From a bacterium (lineage in GTDB: Bacteria; Cyanobacteriota; Vampirovibrionia; Gastranaerophilales; Gastranaerophilaceae), in contig JAFRAO010000043.1 of the NCBI GenBank assembly GCA_017405375.1, positions 111-64,110 of the forward strand: a stretch of DNA of 64,000 bases. The letters are read 5' to 3'. How positions within the stretch are numbered: the stretch's first letter is position 1; the number at the start of each line of letters is the position of its first letter. Positions 1 to 64,000 of the stretch are shown in pieces. The translations under genes were made by a program, and so were the position numbers. Under the pieces are notes generated by a model, which had not been told where the DNA came from, did no database searches, and saw only the letters and a list, made by a program, of their open reading frames with translations.

Positions 1-122
1 ATAAAAACGTAAAATTTCAAGCAAAATATTTTTTAACAATAATTTTCTTAAACAATATTGTTTAAAATCTCAATAAAAAATTTGGTCCTGATTTTTTATC
101 AGAACCAAAATTTTTAAATTTA

Positions 123-1022
123 TTAAAACATATAACCGTTACTCAATCCGGCTGAACCTAAGTATCCTGTTGGTCCCCAAATTTGTTGAGCTGAATAATA
201 TGGCATTTCGGCTTGTTCTAAAGAATCATCTTCCGTTTCATCTTTCTTACCTGAAGATGCATCTTTAATTTCTTTCGCTTTTTCAGCTTTTTTTATCTTA
301 TCTGTCAATGTATTCAATGCATCTATCATGCCTGTTCTGCTTGTATAAAGACCATTAAGTGCTCCTTCAAATGCGCCTCTGGTTAAATTTGCTTCATGCG
401 CGATTCCGGCTTTTTCCGCACGTTGGTATAATGCTTTTGCAATATGTGATTCCAATTCTGTTTCAAAATCACCTGAAGTATCAGATCTAATCCATTCTAA
501 AATTCCGCCATCTTTGTATGTATTATTAAATAAATCCATAACTTCTATAACGTTATCACTGTTAATTTTATATATAGCTCTTTTTAATTTTCCATCATTT
601 GTTCCGATACCTGACATTGCTGTATATGCATCTGCAGCTATTTCGGCAGCTTTTTCTTGTTTTGCTTTCTTTTCTGCTTTCTTTGCCTCATCAGCTTGTT
701 TTGCTTCTTCTGATTTCTTATCTTCAGTTTTTTTATCAGCTTCAGGTTTTTTTGTATCATCAGTTTTTTGAGATGAATTGTCTACCGTTTCAGGTTTTTT
801 TGAATCAGCAGCGCTTTCAGCTTTTTTTCTTTGCTCTTCATATTTCAAAGAAGCATATCGCAAAGATTCGTCCATCCAATTTCTATTCATTGGCAACATA
901 TCTTGATAAAAAATCGAATCATAATGACTAACTTCACCATATCCGGGTGTTGAAACCAATGGCCCGTTCCAAGTGCAAATTCCATTATTGTAATTAAACG
1001 AAGTTGGAAACCAATTAAACAT
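123..1022 (-). CDS. Hypothetical protein: Lys/Glu/Ala-rich linker followed by one annexin-like repeat
   Basis: 299-aa ORF. The segment AADAYTAMSGIGTNDGKLKRAIYKINSDNVIEVMDLFNNTYKDGGILEWIRSDTSGDFETELESHIAKAL follows the annexin repeat pattern (GxGT[DN][DE] ... SGDFE). The + strand ORFs 514..771 and 599..931 are low-complexity shadows. Confidence 0.6.
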   Translation of the reverse strand: MFNWFPTSFNYNNGICTWNGPLVSTPGYGEVSHYDSIFYQDMLPMNRNWMDESLRYASLKYEEQRKKAESAADSKKPETVDNSSQKTDDTKKPEADKKTEDKKSEEAKQADEAKKAEKKAKQEKAAEIAADAYTAMSGIGTNDGKLKRAIYKINSDNVIEVMDLFNNTYKDGGILEWIRSDTSGDFETELESHIAKALYQRAEKAGIAHEANLTRGAFEGALNGLYTSRTGMIDALNTLTDKIKKAEKAKEIKDASSGKKDETEDDSLEQAEMPYYSAQQIWGPTGYLGSAGLSNGYMF

Positions 1023-1268
1023 TTTTAACCTTACCTATAACCAAATTGTATCTACATATTAATAAAGTTTTTTTATTTACAAAAATTGCCTTACTTGCCT
1101 GAAACCATGATAAACAAACGTCTTTAAGCACTTTAAAACCCTTTATTATCAATGTTTTTGTCAATGTAAAGATTTCTTAACAATCTTAAAAAATCTTTGC
1201 TTTTTTTAAGAAAAAATCAAATCATCTCCATATTCGTGCTATCATTTATTAGAGCTTAAGGAGAAAAA

Positions 1269-2198
1269 ATGTTAGATAATTTAGAAAAAATTGTTGATTT
1301 TAAACAAGGTGAAAATAAACAACAGAGTGCAAGTTTGTATAAAATGGAAAATTCACTTGATTGGGAACAATTAAACGGAAGTGAACTTTCTTATAGAAAT
1401 TACTTAGATATGACCTTACTTGTTGATGTATTGAGCGAATTTTATGATGTTTTCGCTACAGTTATCACAAAATCCGGTTTAATATGTGGTGCCGCACTTG
1501 GAAAAACTCTTGTAGATTCATACGCAAAAGCTGTTGATTGTAATACTTTAGGAGTTCTTGATTCTTGTATCGGTTTTTCGAAAATAGTTGATGAAAGAAC
1601 AGCAAAAAAAATCGTTCAAAGTAATTTTGAACTTGTTTTGGCTGTAGGTTATGATAAAGATGCTTTAGAAATTTTAAAAAAGCAAGAAGGATTAAAAATA
1701 ATCAAAGTTAATACTGCTTTTGAAGATATAAAAACTCTTGTATCGCAGGAATTAAAAATTACTCCGTTTGGAATATTAGAACAGGACAAAAACAGAGCAG
1801 ACTTTAACAAAGATACGTTTAAAGTTCAAACAAAGAAAAAACCTGAACAAGAACAGTTGGAAGATGCTATTTTTGCATTTAAAGTTGCAAAACACGCTAA
1901 ATCAAATGCGATAGTAATAGCAAAAAATTTCAAAACATTGTCTATAGGTCAAGCTGAAACATCATTTTCGGAAGCAGCCGAAAGAGCAATGGATTTAGCT
2001 TGTGATAGTACAAAAGATGCTGTTTTAGCAACTGATAGTAAAATATTAACAACAGATATTATTCATGCTGCAGCAAGAGGAAGGCTTGCACTAATAATTC
2101 ATGCAGGTGGAAGTATTAACGATAAAAAATTTGTTGAGCAAAGTGATAAATATGAAATCGCAATGGTTACAACCGGAATAGAACATTTTAAAGCATAA
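1269..2198 (+). CDS. Stand-alone PurH-like AICAR formyltransferase domain protein with substituted conserved motifs
   Basis: 309 aa. GGAG-type RBS (aaggag) lies before the ATG. The protein is collinear with the C-terminal AICARFT half of PurH: QLNGSELSYRNY, AKSNAIVIAKN, IIHAGGSINDKK, IAMVTTGIEHFKA. There is no N-terminal MGS/IMPCHase domain. Confidence 0.75.
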   Translation: MLDNLEKIVDFKQGENKQQSASLYKMENSLDWEQLNGSELSYRNYLDMTLLVDVLSEFYDVFATVITKSGLICGAALGKTLVDSYAKAVDCNTLGVLDSCIGFSKIVDERTAKKIVQSNFELVLAVGYDKDALEILKKQEGLKIIKVNTAFEDIKTLVSQELKITPFGILEQDKNRADFNKDTFKVQTKKKPEQEQLEDAIFAFKVAKHAKSNAIVIAKNFKTLSIGQAETSFSEAAERAMDLACDSTKDAVLATDSKILTTDIIHAAARGRLALIIHAGGSINDKKFVEQSDKYEIAMVTTGIEHFKA

Positions 2199-2225
2199 TT
2201 TAGATTAGTAGAGGAATAGAAAAAG

Positions 2226-3392
2226 ATGATAAAACCAACAAATAGTAGTGCAGTTAAATGGTTATCCGCAGGACATTTTACAACAGATGCATTTTCAGGA
2301 TTTTTAAATCCTATAATGCCTTTTATTGCCGCAAAAATAGGAATCTCAATGGGCGTAGCAGCCCTTTTAATGAGTATTTCTCAATTGTTTTCTCAATTAT
2401 TACAGCCAATATTCGGATTTTTCGCTGATAATATTTTAAAAAGAGGTTTTATCTTTTGGGGATTATTATTTTCTACAGTATTCTTCCCATTAACAGGTGT
2501 AGCAAGCAATGTTTATTGGTTAGGATTGTTTATAATTTTAGGAAGTATTGGTGTTAGTATTTTTCACCCCCAAAGTATTGGGTTTGTGATAAGATTCACG
2601 GAAAAAGATTTTACTAAAAATATGGGTATCTTCTTGAGTTTGGGATCTATTGGCTATTCTTTCGGACCATTAATTTCTGCTGCAATCACTCAATATTTGA
2701 GTTTGGAAAAAATGCCTGTATTATCTATTTTTGGTATAGTTCTTGCTTTGTTAATGTTTGTATGTGTTCCAAAAATTTCTAATACAGATATTATTGAAAA
2801 CAAAGAAAAAGATATTGTAAAAGTATTCAAAACTATTCTTTCAAACAAACAAGTTTTAATTTTGATTATAATTTCCATTATGAAAGCGTTAATTTCAAGC
2901 AGTTGCGCTATATTGCTTCCATTTTTATGGAAAGAAACAGGGCATAATCCTATTTACATAGGTATGGCATTGTTTTGGTTTATGTTTGCTGGCGGAATTG
3001 GTTCACTTGTTAGTCCAAAATTTGAAAAAATACTTGGAACTAAACAAGTTATATATTTATCAATGTTATCAATGCCTATTTTGATGTGTATATTTGTATT
3101 TTTACAAGACAAATTACCAATGGTTGCACTTGTTGATTTTGTTTTGATGGCATTTGTTTTAATGCTAGCAACTCCGATTACAATGGTTTTGGCACAAAAA
3201 GAATTACCTCAATACAAAAGCATTATTGGAGGATTCTTAAACGGTTTTTGCTGGGGTGTCGTTGGAGTATTACTAAGCGGACTTGGATTTATGGCACAAA
3301 AATTTGGTATATTACAAATGCTATTTATTGCAGGATTTGTACCGGCGTTAAGTGCATATCTTGTTAGATATTTGAAAGTGGAAGAAAATTAG
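2226..3392 (+). CDS. MFS-type membrane transporter
   Basis: 388 aa. About 12 hydrophobic segments arranged in two halves with a central hydrophilic loop (NTDIIENKEKDIVK). Confidence 0.7.
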   Translation: MIKPTNSSAVKWLSAGHFTTDAFSGFLNPIMPFIAAKIGISMGVAALLMSISQLFSQLLQPIFGFFADNILKRGFIFWGLLFSTVFFPLTGVASNVYWLGLFIILGSIGVSIFHPQSIGFVIRFTEKDFTKNMGIFLSLGSIGYSFGPLISAAITQYLSLEKMPVLSIFGIVLALLMFVCVPKISNTDIIENKEKDIVKVFKTILSNKQVLILIIISIMKALISSSCAILLPFLWKETGHNPIYIGMALFWFMFAGGIGSLVSPKFEKILGTKQVIYLSMLSMPILMCIFVFLQDKLPMVALVDFVLMAFVLMLATPITMVLAQKELPQYKSIIGGFLNGFCWGVVGVLLSGLGFMAQKFGILQMLFIAGFVPALSAYLVRYLKVEEN

Positions 3393-3394
3393 TT

Positions 3395-4519
3395 ATGAAA
3401 AATTCAAGAATATCAAATATAAGTGCTCATAGAGATTCTTGGGTTGAAATAAACATAGACAATGTTTCATCAAACGTAAAAGCCTTAAAGAGTTGTATAC
3501 CTGACAATATGAAAGTTTTAGCTGTGGTAAAGGCTGATGCATATGGACATGGTGCGGCTATGCTCGCTCCAACTCTATTAAGCAACAATATTGATATGCT
3601 TGGTGTTGCATCAATAGATGAAGCACTTAATTTAAGAGAAAACGGCATAACATCAGAAATTCTTGTATTAGGTGCTGTTCCTGTTTGGGCATTGCCTACA
3701 GCTATTGAAAATAACATCACCGTAACTTCTTTTACCCAAGAACATCTCGAATCTTGTCAAAAAACCTATGAAAGAACAGGTATTCCGGTAAAAACTCACA
3801 TAAAACTTGATACCGGAATGAATAGAATCGGAGTTCAGGCAAAAAATGCGGTAGAATATATAAAAAAAGTTCAATCAATGAAATGTATTGAATTAAAGGG
3901 TATTTTTTCTCATCTTGCAAATGCCGAAAATGAAGAAAAAACATGGCAACAGCTTGAAATTTGGGAAAATATCTTATCACAAGTTAATACAGATGGACTT
4001 TTATTGCATATTTTAAATACGGCAGGTGTGATTTCGAGTAATGTGTATAAATGCACATCTAATATGGTTAGATGCGGAATTGGGTTATATGGTTTATACC
4101 CTGATTTAATAGAACAAGCGCAAAAAATTGAATTAAAACAAGCAATGTCTGTTAAAACAAGAATTATTCATATTCATGAAATAGACAAAGGTGAAGGCGT
4201 AAGCTACGGACATACTTTTGTTGCTGACAAACCAACAAAAATTGCAACAGTTCCGTTAGGATATGCGGATGGAATTCCAAGATTGTTGTCTAACAAGTTT
4301 TACGGACACATTAATGGACAAAAAGTCAAACAAATTGGTAATGTCGCGATGGATCAGATGATGTTTGACATAACCGGAGTTGATGCCAAAACAGGTGATA
4401 TAATTACATTATTAGACGAATCTTTGCCCGTTACTAATTGGGCAAATGCGATGAATACAATTCATTACGAAATTTTATGTCATCTAAAAGCAAGACTTGC
4501 AAGAGTTTATACAAGATAA
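3395..4519 (+). CDS. alr: Alanine racemase
   Basis: 374 aa. PLP-lysine motif AVVKADAYGHG. C-terminal pattern VSYGHTF...PLGYADG...GNVAMDQMM is typical of Alr. Confidence 0.9.
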   Translation: MKNSRISNISAHRDSWVEINIDNVSSNVKALKSCIPDNMKVLAVVKADAYGHGAAMLAPTLLSNNIDMLGVASIDEALNLRENGITSEILVLGAVPVWALPTAIENNITVTSFTQEHLESCQKTYERTGIPVKTHIKLDTGMNRIGVQAKNAVEYIKKVQSMKCIELKGIFSHLANAENEEKTWQQLEIWENILSQVNTDGLLLHILNTAGVISSNVYKCTSNMVRCGIGLYGLYPDLIEQAQKIELKQAMSVKTRIIHIHEIDKGEGVSYGHTFVADKPTKIATVPLGYADGIPRLLSNKFYGHINGQKVKQIGNVAMDQMMFDITGVDAKTGDIITLLDESLPVTNWANAMNTIHYEILCHLKARLARVYTR

Positions 4520-4532
4520 GAAAGTGAAAAAC

Positions 4533-5768
4533 ATGACAAAATATGATTTAGGAATTATAGGAGCAGGACCTGCAGGATTTACGGCAGCTCTTTTGGCAGC
4601 AGATAAAGGTCAATCGGTTATACTTTTTGAAAAAGATAAAATCGGCGGAACATGTCTGAACAAAGGATGTATCCCGACAAAAACCATTTTGCATTCAACA
4701 GATTTATTCAACGATATTAAAAACGCACAAAATTTAGGAATAGTTGCAAATGATATCAACTTTGATTTTGCAAAAGCGATGGAACGTAAAAATAAAGTTG
4801 TTGATACTTTAAGAAATGCATTGACAAAAAATCTTGAAAATAAGGGTATAAAAATTGTTTATGCTGAAGCAAAAATTATTGACAACAATACAATTGGAGC
4901 AAATAATGAACAATATAAAACAGAAAAAATAATTATAGCCTCAGGGTCAAATCCAAGAGAGTTAAAAGGACTAGAATTCGACCACAAATTCATTTTGAAT
5001 TCTGATGATTTATTTGAAATGACAAATATTCCTAAAAAAGTTGCAATTGTTGGCGCAGGAGCTGAAGGAATTGAATGGGCAAGAATATTTAAAAATATAG
5101 ACTGTGATGTTACTGTAATTGAAGCTGCACCAAGACTTTTGGCTATTGCAGATGAAGAAGTTTCAAAATATATTGAAAGAATGTTTAAAGTTAGAAAAAT
5201 AAATTTCAAATTATCAACAACTGTGGATAAAATTGAGGATAAAAAAGTTATTTTATCTAACGGCGAAATTTTAGAACCTGATTTTGTTCTGGTCGCAGTC
5301 GGAAGGACTGTTAATATCCCTGATAATAGCGAAAATTTAACAATTATAGGTGATGCAGATAATAAAATTATGCTTGCAAATTTTGCTATGCAACAGGCAA
5401 AACAAGCTATTTTAGGTACGAATATTGAAAATACTATTATTCCAAGTGTAATTTACGGAACTCCTGAAATTGCTTGGATTGGTAAAAAAGAGCAAGATTT
5501 GACGGATGGAACATACAAAAAATCAGTATTTCCAATAAGAGCATTGGGAAAAGCTCATTGCGATAACGAAATTGAAGGTTTTATTAAAATATTAAGCATA
5601 GATGAAAAAATAGTTGGTGCACATATTATATCAAAAGAAGCATCAGCAATGATTCATCAACTTTTAGTAGCAATGGAAAATAATATTGAAATTAGCAAAC
5701 TTAAAGATTTATGTTTTGCCCATCCGACATTCTCAGAAGGGATTTATGAAAGCATTTTAGGACTATGA
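4533..5768 (+). CDS. Dihydrolipoyl dehydrogenase family flavoprotein disulfide reductase
   Basis: GIIGAGPAG FAD fold, redox-active GGTCLNKGCIPTK, second Rossmann VAIVGAGAEG, C-terminal HPTFSE. Start moved to ATG 4533, just after the alr stop. The track start at 4497 overlaps alr. Confidence 0.8.
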   Translation: MTKYDLGIIGAGPAGFTAALLAADKGQSVILFEKDKIGGTCLNKGCIPTKTILHSTDLFNDIKNAQNLGIVANDINFDFAKAMERKNKVVDTLRNALTKNLENKGIKIVYAEAKIIDNNTIGANNEQYKTEKIIIASGSNPRELKGLEFDHKFILNSDDLFEMTNIPKKVAIVGAGAEGIEWARIFKNIDCDVTVIEAAPRLLAIADEEVSKYIERMFKVRKINFKLSTTVDKIEDKKVILSNGEILEPDFVLVAVGRTVNIPDNSENLTIIGDADNKIMLANFAMQQAKQAILGTNIENTIIPSVIYGTPEIAWIGKKEQDLTDGTYKKSVFPIRALGKAHCDNEIEGFIKILSIDEKIVGAHIISKEASAMIHQLLVAMENNIEISKLKDLCFAHPTFSEGIYESILGL

Positions 5769-6607
5769 AAAGATTACCTGATTATTTAAAACGCCAAATT
5801 ATAGATACAGAAAAAACCAAAACAGTTCGTTCAATTTTAAAGCACAACTGTTTAAATACAGTGTGTGAAAATGCACGTTGTCCAAATAAAAATGAATGTT
5901 ATCAAAAAAATACGGCAACTTTTTTAATTATGGGTAATGTTTGTACAAGAAATTGCCGCTATTGCAATATTTCTTGCCAAAAGCCGGAACCATTGGATGA
6001 AAAAGAACCTCAAAATTTAGCAAAAGCTGTTAGTGAATTAAAACTAAAATATTCGGTTATAACATCAGTTACAAGAGATGATTTGCCCGATGGCGGAGCA
6101 AGACATTTTGCAAAAACGATTGAAGAAATTAGAAAAATATCTCCGAATACAAAAATAGAAATTTTAACTCCTGATTTTAAAGGTGATAAAGAGGCTTTAG
6201 ATATAATTATTAAAGCACATCCTGATGTATTTAATCACAATATTGAAACAGTTGAAGATTTATTTAAAACTGCTCGTCCCCAAGGGAATTATCAACGTTC
6301 ATTGGATGTTTTAAAATACATAAAAGAAAATAGCAATATAATTACAAAATCAGGGTTGATGGTTGGATTGGGCGAAAGTGAAAACCAAATAATAAAAACT
6401 TTAGAAGATTTACACTCCGTCGGATGCGATATTTTAACAATAGGACAGTATATTCAGCCATCTAAACAACATCTGGAAGTTGATAAGTATTACACAGAAG
6501 AAGAATTTGAACATTTAAAAGAACTTGCAAAGCAAGCAGGATTTGAAAAATATCAAATAGCACCTCTTGTAAGAAGTTCTTATAATGCATTTAAGATGTA
6601 TAATTAA
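5765..6607 (+). CDS. lipA: Lipoyl synthase
   Basis: 280 aa. Radical-SAM CTRNCRYCNI plus N-terminal auxiliary cluster Cys motif CENARCPNKNEC. 4-nt overlap with the upstream gene. Confidence 0.92.
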   Translation: MKRLPDYLKRQIIDTEKTKTVRSILKHNCLNTVCENARCPNKNECYQKNTATFLIMGNVCTRNCRYCNISCQKPEPLDEKEPQNLAKAVSELKLKYSVITSVTRDDLPDGGARHFAKTIEEIRKISPNTKIEILTPDFKGDKEALDIIIKAHPDVFNHNIETVEDLFKTARPQGNYQRSLDVLKYIKENSNIITKSGLMVGLGESENQIIKTLEDLHSVGCDILTIGQYIQPSKQHLEVDKYYTEEEFEHLKELAKQAGFEKYQIAPLVRSSYNAFKMYN

Positions 6608-6608
6608 A

Positions 6609-7712
6609 TTATGTAGCAAATCTAAAGTGCATTATATCGCCGTCTTGAACTACATAATCTTTACCTTCCAAACGCATTAAACCTTTTTCTTTTGCTACTG
6701 TATAAGATCCGTTGCAAGAAAGAAAATCATCATATGAAATAACTTCTGCTCTAATAAAGCCTTTTTCAAAATCAGTATGAATTACACCTGCCGCTTGAGG
6801 TGCTTTCATGCCGGCAGTAATTGTCCAAGCTTTAACTTCCATTTCACCTGCAGTAATGTATGTTCTCAAATTTAACAGGTGATATACAGACTGAATCATT
6901 TTTTCAATGCCTGAACTTGTTATTCCTAATTCTGATAAAAATTCTTTTGCTTCTTCTTGGGATAAATCAGCTAATTCTTCTTCTATTTTTGCAGAAATTA
7001 TAACCATTTCAGCACCATGTTTTTTAGCATATTCGCCAACGGCCTTTGTATATTCATTTCCTGTATTAACTTCAGTTTCTGACACATTTGCCGCATAAAT
7101 TACAGGCTTTATGCTCATTAATTGAGTTTGAGATGCAAATTTTAATTCTTCTTCATCATCAAACAAATCATTAATATTAATAAATGTAGCTTCTGAAAGT
7201 TTATCATACAATGTTTGCATAACTTTAACTTCCATTTTTGCTTGCTTATCACCTGAATTTGCTAATTTTGAAGTTTTTGCAATTCTTTTTTCCAATGATG
7301 CCATATCTGCAAGTGCTAATTCAGTATTGATAGTTTCAATATCATCTAACGGATTAACTTTACCCGCAACATGAACTGTATTTGCATCATCAAAACATCT
7401 TACAACTTGAATTATTGCATCTGTTTCTCTTATGTTTGCCAAAAACTGGTTTCCTAAACCTTCACCCTTGCTTGCACCTTTAACCAATCCTGCAATATCT
7501 ACAAATTCTATTGCTGTTGGAACAACTTTTGCTGCATTTACTAACGGTTGTAACTTTTCCAATCTTTCATCAGGAACACCTACAACTCCTATATTTGGTT
7601 CAATTGTACAAAACGGATAATTAGCACTTTGCGCATTTTTTGCACTTGTCAGTGCATTAAACAATGTTGATTTACCTACATTCGGTAAGCCTACAATACC
7701 TGTTCTTAGCAT
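6609..7712 (-). CDS. ychF: Ribosome-binding ATPase YchF
   Basis: 367 aa. GIVGLPNVGKSTLFNALT P-loop. C-terminal TGS-like region IHTDFEKGFIRAEV. Confidence 0.93.
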   Translation of the reverse strand: MLRTGIVGLPNVGKSTLFNALTSAKNAQSANYPFCTIEPNIGVVGVPDERLEKLQPLVNAAKVVPTAIEFVDIAGLVKGASKGEGLGNQFLANIRETDAIIQVVRCFDDANTVHVAGKVNPLDDIETINTELALADMASLEKRIAKTSKLANSGDKQAKMEVKVMQTLYDKLSEATFININDLFDDEEELKFASQTQLMSIKPVIYAANVSETEVNTGNEYTKAVGEYAKKHGAEMVIISAKIEEELADLSQEEAKEFLSELGITSSGIEKMIQSVYHLLNLRTYITAGEMEVKAWTITAGMKAPQAAGVIHTDFEKGFIRAEVISYDDFLSCNGSYTVAKEKGLMRLEGKDYVVQDGDIMHFRFAT

Positions 7713-7747
7713 TTTTACTTCCTTTATATATCTATTTATTATTATTA

Positions 7748-10540
7748 TTATTGTTGTTGTTTATTCATACAGCAGTTTTTATATTTTTTCCCACTGCCAC
7801 ATGGACAAGGATCATTTCTGCCGATTTTATCACCTTTTACTATTGGTTTAACTTCAACATCTTCTTTTTCTTCAGAACTGTCAAATTCTTCTGCAGCTCT
7901 TGAAAGATTTGTTTCAACTTCTTCTCTTTGAACAATTTGCACACCAAATTTTGTTCTGAACAAATGTTTTACAAATTCTGCTTGAATATCATACATCATG
8001 TTGTTAAACAAATCGTATGCTTCTTTTTTATACTCAATTAGAGGATCTTTTTGTCCGTATGCTCTTAGTCCGATACCATCACGCAAAATATCTATATTAT
8101 GTAAATGGTCAATCCATCTATTATCAACCACTTGAAGCATAATATCTCTTTCTACTGCTCTTGCGATATTATCATCTTCAAACGGGTGTTGTTCTTTTGG
8201 ATTTTCTTCATACTGAGAGATAACTTCATTATAGAAATTAACCATTTCTTCTTCGTGTTCTTTATATTTTTGTTTTGCTAAATCAAGCAATTTGTCATAC
8301 ATTTCGTTAAATGTAAGATTTTTTATATCTGAAACAGAAATATAAGATAATTGAGGAATTATAGAGTGTAATTCTTTTACAAGTCGTTGTAAATCTTCTT
8401 CAATATATTCTTCAATTCTCATATTTGGAGAAATATAGCCGCTCAAAAGTCTGTCTATTTCTTTTTCTATCATATATATAACATCTTCTGACAAGTTTTT
8501 GCCTGATAGAACTTTTTTACGTTGTTCATAGAATTTTTCTCTTTGAATATTCATAACATCATCATATTCAAGAACAGATTTTCTGATATCAAAGTGATAA
8601 GTTTCAACTTTCTTTTGTGCTGATTGAATTTGAGCGGTAATAATAGGGTTTTCAATTGCCATATCATCTTCAACATTAAGAGCATTCATCAATTGAATAA
8701 TTTTTTCACCACCGAAAATTCTCATCAAATTATCTTCTAAAGATAAGAAAAATCTTGTAGAACCTGGATCACCCTGACGAGCAGCACGACCTCTTAATTG
8801 GTTATCGATACGTCTTGATTCATGACGTTCCGTACCTATAACATGTAATCCGCCTGCTTTTACAACATCTGCGTGCTCTTTTTCTGTTTGCTCACGCATT
8901 TGTGATAAAATTTCATTTTTAACTTCTTCGTAATTTGCATCATCAGGAGAAACATGCATATTTTCCAGTTTTTCTTTTGCCAAATATTCAGCGTTACCAC
9001 CTAACAAAATATCAGTACCACGACCTGCCATATTTGTTGCAATAGTTACTGCACCTTTTCGTCCGGCTTGAGCAATAATATATGCTTCTTTTTCGTGATG
9101 CTTAGCATTCAATACGTTATGAGGAATATTTCTTTGTTTTAATAATTGGGAGATATATTCAGATTTTTCAATACTAATAGTACCAACCAAAACAGGTCTG
9201 CCGATTTTGTGCATTGCAATAATATCATCCACAACAGCCAAATATTTTTGCTTTTCTGTTTTGTAAATAACGTCTGAATAATTAACTCTTATGTCCTTTT
9301 TATTTGTCGGAATAATCGTAACTTCAAGGTTATAAATCTTTCCAAATTCAGCTTCTTCTGTCATTGCAGTACCGGTCATACCTGACAATTTAGGGTATAA
9401 TCTGAATAGGTTTTGGAAAGTTACACTTGCCAAAGTTTGCGTTTCATCTTGAATTTTAACCCCTTCCTTAGCCTCGACTGCTTGATGCAAACCATCTGAC
9501 CAACGGCGACCTTCCATCAAACGACCTGTAAATTCGTCAACAATACAAACTTCACCGTCTTTTACAACATAATCTGTATCTTTTACAAACAATTCTTTGG
9601 CTTTTAGAGCTTGTAAAAGGTGATGAGCGTAATTATCCTGGATATCAAACAAATCATTGCATCCGATAATTTTCTGAGCTTTATCAATACCATCTTCTGT
9701 CAAGATAACATTTTTATTCTTTTCATCAACTTCATAATCAACAATTTTTTCTAATTGAGGTGCAACTTTTGCCATTAATTGATAAGTTTCGGCGGATTTT
9801 TCCAATCTTCCGCTGATAATTAACGGTGTTCTTGCTTCATCAATTAAAATACTGTCAACTTCGTCTATAATTGCATAATTAAAAGGTCTTTGAACAAGCA
9901 TTTCATTACTGCTTGCCATATTATCACGCAAATAATCAAAACCGAATTCGTTGTTTGTACCGTAGGTAATATCACAGGCATAAGCTTGTCTTTTTAAATT
10001 AAAATCTTCAGCAGAACGACCACCTGAAAGAATAACACCAACAGTTAAGCCTAAGAATTTATAGATTTTACCCATCCACTCTGAATCACGTTTTGCAAGG
10101 TAATCGTTTACAGTAACTACATGAACACCTTTTCCAGTTAAGGCATTTAAGTATGCAGGAAGAGTTGCAACTAATGTTTTACCTTCACCTGTTCTCATTT
10201 CTGCAATATGACCGTTATGCAAAAAATATCCGCCGATTAACTGAACATCAAAATGGCGCATATTTAAAACACGTTTACCGGCTTCTCTTACAGTTGCAAA
10301 TGCTTCCGGCAAAATTTTATCTAAAGCTTCTTTTTCCAAAATTCTATCTGCTTTCGGATTATCAGAAGTTCTTCGTTGGGCAAGAATTTCTTTAAATTCT
10401 GCCGTTTTTGCACGTAATTGTTCATCCGTCATTTTTTCAAATTCAGGTTCAAGTGCGTTTATATGTTCAATTATAGGCATTATTGCCTTAATTTTTTTCT
10501 CGTGAGGATCCCCCATTAATTTCAACAAAAATTGTAACAT
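7748..10540 (-). CDS. secA: Preprotein translocase ATPase SecA
   Basis: MRTGEGKTLVATLPAYLNAL Walker A, DEVDSILIDEARTPLIISG, C-terminal zinc motif CPCGSGKKYKNCC. Start set at ATG 10540, preceded by GGGGG. The track start at 10555 is a TTG. Confidence 0.95.
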   Translation of the reverse strand: MLQFLLKLMGDPHEKKIKAIMPIIEHINALEPEFEKMTDEQLRAKTAEFKEILAQRRTSDNPKADRILEKEALDKILPEAFATVREAGKRVLNMRHFDVQLIGGYFLHNGHIAEMRTGEGKTLVATLPAYLNALTGKGVHVVTVNDYLAKRDSEWMGKIYKFLGLTVGVILSGGRSAEDFNLKRQAYACDITYGTNNEFGFDYLRDNMASSNEMLVQRPFNYAIIDEVDSILIDEARTPLIISGRLEKSAETYQLMAKVAPQLEKIVDYEVDEKNKNVILTEDGIDKAQKIIGCNDLFDIQDNYAHHLLQALKAKELFVKDTDYVVKDGEVCIVDEFTGRLMEGRRWSDGLHQAVEAKEGVKIQDETQTLASVTFQNLFRLYPKLSGMTGTAMTEEAEFGKIYNLEVTIIPTNKKDIRVNYSDVIYKTEKQKYLAVVDDIIAMHKIGRPVLVGTISIEKSEYISQLLKQRNIPHNVLNAKHHEKEAYIIAQAGRKGAVTIATNMAGRGTDILLGGNAEYLAKEKLENMHVSPDDANYEEVKNEILSQMREQTEKEHADVVKAGGLHVIGTERHESRRIDNQLRGRAARQGDPGSTRFFLSLEDNLMRIFGGEKIIQLMNALNVEDDMAIENPIITAQIQSAQKKVETYHFDIRKSVLEYDDVMNIQREKFYEQRKKVLSGKNLSEDVIYMIEKEIDRLLSGYISPNMRIEEYIEEDLQRLVKELHSIIPQLSYISVSDIKNLTFNEMYDKLLDLAKQKYKEHEEEMVNFYNEVISQYEENPKEQHPFEDDNIARAVERDIMLQVVDNRWIDHLHNIDILRDGIGLRAYGQKDPLIEYKKEAYDLFNNMMYDIQAEFVKHLFRTKFGVQIVQREEVETNLSRAAEEFDSSEEKEDVEVKPIVKGDKIGRNDPCPCGSGKKYKNCCMNKQQQ

Positions 10541-10622
10541 TTTTCCCCCTATCAATTATTTTGATTTTAGCATAGACAAAATTACATAGCAAGAATACAA
10601 CATGGCAATATAAATATTTTTT

Positions 10623-11150
10623 CTATCGGTAAATACTTTTTAGTACATAAATATCATTCTCACTTGGACGTTGAACATTTTTTTGATGCGGAACAAACAT
10701 AACGTCATCAATATCAACTCCATGCCCCAAACCGAGAGAATGTCCTAATTCGTGCAGCATTGTTGAAAAAATGCTTTTGTCGGTAACTTCTTTTGGCGAC
10801 AATTCATTTGCTAAACCAATATCTATAAATATTTTTTTGAAAATTCCGTTAATTATACTCGGATATTTACACATTCCCTCAAAGACTCTGCCGACTTTTG
10901 TCCAATGAATAATAATATCTGCGTTTGTAGGAGCATTTACTTGCTCAAAACGAATATTTATACCGTTCTCTCGTAATGTATTATTCCACAACATAATCGC
11001 TCTTTGTATTTCCGAATACAAAAACGATTTATCTGCAGTTTGCAAAGTGATTTCTGTTATAAAAATACTAATAGCAGATTTATCCCAACGGCACAATTTG
11101 CCGTTAATTTTTGAATTTTCAATATATTGATTTATTTTAGGTGAAAGCAT
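10623..11150 (-). CDS. Matrixin-like (metzincin, M10-type) zinc metalloprotease
   Basis: HELGHSLGLGHGVDIDDVMF equals the HExxHxxGxxH zinc site plus a Met-turn candidate. ATG 11150 follows the upstream gene stop by 1 nt. Confidence 0.75.
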   Translation of the reverse strand: MLSPKINQYIENSKINGKLCRWDKSAISIFITEITLQTADKSFLYSEIQRAIMLWNNTLRENGINIRFEQVNAPTNADIIIHWTKVGRVFEGMCKYPSIINGIFKKIFIDIGLANELSPKEVTDKSIFSTMLHELGHSLGLGHGVDIDDVMFVPHQKNVQRPSENDIYVLKSIYR

Positions 11151-11151
11151 A

Positions 11152-12027
11152 CTAGTAATTAAACGTTTTTCCAAATATCATAATCATTCTTTCCTTTGGA
11201 TGCCATTTAAAACAAATTCTACGGAAATAAATTGAATATGCAATAGAGTTTTTAAAAAATCTTTTTATAGGATTTTTATATAAAATAAACTTATTTTTTA
11301 ATAGTTCTAAATCTAAATCGGCTTTGCTTGTTGGTTTTCGTAATTCATTACTGTAAGAATCTTTATGCATTCGCCAATTCGTCAATTTTTCATCTATGTA
11401 ATAAACATTATGTTGCTGAACAACCTGAAGCCATAAGTAGTAATCTAGCGAAGCCTTTATTGGTGAATTAAAATCTAACTTTTCTAATATATCCTTTCTT
11501 ACCATTACAGAAGAAAATGTTGAAATAAGATTAAATATATCCATTTCTTTTAAAATATTCGCAGGATAATTTTTAGAATTTAAAATTTCTTTTCTTCTGT
11601 TTATGTAATAATCAAATCCTCTGATTTTTTCTTCATAACCAAATAAATTTATATCGTTGAAAATCAAAGCTATGTCTTTGTTTTCGCTTATTACATTTGC
11701 TTTTTTTTCTAAATAATCAGACGTAATTGTATCATCCGATTCCAAAAAAGCTACATATTTACCGCTTGAAAGCTTTATTCCATATTGAAGTGTTTGTGCT
11801 AAACCTTTATTTGCGTTGTTTTCATGTGTATAAAACTTGATTCTGGAATCTTTTTGACAATATTCATTAATAACGTTAATTGAATTGTCTTTAGAACCAT
11901 CATCAACAATAATGAGTTCCCAATTTTGGTAAGATTGAGCAAGAACACTTTCTATTGTTTCTTTTATATAATCTTCGTAATTATAACTTGCTGTAACTAT
12001 TGAAATTAAATCGTTAAACTTTTCCAT
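11152..12027 (-). CDS. Family 2 glycosyltransferase
   Basis: SIVTASYNYEDYIKETIESVLAQSYQNWELIIVDDGSKDNS and ESDD (DxD-like) motifs. Confidence 0.85.
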   Translation of the reverse strand: MEKFNDLISIVTASYNYEDYIKETIESVLAQSYQNWELIIVDDGSKDNSINVINEYCQKDSRIKFYTHENNANKGLAQTLQYGIKLSSGKYVAFLESDDTITSDYLEKKANVISENKDIALIFNDINLFGYEEKIRGFDYYINRRKEILNSKNYPANILKEMDIFNLISTFSSVMVRKDILEKLDFNSPIKASLDYYLWLQVVQQHNVYYIDEKLTNWRMHKDSYSNELRKPTSKADLDLELLKNKFILYKNPIKRFFKNSIAYSIYFRRICFKWHPKERMIMIFGKTFNY

Positions 12028-12084
12028 AATTATATACTATCATAAAATTGTGAAATATCTTTATTTTTATGATATTATCCCAAT

Positions 12085-12927
12085 ATGAATCAGGAAAATA
12101 AAATTGTTGTAAATTTAATCGGCGGACTTGGAAATCAATTTTTTCAATATGCATTGGGTTATGCAATTTGTAAAGAAAATGGTCAAGAACTTTTAATTGA
12201 TAATAGTGATTTTAAAACATATAAAGTCAGAACTTTCGAACTTGATAAATTTAATTTAGAATTAAAATACGCACCTGAAGAACTGGTAAAGGAGTTAAAT
12301 AAAAAGCATTTATTTAATAAAACATTGTACAAGGATAAACGTTTTAGTTTTACTCCAAGTTTGTTAAAAATTAAAAAAAGTGCATATCTTAAAGGTTATT
12401 GGCAAACTGAAAAATATTTTAAAAAGTATGAAAAAGATATTCGGGAATTATTTAAATTTAAAGATAATTCTTTTATTAAAAACGAAAATCTATTATCAGA
12501 AATTCAATCAACAAATTCTGTATCAATTAATTTAAGACTTTGTGAATATGTAAATAATCCAGAAGTTGCTAAAAAGCATTATGTCTGCAAAAAAGATTAT
12601 TATAAAAATGCAATCAATTATATAAATCAAAAATTAGAAAATCATAAGTTTTTTGTATTTTCAGATGATGTAGTTATGGCAAAAGAATTTTTGCCGGAAA
12701 ATAATGACTATATTTTTTGTGATACGGCAAATTGGCAAGAAGATTTATATTTTATGCAAAATGCAAAACATAATATTGTAGCAAACAGCAGTTTTTCTTG
12801 GTGGGCAGCATGGTTAAATAATAATTCCGAAAAAATTGTTCTTGCACCAAATAAATGGTTTACTGATGAAGCTAAAATTAATTACAAAGATGTTGTTCCT
12901 GATTCTTGGACAAAAATAGAGGTATAA
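12085..12927 (+). CDS. GT11-type alpha-1,2-fucosyltransferase
   Basis: GGLGNQFFQYALGYAI N-terminal motif and SSFSWWAAWL C-terminal motif, both characteristic of GT11 (FutC/WbsJ-like). Confidence 0.8.
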   Translation: MNQENKIVVNLIGGLGNQFFQYALGYAICKENGQELLIDNSDFKTYKVRTFELDKFNLELKYAPEELVKELNKKHLFNKTLYKDKRFSFTPSLLKIKKSAYLKGYWQTEKYFKKYEKDIRELFKFKDNSFIKNENLLSEIQSTNSVSINLRLCEYVNNPEVAKKHYVCKKDYYKNAINYINQKLENHKFFVFSDDVVMAKEFLPENNDYIFCDTANWQEDLYFMQNAKHNIVANSSFSWWAAWLNNNSEKIVLAPNKWFTDEAKINYKDVVPDSWTKIEV

Positions 12928-12929
12928 AA

Positions 12930-13895
12930 ATGAAGTTATCCGCAGTAATGGCGTTGTATAATACCCCGTATGAATATTTACAAAAAACTGTTGAAAGTAT
13001 TTTAAATCAATCATTTCAGGACTTTGAACTTATAATTGTGGATGATTGCTCAACAATTGAGTATGAAGAATTTTTATCTCAATTCAACGATTCTCGAATA
13101 AAATATCATAAATTAGAAAAAAATTCAGGGCCTAGCAATGCAAGAAACTATGGAATAAAAATTGCAAATGGAGAATATATAGCTATTTGCGATAGTGATG
13201 ATGTTTATGAGAAAGACCGATTCAAACTTCAAGTTGAATACTTAGATTCACATGAAAATATAGGAGTTCTTGGCGGAGCTTACAAATTTTCAAACAAACT
13301 AAACAAAGTTATAAAACCAAAAACAAAAAGTGAAGATTTAAAAATTGAATTGCTATTCAATTCTCCTTTCGCAAATCCAATTGTAATGCTAAAAAAACAA
13401 ATTTTAGCGGATAATAATTTTTATTTTCCTGAAAATTTAAAATTTGCTGAAGATTATTATTTATGGATTAAACTTCTTTTCGCAAAGTGCGAAATGGCAA
13501 ATTTAGATGATGTTTTGATGGTTTATACAAGAAGGTCCGGTCAACTTTCAAAGCAAAATACAGAAAAGCAAAAACAATCATTGATGTTTGTTTTTAAAAC
13601 TATCTTTGAAAATTTGAATATGAATTTTACAGATGAAGATATTGAAAATTACTATAAAATTGCGATTAATGATTTTAAAAATATAAACAAATCCAGTATT
13701 GAAGAACTTTTCAACAAAATAATTGAAGCAAATAATGTTAAAAATATTTTTGATAACCAAAAATTAAAGGAAAAATTTAATAGTATTTTAATTCAACATA
13801 AAAAAGTTAACAGTAGACTTTTTAAACTAAAAATCGGTTCAAAAAATCTTTGTATTTATAAACCGTTTAAAATTAAACTTGAAAACAGGGATTAG
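12930..13895 (+). CDS. Family 2 glycosyltransferase
   Basis: SAVMALYNTPYEYLQKTVESILNQSFQDFELIIVDDCS and CDSDD. Start set at ATG 12930, 3 nt after the upstream stop. Confidence 0.85.
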   Translation: MKLSAVMALYNTPYEYLQKTVESILNQSFQDFELIIVDDCSTIEYEEFLSQFNDSRIKYHKLEKNSGPSNARNYGIKIANGEYIAICDSDDVYEKDRFKLQVEYLDSHENIGVLGGAYKFSNKLNKVIKPKTKSEDLKIELLFNSPFANPIVMLKKQILADNNFYFPENLKFAEDYYLWIKLLFAKCEMANLDDVLMVYTRRSGQLSKQNTEKQKQSLMFVFKTIFENLNMNFTDEDIENYYKIAINDFKNINKSSIEELFNKIIEANNVKNIFDNQKLKEKFNSILIQHKKVNSRLFKLKIGSKNLCIYKPFKIKLENRD

Positions 13896-13900
13896 ATTTT

Positions 13901-14314
13901 TTATTCTCCCATAACTTTTACAATAACGCGTTTTTTTCTTCTGCCATCAAATTCAGCGTAATAAATTTGCTGCCATGGCCCAAAATCAAGTTCTCCGTTT
14001 GTTACAGGAACCATTATCTCATGACCTATTACCAAACTCTTTAAATGAGCATCACCATTAGTTTCTCCTGTTCTATGATGCATATAATTAGGATTTGCAG
14101 GCGCTATATCTTCTAACCAATGTTCAATATCATAAATTAAACCGCTTTCTGCATCGTTTACATACACACCTGCCGTTATATGCATAGCTGAAACTAAAAT
14201 CATACCTTCTTTTATTCCGCTTTTGTATAATATAGCTTCAACTTCATCAGTTATATTTACATAATCATGTTCATTTTCTGTACAAAACCACAAATAATCC
14301 GTATAAAATTTCAT
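13901..14314 (-). CDS. YjbQ/UPF0047 family protein (secondary thiamine-phosphate synthase-like)
   Basis: 137 aa. [12 protein letters not shown] ... [15 protein letters not shown] pattern typical of UPF0047. Confidence 0.75.
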
Positions 14315-14331
14315 AAAATTTTTCCTTCCAT

Positions 14332-15798
14332 TTATTTTTTAAATACCCAGTAATCTTTGTTTAACAAAATCAAAAACGGTACCAATTCTAAACGTCCGAC
14401 TATCATATTAAACATAAATATAAATTTTGTTATCGGATTCAAACTTGCATAACTGCCTGACGGCCCTATTGTATGTCCAAAAGCAGGTCCTATAACGTTT
14501 AATGTCGCTATTGAACCTGAAAAACCAATTATAAAATTATTTTCTATAATTGAAACTATCATCGCATTTATTAAAAATATTCCGAAAAAGAACAATACAA
14601 ATGTTATAATTTGAGAAATAATCTCATTTGAAACTGTTTTATTATCTACCTTTATCGTAGCAACTGCGTTTGGATGAAGCATTTTTATTAATTCTCTTTT
14701 TAAATATTTTAGAATAATTAAAAACCTCATTATTTTTATGCCACCGCCTGTTGAACCGGCAGAAGAACCGCAAATTATGACAATCAACAATAGTATCTGC
14801 GCTGATAATGCCCAATTTGAATAATCACAAGACTGAAATCCTGTTGATGTCATTATACTTATTACGGTGAAAATACTATCTGTAAAAGTTTTGAAGTTTA
14901 CGTGGTTTAAATTCAAATATTGAACCCCAAAAATGGCTAAAGATACAAAAATTATTGTAACAATATATATCTTAAACTCTTCATTTTTCCATATTAAATT
15001 TAATTTAAAACCGGATAAAACTCTGTAAATAAGTGCTAAGTTGCAACCTGCGAAAAACATAAATACAATAGTAACCCAATTTATTGCCAATGAATTATAT
15101 CCCATTATTGAATTTGGATTATTCGAAAAACCGCCTGATGAAATCGTTGAAAACGTATTACACAATGCATCAAACCAAGGCATTTTGAAATACATAAACA
15201 AAGTTATTTGAATTATTGTTAATACAATATATAAAACCCATAAAGCCGTAGCTGTATTTTTAATTCTCGGAGTTAATTTATCTTCGGTAGGTCCCGGAGC
15301 TTTCGCAAAAAACATTTGCCGTCCTGCTATTGCAAATTGAGGTAATACGGCTATAAATAAGACTATAATTCCCATGCCGCCTATCCATTGAATAAACGAA
15401 CGCCAAAAAAACATTGTGTTTGGGTAATCAAAACTTGTTAAAATAGTCGCACCCGTCGCCGTTGCACCTGAAATCCCCTCAAAAAAAGCATTTTCCGGCG
15501 AAAAACCAAAAAATAAAAACGGTATAGATGCTATAACAGAAAAAATTAACCAGCAAAGCATTACAATAGTAAGCCCCTCTGATTTTTTTATATCCGTCAT
15601 TTTATCTTGTGTTAAAAATTTGTTTATTATCAACTTTAGAAAAAAACCTGATATAACTGAAAAAACCCCTGTTAAAACAAAAGGTAAAACAGAATTATAT
15701 TCCTTAAATACTAATGCAATAATAATAGGTACAAATGTAACTAATCCTATGTATATTAATGTTAGTGCTACTGCATTTAAAAGATACTTTAATCTCAT
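14332..15798 (-). CDS. trkH: Trk-type potassium uptake membrane subunit TrkH
   Basis: 488 aa polytopic protein with repeated pore-loop-like GG motifs (SSGGFS, STGGGIK). Adjacent to trkA. Confidence 0.85.
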
Positions 15799-15799
15799 A

Positions 15800-17137
15800 T
15801 TAATCTACCTTAAAGAATTCTTTTATTTTTGAAACATCTTCATTTTTAGTGAATATAATAATCTCATCACCTGCTATAATTAGAGTATTTCCTTTTGGAA
15901 TAATAACATGTTTTTTTCTGTTTACAATTCCAATAACAGCATGCACAGGCAATTTTAAATCCATAAGTTTTTTTGTTTCAAAATTGTTCGGTATTACAAT
16001 ATCTAAAACTTCACCCTGACCTTGTTCAACTGTTGCTAAAATACCAACATTTTGTTCGCTAAATTCATTTTTAATTTCATGAAGTGCCGCAAGTTTTGTT
16101 GAAACAGCAATGTCTATCCCGACTTGTTCAAAAAGAGGGATATTAAACATGTTTATAACCCTTGCTATAACACGTTTTACTCCTAGCCTTTTTGTCAAAA
16201 GGGAGCACATCAAATTCTTTTCATCATTGTTAGTAACACTAATTACAACATCAGAATCAGCAATATCTTCCTCATTTAACAAGTCTAAATTAGTACCGTT
16301 GCCGTTTAAAATTAAAGCTGATTTCAAAGCATCCGCCAAATATTCACATCTTTTCTCATCTTTTTCTATAATTTTAACTTTAAATTTTAATGATTCCAAA
16401 TCTCTTGCAAGCATATAACCAACGTTTCCGCCACCAATTATTGTAACGGTTTTAGTTGCATTTTTTTCGTGGAAAAATTTACCTGCTAATATATCCAAAG
16501 AATGTGATGAACCCATAAAGATAGCTTTATCACCTTCTTTTAAAATTGTGTCTCCGTATGGTACAAACAATTCTCCTTCGTGATTTACACCAACAATAAG
16601 AGTATCTGATGGAAAATCACATTCCCGAACTTTTTTATCCACAAGAACCGAATTTTGTTCAATTTTATATTCAAGTAATTTAGCTTTACCATTTGCAAAA
16701 CTTTCTACATCAAGAGCTTTTGCTACAGTAACCGTTTTAAAAATTTCTTTTGATAATAATTCCTCCGGACAAATAATAGAATCTACCGCTATAACATTAT
16801 CTGATGTATCTTTTAATACGTTCAATGTATTTTTATATTCTTCTTTATTTATAAAACAAATAGTTTTTATTCCGGAAAATTTTTTTACAATACCACAAGC
16901 AACAATGTTTGCTTCATCGTCCATTGTACAAGCTATAAACACATCAGTATTTTTTATATTTGCTTGTTTTAAAACTTCAATATCGCCGGCAACACCCGAA
17001 ATAAAACTGATATCTAACTTATCAATTTCATCAGTTTTATTAGATTCTTTATCAATAATTGTTACATCGTTATTTTGATAAAATTCATTAGCTATTAAAT
17101 AGCCATATTCACTTGCGCCATAAATTACAATTTTCAT
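15800..17137 (-). CDS. trkA: Trk system NAD-binding subunit TrkA (two RCK modules)
   Basis: MKIVIYGASEYG and VTIIGGGNVGYMLA Rossmann motifs, each followed by a TrkA-C-like segment. Start set at ATG 17137. Confidence 0.88.
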   Translation of the reverse strand: MKIVIYGASEYGYLIANEFYQNNDVTIIDKESNKTDEIDKLDISFISGVAGDIEVLKQANIKNTDVFIACTMDDEANIVACGIVKKFSGIKTICFINKEEYKNTLNVLKDTSDNVIAVDSIICPEELLSKEIFKTVTVAKALDVESFANGKAKLLEYKIEQNSVLVDKKVRECDFPSDTLIVGVNHEGELFVPYGDTILKEGDKAIFMGSSHSLDILAGKFFHEKNATKTVTIIGGGNVGYMLARDLESLKFKVKIIEKDEKRCEYLADALKSALILNGNGTNLDLLNEEDIADSDVVISVTNNDEKNLMCSLLTKRLGVKRVIARVINMFNIPLFEQVGIDIAVSTKLAALHEIKNEFSEQNVGILATVEQGQGEVLDIVIPNNFETKKLMDLKLPVHAVIGIVNRKKHVIIPKGNTLIIAGDEIIIFTKNEDVSKIKEFFKVD

Positions 17138-17254
17138 AAACACAATATACTTAAAATAAAACAATAAGTAAAGAGTCAGTATGTTTGATTTCACCCAACC
17201 TACTTGTTATGTCAAGTTCTGTTGATATTTTCCTTGAATTGCTTGTTAAAATTC

Positions 17255-17283
17255 TTGCAATTTTTGGAGTAATAATGTATTAT
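17255..17283 (+). promoter_or_regulatory. Sigma70-like promoter upstream of the pilin-like locus
   Basis: TTGCAA (17255-17260), 17-nt spacer, TATTAT (17278-17283). Followed by AAGGAG 17306-17311 and ATG 17318. Confidence 0.5.
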
Positions 17284-17369
17284 AAAACAGTAAGTAGTAA
17301 AAGAGAAGGAGTTTAGTATGAAAAATATAAAAAGTAGCGTAAAACCCTTTGTAGACTGCATTTTAGTTA

Positions 17370-17382
17370 GGGGGGGGGGGGG
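17370..17382 (+). repeat. Poly-G homopolymer (13 G), candidate slipped-strand phase-variation tract
   Basis: Counted directly: the g at 17370, ten g at 17371-17380 and gg at 17381-17382. No comparable G/C run occurs elsewhere in the window. Confidence 0.9.
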
Positions 17383-17468
17383 CTAAACTCTCTCGTAGCA
17401 AGGCTTTCGACCTATTTGGACCTCTAAAAAACTTTGTTTGTAACCTCTTTAAAGGTGAACTGTCCAAA

Positions 17469-18332
17469 GTGAACAGTAAACAGAGTCGTCAGTTCGCACA
17501 TAACAGTTTACAGTCAACCGTTCACTCCCTCGCATTTACTCTTGCTGAAACATTAGTCGTAATGGGCATAATCGGTGTTGTAGGAATTTTGGTAATTCCA
17601 AATGTTAATCATAATTCTCAAAATATACATAATGCCGTTAAATTAAAAAAATTGCATACGAATTTACAACAAGCACTAATGTTAGCAATAAATAAATATG
17701 GTCCGTTAAGTAGTTGGTATGATGACTCTTCATATGTGAATGAATATGGAGGGCAACATACTCCATTTACTGATAGTTTTTTTCGTTATTGTCAAAGAAT
17801 ATCAGAATTTTTGAATGTGCAAAAAAGTTGTGGTGATGTTGAAATTAATCGGGATGGCTCTACTTACTTCGACAAAGCATCTATAATACTTACGGATGGT
17901 AGTTATATTAGGTTTGATGTACCCTTCTGGGGAGCTGATTCAAATGATAGATGGGCATGTAGTGTACCTGAAACATACTATCCGTTAGATATGTCTGTAG
18001 ATATAGATGGATTAAATAAAGGAAAGAATACTGCAGGTATTGATAAATTTCAATTTTACGTATCAGAGAAAGATTATAAGCTTAAATCATATGGGGGGTC
18101 TTGGTGGTGGAAAGACGAAGGTCAAGAAAATTATTGTTACTCTGATGATGATAAAGATTTTACATTACCCGGCCCAAGTATAAAATATTGTTTTAAAAAT
18201 AAAGACATTAATTGCACAGCTTGGGTAATGAAAACCGGTAACATGGATTATCTCGATGCAGATGAAAACGGCAAATGCAAACAAAGTAATAAAACATTAT
18301 CTGTTGATAATGGGGTATTTAGCTGTAAGTAA
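17469..18332 (+). CDS. Type IV pilin/pseudopilin-like protein (prepilin-type N-terminal helix), start uncertain
   Basis: AFTLAETLVVMGIIGVVGILVIPN matches the prepilin cleavage/methylation-type hydrophobic N-terminus. The C-terminal part is Cys-rich. The frame stays open upstream as far as the poly-G tract. GTG 17469 is the first start in the current frame. Confidence 0.75.
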   Translation: MNSKQSRQFAHNSLQSTVHSLAFTLAETLVVMGIIGVVGILVIPNVNHNSQNIHNAVKLKKLHTNLQQALMLAINKYGPLSSWYDDSSYVNEYGGQHTPFTDSFFRYCQRISEFLNVQKSCGDVEINRDGSTYFDKASIILTDGSYIRFDVPFWGADSNDRWACSVPETYYPLDMSVDIDGLNKGKNTAGIDKFQFYVSEKDYKLKSYGGSWWWKDEGQENYCYSDDDKDFTLPGPSIKYCFKNKDINCTAWVMKTGNMDYLDADENGKCKQSNKTLSVDNGVFSCK

Positions 18333-18340
18333 AACAAGTT

Positions 18341-18719
18341 TGTCATGCTGAAAACGTACCTTTATGTGTCATTCTGGAAGCGTAGAAAACAAGCACTTTT
18401 GTGCGTAGTTTTCTTGCTGTTCAGAATCTTTCAAACTATTAAGTACTCATTTGACGTTAAGCAGACCCTGAAACCAGTTCAGGATAGACAGGGGAGATTA
18501 TAATTCCTGCGGAAAATGGGACATTATAGACCCTGAAAAACCAATAATAACAGGTCATTCCGAACTTGTTTCGGAATCTAAAACAAAGAATAGACCCTGC
18601 GGGAAACCGGACATTTTTCTCAAAATCAAAGATTTTGGAAAAAGTAGTCAAACAAGTTCAGGGTGGACAAAGGTTGTTTTCAGGATAAATCTACCATTCA
18701 TCGGCTATTCAGCATGACA
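18341..18719. repeat. Hairpin-rich modular repeat element (copy A) closed by a perfect 12-bp inverted repeat
   Basis: TGTCATGCTGAA (18341-18352) pairs with TTCAGCATGACA (18708-18719). Internal modules are shared with 32690-32897. AGACCCTG recurs at 18463, 18528 and 18592. Confidence 0.8.
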
Positions 18720-18734
18720 CAATAAGATTACAAC

Positions 18735-18764
18735 AAAAAAGGATACCTGATGGTATCCTTTTTT
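18735..18764. terminator. Bidirectional rho-independent terminator
   Basis: AAAAAA-GGATACC-tgat-GGTATCC-TTTTTT, between convergent genes. Confidence 0.8.
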
Positions 18765-18787
18765 GTTAAATACATTTATAAAATCAA

Positions 18788-19648
18788 TTATAATGTTGTA
18801 ACAGCAGGTTTTTTCTGTAATTGAGCGCCAGGAATTTGTTGCCAATTTGCAGACATAATCTTTTTGAAAGATTTTAATGCTGTATCTTCCAATTCACCAA
18901 GCTCTTCAGCAGCCATAATTAACTCTCTTAGAGGTAACAATGCTCTTTGGTCACGCAAAACCCCAAGAGCTGCGGCTGCACCTGCTCTAACCAATTCATT
19001 TTCATCTTGTTTTTTCATCACATCAATTAACGCCGGAACAGCTTTTGCGTCATTTAATTTACCCAAAGATGTAACTGCGTATATTCTAACATTAACCCAT
19101 TCATCATAAAGCATGTTGATTAATTTATCCACAGCTTTTTTATTACCGATTTCGCCTAATGCACGAGTTGCATCGCAACGAACATTAACTTTTTCATGGT
19201 CTAATGATTCAATTAATGCATCTGTTGCAATATCACCAATTTCAATTAGCGCTTCAGTCGCTGTAATACAAACCTGAGGATTTGTGTCGTTTAATGCTTC
19301 TACAAGCGGTTCAACAACAATTTCACCACCTAATCTGCCAAGTGCACGAGCTGCACGAACTCTAACATCAACATTTCTGTCTTCTCTTAAAGATTCAATA
19401 AGATGAACTGTCGCTTCAGAATCACCTAATTCTCCCAAAGCACGAGCCGCGTACAAGCGTACAGAACCGTTTTTGTCATTTTTTAATACATCGATTAAAG
19501 GTTTTACAGCTTTAGAATCTCCCATTTCGCCTAATATTCTGGCAGCATTATATCGGACTTTTTCCGAATTACTGGTTTTTAAGTCATTAATAAGCTCTTC
19601 AAATGTTTTCTTAACCTGTTTTTTCTTACTATTCACACTAATAGTCAT
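18788..19648 (-). CDS. HEAT-repeat (PBS lyase-like) protein
   Basis: 286 aa. About 8 tandem units of the form VRxxAAxALGxxGDxxAVxxLIxxL. Confidence 0.85.
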   Translation of the reverse strand: MTISVNSKKKQVKKTFEELINDLKTSNSEKVRYNAARILGEMGDSKAVKPLIDVLKNDKNGSVRLYAARALGELGDSEATVHLIESLREDRNVDVRVRAARALGRLGGEIVVEPLVEALNDTNPQVCITATEALIEIGDIATDALIESLDHEKVNVRCDATRALGEIGNKKAVDKLINMLYDEWVNVRIYAVTSLGKLNDAKAVPALIDVMKKQDENELVRAGAAAALGVLRDQRALLPLRELIMAAEELGELEDTALKSFKKIMSANWQQIPGAQLQKKPAVTTL

Positions 19649-19959
19649 TAAAAATTGCCTCCATTACACGAAAAATATATATGTATATATCTACCTTACC
19701 CACATAATATAAGTATAATTTTTTGAAAAAATTGCCTTATATTACTGCTGTTTGTTACAAATATTTACATATTTTGAATTTATTGTGTTCAACATATTGT
19801 AAATATTGCATTTTACCATAAAGGGTAATATTGACACTTTATATTTTTATTTTAGCATTTTTTTTTAAATTTGTCTTGCTTTTGTAACAATAATTCATAC
19901 ATTTGTAGTAATTGTTTTTTAAATCATTCGCATATAAAATAATATCTTTAATCCATTTG

Positions 19960-21642
19960 TTAAGTTTTGCTAAGCAGTGGAATTGAAATTGTAAAACATG
20001 AACCATGGCCAAATTCACTATCGACATGGATTTCACCGTTATGCTTGTCAATTATTTTTTGCGAAATCGCTAATCCTAAACCGGTACCTGAAGATTTTGT
20101 TGTAAAGCCTTCCGTAAAAATTTTGCGAATATGTTCTCTTTTTATTCCCTTCCCGTTATCTTTAATAACTACACGTAAATTATTATCTTTCACTTCTGTT
20201 GTAATATCTATTATTCCTTTTGTTTCTATTGCATGACACGCATTTACAAGAATATTCATAAAAACTTGATTTAGCATATTTGGATAACATTTTATTAACG
20301 GTAAATCCGAATAATGTTTTTTTATTTCAGCTTTATGCTTAGTTTCATGGTGAATTAAAGCGAGTGTCAAATCAAGTTCTTTGTTTATATCTGCTTCTTG
20401 CAGTTCTGCTTCATCAAGTCTGACGAATTTTTTTAGAGATGTTATAAGGTGATTTATTCTTAAAACAGCCTCATTGTCTATTGCGTTAAGTTCATTAAAT
20501 GTTTCTTTCAGTTCGTCTGAATCAATTTTTTGAATTAATTTTTTCATTATTGCATTATTTGATTTGATTGATGCAAACGGCGTATTAATCTCATGCGCAA
20601 TACCTGCAACTAATTGACCAAGTGAAGCCATTTTCTCAGAATTAATAAGTTGTAATTGAGTATCTTTCAATTCTTTCAAAGTTTTTTGCAGTTCATTTAC
20701 TGTTTTTACATTATCTTCATATAATTTTGCTTGTGCGATTGCATTACCAATTTGTGCGGAAATACTCTCTAAAACATCAATCTCATTTGACATATCTCGT
20801 TTCTGCTTGCTTATCAAAACTATTACGCCAAAAAAAGAATTCAAGTGATAAATTGGCAATATTAACCTTAACAATGAACTGTCAAACAATTCGGCTTCGT
20901 TAAATTCTTTTAATACCATTGAGAATATCGCGTTTTTATTTAATATTTCTGTCGATATTTTATTAGGAAAAGTTATATTTTTGTTAATAAAAAGTTTGTT
21001 ATCTTTTCCGTATGCAAAATCAATTTTATAACAGGATTCTTGTTTTGAAGCGTAATATGCTCTAAATGCGCCGAAAACAGTAGCAAGCTCTTTCAGTGCG
21101 GAATTTAAAATATTATTTGTATTAATTGATTCACGAATAATATTGGAAATTTTGTTAATCAGGGTCATTTTTACGGCGTGAGCCTGATTTGATGTTGAAC
21201 GTTTTTTTAATTTATCAGTTTCTTCAGAAATCTCCATATATTTTTTATTTAACGCCTCATTTTCTGCTTTAACTGATTCAAGCTCCATTTTTGCACTTAC
21301 ATCGGAAAATACCATAATTATGTAATTGAATCTTCTGTAAGATGACAAATCAAAAAACATTAATTCGTTTGCGGTTTTTTGGTAACTTACAAGTGCACTA
21401 AAATCTTCTTTTGTTGTAAATATTTGATTAATTGGCAAAAAATCAGATGCACCTTCAACTTCTAACGGATAAAAATCGAAATTTAATTTATGCGAGAATC
21501 TTTTGAAATCTTTGTAGTCTTGGAACGTTCTTTTAAAAGCATTATTTACGAATAAAACATCCTTTTCCTGATTTGTAATAATTACAGGTTCTTTAAATTT
21601 ATTAAAAAAACAAAATTTCTCCATACTTACTATTATATACAC
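19960..21642 (-). CDS. Sensor histidine kinase (PAS-like and GAF-like N-terminal regions, HisKA, HATPase)
   Basis: H-box AGIAHEINTPFASI, N-box MNILVNACHA, G-box GTGLGLAIS. The start may be ATG 21624 (MEKF...). Confidence 0.88.
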   Translation of the reverse strand: MYIIVSMEKFCFFNKFKEPVIITNQEKDVLFVNNAFKRTFQDYKDFKRFSHKLNFDFYPLEVEGASDFLPINQIFTTKEDFSALVSYQKTANELMFFDLSSYRRFNYIIMVFSDVSAKMELESVKAENEALNKKYMEISEETDKLKKRSTSNQAHAVKMTLINKISNIIRESINTNNILNSALKELATVFGAFRAYYASKQESCYKIDFAYGKDNKLFINKNITFPNKISTEILNKNAIFSMVLKEFNEAELFDSSLLRLILPIYHLNSFFGVIVLISKQKRDMSNEIDVLESISAQIGNAIAQAKLYEDNVKTVNELQKTLKELKDTQLQLINSEKMASLGQLVAGIAHEINTPFASIKSNNAIMKKLIQKIDSDELKETFNELNAIDNEAVLRINHLITSLKKFVRLDEAELQEADINKELDLTLALIHHETKHKAEIKKHYSDLPLIKCYPNMLNQVFMNILVNACHAIETKGIIDITTEVKDNNLRVVIKDNGKGIKREHIRKIFTEGFTTKSSGTGLGLAISQKIIDKHNGEIHVDSEFGHGSCFTISIPLLSKT

Positions 21643-21689
21643 ATAAAAATAAATGCAAAAATATTAAGGTAATTTATACATTTTAGTCA

Positions 21690-21732
21690 GGTAATAATTA
21701 GCGCAATTTGCCAACTTTTTGACAAATTGCGC
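21690..21732 (-). terminator. Possible aspS terminator hairpin
   Basis: 10-bp stem GCGCAATTTG/CAAATTGCGC (21701-21710 / 21723-21732). On the minus strand it is followed by an A/U-rich but not pure U tail. Confidence 0.4.
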
Positions 21733-21770
21733 CATTAAATTTAAATTTTTCACTAATGCACACCAAACCA

Positions 21771-22049
21771 GTCGTGTGCTTGACTTCACATCGGCTAACA
21801 TTTCTTAGAATTATTGTTTCACACTCCGCTGTCGTTCATTCTGTTTTGCTATTCGCAAAACTGTCATTCACTAGCTCCGTGCTACTTCGAGTTCTGTTCG
21901 CTACGCTCACTTCACTCTACACAAAATTCTATCCGCCTGTGGCATCCAAACTCGTTCCCTCGTTTGTCTTTCCTACGGCGGTCTTATTATGTTTCGTCAA
22001 TGCTCCGGCGACTCCACATCGCCGTGTGCTTGACTTCACATCGGCTAAC
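21771..22049. repeat. Pyrimidine-rich (+ strand) element bounded by 27-bp perfect direct repeats 250 bp apart
   Basis: CGTGTGCTTGACTTCACATCGGCTAAC occurs at 21773-21799 and again at 22023-22049. The interior is visibly T+C rich on the + strand, unlike its flanks. Confidence 0.85.
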
Positions 22050-22052
22050 GCA

Positions 22053-23837
22053 CTATTTATGTTGAGCAGGATTGTATGTTGATTTTATATACAATTCTCT
22101 AAGTTGTTTGTAATCAGCTTCTGTCGGAGCATCACACATCAAGTCTTTTGCTGCTGAGTTTTTAGGGAAAGCCATTACATCACGAATTGATTCAGATTTG
22201 CAAAGTAGAGCAATCCATCTGTCTAAACCAATTGCCAAACCTGCATGTGGTGGAGTTCCGTATTGCAATGCATTTACCATAAATCCGAATTTCTTTTGAA
22301 CATCTTCTTCTGTTAATCTTAACGCTTTGAAGATTTTCTTTTGAACTTCAGGTGAGTGAATTCTTACAGAGCCACCGCCTAATTCTGTTCCGTTATAAAC
22401 AATATCATAAGCAACTGATTTTACATTGCCTAAATCGTCGTTATCTAATTTGTCTAAATCGTCTAAACATGGAGATGTAAACGGATGGTGCATTGCCATA
22501 AAGCGTTCTTCTTCATCTGACCATTCAAACATTGGGAAATCAACAATCCATAATAGAGCATGTTTTGATTCGTCAATTAAGTTTAACTTTTTACCAAAGT
22601 ATAATCTTAATCTTCCCATAATATCGTAAACTAATTTTGGTTTATCTGCAACGAAGAAAATAATATCGCCGTCTTTTGCTTGAGCTCTGTCTTTAATTTG
22701 TTGAGCTTGCTCTTCTGTTACAAATTTCAATACAGGAGATTTTGCAGTTCCGTCTTCGTTATAAATAATATTAGCCAAAGCCTTTGCACCAAATGAAACT
22801 GCAAGTTTTGTAATGTCGTCTATTTCTTTTCTTGAATAACTTGCACCATTTGGAATCCTTATACCGCGAACAATTCCGCCTGCTTGAAGAGTCTTTTTAA
22901 CAATATCAAATTCAGAATTTAGAATAATATCACCGATATCGAACAATTCTAAATCAAATCTTACATCAGGTTTGTCAGAACCGTATCTGTCCATAGCTTC
23001 TTGCCATGTCATTTGTTTGAACGGCGGTTTAACTTCAACACCCGCTGCTTTAAAACCTTCAACCAAAAGACCTTCAACCATTTCAATAATATCTTTTTGT
23101 TCAACAAAAGACATTTCTAAATCGATTTGCGTAAATTCAGGTTGTCTGTCAGCACGTAAATCTTCATCTCTGAAACATTTTGCAACTTGGTAATATCTTT
23201 CTACACCGCCAACCATTAATAGTTGTTTGAAAATTTGAGGTGATTGCGGTAAAGCGTAGAATTTACCCGGTTGAACACGAGATGGAACAAGATAATCTCT
23301 CGCACCTTCAGGTGTTGTATTAATAAGAATAGGTGTTTCAACTTCTAAAAAGTCTTGACCGTCTAAATAATTTCTAACAGCTTGAACTACTTTATGACGT
23401 AATTTGAGATTACCAAACATTTTTGGACGTCTTATATCCAAATAACGATATTTTAATCTGACATCTTCTGAAACATTTTCGTCATCCAAAACAAATGGAA
23501 CAGGTTTTGCTTCAGATAAAATTTCCACATATGTAGGGTAAACTTCAACCTGACCTGTTGGTAATTTGTCGTTATAAGTTTCTTCCGGACGTCTTGTTAC
23601 TTTACCTTTTATGGTAATAACGTATTCACTTCTAACCTTTTCAAAAACTTTGTGAATATCAGGATTTTTTTGAGGATCGGAAACAAGTTGAAAGAAACCT
23701 GTTCTATCTCTCAATTCAATAAATATCATACCACCTAAGTCGCGAACGCAATCAACCCAGCCGGAAAGAGTAACTTCTTGATCAAGATTTGATAAATTTA
23801 GTTCGCCACAATTGTTTGTTTTCATTCTTAATTGCAT
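22053..23837 (-). CDS. aspS: Aspartate--tRNA ligase
   Basis: 594 aa. Class II motif 2 FRDEDLRADRQPEFTQID and motif 3 GLAIGLDRWIALL. N-terminal OB-fold region. Confidence 0.95.
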   Translation of the reverse strand: MQLRMKTNNCGELNLSNLDQEVTLSGWVDCVRDLGGMIFIELRDRTGFFQLVSDPQKNPDIHKVFEKVRSEYVITIKGKVTRRPEETYNDKLPTGQVEVYPTYVEILSEAKPVPFVLDDENVSEDVRLKYRYLDIRRPKMFGNLKLRHKVVQAVRNYLDGQDFLEVETPILINTTPEGARDYLVPSRVQPGKFYALPQSPQIFKQLLMVGGVERYYQVAKCFRDEDLRADRQPEFTQIDLEMSFVEQKDIIEMVEGLLVEGFKAAGVEVKPPFKQMTWQEAMDRYGSDKPDVRFDLELFDIGDIILNSEFDIVKKTLQAGGIVRGIRIPNGASYSRKEIDDITKLAVSFGAKALANIIYNEDGTAKSPVLKFVTEEQAQQIKDRAQAKDGDIIFFVADKPKLVYDIMGRLRLYFGKKLNLIDESKHALLWIVDFPMFEWSDEEERFMAMHHPFTSPCLDDLDKLDNDDLGNVKSVAYDIVYNGTELGGGSVRIHSPEVQKKIFKALRLTEEDVQKKFGFMVNALQYGTPPHAGLAIGLDRWIALLCKSESIRDVMAFPKNSAAKDLMCDAPTEADYKQLRELYIKSTYNPAQHK

Positions 23838-24049
23838 AAACTACATTCCTTTTCTTTTTAATACGACTTAATATTATCAAAAAAATATTTAATTGTGAAG
23901 AAATTTTTAATTTTTGTTTTAAAAAAGTTATTTAATTGAGCTTATATTTTAAAAATCTACATCAAAGAGATGAAATTTATTGACTTTTTTTAATTTATTA
24001 TTAAATTATTCGATAATATTGGTAAAATCATAAGAAGAAAGGCTGAATT

Positions 24050-25282
24050 ATGGGCTTAGCTGCATCACAGGCAAGACTGTTAAGTCTTACTGCGAGAAGA
24101 GTTAATGTTGAATACGAAGGGCAACAAATAAATGAACAAAGAACTGTTCTTGCCAATCAGTCTGCAAATTTGTACAATCAAATGCTGGCTTTGAGTGTGC
24201 CTACCCCGCCAAATTCTCAAGATTTTACTAAAATTGATTATAAATTTGAAGTGCCTAATGTAAGTAATTCCGCAAAGATTTCGCAAATAAATAAAATCCC
24301 AGGAACTACAAATCAATATACAATATATTTTAATTATACCGAAACAGAGCTTGGTTATCCGGCATGTACCTCTAATCAGCGTTCTACTCCGCGCAGGTAT
24401 TTATTCTATATGGCAAGACTTCAACATAACGGTACCCAATGGACTGTAAAAGATGGAGAAAACACAATATTGATAGATGACCCTGTTAAAATTGTTGATC
24501 CAACAGATTTTACAAATAAAACAGGTATAGAAATAGAAAGTGGTAAAAGTTTATGGCAATATCAATATACTAAAATCGTTGGAGAAGAATCTACAACAAT
24601 TATAGAATATACTATAGGTGATTCAACAGGACTTAATCCAGCACAATATTATGACGGTTATAATGCAGATGACAACGTATATTCTGTAGAAACTTATAAA
24701 GGTAAACAAGAAAATTTAACTGAGTACAATCCGACAAGTCCGCCAGATCCTGATCCGCATAAGGATGTTTATGAAGCTTTATGTAAAGGAGAAGGTGACA
24801 CATTATATTATGTAAATGTTGGAAGTGAAAGTTCACCATCTTATCAATATTACAAAAAATCGGATTTAGATAAAGCATCTACACCGGGAGCTGTTGAAAC
24901 AAAATGTGTGTATTATTATACCGGTGAAATTGACAAATATGTGGAAGATTCATACAGTCCATGTTACATAGAACGAGATAAAAATAATCGAATGGTAAGT
25001 TTTACTTATATGGGTGATGATTACGCCGTAACAGCGGAACAAACTGTAGATGAAGATGCATACAATGATGCTATGAATGAATATACTTATCAAACATACT
25101 TGTATGAACATGAAATGTCTGAAATAAATGCTGAAACATCTGTTGTACAACAAAAAGATAAAACTTTGGAATTACGCTTGAAACAATTAGATACTGAAGA
25201 AAGAGCCGTAAAACAAGAAATTGAGGCATTAACATCATTGATAAAAAATGATATTGAAAAATCGTTCAATGCATTCTCTTAA
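24050..25282 (+). CDS. Hypothetical protein with helical N- and C-termini and a Tyr/Thr/Asn-rich central region
   Basis: 410-aa ORF with GAAAGG-type RBS. N-terminus GLAASQARLLSLTARRVNVEYEGQQINEQ. C-terminal heptad-like LELRLKQLDTEERAVKQEIEALTSLI. Confidence 0.6.
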   Translation: MGLAASQARLLSLTARRVNVEYEGQQINEQRTVLANQSANLYNQMLALSVPTPPNSQDFTKIDYKFEVPNVSNSAKISQINKIPGTTNQYTIYFNYTETELGYPACTSNQRSTPRRYLFYMARLQHNGTQWTVKDGENTILIDDPVKIVDPTDFTNKTGIEIESGKSLWQYQYTKIVGEESTTIIEYTIGDSTGLNPAQYYDGYNADDNVYSVETYKGKQENLTEYNPTSPPDPDPHKDVYEALCKGEGDTLYYVNVGSESSPSYQYYKKSDLDKASTPGAVETKCVYYYTGEIDKYVEDSYSPCYIERDKNNRMVSFTYMGDDYAVTAEQTVDEDAYNDAMNEYTYQTYLYEHEMSEINAETSVVQQKDKTLELRLKQLDTEERAVKQEIEALTSLIKNDIEKSFNAFS

Positions 25283-25323
25283 ATTTGTTAATATGCATTT
25301 TATAATTATTTTTTCGTGAACTA

Positions 25324-25352
25324 AAGTGTCGATATAATTCGACACTTTTTTG
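25324..25352 (+). terminator. Rho-independent terminator
   Basis: AGTGTCG-atataatt-CGACACT followed by TTTTT. Confidence 0.75.
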
Positions 25353-25399
25353 TATAAATTTGCAATAACACATTTTTAAGCTAAAATTAAAATTAAGTA

Positions 25400-26785
25400 A
25401 TGGGAGAAATGAAAATGGCAGCAGAAAGACAAAAACAACACGAACAGGACCCAATGGTTAGAAAAACTAACTTTGAAGCCGTAGAGGATAATTTAACAGA
25501 CGAACAAGCAAAACTTGAGGCTTCAAGATGTTTAAACTGCAAAAATCCTCAATGCGTAAAAGGATGTCCCGTAAACATTAATATTCCTGCGTTTATTCAT
25601 GAAGTTAAAGAAAATAACATTGAAAAAGCAGGCGAAATTATTCGTCAATCCAGCATGCTACCGTCAGTTTGCGGTCGAGTTTGCCCGCAAGAAAGACAAT
25701 GTGAAGGTAAATGCGTTTTAGGTATTAAAGGTGAATCTGTTGCTATCGGTGCTTTAGAAAGATATGTTGGCGACCTTACAAAAGCTCTTGAAACAACAAT
25801 TACTCCATCAGGCAAAAAAGTTGCTATCGTAGGTTCAGGATGTGCAGGAATTACTGCTGCTGCAGATTTGAGAAAAGCAGGTCATGATGTTACTGTTTTT
25901 GAAGCGCTACATGAATTCGGCGGAGTTTTAAGATATGGTATCCCGCCATTCAGACTTCCAAGAACTGTTTTAAACAGAGAACTTGATGCTTTAAAGAAAA
26001 TGGGCGTTAAATTTGAAAAAAACGTCATTGTAGGAAAATCAATTACACTAAAACAACTTGAAGAGGATGGTTTTAATGCAATATTTATCTGCTCCGGTGC
26101 AGGATTACCTAAAATGCTTGGTATTGCAGGTGAAAACTTAAACGGCGTGTATTCAGCAAATGAATTTTTAACACGTGTAAACTTAATGCATGCAAATGAT
26201 GATAAATATCCGACTCCACTCAGAGTTGGCAAAAAAGTTGCCGTAATCGGCGGTGGTAACGTTGCTATGGATGCAGCAAGAACATCTCTTAGAGCAGGTT
26301 TTGAAGAAGTCCATATCGTTTACAGAAGAACTGAAGCAGAACTTCCTGCAAGAAAAGAAGAAATCAGACATGCTAAGGAAGAAGGCGTAATATTTGATTT
26401 GTTACATGCTCCTGTTGAAATTTTAGGCGAAGACGGATACGTAAAAGCTATGAAATTTGAAATTATGGAGCTGGGTGAACCTGATGAAAGCGGAAGAAGA
26501 AGACCTGTAGGAACAGGTAAATACACAACTCTTGATGTTGATACAGTAATCGTAGCACTCGGCACTGGTCCTAACCCTATTATCCAAAAATCAGCTAAAT
26601 CAGAAGGTTTAGAAATTGATACTGATAAAAAAGGTTATATAGTTATCAATGGAGAAACTGGTGAAACTTCAATTAAAAAGATATTTGCAGGCGGAGATGT
26701 TGCTCCGACAGGTGAATCTACAGCTATTAACGCTATGGGTGCCGGAAAAAGAGCAGCAAAGGCTATTAATGAACTTCTTAAATAA
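25400..26785 (+). CDS. GltD/NfnB/SudA-family NAD(P)H oxidoreductase, large subunit (two [4Fe-4S] motifs, FAD and NAD(P) folds)
   Basis: CLNCKNPQCVKGCPVNINIP and CGRVCPQERQCEGKC, VAIVGSGCAGITAA, VAVIGGGNVAMDAA. The true start may be ATG 25409 or 25415, after GGAGA. Confidence 0.88.
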   Translation: MGEMKMAAERQKQHEQDPMVRKTNFEAVEDNLTDEQAKLEASRCLNCKNPQCVKGCPVNINIPAFIHEVKENNIEKAGEIIRQSSMLPSVCGRVCPQERQCEGKCVLGIKGESVAIGALERYVGDLTKALETTITPSGKKVAIVGSGCAGITAAADLRKAGHDVTVFEALHEFGGVLRYGIPPFRLPRTVLNRELDALKKMGVKFEKNVIVGKSITLKQLEEDGFNAIFICSGAGLPKMLGIAGENLNGVYSANEFLTRVNLMHANDDKYPTPLRVGKKVAVIGGGNVAMDAARTSLRAGFEEVHIVYRRTEAELPARKEEIRHAKEEGVIFDLLHAPVEILGEDGYVKAMKFEIMELGEPDESGRRRPVGTGKYTTLDVDTVIVALGTGPNPIIQKSAKSEGLEIDTDKKGYIVINGETGETSIKKIFAGGDVAPTGESTAINAMGAGKRAAKAINELLK

Positions 26786-27734
26786 ATTATTTTTAATTGT
26801 TTTTATATCCATTCTTACGATGCAATCCGCATCGTATGCAGTATTGGATATTGATATGTCTGTTGATTCCGAAATCAGACGTAAATATAATCCTGAAAAA
26901 GCAGTTGAGGATTTGTTGTCCCCGTTGCCGGACAACTTAAAAAATGATAAAAATGTTCCGCCAAAAGATGAATCCGATATAACGACAAAAAACAATGAAC
27001 AGGTAAAATCAACTGCAACAACGACTACAACAACAAAAACATCAACCACTCCTGTAACTAACAGTAGTGATAACAAAAATACAACATCACAAAATACAAC
27101 AAAAAATAATACGGGTTCATTGCAAGAAGTTAAGCAATCTGAATCTTTAGGACAAAAAATTACTCTAAAAAGTGGGACTAAAATTACTGTCAGGTCTTGT
27201 GAAAAATTATCTGATACCATGCCTGTCGGCAGAAAAGTTTATTTTAAACTCGCAAAACCTATACAAACAAAATTATTCACTCTCCCCGAAAATACTAAAT
27301 TTGTGGCAACCGTTGTAGATTCACATACTCCGCAAATTACCGGTAATGGCGGCCTACTGGTCTTACTGGTTGAAAGAGTTAACATTAACGGCAAAAATCA
27401 AGAAATAAAAGCAAAATTTACAAAATCAAATTACAAAAAAGTATTTTTTAATAATATTAAAGGTAAAAGGTCATATTTGAAAAACGTTGCAGAAAAAACA
27501 AATTTTGGAAATAAATATTATAAGAAAATGCTAAATAAATCAAAACAATATTCGCAAAAAAAGGTTACAATGATTTTATCACCTATAACTTATCTTTGCG
27601 GTGCAACGGTATATTTTATTAATATAATCGGTTCTCCTGTATTCGCTATATTCTCAGAAGGTAAAAGTTTATCAATTCCTGCGGATACTCAATTCGAAAT
27701 AAAATTTTTGGAAGATGTTGAATTGCACAATTAA
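26769..27734 (+). CDS. Secreted hypothetical protein with a Thr/Asn-rich linker
   Basis: Start chosen at ATG 26769, giving the signal peptide MNFLNKLFLIVFISILTMQSASYA. The track start at 26649 lies inside the upstream gene. Thr-rich tract TATTTTTTKTSTTPVTNSS. Confidence 0.6.
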   Translation: MNFLNKLFLIVFISILTMQSASYAVLDIDMSVDSEIRRKYNPEKAVEDLLSPLPDNLKNDKNVPPKDESDITTKNNEQVKSTATTTTTTKTSTTPVTNSSDNKNTTSQNTTKNNTGSLQEVKQSESLGQKITLKSGTKITVRSCEKLSDTMPVGRKVYFKLAKPIQTKLFTLPENTKFVATVVDSHTPQITGNGGLLVLLVERVNINGKNQEIKAKFTKSNYKKVFFNNIKGKRSYLKNVAEKTNFGNKYYKKMLNKSKQYSQKKVTMILSPITYLCGATVYFINIIGSPVFAIFSEGKSLSIPADTQFEIKFLEDVELHN

Positions 27735-27826
27735 TATCCTATCAGGTAATTGTTTTTTAATATGTAAAAGGTTTAATAGTATTATAAATTATAAATCTTT
27801 TTCATACTTCCAGCTATTTATATTGT

Positions 27827-27852
27827 GAGTCTTTTCTAAAGACTCTTTTTAT
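27827..27852 (+). terminator. Rho-independent terminator
   Basis: GAGTCTTT-tct-AAAGACTC followed by a T run. Confidence 0.7.
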
Positions 27853-27866
27853 TTTTTTTGAATATG

Positions 27867-27895
27867 TTGCAAAAAAAATCTTTTTAATTTAGAAT
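27867..27895 (+). promoter_or_regulatory. Sigma70-like promoter of the SRP RNA gene
   Basis: TTGCAA (27867-27872), 17-nt spacer, TAGAAT (27890-27895), about 8 nt before the RNA 5' end. Confidence 0.5.
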
Positions 27896-27902
27896 TTATT
27901 TA

Positions 27903-28165
27903 AGCCGTACTCCACGGGGACTTAGCGAATCCCTCGACTCGAACGCTTAGCGAGGTGCAGAGCCTACTGTGAGGCTTGTATGGGTGTTAATAATATGGTT
28001 AGTATTGTTGACAGATTAGATTATGGTGGCATAAGCTATCGAACCATGTCAGGGTGGAAACACAGCAGCATTAAGATAATACTTATGGGTATCATATATT
28101 TAATAAAGAGATATTAATTATAAAGTTAATATTTGTACAAATCGATAGGTAGTGGTACGGTTTTT
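27903..28165 (+). ncRNA. ffs: Signal recognition particle RNA, long form with Alu domain (Bacillus scRNA-like)
   Basis: Domain IV core GAACCAUGUCAGGGUGGAAACACAGCAGCAUUAAG resembles B. subtilis scRNA GAACCAUGUCAGGUCCGGAAGGAAGCAGCAUUAAG. The 5' GCCGUAC pairs with the 3' GUACGG, followed by a U run. The 3' AAUCGAUAGGUAGUGGUACGG resembles AAUCGACAGAAGGUGCACGG. Confidence 0.85.
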
Positions 28166-28171
28166 TATATT

Positions 28172-29308
28172 CTAATCCTGCATTCTATAATTTATCTCTT
28201 TGGACAATAAAGCAAAATTGATGACACTTTCTATTTCACCTGAATGTTGCTCCGTAACAAATGAAATTATATTGTTTAATAGTTCCGATAGTGTTTCTCC
28301 GGTTATTCTGTTCGATAAATAATCATCAAATATCTCTAATAAATACGGAAATGTTTCATACATGTTGTTATCTTTTATTGTTTCTATTTTTTGTCTTATC
28401 TCTTCTTCTTCAAAATCACCTGTCAATATTTTTATATAAATTTTTGCATAAGATGCTATTATATTGAATATATCCAAAGGTTTTAGACCTGTATACTTCA
28501 TTTTATAATAATAATTTTTGAAACTGAAATATAGTTCATTCAAATTCGGAACTATCCCGTTGCATTGAAGAGATAAATAATCACACAAAAAATAACGCAT
28601 TTGCAGAATCATATTTTCATTCTTAAACATATCGGTTATATCAAACCATTTTTGCAAATCAGATGAATCCCCAATTTCTTGTTTTAAAAAATAATTTATT
28701 AAAAGTAATTGCTGATGTACATTCTGATTATTACAATTTATACTTTGATATAAATCTAAATCATTAACTAAACTATTATCAGATACACAAAACAACACCA
28801 TTACCTTTTTTATTGTATTAAACATTTTTAATGCGGAAATATTACTTGTTTTAATTTTTGCCAAAAAGTTTTGAAAAACCATAAACATTGGATATTGTTT
28901 ATCTTCATTCTGTAACTCTTGACCGTTAATAATCTTTTCGTAAATTTCCTTTTCTTTGTCCAAAAGCTGTATTTTAGGAATATCCACGTTAAAAAGATAT
29001 TTTTTCTTAATTAGCTCTATAGCTTTATTATTTTTAGCACTTGTATCTTTAAAACATTCGCATATCGCATGAAGCAATAAGCTAAAAGTAATAAGTCGTT
29101 TTATCCCGTCTATAACGAGATATTTACCGGCATTTTGCCGATTTAGAAAAATCAATCCGTTAAATATTTCATTCGAATTACAATACACATTTTCTAAAAT
29201 CAAATCAAATAAATTCACAGGAAGTTCATACCCGCCAAAATACTCAGTGGCATGAAATTCCTGTGAGTTATCTAATAAATTTAATAAACTTAATTTATTT
29301 AATTCCAT
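28172..29308 (-). CDS. Degenerate DUF262 (ParB-like) family protein without a nuclease half
   Basis: 378 aa. YLVIDGIKRLITFSLLLHAI aligns with the DUF262 signature IDGQQRLTT(L). The rest is helical. No HNH/DUF1524 motif seen. Confidence 0.55.
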   Translation of the reverse strand: MELNKLSLLNLLDNSQEFHATEYFGGYELPVNLFDLILENVYCNSNEIFNGLIFLNRQNAGKYLVIDGIKRLITFSLLLHAICECFKDTSAKNNKAIELIKKKYLFNVDIPKIQLLDKEKEIYEKIINGQELQNEDKQYPMFMVFQNFLAKIKTSNISALKMFNTIKKVMVLFCVSDNSLVNDLDLYQSINCNNQNVHQQLLLINYFLKQEIGDSSDLQKWFDITDMFKNENMILQMRYFLCDYLSLQCNGIVPNLNELYFSFKNYYYKMKYTGLKPLDIFNIIASYAKIYIKILTGDFEEEEIRQKIETIKDNNMYETFPYLLEIFDDYLSNRITGETLSELLNNIISFVTEQHSGEIESVINFALLSKEINYRMQD

Positions 29309-29311
29309 AAC

Positions 29312-29950
29312 CTAAATAATTAAAATAAATCCGCCGGATTCAGCATTTCTTAATTTTTCCCCTTCGATTTTTGCTCTCAAATTTTTAATATATTTGTAAA
29401 CATAATCACGAGGCAAACTAAGCAAACTCGCTAAATCTTTTGCATATACAATTTGATTTTTATGTTCTAAAAAGAAATCAAATACAAGTTGTTCTCTATC
29501 AGTCAAAGCTTTTTTGAACACTACTTGAGAGTTATTTAAAGCGCTTGAAATAATAGGAGTTTTATTTTCCTTTTTAGATTCAGCAACAATTTTTTTCTTA
29601 TCAGTTGCAGCTTTTTCTTTTTTGATTGCCGAATTATCATTTATTATATTTTTAGCAGTAATTTTTTCTGTTTTCTTTGAAGTTTTTTCAACTTCATTTG
29701 TTTTATTAATCTGACGTTCTTTTATAATTGCTTTTTCAGCTATTGATGTGATTTTTTCAGTTCTTGTTAATGACATATCAGAAACAGAAGTATAAGATTT
29801 GCCTCTTAAAACAATATCAACAAGGTCATTTGTCTTTTTTGTTTCTTCAATTTGTTTCCCTAATCTGGCTGCGAATTCTTCCAACGTTATTTTTTCTAAC
29901 GAGCTTCTCCATTGTTTTATTTCTTCTTTAGTTAAATATTCCACAATCAT
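29312..29950 (-). CDS. Lys-rich protein with a C-terminal LuxR/GerE-like HTH
   Basis: 212 aa. LTDREQLVFDFFLEHKNQIVYAKDLASLLSLPRDYVYKYIKNLRAKI. 3-nt gap to the downstream gene. Confidence 0.55.
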   Translation of the reverse strand: MIVEYLTKEEIKQWRSSLEKITLEEFAARLGKQIEETKKTNDLVDIVLRGKSYTSVSDMSLTRTEKITSIAEKAIIKERQINKTNEVEKTSKKTEKITAKNIINDNSAIKKEKAATDKKKIVAESKKENKTPIISSALNNSQVVFKKALTDREQLVFDFFLEHKNQIVYAKDLASLLSLPRDYVYKYIKNLRAKIEGEKLRNAESGGFILII

Positions 29951-30194
29951 ATCTCCTTACTCAATTTATATTGTGTAAAATCTTTTCTTCTTATAACTTA
30001 TCATAAAAAATTCCGATAGAATCAAAATATTTAGTAAAGTAAATTTTTATTATATTAATTTTACATTTGTTAAAAAAATATATCTTTTTAAAAATTACGT
30101 ATTAGACTATGTAGTATTTTAATAATTGCAGAGATTATACAAGTATGTAGTCTAAAAGAGAACAATATGGATAATTTCTATATGTATCAATGTG

Positions 30195-30234
30195 TGTACA
30201 AGGGGTGTACAAAGTATGTACAATGTGTTATAAT
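30195..30234 (+). promoter_or_regulatory. Three phased TGTACA palindromes overlapping an extended -10 promoter (candidate TA operator)
   Basis: TGTACA at 30195, 30206 and 30217, an 11-bp phase. TGtTATAAT at 30226-30234. The ATG at 30241 is only 7 nt downstream of the -10. Confidence 0.5.
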
Positions 30235-30240
30235 GATATT

Positions 30241-30528
30241 ATGAAATGCAAGTATCTTGTCAAAAAAGTCGGGAAATACACATTTAAGTTTAAACTGGAC
30301 TTAAATCAGATAAATAACCAATATGAACCGCATATATGGCATAGACATTTAATAACACCCGATGATGCTATTCGAGCATTCCTTACCATAAGCGAAGAAG
30401 AATATAACGAAAAATATCAAAGATATGAGGCATATTCAGCTGATTATGATATTACATTGTATTATATGAAACTAAAAGAAAAAGATTCTTATGTGTTTAT
30501 AATAACCGCTTTTTCAGATTGGAGATAA
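30241..30528 (+). CDS. BrnT-like (DUF497-type) toxin candidate
   Basis: 95 aa from ATG 30241. PHIWHRHLITPDDAIRAF resembles the (K/R)H-G-(I/V)-x-x-x-(D/E) core of BrnT. Paired with a BrnA-like gene. The start is uncertain and could be leaderless. Confidence 0.5.
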   Translation: MKCKYLVKKVGKYTFKFKLDLNQINNQYEPHIWHRHLITPDDAIRAFLTISEEEYNEKYQRYEAYSADYDITLYYMKLKEKDSYVFIITAFSDWR

Positions 30529-30530
30529 CT

Positions 30531-30836
30531 ATGAAAGAAAAATTCAGCAAAGAACAAATTGAAGAAATGCTTGCAAATTCAACAGAAGAAATTATTGAAG
30601 ATAATTGTGATGTTGTCGATGAATTTGGCAATACTCATAATGTTGATACAATTATCAATCAAGCTGAGAATGATGTAAAGAAAAAATATCCTAAAGTTAA
30701 TTTTAGATGGTCTGAATTTGAAATAGCAAGAGCAAAGAAAATTGCGAAAGAATTAGGTTTACCTTATCAAACATATATTAAATCTTTATTGAAACAAGGG
30801 ATGGATAAAGATGAAAAACGTTTAAAACAAATGTAA
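30531..30836 (+). CDS. BrnA-like (COG3514-type, RHH C-terminus) antitoxin candidate
   Basis: GGAG lies 6 nt before ATG 30531. The C-terminal ARAKKIAKELGLPYQTYIKSLLKQ matches the characteristic (G)(I/L)PYQT(L/Y)I motif. Confidence 0.55.
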   Translation: MKEKFSKEQIEEMLANSTEEIIEDNCDVVDEFGNTHNVDTIINQAENDVKKKYPKVNFRWSEFEIARAKKIAKELGLPYQTYIKSLLKQGMDKDEKRLKQM

Positions 30837-30852
30837 GGTTTTTGCCGAACTT

Positions 30853-31182
30853 TTATTTATACCATGGTTTGAAATTCTTAATATCATTGAATATTTTTTT
30901 GTAATCACCATTGAAATTGATACATCTGTCATCTATATACAAAAAGCATAAACCTTTTTCACTTGTTACATCTGTTATATATCTATCCAAATCATTATCA
31001 ATAAGCCATTTTGATGCCAAAAGTTTATTTCTTGTCGTATAAAGGTTTATTGTAAAATTATCAGAAAGTTTTTGCAAAAATTCTCTTGCACCTTCTTTAA
31101 TATCAGGAATATAATTCACATCAAATTCGCCGTTATAGTTGTTTAACACTCCATCAAGGTCAACATAAATAGTCTTTTTCAT
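30853..31182 (-). CDS. Small HAD-superfamily phosphatase/nucleotidase-like protein
   Basis: 109 aa. Motif I VDLDGVLNN, LYTTR, IDDR. Confidence 0.6.
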   Translation of the reverse strand: MKKTIYVDLDGVLNNYNGEFDVNYIPDIKEGAREFLQKLSDNFTINLYTTRNKLLASKWLIDNDLDRYITDVTSEKGLCFLYIDDRCINFNGDYKKIFNDIKNFKPWYK

Positions 31183-31261
31183 ATATTACCTACATTATTA
31201 TCTATATAATAGCATAGGTTGTTTATTCATGCAATATGTATCACAATATTGTTAGATAATT

Positions 31262-31456
31262 ATGAATAAAACAGAAAAAATCTCAGAATTAAAAACAAAC
31301 AAAACACATAAAGTCGCATTTATGTTTAATGATGAATTGTGGCAATTATTTAAAGTTACTTGCCAAAACAACAATACAAAACCTACATGGGAAATCGAAA
31401 AATGGATTTTAAGTTATTTAGATAAAAATAATGTATTAGATGATGATGAAAAATAA
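31262..31456 (+). CDS. Small hypothetical protein, possible ribbon-helix-helix fold
   Basis: 64 aa. A strand-like KVAFMFN is followed by two short helices. Followed by a terminator. Confidence 0.4.
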   Translation: MNKTEKISELKTNKTHKVAFMFNDELWQLFKVTCQNNNTKPTWEIEKWILSYLDKNNVLDDDEK

Positions 31457-31487
31457 CATTTTAAAGTTTATTGGAAATAGTTTGTTC

Positions 31488-31523
31488 AAAAAAATCCCTA
31501 CATACCTTATATAGGGATTTTTT
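31488..31523 (+). terminator. Rho-independent terminator
   Basis: ATCCCTA-cataccttata-TAGGGAT followed by TTTTT. Confidence 0.75.
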
Positions 31524-31592
31524 GAGTTATTTATAATAATTACAGTTACTTTATGGGGTTGAAATAAAAAAGAAATGAGTTATAATATATAA

Positions 31593-31698
31593 TAAGGGAG
31601 CCGATTAAGCTCTGCAAAGCCTAATCAGCTTGTAGCCCCCTACAAAAAGAACGAAATAACTTGTAAAAGATGTCCTACTACGAATAGGACATCTTTTA
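31593..31698 (+). ncRNA. Candidate stand-alone small RNA (about 105 nt) with its own promoter and terminator
   Basis: Promoter: TTGAAA 31559-31564, 16-nt spacer, TATAAT 31581-31586. Hairpin 1: GATTAAGCT/AGCCTAATC (31603-31626). Hairpin 2: TTGTAG-CCCC-CTACAA (31630-31645). Terminator: AAGATGTCCT/AGGACATCTT plus U run (31667-31698). No ORF. Confidence 0.45.
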
Positions 31699-31795
31699 TT
31701 ATTGTTGTTTTTCTCATTTTATCACCTCATTTGCACTCTTATATGTAACTTATAGTGTTAGTGTGTCTTGAGGTTGGGCTTATCCTTATAATAGT

Positions 31796-32551
31796 TTAAT
31801 ATGTTCCTTCGATTTTTTCCATTACTTCATCAGGAATATCAACGTTTGAATATACATTTTGAACGTCGTCATGTTCTTCAAGTTTATCAATCAAACGCAT
31901 AATTGATGTTGCTGTTTTTTCATCAGTAATTTCGATTGTGTTTTCAGGAAGTCTTGTGAATTCAGCAGTTGTATGTTCAAAACCTGCGTTTTCCAAACCT
32001 TCTGAAACTGTTTGTAAATCCGAAACCGCAGTCAAAATTTTGTATTCATCCTCTTCTTCCAAAAAGTCTTCTGCTCCTAAATTAATAGCTTCTTCCACCA
32101 ATTTGTCATAATCAACAGAAGCAGGGAATGAAATCATACCGTATTGTTTAAACATCCAACCCACACAGCCTGTTTCACCAAGATTTCCATTGAATTTTGT
32201 AAAGTAACTTCTAATATCACCTGCCGTACGGTTTCTGTTATCAGTCATTGCTTCAACAACAATAGCAACACCGCCTGCACCATATCCTTCGTAAGTTAGT
32301 TCTTCATAGTTTTCAGCAGCGCCTGCTCCTGTGCCTTTGTCTATTGCTCTTTTAATATTATCATTCGGAAGCCCTGCAGCTTTGGCTTTTTCGACCGCAG
32401 TTCTAAGTCTGAAATTAGCTTTCAAATCACCACCGCCAAGACGTGATGCAACAATAATTTCTCTTGAAAACTTTTGAAATACAACTGCTCTTTGAGAGTC
32501 TACTTTAGCCTTTTTATGTTTTGTGGTTGCCCATTTTGAATGTCCGCTCAT
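31796..32551 (-). CDS. yebC: YebC/PmpR family transcriptional regulator
   Basis: 251 aa. MSGHSKWATTKHKKA N-terminus and collinear family pattern. Confidence 0.92.
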   Translation of the reverse strand: MSGHSKWATTKHKKAKVDSQRAVVFQKFSREIIVASRLGGGDLKANFRLRTAVEKAKAAGLPNDNIKRAIDKGTGAGAAENYEELTYEGYGAGGVAIVVEAMTDNRNRTAGDIRSYFTKFNGNLGETGCVGWMFKQYGMISFPASVDYDKLVEEAINLGAEDFLEEEDEYKILTAVSDLQTVSEGLENAGFEHTTAEFTRLPENTIEITDEKTATSIMRLIDKLEEHDDVQNVYSNVDIPDEVMEKIEGTY

Positions 32552-32689
32552 AGTTTTAATCCTTTTTTATTAACTAATATCTGTCAATATTATATCAAAA
32601 ATACTTAATTTAACAAAATATTAAATTCAGTATAAAACAGATTATTATGTGTTTGTTCTCTACGCTTTTACCAATTGTATATGTTACAT

Positions 32690-32897
32690 AATTCGGTGAC
32701 AAAAATTGTTGTTCAGGGCAACATACCCTTATTGTGACATGGTGAAAACGTAGAAAATACCATAAAGTGCCAATTCCGAACTTGTTTCGGAATCTATTCT
32801 ATGTTATAGATTCTGAACTAAGTTCAGGATAGACAAGTATTTAGGAATCCTGCGGAAAACCGGACATTTTTCTCAAAATCAAAGATTTTGGAAAAAA
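32690..32897. repeat. Hairpin-rich modular repeat element (copy C), mosaic of the modules seen at 18341-18719
   Basis: 24/24 identity between 32773-32796 and 18557-18580. 15/15 identity between 32821-32835 and 18476-18490. About 48 nt with 1 mismatch between 32849-32897 and 18596-18644. Confidence 0.8.
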
Positions 32898-32914
32898 ACA
32901 TTGTTTAAATATTT

Positions 32915-33202
32915 TTAATTAGATATAAATTTTATATTGCCTAAATTAAGCGGTTTTAGCATTTTTTCAACTTCTTTTGATTTCACAATCCAATTAATTG
33001 AACCTTGTGCAAATTTTAAAAAATGGTACGTCGATGCCATTGATATTATTTTTGAAGCGTCAAAAATGTTTAATGATGAAATATCAATAGTCATATTTTT
33101 AAATTTATTTTTTCTAATTGAAGTTTTTATTGAATTTAATATTTCATCAGTTGATTGAGGATTGTTTGTAATCTCATTTGTTTTTAATTCGGCTTTTAAC
33201 AT
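32915..33202 (-). CDS. Small hypothetical protein (weak STAS-like impression)
   Basis: 95-aa ORF with an RBS-like sequence upstream. No diagnostic motif. Confidence 0.45.
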   Translation of the reverse strand: MLKAELKTNEITNNPQSTDEILNSIKTSIRKNKFKNMTIDISSLNIFDASKIISMASTYHFLKFAQGSINWIVKSKEVEKMLKPLNLGNIKFISN

Positions 33203-33325
33203 AAATTTATTCTCTTACTCATTAATACAAATAGTGTTTCGGCTAAAAAATTAAAGAAATTTGAAGTTTCGTATCAATTTACAACTTTTGTATGAAATTA
33301 TTGTATAATATAAAAAGAGGTAAAA

Positions 33326-34300
33326 ATGAAAACAATAGATTTAACAACAACTGCAAAAAATGTTTTAAACATTGAGGCAGAAGCGATATTGAGGACGAAG
33401 AAAAATTTAAATGAAACAGAATTCTCAAAGGCCATAGATGCAATTTATAATTGTAAGGGGCGTGTAATTGTTACAGGCATGGGAAAATCAGGACATATTG
33501 GCAAAAAAATTGCTGCTACATTTTCATCAACAGGGACACCATCATATTTTTTACATCCGGCAGAAAGTACTCATGGTGATTCAGGAATTATTACAAAAGA
33601 AGATGTTATTATCGCAATATCCAATAGCGGCGAATCTCAAGAATTGTTAAATTTATTACCTCTGTTAAAAAGATTCGGATTAACAATTATCGGAATGACG
33701 AGTAATCCTAATTCCACTTTAGGACAAGCCTCAGATATTTTTATTGATATATCGGTAGAAAAAGAAGCATGCCCGTTAGGAAAAGCTCCGACTGCATCAA
33801 CTACGGTTACACTTGCTGTGGGTGATGCGTTAGCTATGTGTTTATTGGAAAAACGCGGATTTACGCAAGAAGATTTCTTAATTTTCCACCCGTCAGGTGC
33901 ATTGGGTAAAGGATTTACTTACAAAGTACAAGATTTAATGAAAACAGATAATTTGCCTGTTGCAAAAGAAAACGATTTATTTGTTGATGTAATTGAAGTT
34001 ATTTCTCAATTTAAACTCGGTATTGCATTGATTGTGAACGAACAAGGTTTACTAACAGGTATTTTAACAGATGGAGATATAAGACGAAATCTTATAAAAC
34101 ACAAAACCGGTGTTTCAAATTTAAAAGTATATGATGCGATGACAAAATCACCGAAAACAGTTAATGCGGATTCTTATGCAGCCGGAGCGTTGCATTTGAT
34201 GGAAAAATATTCTATTACAGCATTACCTATTATTGATGAAAATGGTTCGCCATGTGGTGTTGTGCATATTCACGATTTGTTAAAGGCAGGAGTGGTATAA
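33326..34300 (+). CDS. kdsD: Arabinose-5-phosphate isomerase (KdsD/KpsF; SIS domain plus two CBS domains)
   Basis: VTGMGKSGHIGKKIAATFSSTGTPS SIS motif and a CBS pair at the C-terminus. Confidence 0.9.
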   Translation: MKTIDLTTTAKNVLNIEAEAILRTKKNLNETEFSKAIDAIYNCKGRVIVTGMGKSGHIGKKIAATFSSTGTPSYFLHPAESTHGDSGIITKEDVIIAISNSGESQELLNLLPLLKRFGLTIIGMTSNPNSTLGQASDIFIDISVEKEACPLGKAPTASTTVTLAVGDALAMCLLEKRGFTQEDFLIFHPSGALGKGFTYKVQDLMKTDNLPVAKENDLFVDVIEVISQFKLGIALIVNEQGLLTGILTDGDIRRNLIKHKTGVSNLKVYDAMTKSPKTVNADSYAAGALHLMEKYSITALPIIDENGSPCGVVHIHDLLKAGVV

Positions 34301-34830
34301 TGAATAACTCAACAATAGAAAAAGCAAGAAAAATTAAAATGTTAGTATTTGATGTTGACGGAGTTATGACAAATGGCGACGTTACGTACGATGAAAACGG
34401 TGTAGAGTACAAGACATTCAATGTAAAAGACGGGCATGGTTTGGTCAGAATGGCTCAATCAGGTTTTATTACCGCAATTATAACTGCAAGAAATAACGGT
34501 ACAGTGGAACATAGAGCGAAAAATCTTAATATAACGGAGTTGTACCAAGGACAAAAATATAAATTACCGGCTTTAGAAGAATTAATGAAAAAATATAATC
34601 TTGATTATAGCCAAGTATCTTATATGGGTGATGATTTGCCTGATTTGTGTATATTGGAAAAAGTCGGATTAAAATGCTGTCCGCAGGATGCAGTTGATGA
34701 AGTAAAAAATGTTTGCAATTTTATTTCGTCAAAAAATGGCGGGAAAGGTGCAGTAAGAGAATTGACGGATTTTATTCTTGATGCACAAGGAATAGAAAAA
34801 ATACAAATAGTATCAGAAAATAAAGAATAG
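34300..34830 (+). CDS. kdsC: Kdo-8-phosphate phosphatase (HAD family)
   Basis: LVFDVDGVMTNG and GDDLPD motifs. ATG 34300 overlaps the kdsD stop (TAATG). Confidence 0.88.
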   Translation: MNNSTIEKARKIKMLVFDVDGVMTNGDVTYDENGVEYKTFNVKDGHGLVRMAQSGFITAIITARNNGTVEHRAKNLNITELYQGQKYKLPALEELMKKYNLDYSQVSYMGDDLPDLCILEKVGLKCCPQDAVDEVKNVCNFISSKNGGKGAVRELTDFILDAQGIEKIQIVSENKE

Positions 34831-34841
34831 GAGAATTAAAT

Positions 34842-35207
34842 ATGTATGAAGTAAATGCACAAGTAGAATTTTCAGCCGCACACCACCTTTTAAAATATGA
34901 AGGCGGACAATGTGAACAACAGCACGGACACAACTGGACAGTAGAAGTTTCCGTTCGTGGAGATATTTTAGATAAAAGTAATATATTAGTTGATTTTAAG
35001 GCTCTAAAAAGAGATTTGAGATTGATTTTAGCTGATTTAGACCATCAAGATTTGAATGAATTACCTGATTTCAAAGGTGAAAGTCCAAGTAGTGAATTTA
35101 TTGCAAATTATATTTATTACAAAATGAAAGAAAAATATGTAGAATTGTATAAAGTTTCTGTTTGGGAAACAAGAGAATCATGTGCAACTTATTATGAGGA
35201 AGAATAA
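34842..35207 (+). CDS. queD: 6-carboxy-5,6,7,8-tetrahydropterin synthase
   Basis: 121 aa. FSAAHHL, CEQQHGHNW and the C-terminal WET..E pattern. Confidence 0.88.
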   Translation: MYEVNAQVEFSAAHHLLKYEGGQCEQQHGHNWTVEVSVRGDILDKSNILVDFKALKRDLRLILADLDHQDLNELPDFKGESPSSEFIANYIYYKMKEKYVELYKVSVWETRESCATYYEEE

Positions 35208-36064
35208 TGGGAACGCTTGAATTAATTATATTGGGAATAGTTCAAGGATTAAGCGAGTTTTTGCCTATATCAAGTTCTGCGCATATTGTGTTTGTTTCAA
35301 ATATATATCAAGCATTAACAGGTGCAGCTGTTGATATAGAGTCTTCACAGCAGGCTTTTGCAAGTATTATGCTGCATTTTGGAACTTTGGTTGCTATTTT
35401 GATTTATTTTAGAAAAGAATTAATCGATATTATCAAATCGTTTTGTATTGCTTTGTATAAAAAAAATTTTGATGATAAAAATGCAAGAATGGGTTTTTAT
35501 ATAATAATCGGAACGATTTTTACTGTTGCAATCGCATATCCGTTGAAAGATATAACTGAAAAATTATTGATATATCCTCAAATAGTAGCATTTTTATTAA
35601 TAATTACGGGATTTATGTTGTTTTTCAGTGAATTTAAATCAAAACATCTTATACAAACACACAATGAGCTAGATATAAAAAAGGCAATAATAATAGGTAT
35701 TGCACAAGGTTTGGCAGTATTTCCTGGATTTTCTCGTTCGGGTTGGACAATCGCTACGGGTTTATTTACAGGGTTAGACAGAGTAACAAGTACAAAATAT
35801 TCTTTTCTATTAGTTCTTCCGATTATTTTAGGAACATCTATTTTCTACCCTATTTTAGAGATAAAACCTGCAGAAATAGCTACATATAACTTGTTTGGAA
35901 TAGCTATTGGAACTTTAGTTTCAGCTATTGTCGGATATTTTTGTATAAAGTATTTCTTAAAATTTGTTGAAAGATTTTCTCTAAACTTTTTTGCAAATTA
36001 CTGCATAGTGATAGGATTAATTGTAATCAGCTTTTTTGCAGGAATACAAGTTGGTTTATCTTAA
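35207..36064 (+). CDS. uppP: Undecaprenyl-diphosphate phosphatase
   Basis: LGIVQGLSEFLPISSSAH signature and FPGFSRSG motif. Polytopic. Confidence 0.9.
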   Translation: MGTLELIILGIVQGLSEFLPISSSAHIVFVSNIYQALTGAAVDIESSQQAFASIMLHFGTLVAILIYFRKELIDIIKSFCIALYKKNFDDKNARMGFYIIIGTIFTVAIAYPLKDITEKLLIYPQIVAFLLIITGFMLFFSEFKSKHLIQTHNELDIKKAIIIGIAQGLAVFPGFSRSGWTIATGLFTGLDRVTSTKYSFLLVLPIILGTSIFYPILEIKPAEIATYNLFGIAIGTLVSAIVGYFCIKYFLKFVERFSLNFFANYCIVIGLIVISFFAGIQVGLS

Positions 36065-36186
36065 CTTGGCTATAGATTTGTAACTCAAAAAGAAGATGTT
36101 CTAAAAATAAGGGCACCTTCTTTTTTTGTGTGATATGTGTGGTTAGTAGGATAAATGCGTTTAATGTGTGAGAAATAACATTTTAA

Positions 36187-37059
36187 CTAAATCTTTTGAA
36201 AAATAAAAATATATTCGTGTTGAAAAATAGAGAATCCGCCTGCTAAAGCTCTATAGCGCCATAAATTTGCCGTTTTCCCTTTTGCTCTTTCATTGCCGTG
36301 AATATCTTTTACAATAATAGATTTTAGTTTGAATCCAATATTTTTCATTCTTTGCATACATTCAAATCCAAGAGGTTGAACTTCTGAATATTTATAACTA
36401 TCTCCTATGATAAGACCTGCAAAACGTCCTTTTTCCAATAAATTGTATCCGTTTTTTGCAACCTTCTCAAACAAATCATAAAATTGTTCAGTCGATTCAC
36501 AATTAGATAAATCTTCTTTTTTATCAGAGAATTTAATAATATCATCATAAGGCGGGTGCAAGATTAACAGTTGTGCTTTTTCTTCGCCCATAACATCTAA
36601 CCTTGCTTGAATCTTATCGACAATTTCATCACTTGCAGAATCTCCACAAATAATGTTTACATCAGTAACTAATTGTTTTTGGGTAAATTTTTGGCTTACA
36701 GAATCCACAAGTTCTTGTTTAAGTTCAACTCCGATACATCTTCTGTTTTCATTTATTGCTTCAATGCCGGAAGTGCCTGAACCAAAAAACATATCAAGTA
36801 CAATATCATTCTTTTTTGTATATCTTTGATATAGCTGTTGTGCTATCTGCGGAATATAATTTCCATGATATTCATTCGAATGGCCGCTATCTTTTAATCT
36901 TGTCGGGAATTGCCAAAATGTATCAGTTTTTATATCAGGATAATCTTTCCATTTCTTTAAATTAATATCATTATAAGCGGTTGTTTTAATCGGATTATCT
37001 TGTACAACACTTAAATTAGCGCGTTTTTCCTGTACTCTTTTTACATTAGCCTTTGCCAT
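36187..37059 (-). CDS. Orphan N4/N6-type DNA methyltransferase-like protein
   Basis: AdoMet motif VLDMFFGSGTSGIEA...CIGVE, preceded by FWQFPT. The catalytic-type motif is LILHPPYDDII (His in place of D/N/S). No adjacent endonuclease candidate. Confidence 0.65.
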   Translation of the reverse strand: MAKANVKRVQEKRANLSVVQDNPIKTTAYNDINLKKWKDYPDIKTDTFWQFPTRLKDSGHSNEYHGNYIPQIAQQLYQRYTKKNDIVLDMFFGSGTSGIEAINENRRCIGVELKQELVDSVSQKFTQKQLVTDVNIICGDSASDEIVDKIQARLDVMGEEKAQLLILHPPYDDIIKFSDKKEDLSNCESTEQFYDLFEKVAKNGYNLLEKGRFAGLIIGDSYKYSEVQPLGFECMQRMKNIGFKLKSIIVKDIHGNERAKGKTANLWRYRALAGGFSIFQHEYIFIFQKI

Positions 37060-37298
37060 CTTATTACTATCCTTCTCCCTTAATGTCTTAATGATAAATT
37101 ATTTTGTATAATATTAAATCAAATGAAAAGAGTATATTGAAAAATTATTCTACATAAAATAATGTATTAAATAATATTTGAATGAGAGTAATTTAACTGT
37201 TATGTAAAATCTTTTTAATATTTTTTATGAGAATAACAAAAATTTTCTTTAGAGTTTTTGTATTTATTACATCAAACAAGAAAGGATTTTGTAATTTT

Positions 37299-54969: not shown

Positions 54970-56100
54970 CTACTGTTCGCAAATTAATAATATTTCGCCT
55001 CTTATTGTACCATCAAGTGGTTTTACTATTCTATATTTATAACCTAAATTTAATTTTTCAATGATTGATTTAATATTGAAAAAGTCTGTCGCAAAATGAT
55101 ATATACTTAATAGCAAAGTTGGTTTTTGAGTTATTATTGTATTTATTGCTCCTTTTAAAAACTCTTGTTCAAAACCTTCAATATCAACTTTTATAAGTCC
55201 GATATTATTTAGGTTATTTTCTTTTACATAATCATCTAAAGTTGTTATTTCAATTTCTTCTGTTTCATATTCATTTAGAACAATCAACCTGTTAATGCTA
55301 CTCCCTGAATCCATTAGATGAATTAATTGCTTTTCTTTTTTAGAACCTAATCCTATATTAATCGGCACAATATTTTTACATTTTTGATTAAGTTTTAACG
55401 TTTGTTGCATAAAATTATATAGTCCTGTTGTCGGCTCAAAAGAATAAATCATACCGTTTGTATATGGAGAAAAAACTATTGCACTATCTCCAATGTATCC
55501 ACCGACATCTATAATGTCTTTATTATTAAAAAGCATCTTATTTAATGAATCTACATTATGTTTATAATAAAAAACACTTCCTTCAAAATGATTAATAGGT
55601 AATTTATATTTTTTATATCTATAACAATTATCATTTATTTTTTTTATATTAAAAAATAAATCCAATAACACTTTTTTTATTTGCTTTTGCTCTTGTTTAC
55701 TAAATAAAATGTCATGTACTATTATATTATTTTCACTTACAAGTTTTATTTTTGAAATAATATTATCTACACATTTTATACTTTTTGAACTAAGATTTTT
55801 TGTTAAAGATTTGTATAATTCAGGATAATTTAGAGATTGCATTTCTTCATAAAATTTATTAATAGACATTCTTTCATATTCAGGAATGCTTAATTTGCTA
55901 AAATTTAATATATGCAATAAATTACTACAGCTATTAATTATTTTTAGAATTATGTTTTTTAATACACTTTTAAATATATATATTTTTGCTATGCAAATTT
56001 TTTTCCAATTAGTAATTTTTGTTGCGCAAAATTTTTTTCCATTAGTATAGTTTATATAAAATTTTTTTATAAAAAACAAAACAATATATGATAATGACAT
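54970..56100 (-). CDS. FkbM-family methyltransferase
   Basis: IIDVGGYIGDSA and IKVDIEGFEQEFL motifs. N-terminal hydrophobic segment. Confidence 0.75.
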   Translation of the reverse strand: MSLSYIVLFFIKKFYINYTNGKKFCATKITNWKKICIAKIYIFKSVLKNIILKIINSCSNLLHILNFSKLSIPEYERMSINKFYEEMQSLNYPELYKSLTKNLSSKSIKCVDNIISKIKLVSENNIIVHDILFSKQEQKQIKKVLLDLFFNIKKINDNCYRYKKYKLPINHFEGSVFYYKHNVDSLNKMLFNNKDIIDVGGYIGDSAIVFSPYTNGMIYSFEPTTGLYNFMQQTLKLNQKCKNIVPINIGLGSKKEKQLIHLMDSGSSINRLIVLNEYETEEIEITTLDDYVKENNLNNIGLIKVDIEGFEQEFLKGAINTIITQKPTLLLSIYHFATDFFNIKSIIEKLNLGYKYRIVKPLDGTIRGEILLICEQ

Positions 56101-56210
56101 TTATATCAGTTTCCTTATTAAAAAGCTTTTGAATACTTTCTGTATATTTCTGTATATTTAAACACAAAATAACAAAATAATCCAGAATTTTTAAAATTTA
56201 TATTATTCTT

Positions 56211-57074
56211 CTAGTTTATATCCAATAATATTATAGATAACCTAATTTTTCGTTTCATTTTGTTTATAAAATGAGTAAAGAATTTCCATCTGAATGGAGT
56301 TTGCAAGTAATAATAATAATATTCCAAAACAAAATTCAAAGATTTTTCAAAGTTCCATGGTTTTCTTGATGTAACAAAATGAACTATTACTATGTTATTT
56401 TTTAATTTTTTATACTTTTTATCTGTATCAGGCAAAAAATCACTGTGCTGAAAATTATAAATTTTATCTAAAAACATTACATTTTCGTTAAATACAGCAT
56501 TCAAAACACATTGGTCAACCCAACAAATTTTATCAGAATTATATTTTATAAAATCAAAAAACTTTTCTTCCAAATTATCTTTTCTGATTTTTTTTAGATT
56601 TAAAAGTAATACACCTGCATTGAAATAATTTTTTATAGGTAATTTATGAAATTTTTTGTAATAAGAACTTTCATCAATTACTGCACCGGCATAGTGTTCT
56701 TTTAAATCAATACTAAATAACTTCGCAATATTTTTTTTTACTGCAATATCAACATCCAAATATAAAAGTTTATCAACATTAACTAATGACGGTAGTTTTA
56801 ATCTGAAATATGTTTCTATAGTAAAAAAATTATTTAACGGAACATTTGAAAAAATTTCTCTATTCACCTTTAAATATTCTATTTCAAATTTTGTTTTAGA
56901 TTTTATTTTTGCAAGTTTTTGCTTATTTTCCTGAGTAATTCCACCATCAAGAACAAAAAACTTATAATTATCCAAAACATTTGAGTGTTTTAAAATCGAA
57001 ACAAGAGTAACCGCAAGTTTATCCACCCAATTGTTATTACATGAAAATGCAATGTTTATACACTCTCTAGCCAT
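56211..57074 (-). CDS. GT8 family glycosyltransferase
   Basis: INIAFSCNNNW..., LYLDVDIAV (DxD), FNAGVLLLNL, HFVTSRKPW. Confidence 0.82.
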   Translation of the reverse strand: MARECINIAFSCNNNWVDKLAVTLVSILKHSNVLDNYKFFVLDGGITQENKQKLAKIKSKTKFEIEYLKVNREIFSNVPLNNFFTIETYFRLKLPSLVNVDKLLYLDVDIAVKKNIAKLFSIDLKEHYAGAVIDESSYYKKFHKLPIKNYFNAGVLLLNLKKIRKDNLEEKFFDFIKYNSDKICWVDQCVLNAVFNENVMFLDKIYNFQHSDFLPDTDKKYKKLKNNIVIVHFVTSRKPWNFEKSLNFVLEYYYYYLQTPFRWKFFTHFINKMKRKIRLSIILLDIN

Positions 57075-57765
57075 TCTTATTCCTTTTTGCCAAAATGTTT
57101 TTTATAACCTCTAAATCATCTTTTTGAGTAATTTTTACATTTATTTCATCACCCTCTACAATGTGTATCGGTGCTAAATTATATTTCAAAATCAAACCAC
57201 AATCATCCGTAAAAGAAACATTTTTATCTTCCATTGCCAATTTATGAGCTTTTTGGATTAATTCAACTCTAAAAGATTGTGGAGTCTGAACCCTTTTCAA
57301 TGATTTTCTTTGCGGAATATTCGTGATTATATTATCTTCATCTACTTGAATTATTGTATCAACAGTATCTATCGCTGTTCCGACAGCTTGATACTTTTTT
57401 AGAGCCTCAACATTATCATTAATGATTTTTTGTGTAACAAAAGCCCTGACTGCATCATGAATTAACACATTTGAATTATTATCAGCAGCACTTGTACCTA
57501 TATAAGAACTTTCTACTCTTGTTTTTCCGCCGTTTAAAACTTTTGATATTTTTTTATAATCATTGTTTTTAAGGATGTCTTCTGCCAAATCTCTAAATTG
57601 CGGATTTGTAACAAGTATAATTTCATCAATATTCTTATTCTGTTCAAATGCATCAAGAGAATGTTCTAATATAGTTTTCCCTTCAAACTTATAAAACTGC
57701 TTTGGAATATTTTCCCCAAAGCGTTCACCTGTACCTGATGCTAAAACAACTGCAATATTTTTCAT
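57067..57765 (-). CDS. IspD/TarI-family sugar-phosphate cytidylyltransferase
   Basis: VLASGTGERFGENIPKQFYKFEGKTILEHSL and LIHDAVRAF. Sequence alone cannot separate MEP cytidylyltransferase from ribitol-5-P cytidylyltransferase. It is co-oriented with glycan genes. Confidence 0.8.
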   Translation of the reverse strand: MKNIAVVLASGTGERFGENIPKQFYKFEGKTILEHSLDAFEQNKNIDEIILVTNPQFRDLAEDILKNNDYKKISKVLNGGKTRVESSYIGTSAADNNSNVLIHDAVRAFVTQKIINDNVEALKKYQAVGTAIDTVDTIIQVDEDNIITNIPQRKSLKRVQTPQSFRVELIQKAHKLAMEDKNVSFTDDCGLILKYNLAPIHIVEGDEINVKITQKDDLEVIKNILAKRNKNG

Positions 57766-57856
57766 ACATTACCTGTTGGATTTATTTCTTTTTATATTAT
57801 ACACTAAACTTAAATTATGGTATAATAAAATGGCTAATATATAGAGGAAATACAAA

Positions 57857-58690
57857 ATGGGTTATAAAATTACATCAAAAAAAGAAATTTGTCCAAATCA
57901 ATACGAAATAACTATTGAGGCACCTTATGTTGTAAAAAACGCAAAAGCCGGACAATTCATTATATTTAGAGCATTTAAAGACAGCGAAAGAGTTCCTTTA
58001 ACCATAGCTGATGTTGATAAGGAAAACGGTCTTTTGACATTGGTATTTATGGCTGTCGGATATTCAACAAAACAACTTGCATCATTGGAAGTTGGTGATG
58101 AATTAGCTGATATTGTAGGACCGTTAGGTCAACCGACACACATCAAAAAATATGGTACGGTTGTTTGCCTTGCAGGCGGTTATGGTGCAGCTCCTTGTTA
58201 TTTAATAGCAAAAGCCTTCAAAGATGCAGGCAATAAAGTTTATATGATTATGGGTGCAAGAAATAAAGAATTAATCTTCTGGGAAGATAAAATGAAAAAT
58301 GCATGCACAGAATTATTTATCACAACCGATGACGGCTCATTAGGCGAAAAAGGCTTTGTAACTCAGGTTTTGGAACGAATAATGGGTCAAGAGAAAGTTG
58401 ATTATGCAATAGCAGTTGGTCCAATGCCAATGATGAGAGCGGTTGCCAATTTAACACGAGATAAAGGTATTTATACAGAAGCAAGCATGAATCCTATTAT
58501 GGTTGACGGAACAGGCATGTGCGGCGCATGCAGAGTTACTGTTGGCGGGGAAGTTAAATTTGCTTGTGTTGACGGTCCTGATTTTGATGCGCATAAAATT
58601 GACTTTGACGAAGTAATTAATCGTACTCGTATTTATAAAGATCAGGAACGTAAAAGAGATGAAAATTGTAATTTATTAAAGAAAGGATAA
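57857..58690 (+). CDS. NfnA/SudB/PyrK-like FAD and [2Fe-2S] oxidoreductase small subunit
   Basis: 277 aa. FNR-like fold (RVPLTIAD) and C-terminal Cys cluster MCGACRV...FACVDGPDF. Confidence 0.82.
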   Translation: MGYKITSKKEICPNQYEITIEAPYVVKNAKAGQFIIFRAFKDSERVPLTIADVDKENGLLTLVFMAVGYSTKQLASLEVGDELADIVGPLGQPTHIKKYGTVVCLAGGYGAAPCYLIAKAFKDAGNKVYMIMGARNKELIFWEDKMKNACTELFITTDDGSLGEKGFVTQVLERIMGQEKVDYAIAVGPMPMMRAVANLTRDKGIYTEASMNPIMVDGTGMCGACRVTVGGEVKFACVDGPDFDAHKIDFDEVINRTRIYKDQERKRDENCNLLKKG

Positions 58691-58693
58691 ATT

Positions 58694-58873
58694 ATGCCGG
58701 ATAAAAATATTCCATTTTGCCCGCTTATGTCAGCAGGCTCAGATTTTGAAAAGGTTTGCATACAGGAATCTTGTGCATGGTATTTAAAAAATTATAAAAT
58801 TTGTTCAGTATATATGCTTGCACACAATGCAGCATTAGATGTTCAAGCAAAACAAGCTAAGAAACAACAGTAA
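58694..58873 (+). CDS. Small Cys-containing ORF (59 aa), absent from the supplied ORF track
   Basis: Translated by hand: MPDKNIPFCPLMSAGSDFEKVCIQESCAWYLKNYKICSVYMLAHNAALDVQAKQAKKQQ. GAAAGGA lies upstream. It fills the gap between neighbours exactly (3 nt and 2 nt spacers). Confidence 0.5.
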   Translation: MPDKNIPFCPLMSAGSDFEKVCIQESCAWYLKNYKICSVYMLAHNAALDVQAKQAKKQQ

Positions 58874-58875
58874 TT

Positions 58876-59655
58876 ATGAATATTGCAGTATGTATAAAAC
58901 AAGTTCCGGATACTGCAGAAATCAAATGGACTGAAAATAATACTATCGACAGAAACGGTTTAGAAAGTGTTATCAATCCGTTTGATGTTTATGCTCTCGA
59001 AACAGCGTTAAGGATTAAAGATAAATACGAGAATATAAGAATAACAGCGTTAACAATGGGACCGCCTCAAGCTGAAGAAATAATCAGAAAAGCTATTTCT
59101 TTTGGAGTTGATAATGGTTTTGTTATTACTGATAAAAAGTTTTCAGGAGCTGATACGGTTGCAACCGGCAGAACTATTGCAAATGCCATATCAAAATGCA
59201 TAGAAAATGTTGATTTGGTTATATGCGGACAATTTGCAACCGACGGTGATACCGCACAGACAGGTCCTACAATTTCGACAAATCTTAATTACGCACTTGC
59301 AACTTACGTAAAAGAAGTTTTGAATATTGAAAACGGTTTTATAACTGTGAAGAAAGAGGTTGAAGACGGCATTGAAACATTAAAATTAAAACTTCCGGCT
59401 GTAATATGCATACAAAAATGTGATTATGAACCAAGACGACCATTAATTGACGGATTTATAAAAGCCCAAAAAGCAGAAATTCCATACTACTCAATGGATG
59501 ATATCGGACTTGAAGCAGATAAAGTCGGAATAAAAGGTTCTCCTACGTACGTAAGCAAGGCATTTAGACCGGAACAAAAACATGGCGGGGAAATTTTTGA
59601 AAATTTGACAACACAAGAATCCGTAAATAAAATTATAGAGGCTTTGAATGACTAG
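58876..59655 (+). CDS. etfB: Electron transfer flavoprotein beta subunit
   Basis: MNIAVCIKQVPDT... and the collinear EtfB pattern. Confidence 0.9.
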   Translation: MNIAVCIKQVPDTAEIKWTENNTIDRNGLESVINPFDVYALETALRIKDKYENIRITALTMGPPQAEEIIRKAISFGVDNGFVITDKKFSGADTVATGRTIANAISKCIENVDLVICGQFATDGDTAQTGPTISTNLNYALATYVKEVLNIENGFITVKKEVEDGIETLKLKLPAVICIQKCDYEPRRPLIDGFIKAQKAEIPYYSMDDIGLEADKVGIKGSPTYVSKAFRPEQKHGGEIFENLTTQESVNKIIEALND

Positions 59656-60646
59656 GGAAATTTTAATTTACGCACAAACAAATAGAGAACATAAAATATT
59701 AAATGTTGTTTTAGAGCTTTCTTGTGCTGCACAGGAATTATCTAAAAAGCTTGATAATTGCATAATAGCCGCACTTCTAGTAACCGATGGAACAAATCTT
59801 GAACAGAATAAAAATATTTTAAAACAAAACGGATTTGACAAAGTCTATATTGCTCAAAATACTGAGTTCAAAAACTATAATACAAAATATTATTCCAATA
59901 TTGCAATTAATCTCATTAATGAAATAAATCCTGAAATTGTTTTAATTGGAGCAACTACACAAGGTCGAGAGTTAGCACCTGTTATATCATCTCGCCTAAA
60001 TACAGGACTAACAGCAGACTGCACAGGTTTAGATATAAGTGATGAAGGAAAACTCGTTGCAACACGTCCGACATTTGGCGGAAATTTAATGGCAAACATT
60101 TTGTGCAAAAACTACCCGCAAATGGCAACTGTCAGACCAAAAGTTTTAAAAATTTCAGATTATCCTTTAGAAAAAAATACAGAATTTATCACAATTAATT
60201 CTGACATAAGTAATATTGAAAAAGATGTTGAAATAGTTGATTTTATACCAAATATTCAACTGACAGATTTTCGGATTGACGAGGCTGAAATTATTGTTGC
60301 CGGTGGTAAAGGAATGAAATCAAAAGAAGGATTTAAATTATTAAAAGAACTTGCAGATGTGCTTGGCGGTTCTGTTGGTGCCAGTAGAGGAGCAGTTGAT
60401 TTAAAACTTGCAGACAGCTCTATTCAAGTTGGACAAACAGGAAAAACCGTTATGCCAAAAACCTACATTGCTTGCGGAATATCAGGAGCAATTCAACATA
60501 CTGTCGGAATGAGCGGTGCTGAAAAAATTATTGCAATTAACAAAGACAAAAACGCTCCTATATTCAAAATTGCAGATGTAGGAATCGTTGGAGATGTATT
60601 TGAAATTCTACCGAAATTAATTGAAAGTTTAAAAGAAAGAAGATAA
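59648..60646 (+). CDS. etfA: Electron transfer flavoprotein alpha subunit
   Basis: C-terminal FAD-binding region VAGGKGM...YIACGISGAIQH. Overlaps etfB by 8 nt. Confidence 0.9.
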   Translation: MTREILIYAQTNREHKILNVVLELSCAAQELSKKLDNCIIAALLVTDGTNLEQNKNILKQNGFDKVYIAQNTEFKNYNTKYYSNIAINLINEINPEIVLIGATTQGRELAPVISSRLNTGLTADCTGLDISDEGKLVATRPTFGGNLMANILCKNYPQMATVRPKVLKISDYPLEKNTEFITINSDISNIEKDVEIVDFIPNIQLTDFRIDEAEIIVAGGKGMKSKEGFKLLKELADVLGGSVGASRGAVDLKLADSSIQVGQTGKTVMPKTYIACGISGAIQHTVGMSGAEKIIAINKDKNAPIFKIADVGIVGDVFEILPKLIESLKERR

Positions 60647-60650
60647 ACAA

Positions 60651-61934
60651 ATGAAAAATACAGTTGTCATTGGCGCACAATGGGGTGATGAAGGAAAGGC
60701 AAAAATTACAGATTTGTTAGCTGAAAAAGCAGATATGATTATTCGTTATCAAGGCGGTTGTAACGCAGGACACACAGTTGTTCATAATGGTGAAACTTAT
60801 AAACTTCACATTGTACCATCAGGGATTTTATATGATAATAAAATTTGCTTTATCGCAAATGGCACAGTAATTTTACCTGAAGTATTTGAACAGGAAACAA
60901 AAGAATTAAAAGAAAGAGGAGTTGATTTATCAAAATTAAAAATAAGTCCGCTTGCAACAATTACAATGCCTTATCATACAGAAGTTGACGGATGGGCAGA
61001 AGACACAGTTAAAAAAGGTAAAATAGGTTCTACTCGAAAAGGAATAGGTCCTACATATACAGATAAAATTGCAAGATGTGCACTAAAAGTTGGTGATTTA
61101 TTTGATGAAGAAACTCTTTTGGAAAAAATTGACATTATTTTACCTTTGAAAAATAAAATTTTAAAACAAGTTTACGGACTAAAAGAATATTCCAAAGATG
61201 AAATTTTAGAGCTTTGCAAAAAATATAAAGCAATATTTGAACCATACATTTGCGAAAATTGGCAGGATTTACTTAGAGAAAACAAAAAAAAGAATATTTT
61301 ATTTGAAGGTGCACAAGGTGTAATGCTTGATGTGGATTTTGGAACATATCCGTTTGTAACAAGCTCTAACCCAATCAGCGGCGGAGCATGCACAGGCAGT
61401 GGGTATGGCCCTGCAATGATTGATGAAGTGATTGGTGTTTCAAAAGCATACGTTACAAGAGTCGGCGAAGGTCCGTTTGTAACAGAATTAAATGATGAAA
61501 TAGGCGACAAAATAAGAGAAATCGGCCATGAATTCGGAACAACAACAGGTCGTCCAAGACGCTGCGGTTGGTTTGATGCTGTTATTGCAAAATATGCTGT
61601 GCTTGTTGGCGGACTTACTTCAATGGCATTAACTAAAATTGATGTTTTTGACGATTTTGATGAAATAAAAATCTGTACCGCATACAAAGATACAAAAAAC
61701 GGTAAAATTTATAACAACTATCCGACAGATGTATTTATTCACGATAGATTAGAACCAATTTATGAAACACACAAAGGTTGGAAACAATCTTTATCGGATG
61801 TAAAAAGATATCAAGATTTGCCAAAAGAAGCAAAGGATTATTTAAAACGACTTGAAGAAATATTTGAAATTCCTATTTCTATAATCAGTGTTGGACCTGA
61901 TAGAGAACAAACTATTTTGATGAAAAATTTTTAA
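60651..61934 (+). CDS. purA: Adenylosuccinate synthetase
   Basis: GAQWGDEGKAKITD, GTTTGRPRRCGW, GPDREQ. Confidence 0.95.
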   Translation: MKNTVVIGAQWGDEGKAKITDLLAEKADMIIRYQGGCNAGHTVVHNGETYKLHIVPSGILYDNKICFIANGTVILPEVFEQETKELKERGVDLSKLKISPLATITMPYHTEVDGWAEDTVKKGKIGSTRKGIGPTYTDKIARCALKVGDLFDEETLLEKIDIILPLKNKILKQVYGLKEYSKDEILELCKKYKAIFEPYICENWQDLLRENKKKNILFEGAQGVMLDVDFGTYPFVTSSNPISGGACTGSGYGPAMIDEVIGVSKAYVTRVGEGPFVTELNDEIGDKIREIGHEFGTTTGRPRRCGWFDAVIAKYAVLVGGLTSMALTKIDVFDDFDEIKICTAYKDTKNGKIYNNYPTDVFIHDRLEPIYETHKGWKQSLSDVKRYQDLPKEAKDYLKRLEEIFEIPISIISVGPDREQTILMKNF

Positions 61935-61950
61935 ACATATTTAACGTTTC

Positions 61951-62847
61951 TTACTGTTCAATAGAATCGTAACCAAACATTTTTAAGGTTTTTTCGTTTT
62001 TACGCCAGTCCTTTTCCACTTTGACTGTCAAATCCAAATAAACTTTTTTCTCAACAATTTCTTCCAATTCTACTCTGGCTTGTGTGCCAATGGTTTTAAG
62101 TAATGAGCCGTTTTTCCCAATTAAAATACCTTTTTGACTTTTATGTTCGCAAAAAATAGTTGCATAAATTTTATCAATGTTTTCCAGCTCTATATAATTA
62201 TCAATAACAACTGCAATCGAATGAGGTATTTCGTCTTGAGTATTTAAAAGAATTTTCTCCCTTATGATTTCAGATGCAACATCACGCATGGTTTCTTCCG
62301 TTAAAACATCTTCCGGATACAATAAATCACCTTTAGGCAAATTATTGTAAATATTATCTAACAATACGTCAATATTTTTCCCTGTTTTTGCTGAAATATT
62401 TACGGTTGTAATGTTTTTATCAAAAAGTTGTTTATAACTTTGTAAATTTTGTTCAAATTTTTGGGGATTATTAATTTTATCGAATTTATTTAAGACTATT
62501 AAAATGGGAATTTCTGTTTTTGATAAAATATTTTGAACAATCCATTTATCGCCTTTACCTGCAGCATCGGATGAATCAACTAAAAATAATATCAAATCAC
62601 TATCAGGAACAGCTACTTTTGCCTCATCCAATAAAAAATCACCCAAACGATTCAACGGCTTGTGAACTCCCGGAGTATCCACAAAAACTATTTGACCCTT
62701 TTCGTTAGTTAAAATACCCTTGATTCTTTTTCTTGTAGTTTGAGCTTTGTCTGTTGTTATAACAATTTTCTGTCCCAGAATTTTATTTAAAAGTGTTGAT
62801 TTTCCGACATTCGGACGCCCTAATATTGTTACAAATCCGCTTTTCAT
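61951..62847 (-). CDS. era: GTPase Era
   Basis: GRPNVGKSTLLN, DTPG, NKFD and a C-terminal KH domain. Confidence 0.93.
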   Translation of the reverse strand: MKSGFVTILGRPNVGKSTLLNKILGQKIVITTDKAQTTRKRIKGILTNEKGQIVFVDTPGVHKPLNRLGDFLLDEAKVAVPDSDLILFLVDSSDAAGKGDKWIVQNILSKTEIPILIVLNKFDKINNPQKFEQNLQSYKQLFDKNITTVNISAKTGKNIDVLLDNIYNNLPKGDLLYPEDVLTEETMRDVASEIIREKILLNTQDEIPHSIAVVIDNYIELENIDKIYATIFCEHKSQKGILIGKNGSLLKTIGTQARVELEEIVEKKVYLDLTVKVEKDWRKNEKTLKMFGYDSIEQ

Positions 62848-62947
62848 AAATTAAGAATAACATAAATACAATAAAAAATAATAAATTTAACAAAAATAAA
62901 CTTTTTTTTTTAATTATACATGATAATATATTATTAGGAGATAATCT

Positions 62948-64000
62948 GTGCACAGACATCAATTAAAATATAGAATTATAATTTTAATATCAGTATTATT
63001 TTATACAACATTAGCATTTGCAAACACTAATGAGCTGTTAAATATGGACGTCAAACAAACATCTGAAGATACTGTTAAAATCAATATCTACACTGATAAA
63101 CCATATAATGAAAAGATTATTGTAAATAAAAAACCTGATAATAAGTACGTAATTTTATTACCTGAAACGACAAATGTAATGGTTGCAAAGCCTGATATAA
63201 GCGATGTAACAAATATAAAAAACATTGATGTAAAAACTCAACAATATTCGTCTTTGCCGGATAAGGGATATACAAAAATAACAATAGACAGCAAAAAACC
63301 TATTGAAATTATTCCGCAAGCACATTTCAAAATGCCTGTGTTTAATCAAACAAAAGTTATTACTAAAAAAAATACAGTTACGCCGGAACAAATACAAATG
63401 AACGTTCCGCAAAGAATATTAAATCAACGTAAAATTACAGTAAAAGATGAAAATTCTGAAAATCAGCAAAATCCAAAATCTTCCAACCAAAATAGTTTTC
63501 AATCGTCAAAAAATGAAGATAAGCCTATTTCAGATTCATTATCTAACCAAAAACAATCAAACAATATATTTGAAACAATAAAACAACCTTCACAAACTGC
63601 GAATGATGAAAATCAAGAAAATAGTGATGTTAGCACAGAACAAGAAAACATAAATAATAATGAGAATCCAAACGTTGATGAAAATAAAGATGAATTTTCG
63701 GAAAAAGATTTAGCACTATTCAAAAAAATTGTTAAAGTAAAACAAAAGTTAATTAGAGGAATTAAAAAACTCCTTTCAATTAAAATCTCATTTATTTCTG
63801 TCATAACAATAATTCAATTTTTATTATTAATCTTGCTGTTAAAAATAATAAAAGATTTAATAAAAAAAATTCAAGAAACATCTACTCAAAAACAAGAACC
63901 CAGAAAATTAATTCTTGATGATAATGAAACTTCAAAGCAAACATATCCGTCATATTCTAATATGGACGTTTATAGTGCTGCAAGGAGTACCTTTGAAGAA
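62948..64000 (+). CDS. Secreted protein with an AMIN-like N-terminal domain, 3' end outside the window (not in the ORF track)
   Basis: AGGAG lies 7 nt before GTG 62948. The frame is open for 351 codons to the window edge. Signal peptide IILISVLFYTTLAFA. DTVKINIYTDKPYNEKIIVNKKPDNKYVILLPET resembles AMIN domains. A later TM-like segment is ISFISVITIIQFLLLILLL. Confidence 0.65.
   Translation, partial: MHRHQLKYRIIILISVLFYTTLAFANTNELLNMDVKQTSEDTVKINIYTDKPYNEKIIVNKKPDNKYVILLPETTNVMVAKPDISDVTNIKNIDVKTQQYSSLPDKGYTKITIDSKKPIEIIPQAHFKMPVFNQTKVITKKNTVTPEQIQMNVPQRILNQRKITVKDENSENQQNPKSSNQNSFQSSKNEDKPISDSLSNQKQSNNIFETIKQPSQTANDENQENSDVSTEQENINNNENPNVDENKDEFSEKDLALFKKIVKVKQKLIRGIKKLLSIKISFISVITIIQFLLLILLLKIIKDLIKKIQETSTQKQEPRKLILDDNETSKQTYPSYSNMDVYSAARSTFEE

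Follow-up and report, generated by a model that had tools for sequence, protein, structure and literature searches.

The window (the whole 64-kb stretch of DNA that was analyzed, GC 30.3%) harbors an uninterrupted run of 13 G residues at 17370-17382 of the plus strand. This is the sole G or C homopolymer of 7 nt or more in its sequence, where ~1e-6 such 13-nt runs would be expected from composition (our own arithmetic: 0.15^13 x 64,000 x 2). The tract lies within the 5' coding region of a pilin-like gene, 52 nt from an ATG at 17318, and it exceeds the length at which homopolymers become prone to slippage (~7-8 nt or more). The start codon ATG and the 17 pre-tract codons (MKNIKSSVKPFVDCILV) occupy 17318-17369 of the plus strand, this ATG being kept in an alignment of four species. 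As sequenced, the frame of the ATG reads MKNIKSSVKPFVDCILVRGGGG and ends at a TAA (17384-17386, plus strand) located 1 nt past the tract, which would act as the terminator of an OFF state. A Shine-Dalgarno (SD) sequence, AAGGAG, is read directly at 17306-17311 (plus strand), 6 nt before the ATG. AAGGAG or GGAG is found at the equivalent position in the closest relatives (L083, L084, and L085) and in most family members, and starts of the MKN.. type are located 18-52 nt 5' of the tract throughout the family. The original prediction had described the tract as unique in this AT-rich window, and had given its distance from the ATG, the TAA that closes the ATG frame, and the SD sequence with its 6-nt spacer; re-reading of the coordinates confirms all of them.

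A promoter with the elements TTGCAA and TATTAT separated by 17 nt had also been proposed. A consensus scan recovers it as a putative sigma-70-type promoter at 17255-17283 (plus strand), with the -35 element at 17255-17260, the 17-nt spacer, and the -10 element at 17278-17283 (9/12 matches). The scan match alone is not significant, promoter-type matches not being enriched when compared with shuffled sequences (9 found, 8.5 expected). However, when the locus is aligned with three loci of the orthologous subfamily from other species, both the -35 TTGCAA and the -10 region fall in register, and the conservation of -35, -10, SD, and ATG in these three species supports the promoter call. Transcriptional phase variation by a change in the promoter spacer was rejected because the tract is situated 52 nt 3' of the ATG, outside the gap between -35 and -10.

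The consequences of tract length for translation were analyzed in silico. With 12 G, the ATG at 17318 is fused to the pilin-like ORF in a product of 337 aa and with 15 G in one of 338 aa, whereas 11 or 14 G lead to a stop after 35-36 codons, and 10, 13, or 16 G lead to a stop right behind the tract, all OFF lengths being terminated at codons 21-36. Then, a change in repeat number at the G13 locus toggles between a full-length and a cut-off reading frame, in agreement with the outcomes initially predicted for 12, 14, and 15 G. Also, the pilin-like frame had been claimed to be open back to the tract; indeed, no stop interrupts it between a TAG at 17364-17366 and the AFTLAE at 17532, the tract included. 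The post-tract leader in this frame (AKLSRSKAFDLFGPLKNFVCNLFKGELSKVNSKQSRQFAHNSLQSTVHSL, 17383-17531, plus strand) contains no stops, whereas the two other frames have 2 and 6, and shows 89% DNA identity to L084 and L108.

Counted from ATG 17318, the leader of the locus product (AKLSRSKAFDLF...) comprises 72 aa up to the predicted cleavage site, a correction of the "about 80 aa" first suggested, and only 21 aa if counted from a GTG at 17469. Known pilin leaders have 5-30 aa, and with ATG 17318 as the start the leader would depart from this short, positively charged type (about 5-30 aa). Classical short leaders are present in some family members, for example in L045 (MKKT/AFTLAE). A comparison of relatives reveals leader substitutions without bias toward the third codon position, which suggests that the leader peptide is unconstrained, its openness being selected but not its sequence. 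The GTG (17469-17471, plus strand) is the start chosen in the gene calls, giving a 287-aa product (P0001), and could be a genuine start inside the gene or an artefact produced by the OFF frame. It is preceded by an SD-like AAAGGTGA at 17451-17458, 11 nt upstream, a spacing between SD and start that is longer than optimal. A leaky OFF state, with tract-independent expression from this GTG by means of the SD-like sequence, is possible.

The prepilin-type motif A/FTLAE (17532-17549, plus strand; the slash marks the cut predicted for the peptidase, with Glu at +5) was located by alignment and with a family profile. It is invariant in 19/19 aligned homologues and is followed by a hydrophobic helix of ~20 residues (A/FTLAETLVVMGIIGVVGILVIP). 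Moreover, the F at position 24 of the family profile matches residue 1 of the mature forms in solved structures of type IV pilins and GspG (best E=5.8e-6), and the profile match extends over residues 1-54 of the PilA, GspG, and Geobacter PilA-N structures. These sequence comparisons argue that the pilin-like N-terminus of the protein is real. According to the ORF, the alignment, and an AlphaFold model, the mature protein (17535-18332, plus strand, stop codon included) would be composed of an N-terminal hydrophobic helix, an alpha/beta domain, and a C-terminal ...SCK. The model has a mean pLDDT of 76.5 and presents helices at 18-38 and 48-77, followed by a beta-sheet. A Foldseek search against the PDB, meant to recognize a pilin head domain, gave no match with E<0.1, and the scores against curated profiles are below their thresholds, being 12.9 bits for PF07963 (N_methyl, cut-off 21.2) and, for the NCBIfam models, 28.4 for ComGC (cut-off 75) and 16.5 for GspG (cut-off 88.85). 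No pilus machinery was detected among the 10 large window ORFs scanned, and the window holds one AFTLAE-type ORF and no further pilin-like genes. The gene belongs to no pilus operon and is in this sense an orphan. The genes pilA, pilB, pilC, pilD, and pilT have been reported in a Gastranaerophilales genome (PMC5877343). Cleavage of the product at A/F, as well as a surface or filament function, is presumed.

The intergenic region 3' of the gene (18333-18787, unstranded) contains REP-like repeat elements, recognized by inverted repeats and blastn matches. By blastn, these elements are also found 3' of L083 and L108, within the leaders of L069 and L054, and in a second copy in the window near 32.8 kb. 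A simple scan revealed no terminator 3' of the gene, and no tRNA or tmRNA was found near the locus. A structured RNA or riboswitch in the leader was considered and rejected, the fold of 17290-17540 having a z of 0.57 and the locus giving no Rfam gathering match; over the whole window, the only match of the Rfam gathering scan is an SRP RNA at 27905-28160. As for a G-quadruplex, 13 contiguous G residues form at best a weak two-tetrad structure.

A comparison set of 80 related loci (368,740 nt) from Melainabacteria MAGs was used to analyze the distribution of the tracts. The set contains 17 G/C runs of 8 or more, and every one is a sense-strand G tract situated 20-390 nt 5' of AFTLAE, with none elsewhere; in those 17 GTDB loci, the tracts consist of 8-12 G. 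Both in the window and in the 369 kb of related loci, such tracts are over-represented and associated with this class of genes. An SD-ATG pair lies 18-41 nt ahead of the tract in every locus with upstream DNA present (16/16, out of the 17). Moreover, the pilin frame is open from the tract to the motif, over 50-130 codons, in 17/17 tested tract-bearing loci, while each of the other two frames carries 2-18 stops; shuffled sequences give a summed log10 P of about -43 for these open frames, the loci not being independent. The post-tract TAAAACCTAG of the wider family places TAA and TAG in the two OFF frames within 1-4 codons, and these close-set stops suggest selection for tight OFF states. In metagenome contigs, the exact pattern of the subfamily's post-tract sequence had 0 matches, and the family-level pattern was found at 8 loci. 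Also, 27 of the 80 related loci end within 450 nt 5' of the prepilin motif, where assemblies would break because the leaders are repeated.

The state of the reading frame is linked to the integrity of the tract. Of the 23 cases with runs of 8 or more, 4 have the ATG in frame (19 OFF), a proportion that fits a random length modulo 3 (chi-square p=0.26), whereas short or interrupted runs leave it in frame in 10/14 (4 OFF). The difference gives a Fisher p=0.0017, or p=0.0006 if the threshold is set at 7. For example, among the closest relatives L083 (G5TG7) and L084 (G5ATG8) are ON, and L085 (G10) is OFF. The four members with short or interrupted runs that are nevertheless out of frame are L005 (G7), L082 (G6), L015 (G5), and L107 (G7TG5).

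A comparison of orthologous loci of homologous genes shows that tracts are present and that their length varies at three of them. At Locus A, orthologues from different samples with near-identical flanks have n=8, 9, 9, 9, 10, 10, and 11, n=10 being in frame. At Locus B, also with near-identical flanks, n=9, 9, 10, 10, 10, and 10 are observed, and the orthologous L032 and L104, likewise near-identical in their flanks, differ by one residue (n=12 and 11); all these lengths are assembly consensuses, and single values may carry Illumina homopolymer errors. In protein clusters of at least 90% identity, the members differ in the called N-terminal length, as expected from ON and OFF alleles. The 337/338-aa ON allele was absent among the matches of a search of 5.8 billion proteins. 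Since both independent assemblies carrying the studied locus show 13 G (OFF), switching at this particular locus is something that we infer.

Based on this evidence from sequence, G13 is probably a hypermutable simple-sequence repeat switch near the 5' end of the coding sequence of an orphan gene for a type IV pilin-like protein. This gene would be one member of a large multigene family found in gut Melainabacteria (Gastranaerophilales-like), relatives carrying at least 10 paralogues per genome. The PurA encoded in the window has its closest named relative, with 74% identity, in a Candidatus Gastranaerophilaceae MAG, which fits an assignment to Melainabacteria without proving it. The slipped-strand ON/OFF control that had been claimed for the gene is supported by the layout of the family, the differences in length between orthologues, and the link between frame and tract integrity. 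In this mechanism, transcription would start at the promoter near 17255-17283 and translation at the SD-ATG 17318. With 12 or 15 G, the ribosome would pass through a 72-aa cytoplasmic leader into A/FTLAE, and the ON product would be a prepilin, a possible substrate for a prepilin peptidase and for the assembly machine of a type IV pilus or pseudopilus. With the 13 G that were sequenced, translation would end at TAA 17384, the gene being OFF. Slipped-strand mispairing during replication would gain or lose G residues, leading to stochastic and heritable ON/OFF switching among the cells of a lineage. Moreover, as each of the many paralogues in relatives has its own promoter, ATG, and tract, a population could show changing combinations of pilin-like surface proteins. 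Slippage at the studied locus, its reversibility, and the use of ATG 17318 as the start are presumed.

A constitutive gene offers another explanation for the data, in which the real start would be GTG 17469 (287 aa, 21-aa leader), and the upstream ATG, the tract, and the open frame would be without effect. Gene callers and the NCBI annotation choose this GTG, the SD-like AAAGGTGA is found 11 nt before it, and 21 aa is a normal leader length for type IVb-like pilins. However, the frame stays open for 50-130 codons in all 17 tested tract loci despite the AT-rich DNA, the promoter, SD, and ATG ahead of the tract are conserved, and 10 of the 14 members with short or interrupted tracts have the ATG in frame. 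Also, GTG and its AGGTG fall within a leader stretch that is itself conserved (NLFKGELS.VN) and are not necessarily signals. Then, constitutive expression from the GTG appears unlikely.

Slippage during transcription, or frameshifting by the ribosome, at the G run would produce a constant low expression at any DNA length, and could also accompany a switch at the DNA level. Long homopolymers promote RNA polymerase slippage, ribosomal frameshifting has reportedly been observed for gonococcal P.II (opa) genes in E. coli, and 19/23 of the long-tract family members are out of frame in their consensus. Nonetheless, the tract lengths differ between strains in the DNA itself, and stops occur within 1-4 codons in both OFF frames, making an explanation at the RNA level very unlikely.

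A sequencing or assembly error, the alternative raised by the original prediction, would imply a true tract of 12 G, the gene then being an unbroken ORF of 337 aa that does not switch. Illumina chemistry is prone to errors in long G runs, and both assemblies consist of short-read MEGAHIT-style contigs (k141 names). However, the two assemblies, from independent samples, agree in 13 G. Moreover, the consensus lengths of the family cover all three frames and are reproducible within allele groups (9, 9, 9 and 10, 10 in Locus A; 10, 10, 10, 10 in Locus B), which disfavors random error, and we give this alternative even less credit. Least probable of all is a decaying pseudogene, with the frameshift as a fixed inactivating mutation in a redundant paralogue, because although the gene is OFF in both samples and the family is large and redundant, the 287-aa mature part retains every invariant family residue, the leader frame is still open with promoter, SD, and ATG intact, and the sole lesion is a one-base length change in a hypermutable tract.

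The switch proposed here resembles several known systems. In Neisseria, pilC1 changes from on to off within hosts when G10 becomes G9 (PMC5231331). Like pilC1/pilC2, the studied locus carries its homopolymeric G tract early in the coding sequence of a gene associated with type IV pili, where the loss or gain of one G by slipped-strand mispairing would shift the frame. However, PilC, present in 1-2 copies, has a Sec signal peptide and is a large adhesin or assembly factor associated with the pilus, whereas here the target would be a pilin-like subunit bearing a class III (prepilin) signal, the tract lies in an unusually long leader, and the two have no sequence homology. The opa genes of Neisseria, with CTCTT repeats in the region coding for the leader peptide, are scattered paralogous genes for surface proteins, each with its own promoter and leader repeat and switched independently by frameshift (PMC3960869), a likeness to the family described here. 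Nonetheless, the opa repeat is a pentamer and the products are outer-membrane beta-barrels of Proteobacterial pathogens, in contrast to a homopolymer and pilin-like products in uncultured gut Melainabacteria.

Poly-G contingency loci are also reportedly present in Campylobacter jejuni. In this species, tracts of 8-13 G stand out at ~30% GC in coding regions for surface structures, and their length varies between and within strains. The Campylobacter targets are mostly glycosyltransferases and genes for flagellar or capsule modification, from unrelated families, whereas here one paralogous family carries all the tracts seen. With type IV pilins and T2SS pseudopilins, the studied protein shares FTLxE preceded by G or A, the Glu at +5, and a hydrophobic alpha1 helix of ~20 residues. 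It differs from known pilins in that residue -1 is Ala and not Gly, the leader has 72 aa (up to ~130 aa in relatives), the globular domain has no detectable relative in the PDB, and the scores fall short of the curated HMM cut-offs. A search of the literature on Melainabacteria or Gastranaerophilales with phase variation, homopolymeric tracts, or pilin, and on DUF6613, found nothing describing such a switch. Then, the mechanism is classical, but the gene family, the ~70-130-aa leader, and the lineage appear to be undescribed.

A wider reading, which we advance tentatively and which could well prove wrong, is that gut Melainabacteria hold a genome-wide "wardrobe" of at least 10 orphan pilin-like genes. 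Each of them would have a portable cassette (promoter, SD, ATG, poly-G, and a relic prepilin N-terminus) fused in frame, through a long, repeat-laden, and freely evolving leader, to a diversifying pilin domain, with cassettes and C-terminal domains being exchanged by recombination. Three observations point to this reading: identity reaches 89% in the leader DNA, against only 47% in the corresponding mature protein; P0002 and P0004 share the same locus and N-terminus with different C-termini; and the post-tract peptide AKLSRSKAF/DLF echoes VKPACSKAF/TLAE of the short-leader member L052. If true, the wardrobe would combine phase variation and antigenic variation in a commensal lineage, whereas systems of this kind have so far been described only in classical pathogens.

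Phase-variable contingency loci belong to textbook knowledge on a few pathogens, among them Neisseria, Haemophilus, Campylobacter, and Helicobacter, and are hardly charted in uncultured commensals. For annotation, an out-of-frame tract would lead gene callers to mis-start at internal codons, as in the "proteins" of 243, 287, 298, and 350 aa from clusters of at least 90% identity. The switch system would be directly testable with existing metagenomic reads. Finally, if the switch operates as proposed, gut Melainabacteria would continuously vary their surface, perhaps evading immunity or phage or altering adhesion, and the family would offer a tangible way into the cell-surface biology of a lineage that has no cultured representative from the gut.

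The run of 13 G at 17370-17382 is the sole G or C homopolymer of at least 7 nt within the window, whose GC content is 30.3%, and by our own arithmetic about 1e-6 such runs would be expected from composition. The Shine-Dalgarno sequence AAGGAG (17306-17311, forward strand) is followed, after a 6-nt spacer, by ATG 17318, whose frame (MKNIKSSVKPFVDCILVRGGGG) is terminated by TAA 17384-17386. The pilin frame is without stops from just 5' of the tract through to the prepilin motif A/FTLAE at 17532. When the tract was changed in silico, 12 G and 15 G gave fusions with the pilin-like ORF of 337 and 338 aa, respectively, 11 or 14 G led to a stop after 35-36 codons, and 10, 13 or 16 G to a stop immediately 3' of the tract. 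The original prediction had described the tract, Shine-Dalgarno sequence, ATG, stop and frame arithmetic correctly in every point, except that the leader (from the start codon to the cleavage site), put at about 80 aa, computes to 72 aa. The proposed promoter (TTGCAA/17 nt/TATTAT, 17255-17283, forward strand) was found by consensus scan, and such matches are not commoner in the window than in shuffled sequence; its real support is therefore conservation, the -35 TTGCAA, the -10 region, AAGGAG and ATG all coinciding in an alignment with three species that share the leader.

The 287-aa ORF called from GTG 17469 has the same sequence as P0001, a database protein with the name "type II secretion system protein [bacterium]". 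Its N-terminus matches the N_methyl, ComGC and GspG models, all below threshold, and in a profile of 78 family members the F residue falls on the first mature residue of solved type IV pilins, of GspG and of Geobacter PilA-N (best E=5.8e-6). AFTLAE and the hydrophobic helix after it are invariant across the family, and the AlphaFold model (pLDDT 76.5) consists of a long N-terminal helix and then a beta-sheet. A Foldseek search returned no significant PDB relative, so the name "pilin-like" is warranted for the N-terminal module alone. The gene is an orphan, flanked by trkA/trkH and a HEAT-repeat gene, in housekeeping surroundings (SecA, PNPase, AspRS, PurA and SRP RNA). The bacterial large SRP RNA (RF01854, 27905-28160, 88 bits) is the only Rfam gathering-level match in the window, and the closest named relative of PurA belongs to a Candidatus Gastranaerophilaceae MAG (74% identity).

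A scan of species-representative genomes yielded more than 445 relatives, most of them in MAGs that carry the label Melainabacteria, Gastranaerophilales or Cyanobacteria; counting the best 80 hits alone, a genome has 10-14 of them. Several members each, up to 10-14 among these 80, also occur in MAGs labelled Muribaculaceae, Anaerovoracaceae, Alistipes or Eubacteriales (L018, L041, L051-L053 and others in CAYLHN...; L007, L009 and others in CAVCIX...; L038), which we suspect to be mislabelled, or contaminated, Melainabacteria bins. The 80 loci (368,740 nt) contain 17 G/C runs of at least 8, all 17 being sense-strand G located 20-390 nt upstream of AFTLAE, and no such run elsewhere. The family layout comprises, in order, a -10 TATACT, a Shine-Dalgarno sequence, ATG, 6-13 codons, G8-12 (13 in the window) and TAAAAC(C)TAGTAGTAA. 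This last element reads G-V-K-P-S-S-N in frame and presents TAA or TAG at most four codons away in the remaining two frames, so that both OFF frames end at once. In 17/17 tract-bearing loci tested the pilin frame is stop-free between tract and motif (147-387 nt, AT-rich), whereas the other frames hold 2-18 stops each; against shuffles, the summed log10 P is about -43, with paralogues that are not independent.

Frame state was tabulated with one entry per locus, the window being among the OFF loci. Where the longest G run is at least 8, the ATG is in frame with the pilin ORF (ON) in 4 loci and out of frame (OFF) in 19; where it is at most 7 or interrupted, the counts are 10 and 4 (Fisher's exact p=0.0017; p=0.0006 for a threshold of 7). 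Frame occupancy in the long-run class, 4/9/10, fits random length modulo 3 (chi-square p=0.26). Such a pattern would follow from genuine initiation at the upstream ATG together with length drift in long tracts; initiation 3' of the tract as the rule could hardly account for it. Constitutive initiation at GTG 17469, which has the SD-like AAAGGTGA 11 nt upstream, is accordingly improbable, as it leaves unexplained both this pattern and the family-wide association of tract and open frame. That the gene is expressed mainly through slippage or frameshifting at the RNA level is quite improbable; such events would be compatible with DNA switching alongside. At L012 (~2320-2340) the tract position is occupied by G5A8 (TCGGGGGAAAAAAAAGC), in frame, which may be a poly-A tract substituted for poly-G.

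The leader AKLSRSKAF... is also present in genes of the three same-leader species, whose leader DNA reaches 89% identity to that of the window and whose mature proteins show 39-47%; for L084 the values are 89% and just 47%. The ATG is in frame at L083 (G5TG7, interrupted) and L084/L108 (G5ATG8), and out of frame at L107 (G7TG5) and at L085 (G10), where the gene caller's start lies downstream. The proteins P0002 (L084 1501-2472) and P0004 (L108 801-1784) represent the same locus in two samples, with an Abhydrolase_1 gene upstream; about 240 aa are identical, including the G5ATG8 leader, and the C-terminal ~80 aa are unrelated, which points to an exchange of pilin head domains by cassette-like recombination.

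Within protein clusters formed at 90% identity, the members' N-termini are of unequal length (e.g. 350/298/243 aa and 315/287 aa). At a locus between AdoHcyase and M48 peptidase genes, seven assemblies carry 8, 9, 11, 9, 9, 10 and 10 G, the in-frame allele being that of 10; the 80-nt upstream flanks of L092 (8 G) and L097/L098 (10 G) are identical, and the remaining alleles are one to several SNPs apart there. Another locus, next to SpoU and carbohydrate kinase genes, shows 9, 9, 10, 10, 10 and 10 G, and L032 has 12 against 11 in L104. For the G9 alleles of the SpoU locus (L086-L087), the SD-ATG is out of frame and the gene caller extends the ORF to an SD-less TTG 5' of the tract (315 aa, MKINRFIFRGGVKTS...), so called protein length is unreliable as an ON/OFF read-out. 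The comparison with orthologues, a check proposed with the original prediction, shows tracts that are present and polymorphic in length in the relatives; at the window's locus, both independent assemblies containing it have 13 G. An error of assembly in tract length is very improbable, because these two assemblies agree and the relatives' lengths are reproducible inside sample groups. The protein database search had no ON-length allele of the window's gene among its hits, and the locus is best described as a contingency locus caught in the OFF state. That it is a pseudogene is very improbable.

Among four subfamily sequences, leader substitutions (17383-17531) are evenly spread over codon positions (15, 16, 19 of 49), whereas those in the mature N-terminus (17532-17600) show a strong third-position bias (6, 3, 17 of 23); the leader frame is held open without conservation of the peptide as such. 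No RNA-structure signal was found in the leader. Family leaders (e.g. L011 838-1189, L013 2162-2528, L034 2285-2552) are mosaics of in-frame REP-like elements and recurring modules (ELSLVNSE.TNNKQANDNKV, SWIIASLGQVAHFTSVVIRN, SSRINEVHCGIL, LCHPELVSGSH, RFRNKFGMT), whose combinations vary with the frame always kept. Leader length in L003-L082 ranges from ~4 to ~130 aa, and certain members have a short classical leader without a tract. At L052 the tract lies just 20 nt 5' of the motif (MNIFKIGGGVKPACSK directly before AFTLAE), and the similarity of the window's post-tract peptide AKLSRSKAF/DLF to this short form suggests that long leaders may have arisen when a switch-bearing relic N-terminus was placed ahead of another prepilin. 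The 3' intergenic region (18333-18787, 455 nt) contains REP-like and inverted repeats, TGTCATGCTGAA at 18341-18352 pairing with 18708-18719; these repeats recur in the window (~32773-32896), 3' of homologous genes in L083/L108 and within the L069/L054 leaders. A contig end lies at most 450 nt upstream of AFTLAE in 27/80 loci, and contigs start within the G tract (L003), 13 nt 5' of it (L025) or, in an assembly of the window's locus (L002), 13 nt 5' of the ATG; assembly breaks at the repeated leader or at the tract.

The best explanation, and a probable one, is phase switching of translation from ATG 17318, in which slipped-strand mispairing in the G tract would toggle between a 22-codon dead end (OFF) and a prepilin with the 72-aa leader (ON). 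Campylobacter contingency loci likewise have poly-G tracts in a genome of ~30% GC, and are not homologous to this system. Neither are Neisseria pilC, which works alike, G10 being its on and G9 its off state (PMC5231331), and Neisseria opa, which is similar in its multigene arrangement and in the repeat inside the leader-coding region (PMC3960869). Full-text literature searches gave no description of such a system. New features appear to be the lineage, the family of DUF6613-like pilin-like proteins, the great length of the tract-hosting leader and how many paralogues could be switched independently.
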